From positions 26,852,505 to 26,916,504 of the forward strand of contig JAUZTB010000070.1 of the NCBI GenBank assembly GCA_034780895.1: a DNA stretch of 64,000 nucleotides, read 5' to 3'. The stretch's first letter is position 1; each line of letters begins with the position of its first letter. Of the stretch, positions 1 through 64,000 are shown in pieces. Position numbers and translations under genes: made by a program. This DNA is from Rhynchobatus australiae. Lineage: Eukaryota. The notes under the pieces are model-generated. The model was given only the letters and a program-made list of their open reading frames with translations, was not told the DNA's origin and made no database searches.

Positions 1-305
1 AAAATGAGGGAAAAATTTTTAAAGATAAGGAGGATCAGGTTGGCTAAACTATTCATTATTATTGTTTCACAGAAGCCTTATAAAAATATAGTATTTCTGC
101 TGAAAGCAAAACCTTGTTTCCAATTTGCTTGCTGCTGAATGACAGGACACACCAATCATAAGTGTGGGAAGAAGCTGACCCACCCTGCTCTGGTAGGAGA
201 GGCTGGAGGGGCTGAATGGTCCACTCATGTTCCTGTGTTGAAAGCCCTTGGCTAGTCTTTAACTTCTGTGTCCCGTGTTTTGGTTTTAATCGTTTTCTGT
301 GGGTT

Positions 306-669
306 AAGCTGGAAAGGATGCAGAAAAGATTCACAAGGACATTTCCGGGAATGGAGTCATAAGGAGAGACTGGAACTGTTGTGGCTGTTTCCTCTGGTGC
401 GTAGGAGACTGCAGGCTGACCTTGTAGAGGTATATAAAATCATGAGGGGCATAGGTAAGGTGAATGGTCGCGGTCTTTTCCCCAGGGTAGGGAAGTCTAA
501 AACTAGAGGGCATAGGTTTAAGGTGAAACTTAAAAGTGGCCTGGGGGTAAAGCTTTTCGCACAGAGGGTGGTGGGTATATGGAACGAGCTGTCAGAGGGG
601 GCAGTGGAGACGAGTATAATTACAATGTTTAAAAGACATTTGGACAGGAACGTGGATAGGAACGGTTTA
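306..669 (+). mobile_element. CR1-clade (HER1-like) LINE, 3' ORF2 fragment
   Basis: Translates to RRRLQADLVEVYKIMRG...TRGHRFKV...FAQRVVGIWNEL...FKRHLD, the typical CR1 ORF2 C-terminus; ends at an N gap. Confidence 0.85.
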
Positions 670-1579
670 NNNNNNNNNNNNNNNNNNNNNNNNNNNNNNN
701 NNNNNNNNNNNNNNNNNNNNNNNNNNNNNNNNNNNNNNNNNNNNNNNNNNNNNNNNNNNNNNNNNNNNNNNNNNNNNNNNGTGTAGTCCTATGACCTTAG
801 TACAGGAAATATGTTTCAGTGATAAGCACTTCAAAACCTTTGTTCCAAAAGCATTGTGACCTTTCCATTGCTGCGAGTGAGTTGGTCTCTACAGGTGGTC
901 GGTTCCAAGAGTAAGTACAATAGCCTGCACGTAATCTCACGTAGCAAATAAAAATGTGCCAAAGATTGCATCAGTGGTTTGAGCATAGCAAACCCCAGCA
1001 TCTGTTCCGAAATATCAGTCCAAGGTTGGCTGGAGGAGACAGCAGAAAATGTAAAAGCAAATTAAGGTCTTAAATTTAACTTTTCGGAGGAAAAACTTCT
1101 GTAAGATATAGGAATGGTTAGATCAGGCAGAAACAAAATCTGATCGGAATGGGACAACCAGTAGTAACAAAGAAACAAAATTATAGACCTGGAAATCACT
1201 TTATTACACATTAAAACTGTGCTCTGTGTTGCTCTAACGCAGTTTCAGAAGTTCCATAAATATCACAATCTTCACTTATGAGGTTCCCGAGACAGTGTTA
1301 CATGGCTACCCTGTAACAGTTTCAGCAGTCTCCTCTCTGTCGACTTATTGCGAGTTCTCACAACTGCCAGCACTTGCCCTCGCAGCTGCCACCATGGAAG
1401 CCAGCCCTTAAAGTGACATACACACATTACAAGTGACCGTCATCCAGCTACTGGGGAGTGTTACTGGTTAAAGAATGGATGCAGCGATATGGGAAGGGTG
1501 GTTGGACACTGCTCCCAGAGTGACAATGAGGCCTGGATAGCTGGTGCAGAAGAGTAATGTGTTCATTGTTGAATAGAGC

Positions 1580-2354
1580 CACTAAATGCAAGGTGTTGCA
1601 CTTTGGGAAGTCAAACCAGGGTAGGACTTTCACAGTGAATGGTAGGGCCCTGGGGAATGTTGCAGAACAGAGGGATCTAGGAGTACAAGAACATGGTTCC
1701 TTGAAAGTGGCATCAGAGGTAGACAGGGTGGTGAACAAGGCACTTGGCACACTGGCCTTCAGTTAGGCCATTGAGCATAGGAGTTGGGACGTAATGCTGC
1801 AGTTGTTCAAGGAATTTCCGAGGCTGCACTTAAAGTATTGTGTTCAGTTTGGGTCACCCTGTTATCAGAGAGACATATTTAAGCTGGAAAGAGTGTAAAG
1901 GAGATTTATGAGAACGTTGCCAGGATCTGAGGGCCTGAATTATAGCGAGAAGATGAGCAGGCTAGGACCTTGAGTGTAGGAGATTGAGGGGTAACCTTAC
2001 AGAGATGATTAAAATCACAAGGGGCGAATGCGGTCTTTTTCCCAGGGAAAGTGAATCAAAAGCTAGAGGACATAAGTTTAAGGTGAGAGGGTAAAAATTT
2101 AAAAGGCACCTGAGGGGCAACTTCTTCACGCAGAGGGTGGTGCGTGTGAGGAAGAAGCCGACAGAGGAAGTGGTTGAGGCAGGTACAACAGCAACATTTA
2201 AAGGACACTTGGACAGGTACATTGATCGTAAAGGCTTAGAGGGATATGAGCCAAACACAGGCAAATGGGACTGGCTTAGATAGGCATCTTGGTTGGCATG
2301 CACGAGTTGGGCCAGAGGCCTGTTTCTGTGCTGTGTTACTCTATGATTCTATGA
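1580..2354 (+). mobile_element. CR1-clade (HER1-like) LINE, 5'-truncated, with 3' tail
   Basis: KCKVLHFGKSNQGRTFTVNGRALGNVAEQRDLGV motif; frameshifted ORF2 end; tail ggcctgtttctgtgctgt followed by ctatga-type repeats. Confidence 0.85.
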
Positions 2355-2489
2355 CACAGGCACTGCTGATGGCAGTTTCCCAAGGGGTCTCTGTAAACAA
2401 CAATACTACATGAGTGCAATCTATGAATGCCAGCACTTTGACTGCAACACAGGCAAATCCCTGTGACCGTTCTGCCTGCTCCTGTGAAC

Positions 2490-3130
2490 TGAATTGGTAA
2501 TTGGTTTATTAGTGTCACACGTACCGAGATACAGTGAAAAACTTTGTTTTGCATACTATCCAGAAAGATAATTTCAAAACATATGGTGCATTGAGGTAGT
2601 ACAAAGGGAAGAGCGATAACAAAATGGACAATATAGGGCAGGCACGGTAGTGTAGTGGTTAGCGTAACACTATTACAGTGCCAGCGGCCTTGGTTCAATT
2701 CTGGTCATTGTCTGTAAGGAGTTTGCACATTCTCCCCGTGTCTGTGTGGGTTTCCTCCGGGTGCTCCGGTTTCCTCCCACATNNNNNNNNNNNNNNNNNN
2801 NNNNNNNNNNNNNNNNNNNNNNNNNNNNNNNNNNNNNNNNNNNNNNNNNNNNNNNNNNNNNNNNNNNNNNNNNNNNNNNNNNCTCCCACATTCCAAAGAC
2901 GTACGGGTTAGGAAGTTGCGGGTGTGCTATGTTGGCGCCGGAAGCGTGGCGACACTTGCGGGCTGCCCCCAGAACACTCTACGCAGAAGATTCATTTCAC
3001 TGTGTGTTTCGATGTACCTGTGACTAATAAAGAAATCTTAATATAGTTTTGCATTTACAGAGAAGGTGCAGTGCAGGGAGACAATAAGGACCGAGGGCCA
3101 TGACAAGGTAGATTGTGAAGTCAAGAGTTC
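2490..3130 (-). mobile_element. LINE 3' tail fragment interrupted by a V-SINE
   Basis: Both halves (2490-2636, 3040-3130) align by eye to the uninterrupted copy at ~63360-63575. Confidence 0.65.
2637..3039 (+). mobile_element. tRNA-derived V-SINE (HE1-related)
   Basis: Pol III A/B-box head (ggtagtgtagtggttagc; ggttcaattc), V-domain ttctccccgtgtctgtgtgggtttcctccgggtgctccggtttcctcccac, 7-bp TSD aatatag (2630-2636, 3040-3046). Confidence 0.85.
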
Positions 3131-5582
3131 ACGTAGGTGAAACCTTCTCTCCTCGAGTATGAAGCATGGGTGACCTCTGTAAGGCAGCTGTGAACAGCAA
3201 ACTGAGAGTTGTGCAGAGATCAGCAGCTGCAGCCTGCAATGGCCCTGAGGCTAGGCTGCTGAGAGTGACCATGACCTTCACCCCCATGGACAGAGCAGAC
3301 CAGGCATGTGGGTAAAGCTGTATTTGAGGTGACAGGAGACCACAGAAGATAAAAGAATGCATTTTGAGTATTAGGCCTTCGAACAGCATGGTTTGAGGGA
3401 AAACAGAGTTAGTCAAAGCTAGTTGCTTAGTGAGTAAATAAGAACAGTCATTTCTCAGAGCGGTGGGGTTGAAAATCACGCTGGAAATGTATCCTGAACC
3501 TTGTATTATTGTTGAGATCATTTGGGGTGTTTTACACCAGAAAAAAATTGTAAGGAAGCTCTTAGTAGAAGGGAATACTTTGTGAATGCAATCCATAAAC
3601 TCCAGCCCTTTGGCGAAGCCCGCAAAATGGGAAGATTCCAAGGCCTCCTGATAAAAATCCCACCAAAACAATCAGGAGTTGAATTTCCCAATCGGCTCTA
3701 AGAAACCCACAAGTGGGCAACATTGCTTTACTCCTGTTTATGCCAATTTTCTGCTGCATCATGATGTTGTTCTTTTTGAGTTGCACACAGAAATTACTAA
3801 GCCATTGTTTTAAAATTGAAGTGGCCTTGTGAATGTTTAAGTTTAATGCACCATTTAGCAGCTGTAAATTATAATGGGAGTAGAGAAAGAAAGGTTTGTA
3901 CTTGTAAAACATTTTTCAAAATCTCTTGACACCCCAAGCGCTCTGTAGCAAAGGAAGTATTTCTGAAGTACCATCGTTGCTGCAATATCTCAAGGCCAGA
4001 ATTTCCGAGGTAAGGTCAGCATGAATGTGCTCGACATCAAAGCAGCAACAGATTGATTGTGAATGCTGGTAAAATTGGAGTCTGACCTCGTATCTCTTGA
4101 ATGAATTTAAATGAAAAGCAAAAGCATTCAACTAATGGCTCAGATGTACTGGGGGACGGCCATGCTGTGGACACAAGTAACAGAGCAGATTCTCGATTTG
4201 CTACTGGGGTATAAAAGTGAAAATGGGGATTGGCCAGTCCTTATAGAAACAATAACAGGTGGTAGGAGCATGGAATACTTTTCTGTGGATGAATCCATGA
4301 TAAAAATCAGGGTGCCAATCAATTGCAGCTATTACATAGGATTAACATGTAAAGTGATTGTGAATAATGATTGTTGCTTTAAGGCTACCACCCCTTTAAA
4401 TATTGTGTCATGTAACTAACTGCTCTCTGGTTTGCAATAATGTTTGTCAGAAGTACCTGAGCCATTCAGTCTGTGAAGAGCCTTTAAAGAAACTATATGA
4501 ACTTTGTTTGAGCTCCTCATGAATTAATTGGAAATGTCTGCAGATTCTGCAATGGGTTTCTTTGCAGATGAAGAATTCACTGAAAATACATCCTGTACAA
4601 ATAGGATTGCAAACGAATGCATTAATCTTTTAATGAGTTAGTCAAAGAAATGCAGTGCAGTAATTTAACAACATAAGTTTTTGTGCAATCCCTCCCATGA
4701 ACCAAATCTCGCCTGCCATATCTGCTTGGAATCCCAGCCACCAGGCCCACCCCTGTGACTGCACCTTCCTCCCCACCCCAGCCCCTCTTTCCTGCCACCC
4801 TCAGCCAACAGCTTGTCAGGGATTCACTTGACAAATTTGCCATGGGCATTCCAGCCCACGCCACAGTAACTTCAGCTTGAACACCACACTGTCCCAGCCT
4901 GAGTGAGACAGAAGTGGATTGTTCAAAGAAAAACATTTTACTAATGCCTCAAACAGGCCAAATTCAGGCTGCCATGGTTCCTCACAGCCCTGATCATCAA
5001 ACTGACTGGGTCATTGACTTGTTGCCTGTGCTGGACCCCTCGTACCTGACGTCTCATGTTTTATTTACCAGACTATTGAAGAAAAGCCAAGAGCTTTCCC
5101 ATTTAACTTAAATGGAGTATTAAAGGCAAAGGACTAACCATTGGGATTAATGAGCGATGTTTTGTTAATCATGAATTCCAATCACCTGACAGCCATAGTA
5201 AAAGTACTCAAAGCTCATCCACGACCACCAATCTATGAAGTCAACCCTAAAGGCCAGACCAGCCAAACAAGTGTGCCCATGGAATGTGTGATACACAGAG
5301 AATCCAGCTAGGACCCAATTCCAAGTTCTCAACTGAAATGGGACTGGTCAACACGAGAACAAAACATTGTGATATTTGCGCTTATTCCTCTTCGAGTGTC
5401 ATTGATTACAGGTGTAGTTCAAGACAATGACAGATGAATATTTTTGTTTTCATCCTTTTGATGGAAAATAAGAAAAAACGCACTTGAAAAACAGTAAACC
5501 CCAGGGTAATTTCATGCCCTGAAATCTACGTGCAGAAAGAGAATGTTACTGACTTTCTCCTAGCTCACAGAATGACTCATAG

Positions 5583-5830
5583 TCCAAGTCAAGTCGAGTT
5601 CATTGTCACATGCACAAGTACATGCGTGCACAGGTGCAATGAAAAACTTACTTGCAGCAGCATCACAGGCACATAGCATCAGATAAGCAGCATTCACAAG
5701 AAAAGCATAAATTAAACATAAATCATACACAATTTTTACAAGAAAGAACACAATTAGAACAAAAAAAAGTCCATTTTAGTGCAAAGTGATCAAAGTGGTT
5801 ATAGTATTGCTCAACTGTAATGGTTAGGGT
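5583..5830 (-). mobile_element. Rex1-type LINE 3' tail
   Basis: Reverse complement of the tail attached to the Rex1-like ORF remnant at 25110-25680; ends in cttga-type short repeats. Confidence 0.7.
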
Positions 5831-6574
5831 CTTGACTGTAAAGGCTCTTAAGATAATGGAGCTACTAACCGACTGCCGTTGTCCCACAGGATTACTTCCT
5901 TCATGGCAATTATTCAAGACTTTAAAACTAAACTGAATGCTGCAGTTGATTCTTTTGGTTGGTCCACATTGGACACCAAAATTATCTTTTTCAAATATCT
6001 GACCTTTCCTCCTACCTCAAGATCCAAAGCTAACATTATATTGTCCATGGACCCATTTGAAATAACCAAACAGGCATATGTATTACCTACACTGTATGAA
6101 CGTGTTACTAACTGTGTATAAAATAAATATGAGCTTTGGACTTTCACCAAAGAAAAATTGTTGCAGTGCACATAACATGAATTATCAATGCAATGTTCTG
6201 ATGTCTACTTCTACTTGTGGGTAATGATTTGTATTAGAGATAGGCAAATAGAAAATTCAGGTGAATAAGTTCATTTTGGAGAATGAGATAAAGATATATC
6301 ACACTATATTAGCTCTTACATGTTACTTTGATTGACACTTATGAGGAATTTTTTTTACAAACTATTGTATTTTTTGCCTATTAATATGTGATTAAGGCTG
6401 CTGAGCAACAATAAAATGAATCACAGTTAATGTTACAATTAAAGATTAATCATAAGTTTTAATCACATTGTTACACGATCGTAAGTAACAGTGTTTTTGA
6501 ATGGACCAAAGGAAAACAATTTTCCTTAACAATCTCTAGTGTTATCATTTAAAACAGTCCATGGGTACAAATCC

Positions 6575-6732
6575 ACTGGAGACACCAGAGAGTGCAGATG
6601 CTGGAATCTGGAGCAACAAATAATCTGCTGGGGCAGATCTTATCCTGATGCAGGGTTCCAACCCAAAACATTGACAATTCCTTACCTCCTACAGATGCTG
6701 CTTGACCTGTTGAGCTCCTCCAGCAGATTGTT
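6575..6732. mobile_element. Penelope-derived short fold-back element with degenerate hammerhead motif
   Basis: PLE terminal sequence gatgctggaatctggagcaac... in inverted arrangement; cctgatgcagggttccaacccaaaac is a decayed HHR core; 11-bp TSD ggtacaaatcc (6564-6574, 6733-6743). Confidence 0.75.
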
Positions 6733-7348
6733 GGTACAAATCCTCTTGAGGACTTGTACCTTTCTCTGTAACCTCTGCCTGTCCTATAGCTCCCAGATCT
6801 CAGCATTCCTCCAATTCTGGCTTCCCGTGCATCCCCAGTTTCCTTCACCCCGACAACGATGATGGGTGGTCCATCACCAAGGGGTTTGGATGTAGCCAAC
6901 CACTAAACAAACAGTAGTTTTCTTGAATGAGATACTGAAAGGGGAAAAGAAGGGAGATAAATAGAGAGGAGGGAGAGGTAGAGCAGGAGAAGCAAAAGGA
7001 AAGTGTGGAGAGCGAGGGGGGGTGGGGAGGAAGATCGTGATGGAGAGCACAGAGAGAGTGGGGAGAAATGGGCACCAGATACCTTAAGTTGGGCCTTGGA
7101 TAGTTGTTCTGATCAGTTCTACTCAAAGTAACTGTCACAGAACACAGGAACTCCAACAGTGATTACAAGGAGCAGAGGAACTCGGTACATGTGGTGCTTG
7201 TATTTTATACGTCCTCTGACAACATGAAATACTGTATATACAAGTACACTACAACAGAGTGAGAGTGGGAGGGGGAACAGAGGGAGTATGAGACAGAGAG
7301 GAAGGGAGAAGATGATTGCAAGAAGGGGTGAGGGGGTGGGAGAGGAAA

Positions 7349-7645
7349 ATAGTCACAGTCTTTTTCCCAGGGTAGGGGAGTCTAAAGCNNNNNNNNNNNN
7401 GAGAGGGAAAAGATTTAAAGGGGATCCAAGGAGTACATTTTTCACGCAGATGGTTGTGCATATATGGAACAAGCGGTCAGAGGAGGTGGCAGAGGCGGGT
7501 ACAATTTCAGCATTTAAAAGACATTTGGACAGGTACATGGATAGGAGAGGTTTAGAGGGTTATGGGCCAAATGGGATTAGTATAGATAGGCACCTTGGTT
7601 GGCATGGACGAGTTTCCTGGCTATATAGCTCCAAGGATCTATGAA
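7349..7645 (+). mobile_element. CR1-clade LINE 3' fragment
   Basis: SHSLFPRVGESK...FFTQMVVHIWNK...FKRHLDRYMDRRGLEGYGPN. Confidence 0.85.
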
Positions 7646-7764
7646 ATCTATAAATTGTGCAAAGAAATAATGGAAGCCAAATTGAGGGGAACACAAAATG
7701 GGGGTGAGAGTCCATTTGTTGCTGTTTGTTCCTTTAATTCCATACTCTGCTGTGTAAAGACTAT

Positions 7765-7977
7765 TACAGGTCCTCGCCAAGTCAGGGCAGGCTTCTGTTC
7801 CCGTGAACTGTCCGTAACGAGAACGGTTCGAAAATCGGAAATGCCACCACAAACCGAGTTCCCACATGGCAGAAGATGCCTGCAGCCTCACAGCAGCCGG
7901 CAAATCCATCTGACTGGTTTCCCAAACACTCGCTCGTATCTACGGGCAGTACACAAGTCGGGCATTCATAACCTGTA
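7765..7977 (-). mobile_element. TcMar/Tigger-like MITE (same family as 14490-14879)
   Basis: Starts TA-CAGG; both ends match the reverse complement of the ends of the element at 14490-14879. Confidence 0.6.
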
Positions 7978-8964
7978 TGTACATTACAGCTAACTTTCTG
8001 AGGCAATTCTTAGTCTGCTATGGATCATCCTTCAGTTACAAGGGTGTAGAAAACTATCTACCTCACACTTCTGCTTTCCACTTAAACACCGCTGAAGCAA
8101 TTTACTATTGTAATGGACTATTTCTCGTGTTCCGACTAATGGGTCCAGCAAAATTCACCCACAGAGGGAATCGGAAGTTGTAGAAGGGCTTGAATTCAGG
8201 TTTTCTGAAGGGGTCCCCTTCAGCTTGCAAAGTGACTGGACAAATTACTTATCAGGGAAAATGGTCTTTATGTGGAGCAGCCTTCAGTTGAAAACTGCCC
8301 ACGCAATTGAAAGCATGCTCTGTGAGGTACAGTATGTGATGTTGTGACATTTGATTAGTCCTTTAAGCAGTGAATATCTGGCCTTAAATCTGCAATTAAC
8401 TCTTCTCAGTAAATGTTAATATTAAAATAACGACATTCACAGATCTAAATAACACTTTAAAACAAATGTTTCCTTTAACAGCACATTACGTTTGTTTTTT
8501 CCCCCTTTTGGTTAGTTCCTATTCACATCCAATTCCCAACCATCCTGCTGAAATTCCGCTCCCCAGAAATCCTTGACAGCCAAAAAGACAAACAGGAAAA
8601 GAACAGGAAAACATCCCAGAAGATTTCCACCACAGCTCTTGAGTAAACAGTTTGGAGCTCAGTTTCTAATTTTGGTTCTTTCTCTGGACACAAGATAGGA
8701 TCAGAATTTTTCAGCAAAAGAAAATTCATCCCTCCACAGCTACACTGGTTCTCTGATGGAGCTACCCTGCTCAAATCACCATTGTTCTCCACACCCTTGT
8801 AAAAACAATTGAGAACTCTGCCTCCACTATTTTTTATTGCTGAGGATTTCACGTTCTAACAAACATCAATGCAATTTTCCCACATCCTCTCCGAATATTC
8901 TTTTAGTAATAAACCTAAAATAAAGTTCTGGTTGCCATCTTCTTATCATTCTCAGTACCTAGAC

Positions 8965-9950
8965 ACGTAGGATCGTAATTAGGCCATTTGTTGCTCCACA
9001 TCTGTATCTAAGTCCTGCCTTGGCTTCATATCCTTTGATAATTTTATCTTAAAAAAATCTAATAATCTCAGATTTAAATTACCAAGTTGAATTGAGCTGA
9101 ATTCCCTCTGCCACCGTGATGTGCGAAATGAAATTCCTACCCTTCCGCATTCATCTGGTCCAGGGGTAACAAAGGTGTCCCTCTGAACTTGGGAGGCATC
9201 ACAGGACCTCAGTGGTGATTAGGCCAGAGGTGTCATCCTGCTGAAATTCCAACACCCCCCCCCCAGAATCCTTGACAGCTTTCGACAAGAGATAAATCAG
9301 AGGGCAAAATATTGACTACCCATTGACTGGAATCTGTCTCCCAGCTTGTCCAAGATTTATGGTAGGTCAACATGAATATGGTATGACTTTATCTAGAGGG
9401 GCAAATGTCAAAGGTTGCCTTTGGAACCTCCAGCCAAGTCTAGCACAATTCAGCTCATTAACTGAGTTATTTCCAGCTGCTTCCTATGAAAGATGACTCC
9501 ACACTTCCACAACTTTTCATAATGGAGCATCCCCTATGTCTCTTCAATGGCCTGGCTTTGGTTTGAAGTTCACATCCCTTTGTCCTAGACTCCCCCATCA
9601 GCAGAAAAAGTCATCTCTACCTACTTTATCAATTCCTTTCAAAATCCCAATAACCTCCATTGTCACTTTTTTAAATTCCAAAGAGTGAAAGCCTGCTTCA
9701 TGTAATCTCTTCTCAAATGTTTGTATGATTTGTGTTATACTACTCCCAAAACCAATTTATTTCCTCATACAAAATAAAACAGTTGTGATCTAACAAAGGC
9801 TTCGTAAAACTTTAGGTTTAAACCTTCCTGTTTTATTCTAACCTTCTGTATAGAAAGGCTAATAATCCATTTGTATTTTTGATAATCTTTTGTTCTTGCC
9901 CATTACAGGTAGTAAGCAGCTTACCTAGATCCTGAATCCTTTTCAACCTA
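8965..9950 (-). mobile_element. Highly decayed CR1-like LINE 3' region
   Basis: Patches resembling CR1 antisense 3' sequence (aggccatt..., ctaataatctcagatttaaatt, tgtcctagactccccca). Confidence 0.45.
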
Positions 9951-10071
9951 CCCTGTTCCCACATTTCTACTTTTAAAATACACAGGTTTATACTTTTCTA
10001 ACCATGTGACCCTCTTTCATCCTCAAATAATATCAAATATTTGTGAGCAAATCCTTTTATGTATATGAATT

Positions 10072-10815
10072 CATTGAGGGGTTAGTGATGGAAATGGGGA
10101 GCAGCTTCAAGTTCCTGGGGGTCAACATCTCAGAGGATCTATCTTGAGCTCAACACATTGGCATGCCTCCTTCGTGATTCATCAGTGGCTCTACTTTGTT
10201 AGGAGTTTGAGGAGATTTGGTAGGTCACCAAGGACTCTTGCAAATTTCTACAGATATACAGTGGAGAGTATTCTGACCGGATGCATCAAAGCCTGGTATG
10301 GAGGCTCCAATGCACAGGATTATAAGAGGCTGCAGAGGGTTGTAGACTCAGCCAGCTCCATCATGGGCACGACCCTCCCCGCCATCACAGACATCTTCAA
10401 GAGGCGGTGTCTCAAGATGGTGGCATCCATCATGAAGGACCATCACCATCTGGGACATGCCCTCTTCTCATTACTACCGTCAGGAAGGAGGTACAGGAGT
10501 CTGAAGACCCACATTCAACATTTCAGGAACAGCTTCTTCCCCTCCACCATCAGATTTCTGAATGGTCCATGAACCCATGAACACTACCCTGTTATCCCTG
10601 TTTTGCACTAGTTATTTATTTTTGTAACTTATCAGTGATAATGANNNNNNNNNNATGAACCCATGAACACTACCTTGCTATTTCCTCTTGTGCACTATTT
10701 ATTTATTTTTGTAATTTATAGTAATTTTCATATTTTTATATCTTGCACTGTACTGCTGCCACATAACAACAAATTTCATGACATATGTCAGTGATAATAA
10801 ACCTGATTCTGATTT
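10072..10815 (+). mobile_element. Rex1/Rex-Babar-clade LINE, 3' fragment
   Basis: ORF 10144-10572: LYFVRSLRRFG...NFYRYTVESILTGCIKAWYG...LFSLLPSGRRYRS...NSFFPSTIRFLN; tail aataaacctgattctgatt. Confidence 0.85.
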
Positions 10816-11349
10816 TGGAGTTTGTCATGGTTAATACATTGTTAGCAAACATTAAAAAATGTGGTTAGTCTTCCTCTTAATGCACAATTACATCTTCATC
10901 TTATACTATTAATTCATCTCACTAAGAGTTCATTATTATAAAATGATAATCATCAAGCCAACAGCTTTGGCTGAGAAAGTCCCCATATCTTGCCAAAATT
11001 TTGCAGTGAGGCTAATCTCTCAGTAAAATCATTGCAGGTTTAGATGAGCAATATGGTAAATGTTTTCTGAGAAACGCACAGGATTAGTGCTAACAAGCAA
11101 ATTGAGATAATTAATACCTGGTGTTATCTTAAACATTATTGTGGGCCTGAGGAAATCATTGAATTTGTACCTACATTTAAGCTAAAACTAATACCTTAAT
11201 ATGTTAACTCAGTTGGAACTTAACACCATACACAGTAGTTAACACAGTTTATTGCAAACACTGAAATAAGGGTATTTCATATATTCTTATTGAATCACAA
11301 AAAATTTATTCAGTAATTCATTGATGTTACGTAAATCTGTTGATTCCCA

Positions 11350-11880
11350 CTTTTAGCTTTCTGTCCAGGAAACAATTCTCAATCCATCTCTGTATATTAA
11401 CTCAAATTCCATGTGCTCTAATCTTGTTGGCCAAACCTCCTGTGTAGGATTTTGTTGAAAGCCTTCCAAAAAGCCAAATACACCATGTCCATTGGTTTCC
11501 CCCTTAACTATTCTACTGGTTGCATCCACAAAGAACTTCAGCAGATTAGTCAAATGTGATGTTCCTTTCATAAATCCAAGTTGCCTCTGCTCAATCCTAT
11601 TATCCTTTTCAAGGTTTTCCATTATGATATCCTTCATTTTAGATTCCAGCATTTTCCCAACCACATTAGGCTAACAGGTTGGTAGTTGCCTGATTTTTTT
11701 TCTCTGACTCTTGTCTTAAATTCTGGGGTCATATTTGCTCCCTCAAATCCACAGGAAGAATTCCAGAATCCCTAGAACTGTGGAAGATGAAAAGCAGAGC
11801 ATCCATGATCTCCAAAGATACCTGCTTCAAAATTCTGGGGACACAGACCGCCACTTCCTGAGGATTTATCAGCATTCAAG
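11350..11880 (-). mobile_element. CR1-clade LINE RT-domain fragment
   Basis: VGKMLES...QLGFMKGTSHLTNLLKFF (consensus QHGFxKGRSCLTNLLEFF). Confidence 0.8.
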
Positions 11881-12049
11881 CTTATCATCTACACCAATAC
11901 GTGAAATAGAAATCAAAAAACTTAAGAATGTAAAAATCTGGAAAAAGTTCCCAGAAAATTCTGGAATCACGCAGCAGGTCAGGCAGCATCTATAGAAAGA
12001 GAAANNNNNNNNNNACCATTTTTTTACTGCTTACTGCTCACTGATGTGA

Positions 12050-13375
12050 GAATCTCACTGGTCTGAGATTCCCACCTGCTTCAAAAGGGCAGCAATTATA
12101 CCCATGCCCAAGAAGAGCAGGGTGAGCTGCCTCAATGACTGTCGCCTGGGTAGCACTCACATCTACCATAATGAAGTGCTTCGAGAGGTTGGTTATGGCC
12201 AGAATTAATTCCTGCCTAAGGACCTGGACCCACTGCAATAGCCCACTGCCGCAACAGGTCTACAGCGGACGTAATCTGACTGGCTCTCCACTCAGCTTTG
12301 GGGCACCTATACAACAGCAAAATATACGTCAGGTTGCTGTTTATTGATGACAGCTCGATGTTCAACATCGTCACCCCCTCAGTATTAAACACCAAGCTTC
12401 AAAACCTGGGCCTCAACCTCCCTCTGATCCTCGACTTCCTTATTGGAGACCACAGTCAGTACAGATGCTTAGCCCACTGCTCTACTCTCTCTACACCCAC
12501 GAGTGTNNNNNNNNNNNNNNNNNNNNNNNNNNNNNNNNNNNNNNNNNNNNNNNNNNNNNNNNNNNNNNNNNNNNNNNNNNNNNNNNNNNNNNNNNNNNNN
12601 NNNNNNNNNNNNNNNNNNNNNNNNNNNNNNNNNNNNNNNNNNNNNNNNNNNNNNNNNNNNNNNNNNNNNNNNNNNNNNNNNNNNNNNNNNNNNNNNNNNN
12701 NNNNNNNNNNNNNNNNNNNNNNNNNNNNNNNNNNNNNNNNNNNNNNNNNNNNNNNNNNNNNNNNNNNNNNNNNNNNNNNNNNNNNNNNNNNNNNNNNNNN
12801 NNNNNNNNNNNNNNNNNNNNNNNNNNNNNNNNNNNNNNNNNNNNNNNNNNNNNNNNNNNNNNNNNNNNNNNNNNNNNNNNNNNNNNNNNNNNNNNNNNNN
12901 NNNNNNNNNNNNNNNNNNNNNNNNNNNNNNNNNNNNNNNNNNNNNNNNNNNNNNNNNNNNNNNNNNNNNNNNNNNNNNNNNNNNNNNNNNNNNNNNNNNN
13001 NNNNNNNNNNNNNNNNNNNNNNNNNNNNNNNNNNNNNNNNNNNNNNNNNNNNNNNNNNNNNNNNNNNNNNNNNNNNNNNNNNNNNNNNNNNNNNNNNNNN
13101 NNNNNNNNNNNNNNNNNNNNNNNNNNNNNNNNNNNNNNNNNNNNNNNNNNNNNNNNNNNNNNNNNNNNNNNNNNNNNNNNNNNNNNNNNNNNNNNNNNNN
13201 NNNNNNNNNNNNNNNNNNNNNNNNNNNNNNNNNNNNNNNNNATCTCATTATTACTTTATTTTGCATTATATATTTATTTTTTGATTTATAGTAATTTTAT
13301 GCCTTTGCACTGTACTGCTGCCGCAAAACAACAAATTTCACGTCATGTAAGTCAGTGATAATAAACCTGATTTTA
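12050..13375 (+). mobile_element. Rex1-type LINE (RT start, N gap, 3' tail)
   Basis: VALTSTIMKCFERLVMARIN and YVRLLFIDDSSMFN RT motifs; tail after the gap matches 10700-10810. Confidence 0.8.
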
Positions 13376-13469
13376 ACACTTGGTTCCTTTAATTCCTCAT
13401 TCTCACTCCTTGATTAAATAATGTGTCCAGCAGGTTTCATGTGTTATGTTCTACAACAACAGATGCAAA

Positions 13470-15010
13470 GTAATTGTTTAAGTCCTCTGCCAATTCTTTA
13501 TTCCCCATTATAAATTCTCCTGCGTCTGTCTTTATTGGGTCTATATTTTCCCTTACTAGTCCTTTTTACATATCTATAAAGGCTGTTACAACCTGCTTTT
13601 ATATTTCTCACCACTCTATTCTCAATACTATCCAGCCTTCTTTTATCCATTTCTTGGTCCTCCTTTGTTGAGTTGTAAAATACTCTCAATCCTCATGCCC
13701 ATTAGATTTTCTGTCAACTTTATAAGCTTCTTCCTATGATTTAAAGTTTAATTTCTCAAAACAGCCACAGATAAATCACTTTTTCTTTTTTTGTGCCTTA
13801 TAGGAATATATCTTTGAAATTTATACATTATTTATTTAAATGCAAACCAGTGCCTGTCTGTCATTATCCCTTTCAATGTATTTTTCCAATCAACCACAGA
13901 CAACTCTCCTCTCAAACTTTCATAGTTAACTTTGTTTAGATTTAAGGCCCTAGTTTCATGTTGAACTATAACACTTTCACACTCAAAGTCAAATTCTATC
14001 ATATTATGCTAACTGTCTGCAAAGACATCTTGACACCTGGACAGCAAGCTTATCATTTAACCCTTTCTAATGGTACAAAGCAGCATCCAAAGTAGCCTAT
14101 ACCCCAGCTGGTTCCTGAACATTGATCTAGAAAAATATTGTATATACATTGCATAAATTCATTTTCCATCTTATTACAGCAAATTAGATTTGTCCAATTA
14201 AAGTCTCTCATTATTTCCCCTGTTACTCTCACCTCTAATTTCCTGATTTACACCACATCCAATATTGCAACTATTATTTGGTGGCCTATAAATAGCTCCT
14301 ACCGATGTTTTCTGTTCTTTGCTATATCTTAAATTGATTCTAATTCTACATCATGGTCAGTCAAGAATGTTTCTCATCACTGCACTGATCTCTTATTAAA
14401 AGCTCCGCACCATCTCCTTTTCCTTTTTTGCCTGTCCTTCCTGGGTACCAAAAGTCCTGGAATATTCACCTTGCAGCCACACTTCTGTCTAGGTCTTCCC
14501 CAGGTTACGAATGCCTGACTTATGGACATCCCATACTTACGAATGAGTGTTTGGGAGACCGGCGGGATGGATCTGGATGCTGCGTGGCTGCAGGGGTTTG
14601 AACGGTGCATTTTCGCATGCCTTCCCTCCCCAGCCCCATCAAGCTGCAAAAATTGGGAGCTGGGGCAAGCTGAGCAGAACTGGGAGCACTAAGCAGACTC
14701 ACTCACTGGGGCAGTGAGGCCAGCTGGCAGCTACCTTTCCTGTGCCTGCTTGCTCTCCTGTCACGGCTGTTTCTGTGATCCTCTCCCACACACTTTTTGT
14801 TCATTTCCAACACGAATAGTTCGGGTTACGGACAGTTCTTAAGAACGGAACCCTGTTAATAACCTGGGGACTTCCTGTAATAACAATGAGATCATACCCA
14901 TTTGCTTCCATTTGTGCCATTAATTCATTTGTATTGTTGTTCATTTGTATTGCAGCAAATGCTGCAAGTCTCCAGATACAGAGCCTTTAAATTTGTCATT
15001 TTAAACATTT
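13470..15010 (-). mobile_element. Old CR1 LINE (endonuclease to linker region), interrupted by a MITE
   Basis: NIKAGCNSLYRYVKR...; VNIPG..RKDRQK (APE-domain motif LNIPGY..RRDR). Confidence 0.6.
14490..14879 (+). mobile_element. TcMar/Tigger-like MITE
   Basis: Imperfect TIRs aggtcttccccaggtta / taacctggggacttcctg followed by TA; ~390 bp; no transposase ORF. Confidence 0.7.
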
Positions 15011-15309
15011 TCCCTTCCTCTTTGCTGCTTGAGTTTGATTTTGCCATCTATTTATTTTGCATACTACTATTCCAATTTTCCCTTGCCACTTTGTTTGCTT
15101 CCTTTCTGTACANNNNNNNNNNTTTGAACCATCTCCAATTGCAATGGCATATCCTTTTCCCTTGTTCTGTTAATTTCCCTGCAATTTATCCGTATTTGAA
15201 TACGTCAAAAATATCTATGAAAGAAAATCACCACTAATTTGAGATGTTTGGCCTTTAAAGTTAAACTGTCTTAATACAGTTTGGATGAAAGCCTCCAGAT
15301 CTTTAACTA

Positions 15310-15700
15310 TGGTCCCATGCCGCGGCGCCTTATGGGAGTTGTAGTTCCGGGCCTTTCCTCCCGACGAGATCAGAGCCTGGAGTGAACGACATCTCCCGCC
15401 GTGCGCCGCGCCGCGAGTTTGCGCAGTCGGGCGGTCCCGTGAGTGCGCGGTTGCCGGAAGGAGGCTGCAGTTAGCTGTGCTAACTTTGAGCGGCTAACGG
15501 TCTGAGGTGAGTGATCCGGTTAATAAATCGTGCTTGAGGTAAAGTATGTGAGCAAACCCCCGGCGGCCGACACCCTCTTCCCCCGCTTTCGTTCGACTGC
15601 TTCACGTATGGCGGTGTGAGGGGTCCACTGACCGTCCTGGCTCCCGCCCAGCACGACGAGGGGGTTGCACAGGGACTGGCAGCGGGGCACCGTCTGAGGT
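15310..15700 (+). promoter_or_regulatory. CpG-island promoter of SCAMP4 (ZNF143/THAP11-type and ETS motifs)
   Basis: Dense CpG in an otherwise CpG-depleted window; TGGGAGTTGTAGT (15333-15345) is the reverse complement of ACTACAnnTCCCA; near-match ACGACATCTCCCG (15386-15398); CCGGAAG at ~15454. Confidence 0.85.
15440..15506 (+). other. SCAMP4: SCAMP4 non-coding exon 1 (5' end approximate)
   Basis: Strong donor GAG|GTGAGT at 15506/15507 inside the CpG island; no other promoter-like island lies before the coding exons. Confidence 0.65.
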
Positions 15701-15714
15701 TAAAAAAAAACCCT

Positions 15715-16185
15715 GCATTTATATAGCAACTTTACCAGGGCCCAGAGCAATTTGCAACCGATAAAGTATTCTGAACGCTAGTCCGGTTGCAGTGAGAAGG
15801 CGGCAGCCGATTTGTGCACAGCAAGCTCCCACAAACAGCATTGCACTCGTGACCTGGTGTTGTGATGAGGGATGCGGGCCACCCTGTGCATATGGGCAGG
15901 GCAATGATTCCCCCACTCTTGAATAAAAGTATGGTGTGGGATTGTTAATATTTTCCCCAAGAGAACAGATTGCACTGTGGATGCTGTCTGACTTGTTGAG
16001 TATTTTATGTATTTGGAAAAGATACAAATGCCCTCATGTTTAAAGTCTCATCTGCAAGATTGCATTGCAGACAATGGTATGTTGGTACTTTCACTGGAGT
16101 CTCAACACAGAATTTTGTGCTCAAATCTCTGGGGTGGGGTCTTGAACCATTTAACTTGGGTGAGGAGTGATGCCACCTGAGCTGT
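15715..16185 (-). mobile_element. Deu-SINE (SacSINE1/AmnSINE-like), near full length
   Basis: Antisense Deu-SINE sequence gcggcagccgatttgtgcacagcaagctcccacaaacagca, ttttgtgctcaaatctctgg..gggtcttgaacc head, tttatatagc tail. Confidence 0.75.
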
Positions 16186-17434
16186 AGTTATTTGTCTCCA
16201 AATGATTGGATTTCCATAGATATAGAGTGGGAATTGTTTGCCCTTCAACTCATTTCCATGAAAGTCCAATCAATCATAGGGGAACTAGGGAGTGATTCTT
16301 ATTGTGAGAGTGCACAGTACATCTTGATTTATAAAAGCAGCTGCATAACAGTTTAATGTTTTCATGCTTGGGCAAGTTTAGGGCATGCCTTTTCTAATTC
16401 CTTTAGTTATCCCATGCTGGCAAATGAAATAAAGGAGAAAGGGGATGTTTTTCAGTTAATAGTTTACTATGACAAATAATTTCATAATACACAGTAATTT
16501 TTTGTCAACAAAACTCCATCTTCCACATCTAATGTGTGGAAAAATCACATTTATCTAATGTTCAACTGCTAATTGGGCGTTGCTGATTTTTAATAATTTT
16601 ACAGTGGTCTAATTGAGTTTGAATAAGGACAATAGTTAACAATTTGCAGTTTGCACAGAATGCAATCAAATTGTGTGTGGATCATAAAGCAATACAGGTC
16701 ATATGGAGTGGAACCAGATGTGAGTGATGTTATTATAGTAAAGATGGTCCTTGTGTGACTTTTAAAACTCTGTTCAGGATCCAGTAGTACTGCTGTTGGG
16801 TAGAGGTTAATATGGCTGGGAAAGATAATTCAACAGCTAAATGCAGATTTTCCATTTTGGATTAAAATGCAGTTATTTTGGCGTTGCTGAGAAACACCTA
16901 ACACAGCTACAATTTAGAGCAATCAGATGATGTGGTAAAGGTTTACAAGAATAAATTTGAATACTATTTACATAAGAGCTAATTGTTGGCTAAGAGGGTG
17001 GCAATTGCTTGCTCATGGAAATCCCCAAAGCAACAGTCTCTGGCTTTCAACATAAAGCAGTCAGAAACGATAAATAATGTTGGGCAAGTTTGTATTAAAA
17101 AGAAAGTACTGCAGAAGCCAGAAATNNNNNNNNNNNNNNNNNNNNNNNNNNNNNNNNNNNNNNNNNNNNNNNNNNNNNNNNNNNNNNNNNNNNNNNNNNN
17201 NNNNNNNNNNNNNNNNNNNNNNNNNTTGGCCCCACATATCAGCTCTCTAAAAGACAATCTAATTAGTCCCTCACTTTCCTTTCTCTCCATTGCCCTATTT
17301 TTTTTAACCCCTTCAAGTATCTAATTCCCTTTTGAAAGTTACTATCAGCACCACACCAGAAACCCACTTTCAGTGGTCACAACTCAATGCAGAATTTATT
17401 GTTCAGTTTTCTTTTGTTGTGTCTTTGAGAAAAC

Positions 17435-17975
17435 TAGATGCTGGAAATCTGAAAAATAAACTGAATACTCTGGAAATACACAACAGTTCAAGCAGCATCT
17501 TTGAAGAAAGAAACAGAATTAATATTTCAGGTTGTTGACTTTGTCCTTCAGTACTACTGGAAGGTGTTGGAGATGAATCATTTTTAAGCTGTGGAAAAAG
17601 TGAGAGAGGTGGGGCAGTGAGCTGGAGGGTATTAAGGGTGGGGGGTAGAGGGGCATGGCAGTGTGGAAAACAGGAGAGATCAAATAATGTGCAAGGCAAA
17701 AGAACAATGGAAAATGTAAACAAAAAAAGATGTGTCGAAAAAAGTGTAAATGAGAGTTTTCAGCTCGATACTAAGACTAGATATAATATGCATTGTGGAA
17801 AGATGAAGTGCTGTTCTTCAAGTTCATTGGAACAGCTTAGATGTCAGGACAGAAATTGGAGTGAGACGGGGTTGGAAAATTAAAGTGACAAGCAAACAAA
17901 GGTTCACTGTCACTCTTGTGAATGGAAAGAAAGTGTGCATGTTAAACAATTATTCACTAAGTGGTCTCCACTGTC
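17435..17975 (-). mobile_element. Old Penelope-like element 3' fragment
   Basis: gatgctggaaatctgaaa...cagcatct terminus followed by a purine-rich segment, the same layout as 29738-31085. Confidence 0.55.
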
Positions 17976-18111
17976 TTTATTATTGGTGGGCCGAATTTAA
18001 TGCAATTAAGATGAATATTTTACCAAAATTTTTGTATTTATTTCAAGCGATTCCAATTTTTGTCCCAAAATCTTTTTTTGACACTATTGATTCTAAAATT
18101 CTTTCATACAT
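17976..18111 (+). mobile_element. L1/Tx1-clade LINE ORF2 fragment
   Basis: NAIKMNILPKFLYLFQAIPIFVPKSFFDTIDSKILS, characteristic of the L1 post-RT region; runs into an N gap. Confidence 0.8.
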
Positions 18112-19819
18112 NNNNNNNNNNNNNNNNNNNNNNNNNNNNNNNNNNNNNNNNNNNNNNNNNNNNNNNNNNNNNNNNNNNNNNNNNNNNNNNNNNNNNNNNN
18201 NNNNNNNNNNNNNNNNNNNNNNNNNNNNNNNNNNNNNNNNNNNNNNNNNNNNNNNNNNNNNNNNNNNNNNNNNNNNNNNNNNNNNNNNNNNNNNNNNNNN
18301 NNNNNNNNNNNNNNNNNNNNNNNNNNNNNNNNNNNNNNNNNNNNNNNNNNNNNNNNNNNNNNNNNNNNNNNNNNNNNNNNNNNNNNNNNNNNNNNNNNNN
18401 NNNNNNNNNNNNNNNNNNNNNNNNNNNNNNNNNNNNNNNNNNNNNNNNNNNNNNNNNNNNNNNNNNNNNNNNNNNNNNNNNNNNNNNNNNNNNNNNNNNN
18501 NNNNNNNNNNNNNNNNNNNNNNNNNNNNNNNNNNNNNNNNNNNNNNNNNNNNNNNNNNNNNNNNNNNNNNNNNNNNNNNNNNNNNNNNNNNNNNNNNNNN
18601 NNNNNNNNNNNNNNNNNNNNNNNNNNNNNNNNNNCCCATCAAAGCATCTTTGCTTGATAACAGATGATCTTCCAAAAAAGAGTAACCTGGACTGGTTAAC
18701 ACACAGACTTCGAAAACTCAATCAGGATGAATCTGAATTGGTGGGGGGGGGGCGCGTGGGTGTTGGATGTTGGATGTTGGATGATGAGTAGCACGAGCAC
18801 AGACTTTGTAGCATAACTTAATTGTAGTAAGACAAGTGCAAGGCTGACATAAGATAGACAAAAATGATAAAAGTTCAATGAGAATTCTGGCACACTCAAA
18901 CTCAGAGATCTAGAGAGCTGATGAGCAGGATTAGCAGATCAAAGGGGAAGTTGAAGACACAACTGTTAATTGAGAGCAGAGTCTGGCAATAAAGGAATGG
19001 CCCCTCAGCCATTCATTCAATACATCACAGAATCATAGGCCGGTTGACCACAAGGCTACTGTGAGTATGCAGGTTTACGCTGGTAATTTAGAGCTGGTAG
19101 GTATTAGAGATCAGCGTCAGCCATTACATCAAGTTATTGTAATCTCTCCACTCAAATGAAAGGAGATCACAGAATAACAAATAAACGTTAGACTAGAATT
19201 TTGTAAGTCCGAGTCAGATTCTTGTTTGGTCAGCTGTAGTTCTATCACTGCCTGGTAGGTTTGGTGGAGACACTCACCCAACAAATGTTTTAAAAGATTG
19301 AGGGAGAAAGACAGAAGACTGGATGGAACATTATGGGGTTGAACACACAGCTGTCAATGTTAAATGAGTCTTTCGGAAAGATGAATATCAAAAATGCCCC
19401 AAGGCAGAAATGGTGGCACTTATATCTGAGAGAATCAGAAGTATGGATGCTCAGGAAACCCACACAGTTAAAGTTAATGGTGAAAATACATGTCAGTATT
19501 GCTCTAATTGAGCAATTAGCATTCAGTAGTTGACACCCAAATTTCCCAAAGGTGTTGTGCACACAGAGCCTAGCACACTACAGTGAAGTGAAGAAGTCAG
19601 GAGATTAGAGCTGGCTTTCACAAAGGCTGTCAATTTAGTCAGTTTTAATCAGCCACCCATTAACATCTGCCACAAGGCTCCTGTGATTTCTTCTTTCAAG
19701 TCTGATTATGATGACAATTTTCACCTATGCTGCCTTGAAATGGATGCAATTTCACAAAAAATTAATGCAATGTTGATGTTTCCTAAGAATTTTTATGCTG
19801 GAGAATGCATCTGCAAAAT

Positions 19820-20495
19820 GAACACGTCAAATCAAGTTATCAAGGAGGAATGGAATACTGGCCTTCATTGCTAGAGGGATTAAATTTAAGAGCAGGGAGG
19901 TTATTGCAACTGTACGGGGTACTGGTGAGTACAGACCTGGAGTACTGCGTGCAGTTCAGGTCTTCTTACTTGAAGAAAGATATACTGGCTTTGGAGGCAG
20001 TGCAGAGCTGGTTCACCAGGTTGATTCCAGAGATGAGGCAGTTAGCCTATGAGGAAAGATTGAGTCACCTGGGACTATACTCACTGGAATTCAGAAGAAT
20101 GAGAGGGGATCTTATAGAAAGATATAACATTATGAAAGGGATAGATAAGATAAAGTCAGGAAGATTGTTTCCACTGGTAGGTGAGACTAGTACTAGGGAA
20201 CATAGCCTGAAGATTCAGTGGAGTAGATTTAGGATAGACATGAGGAGGAACTGCTTTGCCTAGGGAGTAGTGAATCTGTGGAATTCTCTGCCCAAGGAAG
20301 CAACAGAGGCTACCTCATTAAATATATTTAAGACAAAGTTAGATTTTTACATAGTAGGGGAATTAAGGGTTAAGGGGAAATGGGAGGTAGGTGGAGCTGA
20401 GTCAATGGCAAGATCAGCAATGATCTTATTGAATGGCAGAACAGGCTCGACAGGCTAGATGGCCTACTCCTGTTCCTATTTCTTATGTTCTTATG
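19820..20495 (+). mobile_element. CR1-clade LINE 3' fragment
   Basis: LQLYGVLVSTDLEYCVQF..YLKKDILALEAVQSWFTRLIPEM..YEERL..LGLYSLEFRRMRGDLIE; tail ttcttatgttcttatgtt. Confidence 0.9.
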
Positions 20496-20969
20496 TTGGA
20501 ATTTGGGCCACAGCCACACCACATACAGCAACATTAAGAGCATCTGATGACCACAATGAAGATAGTGCACCACTCTCATTACCTAGTTTTTGCTTCACCT
20601 AGACTTTGCACTCCACCCTGTTCTTGGCGCATGCCCTGCCACCTTTGTGTAATTGGACCTGATGTTGAATGTGAAGTTTGTAGCAGTGATGCTGCCAAAA
20701 AGCAGGCTTTCCCAGTTCCCCCAATGCTCACTTGCTCTATAATGGCTGAAGATATAATTTTTAGACCTCCAAAACCCCAATAGAGTTGACATCATGTCTG
20801 ATTTCCTTGCAAGTTGAGAGTATAGAACATTAGCTGCAGACACTAAATTGATCAATCATCAAATTTAACTGTGGAATAACAAGACTTGCACTTATAATAA
20901 ACAGAAATTGCAGGAAATAGGCAGCATCTATAGAGAGGGAAGCAGAGTTTTATTGTTTATTTTTCAAGG

Positions 20970-21638
20970 TTTCAAGTTGTTTTGAAATACTTCAGCCAAA
21001 TAAATTATTTTGTGGTCTAGTTGCTATAGGAAATGCAGCAGCCAGCTTCTACAAACTGCAATGTGCTGAAGGCCAGTTAATCTATCTTTGAAGTTGATTG
21101 AAAGAGAAATATTGACTGGAACACTGGATTAACTACCCTACGTTATTTAACAAATACTGCCATGAGATCTTTTGCACATACCTGAAAGGGTAGGCTGATA
21201 CTTGGTTTAATGTTTCATTTGATAGTGCAGTAAAACTCCAATAATCCAACACTTGAAACTGCTGGGCTTGCATATTTTTCTGGACTATTGGATGTTATTC
21301 TTGATTAATACTCAACACACTTTTAATTTTGCTTCTCTTTGAGTTATTCAGTTTTCCAGGGGACTTGATGAGTTTAACAGGAGCCCTGGTGTTTAAAGAT
21401 AGTGAGAAATGGGGCCCCATTGAGTTTTTAGGGAGCACAGGAAACAGCAACCAGTGAGTTAATGCTGAACCATTGGAATTTCTGAACAATGGGATTGCAG
21501 ATTATTCAAGTTTTACTGCACAATGTTGCCTTGATACTGCAATGGACTGTCAGCCTCATCACTTGTGCTCAAAGTTTCTAGAATGCAACAGTGTCTAACT
21601 TAGAGGCGTGAGTGCCACTCACTGAGCTGTGGCTGACA
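20970..21638 (-). mobile_element. Decayed Deu-SINE (SacSINE1-like), split into 20970-21230 and 21520-21638
   Basis: ggaaatgcagcagcc..., tgccatgagatcttttgcacatacctgaaaggg, and head tgtcagcct...gtgctcaa...actgagctgtggctgaca. Confidence 0.6.
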
Positions 21639-23274
21639 GATGTGCAAAGGATATTTCAGAATCTGACTGTTCATGAGTTATCTATATTACCACACATTAT
21701 CCTATAGTCAGTGAGCAATGACTAGACCAGCAACATGATTAAATCTAATTCATTAAGTTTTGCGCCATTTGCAACTTGTTTGTTAGGTTGTGGTGATGCC
21801 TCATCTATTATTTAATGCAGTTGATACAATAGTATAATACCATTGGTGATTAATGTGTCTGTTCTCCTTTTCCTATTCTTTCTGTAGTTTGACCCAGGGA
21901 GAACTGTAACGGACATTTGAAACAATTATCTAATGTAGGCTGCAAATTTTACTGAGAGATGGTTGGTTCCATGGACTTTGTGTGATATTCTTTTCTCATT
22001 GCATTACTGAGTTACTAAGAATGTTTGTAAATGTGTAATGTAACATTTTAATTTTTTTTCCATTCTGTAGTGTAGCTTTATACAATTAGTACTTATTGTA
22101 ATGTAATAATGGATGTGATTTTAAGTTTTTAATACAAAGGTATGAATTTTAGGGTTTGATATTAAGACCAAAGCACTACTTGATTACAAGATCTGTAGGT
22201 CTTTTTTTTAAATGTTAACTTATCTTTGTAAAAAAAAGGAATTGATCTGATAACCTGACAGACAAATGCTAGTTGGAAGCAATTTGCAAAAGTCTGAATA
22301 TGTGGCTGCAATATGATGGTAGAGTGTAGATAATGTGTATTAGCTTTAGAACGTGTGCACAGATCCATTATCTGTCTAACCACAGAACAATATTTGATGG
22401 TCTTTGTCAATTTCAACATCTGCTTTGTAATCTGAACCTCCAAGATGGGTGGAAGTGTCTGAAAACAGCATTTTTTCGATGGCACTAGGTTAGAAAAACA
22501 TCTCTAGGCATATAACATAGGCAAAATCAGACGAAATTTGATGGTGACCAAAGTCTTGGTCAAAGTAGTGTGTTTTTGGGGAAAGGATATAGATGAAGAC
22601 TTTCGAGAGGACTACATGCAGTTATAGAAGTTGCATGNNNNNNNNNNNNNNNNNNNNNNNNNNNNNNNNNNNNNNNNNNNNNNNNNNNNNNNNNNNNNNN
22701 NNNNNNNNNNNNNNNNNNNNNNNNNNNNNNNNNNNNNNNNNNNNNNNNNNNNNNNNNNNNNNNNNNNNNNNNNNNNNNNNNNNNNNNNNNNNNNNNNNNN
22801 NNNNNNNNNNNNNNNNNNNNNNNNNNNNNNNNNNNNNNNNNNNNNNNNNNNNNNNNNNNNNNNNNNNNNNNNNNNNNNNNNNNNNNNNNNNNNGGGGAAA
22901 AAAGTCAGAGGGTAAAACCTTTATGTAATGCTTGAGTGGAAATAAATTTATCAGTTGATCATTTGCTATCTAAAAAGAAATGCCTTCTCGGTTAATCAAA
23001 AGTTCATTAAGTTTCTTTTGTGTGTCATCCACTTGCATTTATTAATAATTTTACAAGCTATCCATGAACCACATGATTAGTCAGGATACTGCAGCTGCTG
23101 ATTTCAAAGAAAAATAGTTGGGTTCTGTAAAGGTCCTGATATTACTATCGAAGAACAACATGAAATTGCCTTGCCAGGATTATATCAGAAGCTGTTTCTA
23201 CCAAATAAGTGATTCCTTTAAATATATTGATATGCTAGGATCAATATTACAGACCGGAAAGGACAGAAGAGTAA

Positions 23275-23700
23275 CAGAGCTGCATAGTGTACAGACAGGC
23301 CCTTTGGTCCACTGCGTCAAATGTTGACCTTCACGTTATCTATACTAATCTTGATTGCCAGCATTAATTCCATATCCTTCTGTTCCTTGCTCATTGAAGG
23401 TCCTTTTATAGATGTCTCTTAAATATTGCTAGTTCCTGCCTCCACCACCACCTCTGGCAGCTCATTCCAGATACCAACTGCTTTTTTGTGTGGAAAATAA
23501 TTTTTCTCCTCAGATTCCCTTTAAACCTCCTCACTCGCACCTTAAATCTATGTGTCTAGTATTAGACACTCCTACCATGGGAAACAGGTGCTGGTGATCT
23601 ACCTGATCTGTGCCTGTCATAATTTTATCCTATGTCACCTCTCAGCCTCATTTGCACCAGGGAAAACAGACCCAGCCTATCTCATCTATTTTATAACTCA
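23275..23700 (-). mobile_element. CR1-clade LINE 3' fragment
   Basis: Antisense CR1 3' end (acaggccctt...; cctccaccacc.ctctggcagctcattccagata; caccttaaatctatg). Confidence 0.75.
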
Positions 23701-25109
23701 GCCAACATAATCAAAGACCCCTTGCGTTTCAATTATTAATGAGGCACCAAAGTTTTATTCCAAAATTTTTAACGTGGAAATGAAGACTGCAGTGCAGTTG
23801 TCCAGATCACTTTGGTACACATGCTTTGTACTTTCAAAATTGATGACAACAAATACAAGTAAATTGAATTGTTCTCTGTGCTTGTTTTTTTGGTTGCCCT
23901 GGAAGTTCTCTCTACCACTGTTTAGTATTAGAACTAATATTGGTTTTACTGTATTTGGAAAATTACTATGTCTTTACTGTCTAGGTACTGTCATGACAAT
24001 GAGCAAATTTTATTCCTGTGTTTAAAATTGATCCAGAATATTGCCGATATAAAATAAAAATGTAGTGCATAGAAATATCCTAGTATGGCAGGTTGTAATG
24101 TTATTTAAAAGACTTAATTTTAAATAGTGTGGATTAGAAGGCTTTGTGAATTGTGATCTTGTACATCCAAACTAAGGATATATATGACATGCAATGTTTT
24201 GCTTATTCAGTTTGAAATATAGCACGAAAGATGAACAGATGGTTTATCTGACTGATGAGCCACATTCTGCAGGCACCACTCTGATTACAGCAGATTGCAA
24301 GAAGCGCATATCTTAAAATTAGATTAATTTTGTGATTACTGGAAAAAAGGTTGCTTAAGATAAAGAATAATGTCCTTTGAAGCCAATATATAGCAGTATC
24401 ATTTGCATTATCCATCATCTGGGCTTGCTTATATGAGAGCTGACCATACCTTTAATCGTGATTAGTCTAGAAATTAGGGAAATTATCAAAAAGTTATTTA
24501 TTTGTGTAAATGTTGCTTGTCCATTTATCTTTGAACTCTTTGCCTTCTGTGTTGTGGAACTGTGGAGAATTTTAGTTATAATAGAAGCATCTTGAGTCAA
24601 AATTTAAAAGTGAGACCGCTTCCTTTTTAAGATTTGGAATGTTTTCAACATGTTGCAAATACCTTGAATATAAATAGAGAACCATTTGTTGTGTATTATA
24701 AAAATTGGCAGTTTGTTATTAAACTTTTGTATTCTTCAAAGTAATGTTTCCATTGATACATTTTAATTAGAAAATATCAGAAACCTCATGCACTAGTAGG
24801 ATTTCCTATGTATAAATGTGTGACTTCATTGAAAGATGCTGGGAAGCTTAAAAATAAAATCAACTGTGCTGCTCGGTTTTCCATCTTTTGCCCAGGCATG
24901 TACTAATTTCGATTGTTCTGGATCTCCACTTCTGTGAATTGGCTACTGGAAGGCTCACCAGGACTTTTTTTCACAGAGGGCATATTAGTCTCTGCCTCTT
25001 CCAGAAATGAAACTGAGATGAGAAACCTGGCTGTATTAAAGACATCAATGCAGGCTTTCCCATCATGGGATGATGCAAGTGGTACTGCAGCACGGGTGGT
25101 GATTAGTCA

Positions 25110-25680
25110 GCGTACAGATATACTGTTGGAAGTATCCTGACTGGTTGCATCATGATCTGATATCTCAATTCAAATATGCAGGAGGAGAAGAAGCTGCAGA
25201 GTAGTGGACATGTGTTGCCCAACACATCACAGGCACATCCCTCTCCACCATCGGTAGTATCCACATGAGGTGCTACCTCAAGGGCAATATCTTTCATTAA
25301 AGGTCCCCACCATCGCGGCCATGCCATCATCTTGCAGCTACATCGGGCAGGAGATACAGAAGCTTGAAGTCCCACACCACCAGGTTCAAGAACCACTACT
25401 TCCCCTTAACCATTTGGTTCTTGAACCAATCTGCACTACTCTAATCACTACTCAGTATAGTAACACCATGACCATTTTGCAGTAAGATGGAGCTTTTTTT
25501 TCTTCTAATTGTGTTCTTGCTTATAAAAATTGTGCAGAATTTATGCTTAATTTATGTTTTTCTTGTGGGTGTAGCATATGGATGCTGTGTTCCTGTGATG
25601 CTGCTGCAAGTAAGTTTTTTTTATTGCAACTGTGCACACACATACTTGTGCATATGACAATAAACTTGACTTTGACTTTA
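25110..25680 (+). mobile_element. Rex1-type LINE 3' fragment
   Basis: YTVGSILTGCIMI motif remnant plus 3'UTR ending caataaacttgactttgact. Confidence 0.75.
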
Positions 25681-26670
25681 GTGCAAATGTGTTGCCTTGA
25701 CCAGCTGTTGGAAGTAGCAGGAGAGTGGTGAAGGTTCACTGATTTTCTTTCTTTGATCTAAGATCAAGAATTCATTAACTTCCTATATCTTAAGCAACAA
25801 TGTACTATTTAAGTTCAGCATTAAATCACAACCATCTTTGAAAGTGTATATTTTAAATAATTTGTGTATTCAGATATTTTGGTAAAAATACTGTGGTGTT
25901 CTTTACCTTTGCTTTTCAAATGTTGCTTTCTATTTTTAATAGAGATATTGTTTTCCAGTTAAGTGGAGCCCTTATAAAATTTGAAATGAAGGATGGTGGA
26001 GAAAGGAGTCACCAGGATTTGCGGCCTATGTTTTTTCGCTCAATTGGCAGCGCTTTCAATTACCTGCTTATTGATTAAACTCATCCTTCAGCATGCTACT
26101 GGGAGACTGAAATCTTGCAGCATTTGTGTTTGGGAGATAGTCACAGCTGTCAGCCATCCAGACTCTTCTGAAGTTTTTCAGCACATCTGTGGATGATGAC
26201 TGTGTCAATGAGACCCTGGAAGCTGAGTGCTCTCCAGCTTGGACTCGTAAAAGGGAAAAGGGAAGGATGGGGTTAGAAAGTGGGATCTTTCTGTGAGGAG
26301 GGTTATTGCTGGATATAATCCTGAACATCAGGACAAATAAACATATTTGAAATAATAAACCCTCACTTGCTATTGAGCCTCATCACTGCTAATATTTTTT
26401 TCTATTTAAAATGTTTAATTCCGCAAAAGTTAACTGTATTGCTTTCTGAGCAACTAAATCACCTTTCATCATCATCACATTAACTGAAATAATTTGCTTA
26501 AGTATATTGTATGTTGCTTTTAGGATCAACTGCAGATTACAGATTTCTTTCCAATTCCCATTGAAGGAACATGAGAATCCTGTACTTTGCAAGATTACAG
26601 TTGCAGCTTTATAGTAGTAATATTCAGGTTGTTGATTAATTTAAACGGGTATCTCATTGGCTATTGGGAT

Positions 26671-26912
26671 TACAGGTGACCCCACACTTCAGATCACAGA
26701 TATTCGCCTTACAGAATTCACAGATCACTACCAAAAAATCTGAGATATGGAATAAAAATTCACTCTTGTGGAATTTATGTGGGGAAAAAAATAACCACAA
26801 AATTCTTTTTTCAACTTGCATTTATTGATGCATGTGCAGATGATGTGGCTTTATGTTACAGGAAAATTGCGATACAAAATTCCGTTTTCTCGGAATGCAT
26901 CACCCCACTGTA
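26671..26912. mobile_element. Possible Tigger-like MITE remnant
   Basis: Begins TA-CAGGTGACCCC and ends ...CCCCACTG-TA; TIR is degenerate. Confidence 0.35.
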
Positions 26913-27689
26913 ATGCATGTATTTGGTGAGTTGGTGCTATACACTAGGATAAGTGGGAAATTGTAATTCTGAATTAACTGTTTGGATTAAAGTATTACTG
27001 CATAGAATTGGATTGCTTTTGCATAGTACATTTAAACTGCTCTTTATACTTGTCATTTTCCTGTCTTTTAGTTTGGCATTTTATAATCCTGCTTTAAAAA
27101 AAATTACATCATGCACTTAATGATATTACTATTCATCAACCGTGTGCAAAATACTGGTATTCTTTCTGAACGTCTTTGCATTCTTGAAGGCTTTTACTGA
27201 TGTTTGATAGAGTTCTTTGGCTAAATGGTCACATGTGTCAGAATGTCAAGACCCAAGAGCTTTTTGATAGTTGAAGGATGCAACAGTAAACCCTAAAGCT
27301 GGCCTAATTTACCATCAATTTGGGTGTATTTTGTGACAACAGTCAGATCAGTCAGAAATGACAGCTCTGGCTGATTTTCAGTTCAGTTTTTGAATTATAA
27401 TTTCCTTGCTAAGAGATTCTGGGTTAATAATTCTAGTAACTAGACTAGAAGGATGAAATTCAACACATTAGTTTTGATTTCCTTGTTTTTTTTATATAAT
27501 CTAAGTCCCAAAGGTCAAATTGTGATGAATTTGTGGGAAAAAAATTGTTTGCTAGTGGAATGTATTGGGATTTCCCCTTGTGTGGGCATCATGAGATCAT
27601 GAGTGACAGTTGCTCTTCCACAGTAGTTTGCTAAAAGTATATGGGAGGGGAAGATGTGTCCTTATGAAAGATACTTAAATAGCTAGTTC

Positions 27690-28498
27690 ATAATGTTCAG
27701 CAGAAATTTATCTCAACTAGAAAGGATTCCATAAGAGAGAGGAACCATCTGTGGTTAACAAAGGAGGTCAAAGATAATGTTAAATTGAAAAGTAGGGCAT
27801 ACAAAGTGGCAAGGGATAGTGGTAGAACGGAGCTCTGGGAATTTTTCAGGAACCAGCAGCAAAAGTCTAAAAAGCAGTTAAGAAAAGAGAAAATTGATTT
27901 TGAGAGAAAACTTGCATGTAATATCAAAGTGAACAATAAGCCTCTCAATGGATATATAAAAAGGAAGAGGGAGGTTAAGGTAAGTGTGGGACTTCTTGAG
28001 AATGAGGCTGGGAAATTAATAACAGGAAACAAAGAAATGGAGATGTTAAACAATTTTTTGTATCAGTTTTCACCAAATATCCTGAAGATAACAGGCTAGT
28101 TTTAAATAGCATGGAAGAACTTGTAAAAATCCGAATCATGAGAAAAATGTATTAGAAAAACTCGTGGGCATAAAGGCAAGCAGATCTCCAGGACCCGATG
28201 GCCTGAACCAAAGGATTTTAAAGGAAGTTGTTACAGAGATAATGGGGCCCATTGGTCCAAGTTTTTCAAAAGTTACTGATTTCCAGGAAGGTACCAGAGG
28301 ATTAGTAAAACAGCATATGTGATTATTGTGTTCAAGAAGGGAAGAAGACAAAAGGCAAGAAACTATAGGCCAGTTACTTTAACATCTATTATTGGCAGGA
28401 TGATAGAATCAATAATCGAAGAAGATATAGCTAATCATTTGGTAAAGATGAATATAATTAAAATAGGTCAACATGGTTTTATAAGAAAATCATATTTG
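27690..28498 (+). mobile_element. CR1-clade LINE ORF2 fragment (linker to RT start)
   Basis: KIDFERKLACNIK..K.L.GYIKRKR; SPGPDG; FKKGRRQKARNYRPVTLTSIIGRMIESII; QHGF. Confidence 0.85.
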
Positions 28499-28617
28499 NN
28501 NNNNNNNNNNNNNNNNNNNNNNNNNNNNNNNNNNNNNNNNNNNNNNNNNNNNNNNNNNNNNNNNNNNNNNNNNNNNNNNNNNNNNNNNNNNNNNNNNNAC
28601 TACATACGTCTGAAGAG

Positions 28618-28624
28618 ATGACTG
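28618..28624 (+). CDS. SCAMP4: SCAMP4 coding exon (exon 2, ATG ACT G); exon acceptor hidden in the gap 28499-28598
   Basis: gaagagATGACTG|gtgggt donor; the 7-nt phase-1 coding part joins the next exon in frame to give [13 protein letters not shown]. Confidence 0.7.
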
Positions 28625-29737
28625 GTGGGTTGTAGTCTTTCCAAAATATTCTCTCTCTGATTATGTAAATTAGTCAACTGTACTAATGCCTAGTCATTTA
28701 CAGAGCATGGGCTAAAACAAAATAATTACTTTTCCGACTGGAACATTTCTGTTTTAAGTTAGAGAGGCTTAACTTGATAGTAGTTATAATGGTCTTTCTG
28801 TTAGATGGAAGGAATTGTTGGGTTGCTCTATCATTCTTCGTGCACCTTGCACTTTTGCCAAGAGCAGATTTACCTGACCTTTAACTCAATGATTTAGAAA
28901 AGCAAAAGTATGGAAGGATTTTTTTTAAATAAGTAATTTGGAGATGGAAGTAAATTTTAATTTAAAAGAATCTTGTTCAAAAAACATTGATCAATCTTTA
29001 ACTCTCTTTTGTTCTCACCCTTATCTTTACCCTTTTTCTGTTTTTCTTTCTCCTCTGCATTCACTGTTCATCACTAGACCTCTGGATATAACTGACTGCT
29101 TTGGTAGGGCAAATCAGAGGTCATTTTAGGGGGAACTGTGTTGATATGGAACTGGATAAACCAGGTCCAACCAGCCAAAGACATTGGATTTCCTAAGGCC
29201 CACCAGAGAGTTAGTTGAGATTTTATGACCCTTTGGTTACTTATTCAATCATCTTTTGAATGGCTAGGCAGGCAAGGGGAGAAAAAGATGCGATTTGATA
29301 GACAATTGATCTGTGGATTGATTGAGCCGTTTGCTTCAGCCACTTCATGACATTTGGAGTCAAGCCCGGAGTCAATTTGACTCATTGATGGCACTTTCCA
29401 GCATACATGTTTTATGTCCATATTACAAGACCCTGATGTTTAATGTTTTAAATAATGTACATGCTGTGCATATTACTTAAAAATGTGATGTAATATTTGC
29501 ATTGTAAGCACAAACCTGGAAGTTCTTCAGCCAATGCATCTGCAAAGTCTCAAGCAGCTGAATGGTGTAGATAAAGGAGGCATGCATACAAGATTAAGGG
29601 AAATTGAGATTTATGACTACTGCCTTGTGGTAGATGAACACCAGCATTGTCTATTTTCATTTTTTAATTTCTATGTGAATGAACAATAATTGCACAGGTT
29701 TCAAATGCTAGTCCATTAAACTTGATTAAAATCAACT

Positions 29738-31085
29738 AACACACACAAAATGCTGGAGGAACTCAGTAGGTCAGACAGCATCTATGGAGGGAAAACAGTC
29801 GATGTTTCGGGTCGAGATCCTTCATCAGGACTGGTAAGGTAGAGGGCAGAAGCTAGAATAAAAAGGTAGGGAGAGGGGAGGAGCACATGCTGGCAGATGA
29901 TAAGTGAGTCTAAGTGAGAGGAGGAAGATGTAGGGGAGGGGGGAATGAAAGGGAATGATGTAAGAAGCTGAGAGGTGATANNNNNNNNNNNNNNNNNNNN
30001 NNNNNNNNNNNNNNNNNNNNNNNNNNNNNNNNNNNNNNNNNNNNNNNNNNNNNNNNNNNNNNNNNNNNNNNNNNNNNNNNNNNNNNNNNNNNNNNNNNNN
30101 NNNNNNNNNNNNNNNNNNNNNNNNNNNNNNNNNNNNNNNNNNNNNNNNNNNNNNNNNNNNNNNNNNNNNNNNNNNNNNNNNNNNNNNNNNNNNNNNNGAA
30201 ATCAATGTTGATGCCATCAGGTTGGAGACTACCAAGGCAGAATAAGAGGTTGCTCATCTCACCTGCATTTGGCCTCAACATGGCAGTAGAGGAAGCCATG
30301 AATAGATGTGTCAGTGTGGGAGTGGGAAGTGGAATTGAAATGGCTGGCTACTGGGTGATCCTGGCTGTTGTGGTAGATGGAGTGAAGATACTCGATGAAG
30401 TAGTCACCCAGTCTGTGTCAGGTCTCACCGATGTAGAGGAGGCTGTATCGGATGCAATAAATGAAACCCTTGGATTCACGAGTGAAGCATGCCTCACCTG
30501 GAAGGACTGCCTAGGGCCCTGAATGGTGGTGAGGGGAAGATGTGCCCGGTGGTGGGATCTCATTGGAAGTCACGGAAGTTACAGAGAATGATGTGTTGGA
30601 TGGGGAGGCTCAAGGGGTGGTGGGTGAGGACAAAGGGAACCCTGTCCCTGTTATGTCAGGGTGGGGGGATGGGGAGAGGGCAGATGTATGGGAAATGGAG
30701 GAGAGGTGGGTGAGGGCTGCATAGATTTCAGTGGAAGGGAAACCCCATTTACTGAAAACAGAGAACAAATCTGATGTCCTGGAACGGAAAGCTTCATCAT
30801 GGGAACAGATGAGGCAGAGGAACTGAGAAGGGGACAGCATGCTACAAGTGACAGGGTGGGAAGAGGTGTAGTCAAGGTAACTGTGGGAGTGGGTGAGTTT
30901 CTGGAAGATGTTGGCAGATGGAGACAGAGATCAAGAAAGGGGAGAGGGGTATCAGAGATGGACCAAGTAAATTTGAGGGCAGGGTGGAAGTTGGAGACAA
31001 AATTGATGAAATGAAGGAGCTCAGCATGAGTGCAGGAAGCAGCACCAATGCAGTCATCAATGTAGCAGAGAAAGAGAGAAGACCG
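29738..31085 (-). mobile_element. Penelope-like retroelement (RT core, GIY-YIG endonuclease, terminal repeat with hammerhead)
   Basis: LFLCYIDDCIGAAS..FINFVSNFHPALKFTWSISDTPLPFLDL (RT); LLYIGET*HRLGDYFIEYLH (GIY-YIG); frameshifts and stops present. Confidence 0.88.
29796..29833 (-). ncRNA. Minimal type I hammerhead ribozyme motif (Penelope terminal repeat), partly decayed
   Basis: Minus strand reads cagtc-CUGAUGA-aggaucucgaccc-GAAAC-AUC-gacug; stem I intact, one stem II mismatch, ACGU palindrome lost. Confidence 0.65.
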
Positions 31086-31124
31086 TGTTCCCATCATCTC
31101 CACCAGATTCTACTGGTCACTTAC

Positions 31125-31300
31125 ACATGCCAATCCACACTTCTTTTGAATGTGGGAGAAAACTGGAGCATCCTGGGAAAACCCATACGGTCACAGGGAG
31201 AACATACGAACTCCTCATAGTCAGCACTGAAAGTTAGGATCAAATCCAGGGCACTGGAGCTGTGAGGTAGCAGCTCTACTGGCTGTGCCACTAGGCCACC
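31125..31300 (-). mobile_element. V-SINE (HE1-like), decayed
   Basis: Antisense V-domain tgtgggagaaaactggagcatcctgggaaaacccata..cagggagaacatacgaactcc plus tRNA-like head. Confidence 0.75.
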
Positions 31301-31592
31301 CAGATCTCATTGGGAGATCAGGAGGTTGAATGTATTCCTGTGTTCAAACAGTAGGGAACCTGTCATAAACATGTTTTTGTTGGTTCTTTTTCTCTCTCGA
31401 CATCACTACTGATCCTGCTGATTATTTGCATTATTTTGTTTCTCATTTCAAACTTCCACTGTGCACAATATTTTTCTTCTGTCTTGCTGTTTTCCATAAC
31501 ACCACAAGATTTAATGCTAGACAGAAACTAAATTTGAAGAATGGTAGATACCCTTAGTACTATCAAATTACCAAGTATTTTTTGTTTTTCAG

Positions 31593-31721
31593 AAAGAGCG
31601 AATAATTTTCCACCACTACCAAAGTTTATTCGATTGAAGCCTTGCTTCTATCAAAACTTTGAAGAGGAAATCCCACCGGAGCACTGCCATCTTGTCAAGA
31701 GAATTTATCATTTATGGATCT
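31593..31721 (+). CDS. SCAMP4: SCAMP4 coding exon 3 (secretory carrier-associated membrane protein 4)
   Basis: ttttcag|...|gtgagt; 129 nt; [43 protein letters not shown]; short N-terminus without NPF repeats, as in SCAMP4/5. Confidence 0.96.
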
Positions 31722-32044
31722 GTGAGTTGAGCCATTTTGTTTCTAAATTGTATATTCGTGCTTCTGGGGTAATCTGTAACCAATGCAATGAACACAAAAT
31801 CTTACTAGCAGGGTTCTTTCAACTCTATTTTTTTGTATCTGGAATCAGCTTTAATAGAATTCATTAATTATTCTTGCCTGTTGAGCTTGATTATTGTTTC
31901 CCAGTGAAAAAGAAGGAAGGAATATAGGAATCAATTTCTAGGTACTTGTATGTATGTGAATAAATCCATTTACTGCTTTAGGTAGAATAAGCATGTATTT
32001 GTTAATGTATCTCTTGACTGATATACATGCCTATTGATATAGAT

Positions 32045-32155
32045 ATTTTATTTATTAGTCACATCTACATCGAAACACACAGTAAATTGCATCTTTTTGC
32101 ATTACTAAGAATGTGCTGGGGCAGCTCACAAGTGTCGCCACTCTTCCAGCACCAT
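32045..32155 (-). mobile_element. Solo retroposon 3' tail matching the tail of the V-SINE at 2637-3039
   Basis: tttattagtcacatctacatcgaaacacacag...caagtgtcgccac is the reverse complement of 2945-3030. Confidence 0.65.
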
Positions 32156-34397
32156 TGTGTATGACAATGAGATTCTTAATCAGCTTTACTGGTTTCTAAT
32201 ATGGGAGGGTAACTTTATGCAGAGGAGTTAGAGTTGAGCATTCGCACATACTAATGAAAAAACAAACATGCAATTCTAAAGTTACTGTATAAATGTAAAG
32301 TTATTTGATAGAAATGTTATGGAAACAAAATTGGACACCAAGTTATACAGGACAGATGACCAAAAACTTGAACAAACTATTGCATTTTAAGAAGTTTTGT
32401 TTAGGAGAAGAAAGAGGTGGAGGAGTCTAGAGATTGATTACCAGAGTTTAGGAACGGGGTAGCTGGAAAAAAAAAGATGCTATTAGTGGAGCTATTAAAA
32501 TAGAAAATATTTAGCAAGTCAGTATTGCAGAAGTGTAATCTCAGAGACTTGTTTGAATAGAGGAGTTTACAAAGAGAGGCTACAGAGGGATTTGGAAAAA
32601 AAATAAGAATTTTTAATAATGAAACAAACTTATTTCAAAATTTCAGCTAACCTCACTCATCAAGAAACTGCTTTTACGAATGTTAGTTTTGGAGTACTTG
32701 GGAAATCGTATCTAGATACTGATGAAGAGAGAGCAATGCTAAAGTCAGTGAAGCCTGCAAAGTAAACACTGTGGCAACCTGCACTTTTATTAATGCCTCA
32801 GTTTTTACCTGTGAGATNNNNNNNNNNNNNNNNNNNNNNNNNNNNNNNNNNNNNNNNNNNNNNNNNNNNNNNNNNNNNNNNNNNNNNNNNNNNNNNNNNN
32901 NNNNNNNNNNNNNNNNNNNNNNNNNNNNNNNNNNNNNNNNNNNNNNNNNNNNNNNNNNNNNNNNNNNNNNTTAAGGTTATGAAAGGCTTTGGAGAGTGTG
33001 TTTTTGGTTATAAGGAATAGCAAAACTAATGCCATCAAAATAAGAAAGCTAACGAAAAAAAATTAAGTAGGGATTGATGAGAAACCTTTTACAATGAGAG
33101 AGCTGGAAGTGTGGAACTGGCAGTCACAGAGTGGGTTGAGGCAAATGATATCAGGGCACCTTAGGGGTAGCTAGATTAGAATATAAGAGTGTTGATGTCT
33201 AAACTGATAGTGTTGGATAAGGAAAGTTGGGAGGAAGCCCAAATGGTCCAATATCAGGAGAATGGATGTCTGGTGAGGTTGAACGGCCTGCTTGTTCTCT
33301 GTATATTTTAGTCACATTTGAATTTCTTGCTTGATTAAATACATTTATTTAAGCTCCTATGTAGAGATGCTGGAGAAGAGGTTCCACCCCTGCCTTAATG
33401 TTATTGATAGATCAACCCCACCACACCTTGCCAGAAGCACTGTTGGGGAAATAGAACTCCATTTGTCACTCAACTTCACGTACTTCAAATACCTCGATTT
33501 TGCTGTTGGGAAGGATTTGGGGGTTTAACAGTTTTAGAGTGCGCTTAGCATTTTGATTTGCACTCCTGCTCCCCCTTCCATGTAGCATGGATGTGTATGT
33601 ATCTCCTTTGCTCATTGCCCTGCCCTGCCCTGCCCTGAGGAACACTAGAGTGGCTTGCTGGTAGAGTCCACCAAAATAAAAATTATTTTTGCTAACTTGT
33701 TCTTTCAAATAAAAATGTATTAGTTTTGTTAGTTACTTGAACTCAAAAAATGTGTACATTATACAAATTATTAACAGTCTGTAATTGCCTTTAGGCATTA
33801 AGTTTGCTCTTTGTAATACTAAATGAATTAGAACCAATTGTTGATAAATGCTATTATGATTATTATTTAATGTGTAGACTGATCATATACTTCCAGACAT
33901 TTTAGAACATTTATTATAACTAGCTCACAAACTGGTTAGATGAGCAGGTAGTTGGTGAGCACAACTCAAAAAAAAACCTGGATTGTATTTGACTGCAAGG
34001 ATATTTGTTGTGTAACCAAGTCGTCACTGCTGAAGATCAGGGATGAACTGTCCCTGCCCAATTTGAACATGAAATGTGGTGGATTTATGATGTATAATTG
34101 AACACAGTGTGGCTGACACAAAATATACAATTACACACAGTTAAGAATCAACTAAGTTAGTGTGCGGTAAACAAGCATAAGTGGGAACACAGTATTTTGC
34201 AATCAAGTAACAAAGCACAAGAGAAAATGCATGTAATATAGTGCTGTTTTCTCCCTAGGCAGTAGCTACATGTTTAGCAAATAAGTCATTTGGATATTGA
34301 CATCCATTGTTTCCATTAAATGAATTTTGCTCTACAGAAAATCCATTGTACTTATTGATCACAGTACAGTCCTAACAAAACTCTTCTTTGTTTTTAG

Positions 34398-34554
34398 TTT
34401 ACAGCATGACCCTGGCCGTGAATTTGGTAGGTTGCTTAGCTTGGCTGATAGCTGGAGGTGGTGCCATCAACTTTGGCCTGGCCATCCTCTGGCTTGTTCT
34501 TTTCAGTCCCAGTTCGTATGTCTGCTGGCTTCGTCCAGTTTATAAAGCATTTAG
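34398..34554 (+). CDS. SCAMP4: SCAMP4 coding exon 4 (TM1, TM2, E peptide)
   Basis: tttttag|...|gtaaat; 157 nt; [53 protein letters not shown]. Confidence 0.96.
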
Positions 34555-34650
34555 GTAAATACTTGAGTAAAGATAAAAAATAATTTTAGTGGATTAATGT
34601 GGTTTCTCCTAATTTATATTTCAAGCTTGTAATTATCTTTCCCCCAACAG

Positions 34651-34752
34651 ATCTGATAGCTCCTTTAACTTCATGGCGTTTTTCTTCATTTTTGCTGCTC
34701 ATATTATATTGGTAACTTTACAAGCGATTGGTTTCAAAGGATGGGGGGCCTG
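34651..34752 (+). CDS. SCAMP4: SCAMP4 coding exon 5
   Basis: cccaacag|...|gtgagt; 102 nt; SDSSFNFMAFFFIFAAHIILVTLQAIGFKGWGAC. Confidence 0.96.
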
Positions 34753-35339
34753 GTGAGTATAACAACAATGGAGGAGACAGCATTAGAAACCATTTTCCAC
34801 TTGTATAACATTTTAGTTTATCCTTCTTTATCTTAATATGTTGGATATATAGATCTTCACTTTGTACATGTAATACTTCCTACCTGTCACATGATGGCAA
34901 AATCACATAACACAATGCTCTGATAGGGAAAACAAATCTTTGTTTATTCTGAACAGAAAGTAACTTTCATTTAAAACTTTCAGTCTGTTGTGAAGGATAT
35001 TATTTGACTTGGTAACATTGTGGTTAAATGAGATGTTTTATGCTCACTTCTCTGAAGAAATAGGCTATGGTACCAACAAGTGCAAACTGATTAGTGAAAT
35101 ATCCACCAGCAATCATCAAAGTTATTATGTTAAATTGACTAAATGAGATGCTGCAGCATATAATCTAAGCCACTAAAACAGAACTGTAATATAGTGTGTT
35201 AAAGTTCTGAATAAAGATAGTGAATGAGAAAGTGATACTAATGGTTAGTCAAGAAAAGTAAAAGATAATTAAATTGCACAGTACTTAAACCAGTATCTGG
35301 CCAAATTCAGTTGTAACATTGAGTCAAAAGGTCATGGTT

Positions 35340-35680
35340 TTAAGACACCTCCAGTAATATGACCTCATAATTTAAGATGATAACTAATGCTGCTGATGCC
35401 CTCTTCTGCATGAGAAAAGCGGCCATCCTCTTTGGGATTAATAAGGTCTCAAGGCATGCATTAAAGCAAAGCAGGTGGATTATACTTTTTGTCATACTCA
35501 ATACTTGTTCTTTAGCCAGAATCATCAAGATTGTTGATCTGACCATTATCTTGATGGAGATTAGCAAGTTTTCATTAGCTGCTGCCTTTGCCTACTTTCT
35601 AACAGTGTTAATGCTTCAAACATGCTTAACTGTGAGGTAATTTGGGAATTCCAGGGGACATGAAAGATGTATACAAGGTT
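35340..35680 (+). mobile_element. Highly decayed Deu-SINE (SacSINE1-like)
   Basis: Patchy similarity to the reverse complement of 15715-16185 (gatctgaccattatc, gctgcctttgcctac..acagtg..cttcaaa). Confidence 0.45.
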
Positions 35681-35868
35681 GTTCATTCATTAAATTATTA
35701 AAAAGCAAGATCAGTTTAGACAAATTTTAGGTTCCTCTCCACTTGATTTTTCTGTTTCTGGGTGACAGTAATAGAAAAGGCCAAAAAAATCACATGTTTT
35801 TATGTCAGCATTAAGGGCCACTGATAAAGGCCATCAGTTATAATGAAACTATTGCCTTCTTATTTCAG

Positions 35869-35986
35869 TGGATGGATAGCTGCCATTGGGTTCTTCTCTG
35901 TTAATGTTGGTGCTGGAGTGGTCATGCTGTTTCCTGCAATTATGTTCACAGCAGTGGCAATTCTGAGTGTCCTTGTACTTCTCCGT
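35869..35986 (+). CDS. SCAMP4: SCAMP4 coding exon 6
   Basis: tatttcag|...|gtaagt; 118 nt; GWIAAIGFFSVNVGAGVVMLFPAIMFTAVAILSVLVLLR. Confidence 0.96.
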
Positions 35987-38097
35987 GTAAGTATTTTCCC
36001 TCTCAACTTAACAGAAAATTTTCTTTACATGTTCTTCAGGAAAAAAATTGCAACCTTCAAATAAGAGCTTGACACCAGAATATTGCTTGAATTATGAACA
36101 AATTATTCTGCACTACTCAGTGTACAGATGAAACTGCACAGCATACTGCTTGTTGATGCTGAAAGCATTCTGCAGAATACTCCCAGTTATGATGGATCTT
36201 AATTGGATTGTCAAGTTAACTACTCTAAAGAAGTGGTTGATTTTGTTGCTGATTAGGAATTTGAATGCCATTGAAAGTAGACTAGAATTCATCCTAAGTG
36301 ATAACTGAATTCCATTGTTCAGGCTCTTTTCCTTTCAGGAAAATTACTTGCAGAATTAAGGAATTTGCAGAAACCAATTTCAGTAATATGGTACTCTGAT
36401 TTATTCTGTACATGCTTGTTATTCCTTTTATGCTATATGTATATAAAAAAAACTTTCCCTTATCTAGGAGGCATTAAAAGTATTTGCAGGATCAAGGTTA
36501 ATAGTGGTGCAGTTTATGACTAAGTTATGATGTGTATTTTTTGTACACTTTGAAACATTTTGTTCCATTTGTTGAAGGCCAGTTAAAATTTTTGTTCTAC
36601 TCATTTTATACTTGTGAAGGTGTCAGTTTCAATCTGGGATCTTGTAAATGTCGTGTGTTGACAAATTGGTACAGTGTGGCTTAATACAAAGTAAGGCCCT
36701 TTTTACTTTGCTCAGGAGGCCTGATTTCAGAGGAATGTGATTTTCTTTTATTTTTCACATAGCCTCTGGAATTTATTGCCAGTTTCCATTGTTATGGAAA
36801 GTTTTGTGTTTAGGGCTTGGGCCAAGTAGGAAGCTGTTGGCGATTGCTCAGTGTAGTGGTAAAATTGACCTCTGCTCCAGAATAACATGAAGATGTTTCA
36901 ATCTATGGTGTGCATATTTGAGTTTTTAGTCATCGTGAACAAAGTTAAATTAATGACCAGTTATCTTCTGAGCAGGGAGTCACTTGACTTGTTCTGGTTC
37001 AGCTTTAGAAAGCTTGTTTTCTGATTTCAACTTAACCTCTCGATTAGGAATATAAGATGTACCAAGAAAAATTGGAGTGATGAAAGTTGCAATATAAATC
37101 TTTTTTTCAAAAAAAACTCTTTATAAACTGATTTGATTGGAACTCTTGAAACTAACCAGTAAGGAACTTTCGTATCACGAGTCTAGGAGCTTTTAATCCT
37201 GATGTTTATATTGTTCAGTTCACAGCTGTATTCAACTCCTTCCTTTCTTGCTCCTTGCTTTTCCATTCTGCTGTCTTCTACCTTCCTCCCACCTCATTCT
37301 GCCTTCCTTTTGTTCTTCCCACTTCTTTCCTCTTCACTATTCTTGTAATTGACTATCTGCCCTATGTGGTAAAACACTCTAATAGTTTTATTGCCTCCTG
37401 AGGTGAATATATCAGTGCCCACCCAGCAGACCATCTTCAAAGATTTGAAATCTACTCTAAACTCTGTCCTTGCTTGCATCTTTCTGTTGTAATTATCTGC
37501 TATGTGCACTCTGACCTATATAGGCTCCAATTCTCTCTGCATAAAACCTACCTCTTTGACAAGGCATTAATACTGCCTTTACTGCAGTATCAACTTTTGT
37601 CTGATTGTACTCCATTGATGTGTATTGAGATATTTTATAATGTTTATGTAAATACAAATAGCTGTCATTGCTTTTCATGCTCTATTAAGTTTTTAAAAAA
37701 TTCTTGTGTTTGTCCAGACTGATGGTGTTTTTGTTTGTAAATTAAATATTGTGCAGATTTTTGGTAAATACTAAGTGAAAGTACTGAATTGGACGGTTGA
37801 CCAATATAAAACACTGGACTGTAATACTGTGGATTGATTGGAAGTAGATTTCAGGCCTTAATCTGCTATGTAATTACTGAAGGGAATGATTGAGAAATTT
37901 GAATTTTGTCAACTAGACAGGCAATATGTACAGAGGGTGTTAATTCAGTGAATATTTGACCTTGTTTTGAAGGTGATAGTTGTTGCAGGAATACTTGGAG
38001 AAATTCCAAAGTTTTTCATACATTGCAAAATAGGAAGAGGAGAGAAGGAATAGATTGAAAATGTTTTCATATTTATCACTATAATTTACTCTATTAG

Positions 38098-38274
38098 GTG
38101 CACAGAATCTACCGGGGTGGTGGTGGAAGCTTCCAAAAGGCCCAAGAAGAATGGAGTGCAGGCACATGGCAAAATCCCCCACCTAATCAATTAGCATTTC
38201 AAACAGTTACTGGTAATACCCTGCCACAGTACCCCACAGTGCCAAGATACCCTGGTGAAAATGACTGGTCCTAA
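38098..38274 (+). CDS. SCAMP4: SCAMP4 last coding exon
   Basis: ctattag|GTG; VHRIYRGGGGSFQKAQEEWSAGTWQNPPPNQLAFQTVTGNTLPQYPTVPRYPGENDWS*; the LPxYPTVPxYPG tail is SCAMP4-like; spliced CDS 7+129+157+102+118+177=690 nt. Confidence 0.96.
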   Translation: MHRIYRGGGGSFQKAQEEWSAGTWQNPPPNQLAFQTVTGNTLPQYPTVPRYPGENDWS

Positions 38275-39903
38275 GATGTGAACCTGTAGACACAAAGTTT
38301 ACTTTATATTTTTATGATGTCATTTAACATTTAAATTGCAAATTAATGTTCTTCATTGTAAATGCCTCATATAATGCTACATATTGAAAATGTTAAGGCA
38401 TCTCTCATTGGAACTTGTTGCATTGCAAAGACTTCAAAATCATGAACAGGAAAGTCTTACTCGTGTATTATGTTTTTATTACATTTGTTTGCCGTTGGGA
38501 CTGAGGTTTCTAATCAGCACTAACTGCCATTATCTCAGACTTTAAAAGTGTATCAAATTGAAATTAGTTCCAAAATTTAGTCTGTGACTTTTAAATGTTG
38601 ATTCTCTTTTTAATCTGATCATGTCCAGAGTTAAAGTACTTCATCCATTCTCATCAGCAAAATCTGACCTAAATACAGAACCTTGAAATGTTCCACTAAT
38701 TGGACCTACTTCTGTACCTTTCCTGTATTTGCTTTATCAAAGGAACCTTCATTATCTTTGGATCTCACTGTATCATCCATGATTGCAGCAACTCGACTGC
38801 TTTTAAAAATAATATTGGGGATCCAGCAACTGCCATCTTCAACGACAAACTTTGACTCCTTAAAAACTGACCAATCATCCTGCATTGCCTTGTTACACAG
38901 CAGGACAACGATTCAATTACTCCTCTTAATGCATGATCACTTGACCACAGGACAGCAACCTGATGTGTGTCCCAAAGTCTTGTTACTCAGGCCGTAATGC
39001 CTGCAAGATCTATCCATAGTCAGTCTTGCTGTAGCAACTACATTTAACAGGATAGATATTAGTTGTTAATAATAGATAAAGTTCAACTCAGAAAACACAT
39101 CAAACCTCTTAATCCAACCATTGGAGCCTGGATTGCCCTTGAAATAGGCTATACCAATATCTTGCATTGGGAGAATGGCCCATTGGAAGAACTCCTTCCT
39201 CCAAGTGATATTAATACCTATACTATTATTGTCAGCATCATCCAGAGGTACACTAAAAGCCCTGCCCCTGTGATACTTAAGACATTTAAGTTCTCTGACT
39301 CTAAATATTGTATCTTCCAAGTCAATCCCTGCAAATCTAAAGGATGAAGAGAGGGATATGTCCTACATCCTCCTAAAATACTAACTTTCTAATAATCACG
39401 TTGGGGATCTGGGTAGCCAATCTTGGAATACCTTAGTAATATTGGTTGGGAGATATAGAATCTTTTTAATAAACTTTCTAATAACCTCATCCCAACCTTG
39501 CAATATATTTTGCAGGCTTGCCAACATTTCTGAGATACCATTTTTACACAGAAACCTTCCACAATTCTGAGGATGTGTCTCGTGCCTTTAAAAGAATCAC
39601 TGAAGACAGCAATATGATCAGCTAAGGCAAATACCGTACAGGACATATCAGAGATTAAACCCACTTCCATCCCTTTTCAAGGACATAATAAAATGTCTAT
39701 TACACAGTTAAATAAAGGAGAGAGCAGGAATGGGAGCGGTCTTCTCCTCCTTTCCCTCAATAGTCATAAAAGATCTAAAACAAAATCATTAAAAACTCTA
39801 CACGCACCGGGTCTGTCCAGAGCCCCACTGATAACAGTATGTCCAACAGAATCAAAAGCTTAGGCCAAATCTATATTTAACAAAAACAACCGCAATGTCC
39901 TTA

Positions 39904-40089
39904 ACAATGCACGCACAATGCTGGAGGAACTCAGCAGGTCAGGCAGGACTCAGTCCTGATGAAGGGTCTCGACCCGAAACGTCGACTGTTTATTTCCCTC
40001 CATAGGTGCTACCTGACTTGCTGATTTCCTCCAGCATTTTGTGTGTGTTGCTCCAGATTCCAGCATCTGCAGAATCTCTAGTGTTTTCA
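39904..40089 (+). mobile_element. Penelope-derived short fold-back element inserted in the R2 fossil
   Basis: 39918-39946 is an inverted repeat of ~40009-40037; PLE terminus ...ctccagattccagcatctgcag; near-perfect 11-bp TSD caatgtcctta / caatgtactta (39893-39903, 40090-40100). Confidence 0.8.
39951..39988 (+). ncRNA. Minimal type I hammerhead ribozyme (intact core)
   Basis: cagtc-CUGAUGA-a-gggu(cucg)accc-GAAAC-GUC-gacug: 5-bp stem I, 4-bp stem II, palindromic ACGU helix III, GUC cleavage triplet ending at 39983. Confidence 0.8.
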
Positions 40090-40842
40090 CAATGTACTTA
40101 GTTTCTTTTAGCTCCCAGTAACAAATTAACCAGAGTTGAGACTATGGGTATTTCCCAGAAATCTATTTCAGGTTACCAACTGATAAACCTTGATTGCATC
40201 TTAATTATTTCTTCAATTTGTACAGTCTCCCACTTTAAATACAACAAATTTATGGGCTATTTGATCAGTTTTACTGTGTGTCATCAAAACAAAACACACA
40301 ATATGTCCTTACTAAATCAATCTTAAAGTTCTATAAAACAAAACTCTGAATGCTTGAAGACAAAACCAATTAAGCAAGTTTACAGGAGTTAAACAAAAGT
40401 GTCTAATTATGCTTGTGCTTGAGTGGTCCAATGAGAGGCAATGTGCATTTACCCAGAATGTTGGACCCTTTAAGTTGGTTTATGAATCGACTTAATGTCA
40501 GCAAGGGACATGATAATTGCAAGTACTGGTTTAACATAGTGGTGGAAGATACTAATATTTTTAAATTGCATCCAACTTGTGAGATCAAAACAGCAAGAAA
40601 ATATTTCAGACATTAAAGATGCCAACAATTACTTGGAAAATTAAAATTTTGTATGTGGGGAGATGCATGTTGTTTGAAACATGGCTTCCTGAATATTGCA
40701 TTACATTAAATAAGTTTTGTAGTACAGATCATAACTGTTTGTACAATTTCTCAGATTTTTAAAGATGCTGCTTATTCCGCCTTTATTTCTGTGAAATGTA
40801 TATGCTAAATTGTTTTCATCCTTCAATAGTGCATTTTGGTCT

Positions 40843-41040
40843 TAAAGTCAACATCGAGTTTATTGTCATATGCACAAGTACATGTGCAATGAAAACCTTC
40901 CTTGCAGCAAAATCACAGACACATAGCATCATATAAGCAGCATTCACAAGATAAACTTAAATTATACACAAATTTTACAAGAAAAAAACACAATTGGAAC
41001 AAAAGAAACAAACTCCATTTTAGTGCAGAGTGGTCAAACT
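40843..41040 (-). mobile_element. Rex1-type LINE 3' tail
   Basis: Close match to 5583-5800. Confidence 0.7.
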
Positions 41041-44000
41041 TGGTGAATGGCACCTGAATCTCTAAGGTACTGTTGATGCATTAACTAATTTCAAAAAACA
41101 ATTTTGTCTGTTTCTTGGAAAAACTTGGTTAATTATATGTCTTCTTTACTAAATAATAGCCTAAATAATGTGTGACTAAATGCTGTATGATGCATGCAAG
41201 CATATGTGAAAATGTTGATGCATTACTCTAGGTATTGCCCTGTTTAGAGATATACTTCTCTAAATGCATTCCAAATGCTCTCACACTGCTGAAATTCAAG
41301 GCTGCTGTCTTCATTAGGCAATAGAAATGAAGATTTTTCAAAATATCTAATTCAAACATAACACATAGTCCAAACCTTTGAGTGTGTAATTTTTCTTTTC
41401 TGAAAACAATTTGAGTATTGTTCAATTTTCTGATACTGACTTCTAAAGTATGATTTGATGACTTATTAAAAATAAATTGCCATAAGGCAATAACACATTT
41501 CATATTCCAAATAACTGCATAATTGGAGGAGAATGTAATTTTTTTACATATAACAGTGAAAATGTTTTAAATTTTAGTTGACAAATAAAGTCTTACTAAT
41601 TTTTCAGAAATTAGTTAGAAATTTGTGGACACTTCCGTTTATTTTTTGGCTTGTCTCTCGTTGATCTTGAAATAAGTGCAGCTTTTTTCAGGGTATCTAG
41701 TAGGCACTAAGAACAAACTATATTGCCAAATTGTCACCAGGTTCATGATGATGTTGACAGCAGTGAGTACAGCCAACTGATGCTTTTAATGGAGGAAAAT
41801 TGTCCTTGCTAGTTAGTCCAATCATTTGGAATGATCACCTTTCTACAATAATATATAGAGGTGGGGGAGAAAGAAACAAATGGACTAATATGAAAGCAGT
41901 ATTGCTTCTAAACTGTATCACTTTTTTATGATGCATACTTGCTTCCGACATTGCAAAGGAATGAGTTCATTTGCTTTCCTTGCAGATAGAAAACAATTAA
42001 GAGACCAACAAAATGCTCAGCAGCAACCAGTCATGTGCTTTGAACGTTTTATTTAAATACGTTGTGCCCATTTTCCTAAGTGCACTTACCTATTCTGTCA
42101 TTATTGTTATAGCTGCCAAAGCCTAATGGGTGGAAGTGCCTTATAATGGTGTTTCTAGCTGAAATTGTGCTATAAACTGAATACACTTTTAACACTGGAA
42201 ACAGTGTTGTGGTCAGAAAATGCCTGCTATTAAACAATTTCATTGCAGAAGTTTTGCTGTATAAAAATAATGAAATTTCTGTATATTAAGCATGAGGTTG
42301 CTAACATTCTAATCTCAGTGAATCACTTGGAAAATTACAGAAGCACTTGCCTTTGGTTAGTTTTCCAAATTTATTTTTTTGTTGGGAGAAGGTTTAAAAG
42401 TGAAATACTTATTTACATTATATCAAAAGATAAACGTTCAAGAAATTAGATTTAAATACTTGGTCAACACATATATTTATACTCCTTTGATACATTAGTG
42501 TAAATTTGAAGAGATAGTTATGAGCTTTATACTTATTAATGCTTTTGAACAGTTGGTTAATTGCAGAATTTGAGCTGAAATGTTATATGAGATGAATAAT
42601 TTAAGTGTTATACACCAAGGATGCATTGAGAATTCAGTAAACAGCATATGGAAGCTTAAGTTATCAAAAATTCCTTTTTAGATGTTAATTGCTATAGATG
42701 CATTACAGGATTCCTTTCTATTTTAATGTTCTTGGGTGTCTGATACAGCTTGCATGGAAATAACATGAACAATTATATAAGTATAATTGCTGTGTTAGGT
42801 TTGATACTATAATGGGGCATGGCTATACAATTACTGCATATGAATTTATATTTTGCTTATGCGGTCATTCAGAACTGCTCGACACTTGTCCCTTTTTTTT
42901 GGTATTTAGTGTTCAATCTTATAAGCAGAGATGCAGAACTATTTGGAGATGAGGGGGACAGGGCTTGAGAAAAAGCTGTGGAGAAGGGATATATACACAA
43001 AGTAGTACACTTTCCGAGCTGCTTGTGACCAGACTTTAAATATTAAAACACAGCTGTCAGGGAGAATTCGCGGTCTCTTTTTTTGTTGAAGCATTGTGAC
43101 TTGTATGGAGGATATTAGTCAATTTAGGGTACTATAAGAAACCTCAGTAACATTATGTTTGGTGTGATTTTCAAATATAGTGAAAATTAGTGGAGAATGA
43201 TGAGAGTTCGCATATTACAAAACCATTCCTTCTCACGAAAACCTTCATTTGCAGAAATGTAAATGTATATTACTTTCACAAACCTACTTGTTAAAATTGA
43301 AGCCTGTGAGCAAACCTTTTGAAATCTATTGGGAATGTATAGAATAGCCATAACATAGTTTTGGAATATTCAAGTTATAATTGATTTAAAGTAGGTCATC
43401 AAATATGAGCAAATGTGAGGAGGAGCTTTGAACTCGAATCAATTTCTAACACTGTCTTTATTAGCAATGCCCTCAGTATAACTTCATATTAAAAGGAGGG
43501 GGATTTTTTTTTAGTTGTCATATGTCATTGCTTTTGTATGGAAGCAACAGAGTTTAGGTTAGATAACAAAACTCCAAATTTGTAATATTAATCTAATTTC
43601 AAGCTCTTAAAATTAGACTTCTAACATTCCATATTATAGTGCAAGTTACATTAAACAGATGCTTTTGGTGATTATTCCATTCGTTATATCTTAAATTCCA
43701 CTTTAATTGAGAGCACTACTGTAGTTATGTATTGTTTAATAGATTTAATGTAGTTTCTTAAGGCTTCTATAACTTAGATGATTTGTATTTGGTAATCAGA
43801 ACAGAATGCACAAAAGAATATTTTAGTTTTTATGCTTTGAAAAAGGAAGATTGCAGTGTTCTGCTTCTAGGTTTTTGAACCTAAAGTGACACATTTCATG
43901 TGTTTGTGTAATTTTTTTGTCTATTGTAATAACTTTTGGTATTCCTTTTGTGGATAACATTCTTAAAAAGTAGTTCTGCAAACATTTCTACACAAGGTAT

Positions 44001-45123
44001 TTATAATGTATCTATAATTTCTATAATTTAGTCCCCCTGTTCTGACTTGGGTATTGATAGAAAATCCACAATGTATGGAAAAGCTAACTTAAGATCTTCT
44101 ATGAACATTTGAAAGTTTACCATTTATTTACATTAGTAAGGAACACTATTGATTCTTTCAAAATTCCTCATTGTTCCCCTTTAAGGACATATCCAGTTTT
44201 TTTTCATTTTGAGTGGCTTTTTTGATCTTAGTATTTTACACTAAATAATACTTTGTGCAAAATTAAGTGTTAGAATTCTGATTTCCTCTGTATTGCCATA
44301 TTGACATTCTTGCAGTTACCTTTGTTTATCTGATTATAGTTACAAAAATTGGGGTATGAGATTTATGTTGGGATAAATCAGTTGAAGTACTGTTTGGATT
44401 CGACAATGTTTATAATTGCTCTTTGGCAGAAGGTTTTTAACTATTTTGTGTTTAGAATGCAGTAATGTGTCAATTACTAATAAAGAAATTATGCCAGTAA
44501 ATCAGTTGGCTGATCAGGTAACCTTCTCCCATCTTCAGGGNNNNNNNNNNATGATTCTGCCTATTTTTCATTTATGAACTGTTTAACTTTTTAACTTGGT
44601 GCAGACAGAAACTTGTATGGCAAAAAATTAATTGGCTAACTTCCAGAACACTTTGGTCTGTAAAGTTTTGAAGCTAATGAATTAATTTACAAGGTGTTTT
44701 TGTGAATATTTTATTTCTAATGTACATGGCGTACAATTTCATAGCAGATAATTGATTCATGTAAGTATACTAAAGTTAGTTGCTTGTCAAAATTAAAAGC
44801 AATGTGCTTTTTTGTTAAACTTTGTTCTCTCATAAAATGTAATCATTTAATAATTGAAACTGAAAAGAAGTTGCAAAAACTTCCTTATGGATGTGCTATT
44901 TTTCTGAACTGACAGCCCTACTCATTTGAATATATTTTAAGATGCCTGTTAATGTATTTTGCCTGTTTTGAAATTTGTTGTGTATGGAAAGTTAACTGTA
45001 AAATATAATGTTTCTTATTTAAGGGAAATGTATTGTTTTATTTTTTAAAAAAAGTTGGTGATTGCAGGGCCAAGAACTTTGTGGGAAGAATACTTTATTG
45101 TAAAATTATAACCTTGTAATACT

Positions 45124-45129
45124 AATAAA
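45124..45129 (+). terminator. Candidate distal polyadenylation signal AATAAA of SCAMP4
   Basis: Hexamer at the end of a U-rich, UGUA-rich segment; repeat-derived sequence resumes after it. Confidence 0.4.
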
Positions 45130-45217
45130 CTGCCTGTGGTAAGTGATATGAACCACTGAATTTACTTCATAACAACTTGCATTTCACTTGGTGGAACCTG
45201 ATGGAAAGCTCATACCG

Positions 45218-45378
45218 GTACAACAACAATAAAATGCTGGAGGAATGTAGCAGGACAGCCCTGGTGAAGGGTCTCGATCCGAAAGCTCGACTGTCTATTT
45301 CCCTCCATAGATGCTGCCTCACCTACTGAGTTCCTCCAGCATTTTGTGTGTGTTGCTCCAGGTTTCAGCATCTGCAGT
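45218..45378 (+). mobile_element. Penelope-derived fold-back element with mutated hammerhead
   Basis: aaaatgctggaggaa...gacagccCTGGTGAagggtctcgatccGAAAgctcgactgtc...ttcctccagcatttt. Confidence 0.75.
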
Positions 45379-46057
45379 CTGAGATTTTGCAGCAGTATGA
45401 TACAAATCTGCTGTTGAACTAGATTTTGCATCCTTCGAGTCCTATTTTGTATTGAGTTTCCAACTCCATGTTCTGTCTGTCACAAACACTTCCTACATCC
45501 TCTTTGTAGCAATGTTTGTCCACTTCTGCTCTATTAACTATGCCCAACTTGTCTCCTGTATCAGCTCATCTAAAACCTCCTCCATATTTTTGCAACCTTT
45601 CTAATTTATCTATTCCAATAATTTCCTTGTTGGCTCCCATCCTTACATAACCTAAAACTCTTCTAAACAAAAATGAGAAAAATGTTATATTTTTGGACAA
45701 GCAAGTAAAAGGTGATTTTTGTTTAGAGGGTTCTAGGAATTAACAAACAGAATAAAAGTTATTATCTCTCCATTATAGATAAGTGGCGAAAGAGAGGATC
45801 CTTTAATGGGTCAAACGCCACCTAAAGTCAGCCAGATGCAGGAATGCAGAAGGAGAATGGTCACAAGGATATTAAAACAGTGGAAGTGGAGAAAGCCTGA
45901 GCAGGAAATGTCAGCACAACATTGTGGGCTGAAGGGCCTGTTCTGTGTTGTACTGTTCTATGTTCTATTAATTGTTCAAAAAAAATTGGAAGAGAATGGA
46001 GTAATAAACAGAAATGGTGCACCATAAGCAAAGGCAGAATGGGAGGAAAGTAATTAA

Positions 46058-46563
46058 ACCAGAATCAGATTTATTATCACTGATGTATGATATGAAATTG
46101 TTGTTGTAGCAGCAGAACAGTGCAAAGACATAAAATTACCATAAATTACAAAAATAGATAGTGCAAAAAAAAGGAATAACGAGGTAGTGTCCATGGGTTC
46201 ATGGACCGTTCAGAAATCTGATGGCAGTGGGGAAGAAGCTGTTCCTAAATCATTGAGTGTGGGTCTTTAGGCTCCTGTACCTCTTCCCCGATGGTACTAA
46301 TAAGAAGAGGGCATGTCCTGGATGGTGAGGGTCCTTAGTGATGGATGCTGCCTTCTTGAGGTACCGCCTCTTGAAGATGTACTCAATGGCAGGGACGGTT
46401 TTGCCAGTGGTGGAGCTGGCTGAGTCTACAACCCTCTGCAGCCTCTTGTGATCCTGTCCATTGGAGTCTCCATACCAGGCTATGATGCAACCAGTCAGAA
46501 TGCCCTCCGCAGTATATCTATAGAAATTTGTAAGAGTGTTTGGTGACATGCCAAATCTCCTCA
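46058..46563 (-). mobile_element. Rex1-type LINE 3' fragment
   Basis: RRFGMSPNTLTNFYRYTAEGILTGCIIAWYG...LQRVVDSAS...PSGKRYRSLKT. Confidence 0.85.
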
Positions 46564-48640
46564 ATATAAGAAATGTATAAACATACTGAGCATTAGGAAC
46601 AAATTGAATGCACTGCATGCACATTCTTGAATTGGAGGGTATGATGATAATAGTTGTTTGATGATATGTGGCTGCAGGATGGTCAGAACTGGGAACTAAA
46701 TATGCCTGGCTATAAGATCTGCAGAAATGAAAGGAAAATTAAGGATGAAATCACTTCAGTGATGCATCTCATAGAACAATCCTGTCATCCCATTGTCATG
46801 ATCTCTCCCCAAGGCACTGCAATTTATTTTCTCTCAAGTGCCTATCCAGTTCCCTTTTGAAGGCATTGATTGATTGATTTTGTCCAGAGGCCTGAAATGC
46901 AGTGAATTCCAGATCATAGCTCTTTATATGCAGTAGTTTNNNNNNNNNNGACCAGAATTTTAAACCTGGGCCCCCTAGTCATTGAACCATTCAGATAGGA
47001 ACAGTTTCACGCTATCTAAAACAGTCAAGAATATTTACAGATTTGTCATTTATGTCCATCTTCTTTGCTCCAAGGGAGAGAGGAACCCGCAAGGGATATC
47101 AAACTTAGTACAACATACAATGAAAGAGAAGCGGTTGATCAGGAGTAACGTGGACCTCTTGAAAACTGATTATAGTGAAAATGCATGTTTAAATAATTTA
47201 TCATTTTTTTAAATTCGAGAAAGGAATTAACAGGCTGTCCATCTCAAAGAAGCCAGGAATGAATAAGGGAGAAGGACTTTTTTTTTAAAAATTAAAATAC
47301 AGAAAATATAACAGTCATGGAGAAAATAATCTCTAAGACTAGGTTTTCAAATCCAGTGTTTAAAACAGAGTAGAACGTTGGAGGAGCCATAACCATAATA
47401 TTCTAAAGTTTTCTTGATTAGAGAAGTACTCCCTTGGAAAATTAAACATCCCACCCCTCTCAACTATTTTTAAAAGGAGTAAGGAATCTATAAACCAGTT
47501 AACCTAAGTATCTGTTCATGTGAAAGTATCAACGTCTGAAATTAAGAGGGTAACTTAAAACCTTAAACCACTGTGAATTTCTGGCGGGTTGGCCATTACT
47601 GATGAACACAGATGTAACTGAAGTAGGGGATGGAGAATGTTATGCCCTTCCAGAAAGCATTTTTAACTAAGGTTGAAGTCCTTGGAAATGAAAGCAACCT
47701 GTTTTGGAAACTTGCTGGGTTAAAACACAGTGATTGTGGACAGGTAGACACATTAGTAGGATGTGGTGAGGAATGTCCCCAGGAATCTGTTGTAATAATT
47801 GTCTATTTAAGTTACTTGGCCATAGGATTTTTCTCACACTCGATCTTGCACTAGTGTCAGTATTTTGTTGATTTTGTACATGTCTAAGTTATGTATGCTT
47901 GTTAACTTGTGTTTGTCCTCGTCTTGTAATTCACAGTGCTGCTGCTGCAAAAAGCTAATTCTCATGGCATTTATACTGTGTATGTATGTCTATACCAACA
48001 ATAAACTTGAACTTGAAAGCACATATGTAAACGTGCCAAAGATGGGCAGCATTCTAATCATGGTTGATTGAAGTATTAAAATACAAAAAGGATTAAGTGA
48101 ATGGGAATATGGGTATTGATGATGATCAAGGAGGCTANNNNNNNNNNNNNNNNNNNNNNNNNNNNNNNNNNNNNNNNNNNNNNNNNNNNNNNNNNNNNNN
48201 NNNNNNNNNNNNNNNNNNNNNNNNNNNNNNNNNNNNNNNNNNNNNNNNNNNNNNNNNNNNNNNNNNNNNNNNNNNNNNNNNNNNNNNNNNNNNNNNNNNN
48301 NNNCTACAAGGGTTAAGTTTTGTATTCTCTGAATTTTATAAGGTTACTGAGTGCTTTGATTGCAGTTTTTGAGATAGTATGAGGAATTGAGGATAAATAG
48401 AGAAACTATATCAGTTAATTCTGTTTAGGTGTCATTGTTGGAAAAAGTTAGAGCCAGGAATAAAATTAGGAAACACTTTTACTCATGAAGGTTGTTAGAA
48501 TTTTGGAAACAGCATCAGCTGTTGACTGCAGAAGATACGTCAATTGTTAACTTTAAATCTGAGATGGATTTTGTTAATTGAAGTTGAGGGATAGAGGACA
48601 GAGGTTAATAAACAGTCACAAACCAACATGATCTCACTAA
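46564..48640 (+). mobile_element. Old, fragmented CR1 LINE with nested repeats
   Basis: APE start ...WLQDGQNWELNMPGYKICR; scattered RT and 3' remnants; Rex1-like tail nested at ~47830-48018. Confidence 0.5.
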
Positions 48641-48644
48641 ATCA

Positions 48645-48970
48645 GGCAGCACTGTAGGGCAGCTCGTAGAGCCGCTGCCTCACAGAGGCCTGGGTTCAAT
48701 TCTGACCTTGGGTGCTGCTGGCGTGGAGTTTGCACTTTCTCCTGGTGAACATGTGGGTTTCCTCTGGATGCTCCAGTTTCCTCCCATATTCCAAAGGCAT
48801 TGGTTGATTGGCCACTGTAAATTGCCTAAATGGTGGAATTGGCAGGAGTTGGTGAAAATGTGGGGAGAATAGAAAAAGAAATAGGATTAATGATTAATGA
48901 ATATGGGTGGTTAAAGGTCACCATGGACTTGATGGGCAAAAGGCCTGTATCTGTGCTGTACCTATGACTC
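48645..48970 (+). mobile_element. V-SINE (HE1-like) with HER1/CR1-type tail
   Basis: tRNA head (gggttcaatt), V-domain gtggagtttgcactttctcc...ggtttcctctggatgctccagtttcctccc, tail ggcctgtatctgtgctgta. Confidence 0.8.
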
Positions 48971-49108
48971 AAATGACAGTGGAATCTGCAATAATTGGCA
49001 TTGGAACTAGAAACTATTGGCAGGGCTGAGAAAATGCTGTGCCAAAGATTGGTTCAATATGGGTCTTAAAGGAGGAAGGAGATGTGTACTTGCTTTGGGT
49101 ATCTATAA

Positions 49109-49352
49109 ACTCTATTAGCCCCGATCATCATCAGTACCCATTTTCCCATTCCTTCAATCCTTTAATTCTTTGTATTTTAATACTTCACGATTATAATGCT
49201 GCCTATCTTTGGCACATTTACATATGCACTTTCAAGCCTCAGCCCGAAACCGTGACTGTTTATTTCCCTCCATAGATGTTGCCGGCCTGCTGAGTTCTTC
49301 CAGCATTTTGTGTGTGTTGCTCCAGATTCCAGCATCCGCAGAATCTCTCGTC
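49109..49352 (+). mobile_element. Penelope 3'-end insertion carrying an inverted copy of 48012-48137
   Basis: 14-bp direct repeats ttgggtatctataa (49095-49108, 49353-49366); 49237-49352 is a PLE terminus. Confidence 0.75.
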
Positions 49353-49738
49353 TTGGGTATCTATAAGCCTTGATTCTAGAAGTTAGGACCTGAGTGCCTG
49401 AAGCAATCACTACAAATAGTGGATAAAAGAAATCTAGGATGCACAAGAGTTGAATAAACCTGTAGCTTTTGCTGGTTCTAGGGCTGGAGGAGACCATGGG
49501 AAGGTTTGAGCCCAAGTAGGAGTTTGACCTTGCAAAACTACAAATCTGTTATTGGAAAGTGGGGTTCAGCTGGTTAGGTCTTTTTCTGACCAGCACAAAT
49601 GTAGTGAGCTGAATGGGCTCTCATATTACAACGTTTCTTTGATTCTATGAAAATCGAGGCTTGGGGGAACCAGTGGCAGGTAAAGTTCAATGAACGCAGT
49701 TGTAAAGCAGAACAAGGATTTGGATACAGCAAAGGTTA

Positions 49739-49977
49739 GGGGCGGCATGGTAGCATAGCGGTTAGCACGACGCTATTACAGTGCCAGCGATTGGGGTTCG
49801 ATTCCTGTCGCTGTCTGTAGGGAGTTTGTACATTCTCCCATGTCTATGTGGATTTCCTCTGGGTGCTCCAGTTTCCTCCTCCATTCCAAAGATGTAAGGG
49901 TAGGTTAACATGGGTTTAAATAATGGGCAGCATGGACTCGTTGGGCCAAAGGGCCTGTCATCACACTGTAAATAAAA
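49739..49977 (+). mobile_element. V-SINE (HE1-like)
   Basis: Head ggtagcatagcggttagc...ggggttcgattcc, V-domain, short CR1-type tail gggccaaagggcctgt. Confidence 0.85.
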
Positions 49978-51479
49978 ATTTTAGAAAATTATGGTGATGG
50001 GAGGCGAGTAATGAATTTCTAGCAATAGTCACAGGTCAGGGAGTATCTGTTCGGGGGGGGGAGAATAAAATAGTAAACTTTTCACATTCAAGACCTTTCA
50101 TCAGAATCATCACCACATGTGTTTTGATAAAGCAGCATTTCCTCAGTGCAACAGATTTTGTGTGCAAGTTTCAGGTCATAAAGTAGGATTCCTAAATTTA
50201 TTTTCAACTGTCTCACAAAGAGTATGGAGATTGTGCAGCTTCCTGTCAAAGACACCAGTATTCCTTTTAGAATATTAGTTTGCAAATGCATGCATCAGAT
50301 CTTTGAAGTGCAGTGTCTTCTGTTTAATGCTATCAGCTGCTAGAGTTTATAAAATGAGCAATAAGTTTTCATATACTGTAGCAGCAAATAAGTGAACAGT
50401 GAGTCAAATTGCTAGTTCAACAAACTGCAGAGGAGGTACAAATGAAAACCTGCCAAATTAAATGATCGAATTAAGAGAATAGACTTGAGCCTGCAACAAT
50501 AGAATGTCCTATTGCAAGAAATTTGCAAAAAAGATGCTGAAAACACGTAGTAAACTGATGACATGGCATGGTTATAGGGTAAAGCCATATTATAGGTTAC
50601 AAGGCACCTGTAGTGAATTGCTTGAGAATGATATTTTTAGGCATAATGATGCTTTTCACTAGTTGTTGATGGTGCCTTGTATCCACCTTTTATTTCTTGT
50701 GCTTGAATCTGTTTGTTTTTCATGCGCCAAGCCCTCCATCTTTGTAAACCTTAACTGCTCATTAATACTTCTAGTTGTCTGATGCATAAATATTACCATC
50801 AAGCCACCTTTGATCCTCAGTATGACTGTGTACACTTCACCCATTTTAACAATTTGAAGGTGCAATTTTATTTTACTGGATTCTTATTCTGAAATTTGAT
50901 GTATAGGAAGACCAGCAACACAGTACTGTCACAGTGGATCTTAATGTTTGACTGAAATGTGACAAAGATTGTTACTACTAATCACATTTGAATAGTTACG
51001 GTTCTGTGATGTACGTAATTTAAATTAGGATGATAACAGACTGACTGACCAACTTTTGCCGAAGTTCTTGGTTACCTCCTTGGGTGCAATGTCAACTTTT
51101 GTAAGATACGTCCATGTTTACAACACAATGACTGTATTTAAGGCTGCTGCTTTCTTGTCCCCTCTGAATGACTGGCAGAAATGTGCAAGCTAGAATCTGA
51201 TTTTTAAGATTTAGATATTTAGATGTTGACAGCAACTGCACAAAAATAATTTCACTAAAAAGCAAATTGTGCCACTGTTGCTTAATTCAAGCTGTAAAAC
51301 TAAATATCTTAAGGCCAAAACATTAATTCCTAAAACAGAATGAGAAAAAAAATACAACTTGAATGAAGATTAGAATTCCAATCAGGTACACCTGATGTCC
51401 TCTAAACTGGGGAAAGCAAATTAAGATTTGGTGACTACTTTGCAGAAAACCTTTGTCAAGGATGCAAGGGAAGCTGACA

Positions 51480-52160
51480 CTTGCCTATTACTAATTCTCT
51501 AACCCACTCCTCTCCACTCTACACCATTGCAATGAACCTCAGCACAAGCTTCGACTTGGTACACTGTAGTGTTCAGGACTCAATGTCATCAGCTTAACCA
51601 GTCTTGTGTATCACATTTACATTTTTCTCCTCCTTTCTCTTCTGGTACAGATTTCATTCATCATTTCCTACTTCCATCTCTAGACACCCTCCTTCAACCA
51701 GTACCATCACTTGTGTCTTATCAATTTCTTCTCGTCTCCACCCTACAGACTTGTTTTCCTCCTCTCTCCCTCTCCAACTTGTTTCGCATCTAACTTGGAG
51801 TCATACATCATTGAAACAGGCCCTTTAGCCCAACTGGTTCTATCTGACCAAGATACCCATGCCATCTGGTCTCATTTGCACGAGTTTGGCCCATATTGGC
51901 CCAGATCTTTCCTATCCATGTACCTGTCACTTAAAAGTTGTCTCAACCACTTCCATATACGTACCATCCTCATTGTCTGAAAAGTTGCCCCTTAAAGTTC
52001 CTATTAAATCTTTCCCCTCTCCCTCTATGCCTTCGAGTCCCTATGCCTTCTAGTTCTTGATTCCCCAAGCCTGGGAAAGAGTGCATTCAACTTCCACCAG
52101 TTCTGATGAAAGACCCCTTGACTTAAACCTGATTCGATCCTGACCTGAGTATTCCCAAAC
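51480..52160 (+). mobile_element. Old Penelope-like 3' fragment interrupted by an antisense CR1 tail (51800-52090)
   Basis: Pyrimidine-rich PLE 3' region; decayed ctgatgaaagacc HHR core at ~52103; CR1 antisense tail gaaacaggcccttt..cccaac. Confidence 0.5.
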
Positions 52161-52429
52161 ATTCATTTAAAAGCAGAATAGTTCCGATCCGCCTCTCCTG
52201 CTACCCTCTAAGCATTTTCCCACACTGCAACTCCTCAGCAAGCTCCACTCTTTCAAAAAAAAATGGCTGTGGTCCCACTACCTGCTCTGGGTGGTGAAAG
52301 CACTCGGCTGCAAGATAAACAGCTAGGCAGTAACAAATGGACCAATGATTATCTGCGGTGACTCACGCCCATCACACCTCTGCTTTCACCCTTTTGCAAA
52401 AAAACACAAGTTTTCCCTTGGAAACTTAG

Positions 52430-52900
52430 CCGGAAATTAGACCGGGCTGGCTGACTGCATGAGAAGATCTGACGTCAGAGCTGCCTTCCACCGCCTACTT
52501 ATACGTTTTATTTAATGCTCAGCCTTTGGCTGAGAGCTTTGCACTGCAAAGCATCCAATGCAAACCAGGAGCCTCCGCCGCCAACTACTTTCCACCCCCC
52601 AGACCAGGAGCCTCCAACTTTTCCCCCCTCAACTTTCCTCAGCCTGGCTGCTGCGAGCCAGCCGAACTTCAGCCGCCGCCGCCGCCGCCAGTGGCACCAG
52701 GTTTGAGTGACGGGTCGCCGCAGCCAATGGCAGGCGCCGTCGCCGCTAGCAACGCTCCAAATCAAAGGCCGGGCCGCGGCAGCCCGTCCAATCGCGGGGC
52801 GCGGGTGGCCACGGCACCGCAGCCAGCAAGTTTGGTGGCGGCCGGCGGGGAGGGCGCATGCGCGAAGGAGTTGCCCTGGTGCTGGGTTGGAAATAGGCTT
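52430..52900 (+). promoter_or_regulatory. CpG-island promoter of the next gene (probably CSNK1G2 by synteny)
   Basis: CpG-dense; CRE TGACGTCA 52470-52477; (GCC)6 52672-52689; CCAAT 52724 and 52788; RFX X-box GTCGCCGCTAGCAAC 52739-52753; NRF1 GCGCATGCGC 52854-52863; candidate donor AAG|GTACTG 52982/52983. Confidence 0.8.
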
Positions 52901-53283
52901 TAAAAAAAAATCCCAGCAGCGAAAAAAACAGCAAGAGAGGGAAATGAGGGGAGAGTCTTCTGCAACCCTGACTTAGGAGAAGGTACTGGGTGTTCTTTAC
53001 CTCTCAGCAGTGGCTGGGGAGCAGAGGGTGATAAAGGGGAGGCTGGTTTTAGTCTGGGCTTATGTGTTTTGCTACTGAGCAGCACTTAGGGTTAGGCTCG
53101 GCTGTGTGTGGCTAGGCCTGCCTCGACTCCAGCGCCTTTAAATGAACCAGATCCTCTTCCTTCTGCCTCCACTACCATCCCCTCTCCTCCTGCAGCTTTT
53201 GGCTTTATGCTTTTGCTGGGGTGATGAGCCTTTGCATGTATTCTTACTTGTAACCCTTCCCCAGACACTACCAGGAGGGACTT

Positions 53284-53302
53284 TGTGTGTGTGTGTGTGT
53301 GT
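53284..53302. repeat. (TG)n microsatellite, ~9 units
   Basis: Seen directly. Confidence 0.8.
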
Positions 53303-56300
53303 TTTATTTTTCTAAACTAATTTTTTTTAGTTTTTTTTGTTGCAAGTTCTTTAAAGTCCAAAGATTGCAGTATTTTTATCAGCAACGAGGGAATCCAATG
53401 GTACTTGGTTATTCTAGAGGTGGCTGTGTTTATAAGTTCTGGTGGTGGGGGGTGGTGGGGGTGGAACCTTGGCACAAAACCACCAGATGAATGAATTAAC
53501 TGTTCAACCCAAGAGACAAATGTTTGGGGAATATGAGAGTGTTGTCTTTAAAATTTAGTGTTGTATTGATGGTCATTGTTGAAGTGAGTGGATGTTGTGG
53601 ATCTAACAACATTTTAAAAAAAACAGGAGAATGGATTATGGCAATGTGGTCAGTGGATGGGATGCTCACTGTTTTAGGACCTCTCATGATACTTGAACGT
53701 TTGCATTGATTTTCATTTTGTCTTCTCTTCCAGTTCTCTGTTCCCCATTCCCTCCCTCCCTCATCAACTTTCTTTCCAATCAAAATTTTAAATACTAAGT
53801 ATGTAAAAGTGATAGGAATAATATGTTGTTGAAGCCTTTCAGTTGATAATTTCATGTTTAAATAATTTTATGAAGCATGTATTTCAGATGGACACACAAA
53901 TAGCTTTAACACTATTGGTGTTTTGGGCATTGTTGAAAGGAAGTGTAAATACATCATCAAATTTATTTTATAATTGGATCCCTATTCTACAGTAGGTAAA
54001 CAGTCTAAAGGGGAACATTACCCTAAATGTTTATTGGGTGGCGTTACTGTTTTTCAAATCTATTTAATTCCAGTGATTAGTTTCAAACTCGAGGAGGAGG
54101 GCCCTGTTTAGAAAGTTTCCCAGGGCACATTAAAAAAAAGTATTGAAATAATATATTTGAAAAAAACAAATTCTAAATCACCTACCAAAATATTTGATAG
54201 ACATATTTTTAAAAATAAAAAAAAAATCTACAAGGTGGAAAATAGTGTACAAGGCAGCAATTATTGGAGAAGACCTGATTGGGTAGTTATTTGGATGCTA
54301 TCCAGTTATGTTCAGTGATATGTGATGGAACATTCTGAATGAAACAAACAGTAAATAACAAGTTACATGTTAGTTACAAAATAGTTGCATTCTTCATTCT
54401 TTAGCATGCAACTTTATTTAAATATTCCTACAGATTGCATTGAATATATATATAACATGTTAATGTTGATACATTTTTAGAACCCAATTTGAAATATAGC
54501 TAATAGAATAATGCTGGTGATAAAAATTTATATCCTAGGAAGATACAATGCTACAAATTTTCTAATGTTACATATGTTAGGACAGATACTTGATATAAAA
54601 GTATCNNNNNNNNNNNNNNNNNNNNNNNNNNNNNNNNNNNNNNNNNNNNNNNNNNNNNNNNNNNNNNNNNNNNNNNNNNNNNNNNNNNNNNNNNNNNNNN
54701 NNNNNCACAGACAGAACCAGACATTAAGATTGAACCAACTATAAAAGTATCCTTTAAATGAATGTAAATAGGAAGAATGGAGGTTGAAGCAAAATGAATA
54801 TTACAGAATCTAACCTCAGGAAGTACTTTTGCAGTTTTGTCCTAAAAAAGTACAGTTGTATTGCACACTAGTTTTCAAAATATAATTAATTGATGAATTT
54901 GAAGTGACACCATTATGTCACCTGTGATTTGCTTTTGTGAGTTCTTTTTATCAACAAATGAAACCGGTTCTTTGGAATTGCAAGCACTATTTCATCAACT
55001 ATCCAGTTGATGATTAACATTTCTAATCAGTGTTTGCATGATAATAATTATGCTGTTGAATTTTTAATATTTTTCATGATCCTAGTATATTTGTACACCA
55101 GTGTATCTAAGACTCAGCATCTTACATGTCTGGTTTGACTCTGGGAGCCAGTTATAGAGATCTGAATGAATCATATTTCCAGAATTTTGAGGCTAAATTT
55201 TAGTATTGTTTCTTAAAGTGAATTCTCCCTTTTCATGTATTAATGCCAATTGAATGGCCTTTTATGACCATCTTCCATATAGTCACTAACTTGAAGATTT
55301 GCAAGTTTTGAAAGTTGATTGGTTTCCTCTTCCGAAGCAAATACTAACAACTTTTTTCTCTACCATATCCTTCCCACCTTAAGGCTTGCATTGCCTGCTG
55401 CAGATTCGTTCATTGCGTAATTGTACATTTCATCATTGGGCCTTTTATTCCACATGATGGGCCTGTTTGAATACTAATGTCAAAGTTTACAATGGCATAA
55501 TGTTTAGAGCTGATTGGAAATTTATGACATTTGATGCGATTTGTCATTCTGTTGCTGATGGGAAAAACCTACTTTAAATGGACGTAGCTGAGTTTGTATG
55601 GGTAGTAGAATCCATCTTGGTTCGGTTGTGCTTTATAATTTAATGTATTGGATCAAATAATTTTGAAGCAGGAAGGCATTGTTGAAGTTAATTCAAGTAC
55701 TTTTGCTGCCTCAGATCCCATCTTCTAAAGAACATAATTTTGTGCTCACAATAAAATACATTTTGTATGTATTATTGAATATTGGTGGTTCTTGCTTCTC
55801 AAATTATGTCAGTTATTTTGAACAAAGAAACCCTAGGAACCAAAGATTCTGTCAAACATGTTGGCATTCAAAAAGATAACTCTAACCCTAACCTAATGAG
55901 GAGGATCTTGTGCTCCTTAAATCCCCACAATTCAACTTTTTGCAGGAAATACTTAATGCAAATAGAAGCACGGGAAAGGATTCTGAAGAATAATTTCCCA
56001 TTACTATCTTTTGATAGTCTTATAGATAGAAATCACTAATTCTAAAGGGAGATAAAGTCTGAATAATGATAAGGGGATTAGCTTTGTGCACAGAAGAATT
56101 ATGGGTTGAAGGTTTCTTGGACTTTGCAGCAGTAGAAAATGTGTTTTGAAATTATCCAGACTGGTTCATTTAGTTTGGTGAAAGATGCAAAATGCAATGA
56201 AATTAATTTGTGGGTAAGTGCAAAATCTGAAACCGATGTGATAATACAGCAGAGCAGAATTTAATTACAGGGAGTGGCAGTGGAAAGATTAATGGATAGA

Positions 56301-56829
56301 AGTAGGACATTTAATTAGTTCAGCAGGTGCAAATCTCAATGTTGTGAATTTGCAGAACTTGGTGCTTGTGCTGTGCCAGAATTTGTTATGTTTGTATAAA
56401 TCTTGGTTAGGTGGTTCACTTATTTTACTACGTTGGGATTCAGCACAATAGTTTTTGATAGATCACCTGGGCACTTCTATTATGACAGTTTCACTGTCAA
56501 TCACACTCTGTGCTGTCGAGTCTCCCAGCATTTAAATTTCCTCACGGAATCGGTGGTTACGCTACAAACCTAAGACAAGTAACCGAATTGCAGAGAGGAA
56601 GATTGGTGTTATGTGTTAACGATTTGCTGCCAGTGTTTGGTTACGTGTATATGTGGAGTTGTGCTCACCTGACAGCTTTTTTTTACATATTAGCTATCTG
56701 AATTCTTGAAATATTAACAAGATTTAGAACAAGTTTACAAGTGCAAGTAGATGCTCATATTTAAACGTGCAAATAGGTGCTCCCATTTAAATGTGCATAG
56801 CAGAGTGGTTTAAAAAGTGTGACTTGAAT

Positions 56830-57520
56830 GTATGGAGCACGGTAAAGTAGTTTGCAGAGACAAAAAGTGGCTATTTGGTTGAAAGGGAGAGGTAAAACTT
56901 TAGACTTTGGAAAGATACAAATGACCTGGTCAGTCTGGTAGAAAAATGACAAATGGGATTTAATCCAAAGAAACGCAAGGTAATACATTTGAGGAGGTGC
57001 AGCCAAGCAAAGGAGTACACAGAGGCACAGAATCATGCAGCACAGAAACAGGCCCTTCGGCCCACCAAGTCCATGCTGGCCATCAACTCCTACTTGTGGT
57101 AATTCTACATGTTCCCTCAACTTTCTCCTAGATTCTACCACTCAGCTATGCAATAGGAACAATTTATAGCAACCAATCAACCCACTGGCCTATGCAGCCC
57201 TCATATGCAGTAGATAGGAGAAAGTGGATAAGAGGAACCTTGCATTGTGTCCACAGATCCTTAAGGGTAGCAGCACAGATAGATGAGGTGATTCGTGGGC
57301 CTGTTTCCTTGCTGCATGACTCTGATCTGAAAAGGCAGATGGGGTGGTTTCCTTTATTAGCTGAGGCATAGAATATGAGCCAGGAGGTTGTGCTGGAATT
57401 GCATATAATTGGGCCACAGTTTGAGTACTGAATACTATTCTACTCATGACATTACAAGAAAAAATGATGTTGTACTGGAGAGGGTGCAGAGAAGAGGTAC
57501 AAGTATGTTGCTAGGACTGG
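56830..57520 (+). mobile_element. Decayed CR1 fragments with a nested antisense SINE/CR1 tail
   Basis: VVLERVQRRGTSMLLGL; tttaatccaaagaaacgcaaggtaatacattt (FNxxKCxVxHF). Confidence 0.55.
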
Positions 57521-57683
57521 GAAATCAGCATGAAATAATATTGGATAGAATTAGAATAGAGAATGTTGAGGTGAGAATTAATTCAGATTAATAAATAGAC
57601 AGATGAATAAAAAGCAGGGAAGCATTATCAAGAATTCTAGTTTTTTGAAAAGCCATTGTTAAAGGAAAGGGGATTTGCATTTA

Positions 57684-58085
57684 TAGTCATACAGCATGGA
57701 AACATGCCCTTCGGCCCAACTCGTCCATGCCGACTGTGTTGCCTAGTGAGCTAGTCCCATCTGCCCGCGTTTGGCCCATAGCCGTCTAAACCTCTCCTAT
57801 CCATGTATTTATCCAGATGGCTTTTAAATGTTGATAATGTGCCCACCTCAACCACTATTTCTGGCAGCTCATTCCAAATACGCACCACCCTTTGTGTGAA
57901 GAAGCTACCCCTGATGTCCCTTTTAAATCTCTCACCTCTGAACTTAAACCTATGCCCTCTTGTTTTTAGCAACCACCCCGGGGAAAAAGACTATGTGCTT
58001 TCACCCTGTCTATGCCCCTGGTGGTCTTGTATACCTCTATGAGGTCACCTCTCAATCTCCTACATTCCAGGGAATAAAGTCCTGG
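57684..58085 (-). mobile_element. CR1-clade (HER1-like) LINE 3' end, relatively young
   Basis: TRGHRFKFRGERFKRDIRGSFFTQRVVRIWNELPE..FKSHLDKYMDRRGLDGYGPNAGRWD. Confidence 0.9.
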
Positions 58086-59479
58086 TCCATGCATATTTTG
58101 TGACTTCATGGCCAATTCACTATTGCAAGATAGGAGAAGTGGTGATCCATCTGGAAATAGTCATGTGGCAATGATCAAATGGTGTGATTGGGGGATACCT
58201 TATTAGCCAGGTAAACCATGGATGATTCACGTGTTCATCTTTGAAATATTGCCAAGATATCTTCCGTGTGCCTTTGAGAGCAAATAGATGAGGTGTTAAA
58301 GTGAGGCCTAAAAAGTGTTTGCTTCCAGACTCTTGGGCTTTGAGGCAACATTTTATTGGGGTAAAAAACAATTTTGTTATTTTGCTAAGGATGTATGTCT
58401 ATGAAATTTGATACAGGAATCCTTACTGGTCAAAATTTGCCTCTGCACCTGTAAATGTTGGAAGAATAAATCCTTTGTATTTGTATAATTGGGCTGCCCA
58501 GGCTTCTGCAGGAAAAAAAAGATTTCCTGAACAAAACAATTTTCTTCTATACAGAGTACAAAATACCCTGTGAATATTTTTTTTCTGCTGCTATGGTTTA
58601 GTGTTTGTGCAAAAGTCTGCCATAGATCTTGCATCCAACGTACAAAAATAGACTAATGTAACTGAAGTAAATAAGTGGTGTTTTTTTTGTCCTGCTTAAT
58701 TAAGGACATTTTAATTGTCTGCAGTGAAAATTATAATTTCACTCGATGTTCATGCATCCTTGGAACAGTAACCTGTTTTACACCCATTTGCAAAATATAA
58801 ATATGTAGATATGTGAGTGGTGAGATCATGTTTGCCGGAATTGTGAGGCATTAGCTGAGCAATTTGGTAATGGGAGAAAATAGAGGTTGCATTTGTCAAG
58901 GTAGAGGTGAAATCCTCCATTGGTCTTGAACGTTCAAATAAATTCAATTTTTCCATGCATGTCTCACTTGCTGTACAAGATAATGTCATGCCTTTTTACA
59001 AAATTATTCCTTAGATCATTGAGTAAACATTTACAGCTGACCTTGTTGTTTGTATGACTAAACCTCTTGAATGTAAAGGAGAATAATTTTCTCATGTCCA
59101 TAAGCACCACCCTGGCTTTATAATTGTGAAGAGAAGTGTTGGCATTCTGGTGAATTTTAGTGTACCTTTACCTCTTCACCATTGGGCATTAAATATGTAT
59201 CGTTAATCAGGATTTTGTGCACTCTTGCATTATATTTTATCTTCATAACATTAATCAACATTAAATATTTTTGGGCTTTGGTTTGAAAGTTCAAGATGCT
59301 GTAAATTCCTCTTAATAGGAGATAATGAAATTAAAGGGTAGGCCCACATAGCTGTTGCTGTTTAACAAAACAGATGCATTTTTAGTTTTTATAATTGGGA
59401 GGAAATTATTTGGAAGCGATTTAATTTTTCAATCTAAAGGCTGATTTTTCACTGCAGTTTATATTTGGAAATAAACAGG

Positions 59480-60510
59480 ACAGAAACAAGACATTTGATC
59501 CATCATACCTGTGTTAATTCTTGTTTTGCTTTGTCCCTGCTTTTTTGTCCCTAACATTGTAATTTTTTTAATTTTTCAGCTTCCTCCACTTTTTAAGTAG
59601 GAATTTTTCAAGTAGATCTTCCCTTTAGATCTTTTGCCAATGATTATGAATATGTGATCTCTGGCTATCAACTCAGTTGCCAGAGAGGGTAGTTTTATTC
59701 CATCTATGCTATTGGTGTTTCACAACTGAAGTCTGTCATCCCTGGTGTACTATTTCTACCCTTTCTAAGAGCATTTTATCTATTCGGAAGTGCTGAGCCC
59801 AGAATTATCCTTTGTACTCCAGCTGAGGCCTGACCAGTGACTAATGAAATTGGGTAAATTATGCTACAGCTTTACAGTGTTATTAATAGTATAGACCTCC
59901 CCAAAGCATGTCGCTTCGCCAAATTGAACATCAGTTGCTATGCTTCAGTCCCTTTCACAATCCATTCTCTCATCTTGAAACAAGATGACAATTCTCATCA
60001 TTTTTTATGATTGTAGGTTGAAAATTGGCGAACTTAGTCATGCTGGTCCCTACACCTGAGTGTAGGCCATACATGTGTGTGTTGTTTACTAGTGAAGGAC
60101 CAAACACAGATCCCAGGCAAACCACCCAGCCTGAGGAAATATCCATCCTCCACCGTGCTTTGCTCCCTGTTACGTGGCAAATTTCACATCTATAATAGTC
60201 ACCATTTCAGAGGCTTCCATCAACTTTTTCAAAAAAAAACTTCCTGTACTGCACTTTGGTCTTTCAGAAGGCATCCAACAGATACAAAGCAACAATTAAC
60301 TTTCTTACGCATGATTTGCCTTTTGCCTTGCAGTCCTTCCTTGATTAACAGGAATAAAATTTTATTTCATCACATTAATGGTTTTCATTATCTGCCTTGC
60401 CGTCAACGTAAGGCTGACTGGGACTGTCCTGCAGTTTCCTGGTTTACCCCTCCTTGCTTTCTTGAAAAGTGACATAACGTTTGCAGCCCTAAAGTGCTCT
60501 GCCATTACTC
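59480..60510 (-). mobile_element. Old CR1 LINE fragments
   Basis: ANVMSLFKKARRGKPGNCR.PVSLT (RT-proximal motif). Confidence 0.55.
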
Positions 60511-60889
60511 TTCCAACTTGCCAAGACTGCCTGTGTAATTTCATTTTCTTTCAGCAGTTATGACACACTCAGTGTGGACCGGTTCAGATTAATACTGCAT
60601 GAGATATTTTAATAATTACAGTAAAAGTAAATTAAACCATTTCACAAAGAACCATTCAGAACTGAAAACAAGGCGAGTAAAATCAAGTGAACTTTTTGAC
60701 CTAAACAGACTGAATATTTAAGCAGTTTATATTTCATAAAATAATCCACAAATCTTTAGAATTCATACAATTTATATTGCCAGTTATATATCACTTTGTT
60801 GTTTGGAAATTTGTATTATAAAATAAAACTTGTATTAAGTGGTGTCTTTGGTTTACTGGACACCATGCCTGATGACTAAGGAAGACTGA

Positions 60890-61100
60890 GCCCGAAGGCC
60901 CACACTGAATGTTTCAGAAACAGTTTCTTCCCCTCCGCCATCAGATTTCTGATAAGTCCATGAACTCTACCTCATTATTCCTCTTTTGCACAATATGTAT
61001 GTTTGTATTTATTTATTTATTGGTAACTTGTAGTGATTTTTATGTCTTGTGTTGTATTGCTGCCGCAAAACAACAAATTTCACAATGCACGTCAGTGATA
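60890..61100 (+). mobile_element. Rex1-type LINE 3' end
   Basis: gtttcagaaacagtttcttcccctccgccatcagatttctga and a tail matching 10520-10810. Confidence 0.8.
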
Positions 61101-62850
61101 ATAAATCTGATTCTGACCACTTAATGTTTTGTGCTAAAGGACAAGGAATTTCATATTTAGTTTTCTTTAATGTATCAATGTATAAAACAATTTTGCCACA
61201 TTCAAAGCTTTTGTGATGAAACTTTGTCCTCTAGAGCTTTTGTAGTTACTGTGTTAATATTCTCTAGGTGACTGTTTAGGCTGAACAATATCTGATAATG
61301 TGATGGCTAAGAATGTCAAAATATTTCTAGTTTTGCTGTTGAAAATTCTATTTGTCAATGCAGATTAATTTTGTGGCTTCAATTTATGATAATGGGACTA
61401 ATAATGTCCTCAATAAAATATATACAGTACCTGGTTTGCTCTGAAATTTGGAGCTCTAATTTAATCCTACTCAACATTTTGATTGTTTTGACGATTACAA
61501 CTTCAAGGAGCTCCACAACCAGCAATACATATCTAATTTTTGACCATATCAAACTTGGGATGCATGTGAAGTGATACATTTTTAGAAAGTGAAATTATTT
61601 TTCCATTTTATAGAGTAAAAGGCTATTAGAATGTGACTTTTGTGTTTTTCTTTAGTTAATATTAACTGATTTAAATGGAGAATCAAGCAGTTGTGAAGAT
61701 TATATTATACAGTTTAGATTTAGTTTGAGAAGCCTATGTTGAAAGAAAAAAATGCTTTGGCAAAGGTTACACTATCTGTATAATGTCATTTGTTATAATC
61801 AATACAAAAATTGAATGGATCTGCAATGCTAGCTCTTGATTTTCTCCATGTCAGGACGTGGTTTTGATGCAGATAGTTGCATGTTTAATAATGTTGGCAT
61901 CATGTATTTCTGTTTGATTCTCTTCTTTGCTAAAGCAGCTGATTTTATTTTTGTACCACTTTTTCCTCGTTCCCTACCTTTTCCATTCCCCCACCCTACT
62001 CCTCAGTTTCCTGCTTTGGTGACTCATCTGAGATTGAAGTATTGTATTCAACATTGAGTACACAAATTGTTCTGTGTTTTCGAAATGGAATTTTCAGTGT
62101 GAATTTGAACTGCAGCATCCTTTGTCAGAATGACCCGTATGTAGAGAACAGGATCAATTGACATTTGAAACCTTCATTCAAGCCTGCTAGGTTAAAGTAG
62201 TTCATTGGAAAATTATACTTCTATTCCACTAATTTTCTCAAGATAATCAGCTGTACTTTAATAGTATGGAGACTGTTGGTTACGGTAAACTTGCAACTTT
62301 GTTGGTCAAGCTGACATGCAGCTTGGGGTATTGAGATGGTAGTCTTTTTGGCAGTGTGCTCATCAAAGATGGTTTTGATAATGTTTCAATGCAAAACTCT
62401 CCCGTATTCGACTGTAAGTGCAATACTTGTTAACATAAATTTCTGTGGATGCTTGTCTAGGAAATGGAAGTATCTGGAGCTATCATATTTAAGAGAAATT
62501 ATAGATTCTCAGTCAGTGCTCGCCATCTAAAATGATGTTGATAGACCTTACATCTTTTCAGTGCTATAGATTTAAAAAGAAAATTAAGAAATGGATAGGT
62601 AAAGTTGGAATATCATTCTGATATGGAAATTATAGAGGGACCATTTCAAGATAGAATTAATATTTTACTATTGACGCTAAATGTTTGATATTCCATTTTC
62701 CAATATTGAAATTATTCATCATGACGGATAAAAATAAAATTCTATTACTANNNNNNNNNNNNNNNNNNNNNNNNNNNNNNNNNNNNNNNNNNNNNNNNNN
62801 NNNNNNNNNNNNNNNNNNNNNNNNNNNNNNNNNNNNNNNNNNNNNNNNNN

Positions 62851-62933
62851 CTTACAGACAGTGACGGGAATCAAACCCCAATCGCTGGCGCTGTAATAGC
62901 GTTGCGCTAACCGCTACGCTACCGTGCCGTCCC
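62851..62933 (-). mobile_element. V-SINE tRNA-like head (young, CpG-rich), cut by an N gap
   Basis: Reverse complement gggacggcacggtagcgtagcggttagcgcaacgctattacagcgccagcgattggggtttgattcccgtcactgtctgtaag. Confidence 0.8.
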
Positions 62934-63359
62934 ATATGGTTTCAGACCCTTTGCATGAGCTGAGTTATAAATATTAAACTTTGACTGAACTCTGCAGCTT
63001 TGCCCACTCTCCACACCTTGTGGATATCTGATCAGCAGTTTGTTCATTAGTAAGTACAGTTCTGAAACATTCTTTATTCCTGAATTATTCATAAATGTAG
63101 ATAAACCTTAGCTTGGACCTTTTCTTTTATAAGCAACTTTCCTTTTAAGAATAGGAGAGTGAAGAAATTAAGTTGCTATAGATTTTTAATCAAACAAATT
63201 GGGGACAGAACTGCTTTAAAGTTGATAAATTATACTGCAGTGGAATGCAGATAGAAGATGATGTCTTATTTCTCTTTCTGTGAAGCTATGAAACTGGAAT
63301 TGTGAACATTTTTTAAATAGCTGGAATCTGGTTTTGTAACATCTCGCATGCATGGTTCC

Positions 63360-63575
63360 ATTTATTATTATTGGTTTAGTCTCCTCACATTGTGAGGTAC
63401 AGTGAAAAACTTTGTTTTGCATGCCATCCATTCAGATCATTTCATCACATCGGTACGTCGAGGTAGTACAGGGGAAAAGCAATGATAGAATGCAGAATAT
63501 AGTGTTACAGAGAAAATGCAGTGCAGGCAGACAATAAGGTGCAAGGCCATGACGGGCTAGATTGTGAGGTCCATC
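63360..63575 (-). mobile_element. LINE 3' tail (uninterrupted relative of 2490-3130)
   Basis: acagtgaaaaactttgttttgcat...gaggtagtaca...aatatag...gtgcagg..gacaataagg. Confidence 0.65.
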
Positions 63576-63854
63576 TCAAATACAGACAGTGGCTCCTGTG
63601 GTTTTTTTTGTATGTCACAGAACCATTCAGGTCCAGTTCCTGATCTCATTGGGCAGCAATTAACTTGCTGAAGCAGGCTTTGTCATCTCTCTATTAGATT
63701 GGGAAAATATTATTAGGTCATGCAAGAAATGTTGCTTGTAGAAGGCATAACTGGATTGTTGATGAGGACAGATTATCCCCAGCTAACCTGCCAAGCTCAT
63801 GCCTATATTTGTGCATAAAGAAGTCTCCTGGATAAAGGATTAGGGGACTGGTCA

Positions 63855-63960
63855 ATGCTGCAGACGTGAAAAACAATCGCACATGTCTGAAATAGAAACA
63901 GAAAATACTAGAAAAACTCGGCAGGTCAGGCAGCGTCTGTGGAAAGAAAAATCAGTTCTG
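63855..63960 (-). mobile_element. Penelope-like terminal fragment
   Basis: aactcggcaggtcaggcagcgtctgtggaaagaa matches the PLE terminus. Confidence 0.55.
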
Positions 63961-64000
63961 AGTATCTCTTTCAGTTTCTCCCCACTATCAGTATCTCTTT

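Follow-up and report, generated by a model that had tools for sequence, protein, structure and literature searches.

Introduction

How does a fragment of R2, a retrotransposon whose canonical copies are inserted at a 28S target, come to lie directly behind the stop codon of a protein-coding gene? The question is posed by a 64,000-nucleotide stretch of the Rhynchobatus australiae genome (contig JAUZTB010000070.1; hereafter the window), in which the original prediction had described a fossil R2-clade element, outside rDNA and antisense to the gene. Two explanations had been offered for it: an ectopic copy, or evidence of an old elasmobranch R2 lineage that lost its target specificity. Our search of the open-access literature on R2 outside rDNA, R2 in sharks and shark repeats found nothing on this locus or on non-specific elasmobranch R2 elements, and a term search of a 2026 review (PMC13580325) gave no passage on fossils or cartilaginous fish.

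Results

A decayed R2 fragment on the minus strand

Translation of the minus strand recovered every motif quoted in the original prediction, in the same order. The 5′ part of the series consists of AVVFV (39893-39879), DLA*AFDSVGH (39871-39839) and LSPLFNCVID (~39724-39695), which are followed colinearly by ALADHIAVFSDSFKG (~39625-39581), DEVIRKFIKKILYLP, GIPRLATQIP, WRKEFFQW... and CRHYGLSNKTLGHTSGCCP; the C-terminal motifs are IKRSN, DWSVFKE, PNIIF, IMDDTVR and KVQK* (38720-38706). When positions 38709-39602 were compared with the PDB by phmmer, with stops written as X, the only matches were to R2Tg and PlaMe (9nl3, 9dou (R2Tg) and 9nl2 (PlaMe), at E 5e-16 to 3e-15). These alignments span the CCHC knuckle and the RLE endonuclease, and lineage-D R2Bm gave no match at E<=10. 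Pfam matched the RT part to RVT_1 at an E-value of 0.0048, which is below the curated cut-off, and gave no match for the C-terminal part. An exhaustive homolog search with the fossil returned 179 proteins at E<=0.001 among 1.84 billion representatives; a word-seeded search, a method of low sensitivity, returned none. Frameshift-aware alignment, proposed at the outset as the means of checking R2 homology, scored 187 with a profile of 46 long matches and 246 with a profile of six shark-type sequences, against maxima of 21 and 22, respectively, in five shuffles each. In the six-shark alignment 158 of 404 aligned residues are identical, and the fossil has 164 deleted profile columns.

The colinear series of RT, thumb, CCHC knuckle and RHN/PD..D/KxxKY remnants, all of them degenerate, is that of an RLE-type non-LTR element. 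It contains neither an intact ORF nor an active R2: six stops and eight frameshifts interrupt it, FADD has become LADH and PD has become PN. Judged by these comparisons, the minus-strand fossil is a real, decayed RT-thumb-CCHC-RLE fragment of a lineage-A R2. Its parts and surroundings are listed in Table 1.

Table 1. Features of the fossil and of the adjoining gene, in window positions.
Feature	Position	Strand	Observations and basis
Last coding exon of the SCAMP gene	38098..38274	+	Translation; AG acceptor 38096-38097; stop TAA 38272-38274; organism D contig starts at 38098
Long SCAMP 3′UTR containing the fossil, at least 6.2 kb (probable)	38275..44500	+	Contigs of a single run, probably RNA, from a related species
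Region expected to hold the rest of the R2 ORF, 3′UTR and 3′ junction; 431 nt	38275..38705	-	Profile at shuffle level; 28S tests negative
RLE endonuclease remnant, broken	38706..38940	-	RHN to RSN, PD..D to PN..D, KxxKY to KVQK*; aligned to 9nl3/9dou/9nl2
CCHC zinc-knuckle remnant, second Cys lost	38950..39010	-	PDB and profile alignments
Thumb and linker remnant; linker segment common to shark R2s	39011..39515	-	Profile and linker alignments
Site of ~290-nt internal deletion (RT end and thumb start)	39492..39520	-	Profile gap of 94-97 columns
RT remnant, broken	39520..39902	-	KDIAVVFV..DLA*AFDSVGH, LSP-LFN, FADD to LADH; Pfam RVT_1 (E 0.0048) and profile alignments
High-copy 179-bp repeat with inner inverted repeat, in RT	39910-40088	.	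6-bp target duplication at 39904-39909 and 40089-40094
Outermost recognisable 5′ RT piece, 14 codons, colinear with piece across repeat	40101..40142	-	Anchored profile test

The span originally proposed for the element, 38680..40225, is supported at 38706-39902 and 40101-40142, but nothing supports its extension to 40225. The outermost piece (40142-40101) continues the profile at the expected columns, a result equalled by none of 500 shuffles and none of 430 random anchors in the window. At 40143-41000 and at 38280-38705 the R2 profile alignment stayed at the level of shuffles. Since nothing exceeds shuffles further 5′ of 40142, the fragment lacks zinc fingers, Myb and the early part of the RT, while at the other end the last ~70 profile columns and the 3′UTR of R2 are unrecognisable, just 431 nt separating KVQK* from the SCAMP stop. 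A 26-codon match to the R2 C-terminus at 38447-38370 scored within the range of shuffles and was rejected. Both ends of the element, where a 5′ HDV-like ribozyme and a 3′UTR would lie, are missing, and Rfam gave no match beyond chance level.

The insert previously placed at 39904-40089 does interrupt the RT; its bounds are corrected in Table 1, together with the 6-bp duplication on either side. In a read-depth comparison this repeat reached 418,067 against ~6, and we take it to be of the elasmobranch CR1-tail/SINE type. Further copies lie in the window at 45250-45377, 49243-49354 and 29738-29833. A second high-copy repeat occupies 40843-41000 in the UTR, with more copies at 5586-5760 and 25538-25680, and on the plus strand a weak RT match at 28140-28492 (E~1e-5) is probably a piece of another LINE.

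Relationship to chondrichthyan lineage-A R2 elements

The proteins closest to the fossil are chondrichthyan, at 35-39% identity: P0159 from bamboo shark, P0158 and P0167 from catshark, and the unnamed P0156. Identity is 37% to P0159 and also to turtle P0168, 31% to PlaMe, and 23-24% to the Myb-less pair P0100/P0150. The motif K[DEN][LI][AT]VVFV occurs in 9 of 165 RT-bearing homologs, namely eight named shark proteins and one unnamed shark-like sequence, and the linker alignment contains a segment common to the fossil and sharks. The lineage-A layout is defined, in the available portions of PMC13188248, as three zinc fingers plus Myb. Among 48 matches of at least 950 aa, in which Myb was scored with a seed-biased profile, Myb was found in 30 and the complete layout in 23, leaving 18 without Myb; this is the part that is missing from the fragment.

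In a 68-row tree built from a quick search the fossil joins six chondrichthyan-type rows (SH-aLRT 99). In a 36-row tree, drawn from the same 68 and with the fossil stitched using a shark-free profile, it is sister to the six chondrichthyan-type rows (100/98). When turtle P0168 and other vertebrate R2s were added (29- and 24-row trees) its exact place was not fixed. An AU test rejected a grouping of the fossil with PlaMe/gar/Denticeps (p 0.008) and did not reject one with the Myb-less pair (p 0.18). The trees, which the original prediction had called for, place the fossil with chondrichthyan-type R2s as long as the turtle protein is left out, the exclusion of other RLE clades being indirect since labelled Utopia, NeSL, HERO and R4 sequences were not among the rows. 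The assignment to lineage A follows from the closest sequences and from tree placement. Together, the PDB matches, homologs, trees and motifs support the earlier identification as R2 and sharpen it to a lineage-A R2 of chondrichthyan type.

An orthologous position behind a SCAMP gene

The reported position behind a SCAMP stop codon is correct. Pfam SCAMP matches three upstream exons, the last exon itself being without a Pfam match; the gene is presumably SCAMP4, rather than another SCAMP paralog. Words of 38100-39900 were present in 18 runs from six organisms, four of which were mapped onto 35700-44500 at 80% identity. In each of three organisms a single contig spans both SCAMP exon or UTR sequence and the fossil: 38098-39934 in D, 35701-39927 in E and 38307-38816 in F. 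The 5′ remnant at 40101-40142 is bridged by contigs in these organisms too. The insertion therefore predates the splits among these species. Comparison of the orthologous site, another of the checks suggested initially, yields what we regard as the new result: three other species have the fossil at the orthologous site. Run X18, which has no cover beyond ~42500 and gaps within the fossil, was set aside as evidence.

Divergence on fossil-bearing pieces is 5.1-9.2%, against 4.6-7.4% on UTR and intron flanks, so the fossil shows no sign of constraint. Organisms D (run X4) and E (run X15) carry 290 and 291 extra letters, respectively, at 39492-39514, where the profile has a gap of 94-97 codons. 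This confirms the alignment independently and shows that loss has continued in the lineage of this genome. At 38424-38425, 38496-38497 and 38713-38714, neighbouring positions differ between species by T>C and G>A, the pattern of independent CpG decay. By a crude simulation, six stops in ~400 codons fit ~0.15 substitutions/site (roughly 0.06-0.25), compared with ~0.03 substitutions/site in each lineage after D and E split off. The fossil would accordingly be roughly 2-8 times as old as that split; the available portions of PMC10787021 hold no usable neutral rate for an age in years.

Probable transcription in the SCAMP 3′UTR

In run X4 of organism D, contigs cover 38098-39934, 40102-40876, 40974-42982 and 42995-44500 at a depth of 23-27. 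Depth is 0 in five of seven intron bins, and a contig of equal depth covers the previous exon. This is a single run of another species, guessed to be RNA and of unknown strand. Because one contig extends from the first base of the last exon through the fossil while introns are empty, the fossil is likely to lie antisense within a SCAMP 3′UTR that in organism D extends for at least 6.2 kb, and we infer from this that it is also transcribed in R. australiae. The fossil contains three AATAAA hexamers on the plus strand, and the X4 RNA contig runs through them. The SCAMP 3′UTR may end at an AATAAA at 45124.

No detectable 28S sequence

The lack of 28S sequence on either flank, noted in the original prediction, holds under every approach that we used. 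Rfam found no 28S in the whole window, nor at 37500-42500 with a threshold of E<=10; two 28S target-site motifs, allowing three mismatches, gave one and two matches in the 64 kb, which is chance level, and none near the element; and the 24 eukaryotic 28S loci used as queries in blastn and nhmmer gave no accepted match. With blastn, one of these loci matched 34 nt at 38285-38317 (31.9 bits, shuffle maximum 28.3); we rejected this match because it corresponds to a position ~530 nt from the target site, has the opposite orientation to an R2 flank and was missed by the 28S profile. The 28S motif was likewise absent from viral contigs. The fossil is not a canonical R2 inserted in the 28S target and we class it as an R2-derived stray. 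Neither a junction nor a target duplication of the R2 insertion survives, and as the 3′ end of the element is beyond recognition, the lack of 28S describes its present location and says little about its original target.

Copies of the fossil and R2 pieces elsewhere

Most of the fossil sites listed have one contig per run. There are three contigs at 39401-39703 in X15, and a second contig at some sites in X1, X4 and X18, so related copies may exist; contigs were counted only at 80% identity or more, a level below which equally old paralogues are invisible. In the species' own run, depth over the fossil resembles that of its flanks, albeit as a weak indicator of copy number.

Decayed lineage-A R2 pieces occur on large scaffolds in other sharks, four in bamboo shark (0.46, 0.53, 2.0 and 4.4 Mb) and three in catshark (0.26-0.49 Mb); the size of the scaffolds is no more than a hint that they lie outside rDNA. 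The four bamboo-shark pieces form one tree group (98/99), and the N-terminus of one of them, P0180, closely matches by eye that of R2-1_STig, a 28S-inserted family of the zebra shark with canonical flanks. These four Chiloscyllium punctatum sequences (P0004, P0160, P0179 and P0180) make up one decayed subfamily, 67-86% alike and 44-51% like the 28S-flanked R2-1_CPu. Those of Scyliorhinus torazame (P0158, P0167 and P0171) are long R2-A pieces on scaffolds of 255-487 kb, and two are 95% identical.

Several further sequences came to light. P0168 (XP_065448199.1) of Chrysemys carries the annotation of a PDE3B isoform and consists of a 1291-aa lineage-A R2 ORF with zinc fingers, Myb, RT and endonuclease; it lies on a 156-Mb contig, has the AFDSVGH motif in common with shark R2s, and is possibly a near-intact R2 outside rDNA. 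P0157 (XP_078059768.1) is an R2-derived stretch inside a Mustelus zinc-finger gene model and likely an annotation artefact over an R2 stray. In birds, P0181 and P0221, which go by the name 'mitochondrial enolase superfamily member 1' and lie on contigs of Mb size, hold R2-derived stretches that are likewise likely artefacts over R2 strays. By eye, and as far as the available entries of Table S2 of PMC13188248 go, catshark R2-1_SCa apparently has ~110 nt of upstream 28S after other DNA, and no 28S flank is listed for R2-1_CCar of the white shark; both may be non-array copies.

Discussion

The reading that we favour, and consider probable, is that this dead lineage-A fragment strayed from a chondrichthyan R2 family that targets 28S, then underwent neutral decay, and is now likely to be carried along passively in transcripts of the SCAMP 3′UTR. 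The available entries of Table S2 of PMC13188248 include 13 rows of chondrichthyan R2s inserted in 28S, with the downstream 28S target present in 9 of the 10 rows examined whole. Among them is R2-1_CPu, which carries both 28S flanks and whose N-terminus is the same as that of P0159 (GCC16572.1). The fossil resembles the chondrichthyan lineage-A R2s (R2-1_CPu, R2-1_STig, R2-1_SCa, R2-1_SAc and R2-1_HSa) in domain order, in the KD[LI]AVVFV-DLAKAFDSVGH motif and in the thumb-to-knuckle linker. They have long or full ORFs at 28S, whereas it is truncated at both ends, broken, and outside rDNA at one locus common to several species. The knuckle and RLE endonuclease of R2Tg and PlaMe R2 (9dou, 9nl3 and 9nl2) also align with it at E~1e-15, but the catalytic motifs are mutated in the fossil, and PlaMe/gar/Denticeps constitute a different sub-branch of lineage A. 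Closer in condition are the non-rDNA R2 copies of five Drosophila species (PMC2718515, available portions) and the probable shark strays GCC17605.1, GCC31962.1, GCC38609.1 and GCC26521.1, which like the fossil are incomplete and away from a recognisable rDNA array; the Drosophila copies differ by 1-2% from rDNA copies, whereas the fossil is far older and sits in the 3′UTR of a gene.

The main competing explanation is that the fossil is a member of an elasmobranch subfamily of lineage-A R2, now extinct, in which 28S specificity was relaxed or lost and which spread through the genome. Loss of specificity has precedents in the non-specific families R2NS-1_SMed and R2NS-1_CSi of planarian and fluke (clades D and C; PMC5035012) and in R2-like elements outside 28S in a cockroach (PMC7650587), as far as the available portions of these papers describe them. 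All of these share with the fossil an R2-type protein outside 28S; those families are multi-copy with junctions that can be read, whereas what is seen here is one copy, of lineage A, with an unreadable junction. Such a history would be consistent with the lack of 28S on both flanks, with the 431 nt between endonuclease remnant and SCAMP stop, which leave little room for a 28S tail, with a fossil that branches outside the named shark R2s, with the extra contigs at 39401-39703 in X15, and with several R2-A pieces on large shark scaffolds, including the pair that are 95% identical. We nevertheless consider it unlikely. Living chondrichthyan lineage-A R2s keep the 28S target in the available portions of PMC13188248, the bamboo-shark strays group together and one closely matches a 28S-inserted zebra-shark family, depth over the fossil resembles that of its flanks, which is weak evidence, and the basal position may reflect a long branch or the lack of a named ray R2 in the tree. 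Of the two explanations originally offered, then, the ectopic copy is favoured, both by the 28S insertion of its lineage in living chondrichthyans and by comparable strays in sharks, while lost specificity is without positive support.

The remaining alternatives are far weaker. That the fossil belongs to another RLE clade (Utopia/NeSL, HERO or R4) might be entertained given the missing N-terminal Myb that defines R2, the AU result for the Myb-less pair, the long matches scored as lacking Myb by a seed-biased profile and the want of labelled references for those clades, but the 37-39% identity to shark R2s (23-24% to the Myb-less outgroup pair), the shark-specific motifs and linker, the strong support for the shark grouping in two trees and the restriction of PDB matches to R2Tg and PlaMe make it very improbable. 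There is equally little to recommend the idea that the fragment has been kept for a function in the SCAMP4 3′UTR, for example as a source of antisense RNA for small RNAs directed at R2, or through a part in regulation or polyadenylation: its antisense position inside a probable mRNA, its presence in four organisms and its three plus-strand hexamers are set against divergence that equals or exceeds that of the flanks, the loss of ~290 nt in this lineage, 37-39% protein identity to known R2s, which is likely too distant for base-pair targeting, and hexamers that are read through by the RNA contig.

For the stray copy that we favour, we infer the following route. R2 RNA co-transcribed from rDNA would have been reverse-transcribed at an off-target nick, giving a 5′-truncated copy; alternatively, a displaced piece of R2 and 28S could have lost its 28S later, which would look identical now. 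A copy with neither N-terminus nor promoter would have been unable to move again. Stops, frameshifts and deletions would then have piled up and the 3′ end been lost, after which the high-copy repeat landed in the RT, and a further ~290 nt would have been lost in this lineage following the split from organisms D and E.

R2 strays outside rDNA have already been seen in insects, and probable ones in other sharks, and the fossil is most likely an old, functionless example. Its present value is that of a modest paleogenomic record. It would mean more if a lineage-A R2 subfamily with loosened 28S targeting had existed in sharks and rays, or existed in them still, and had seeded dispersed copies across their genomes over a very long time, a proposition that we regard as doubtful: the SCAMP4 3′UTR fossil would then mark, at a dated orthologous site, both that subfamily and a lineage of jawed-vertebrate R2s that had left rDNA. 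Leaky or non-specific targeting by chondrichthyan R2s would bear on the evolution of R2 target sites and on the choice of R2 proteins as gene-insertion tools, since strays found in nature document off-target sites that were actually used; with its junctions gone, this copy cannot by itself demonstrate leaky targeting. Turnover of rDNA erases old R2 copies, and a stray fixed at an orthologous site offers one of few views of ancient R2 and gives a minimum age for the R2 lineage in rays.
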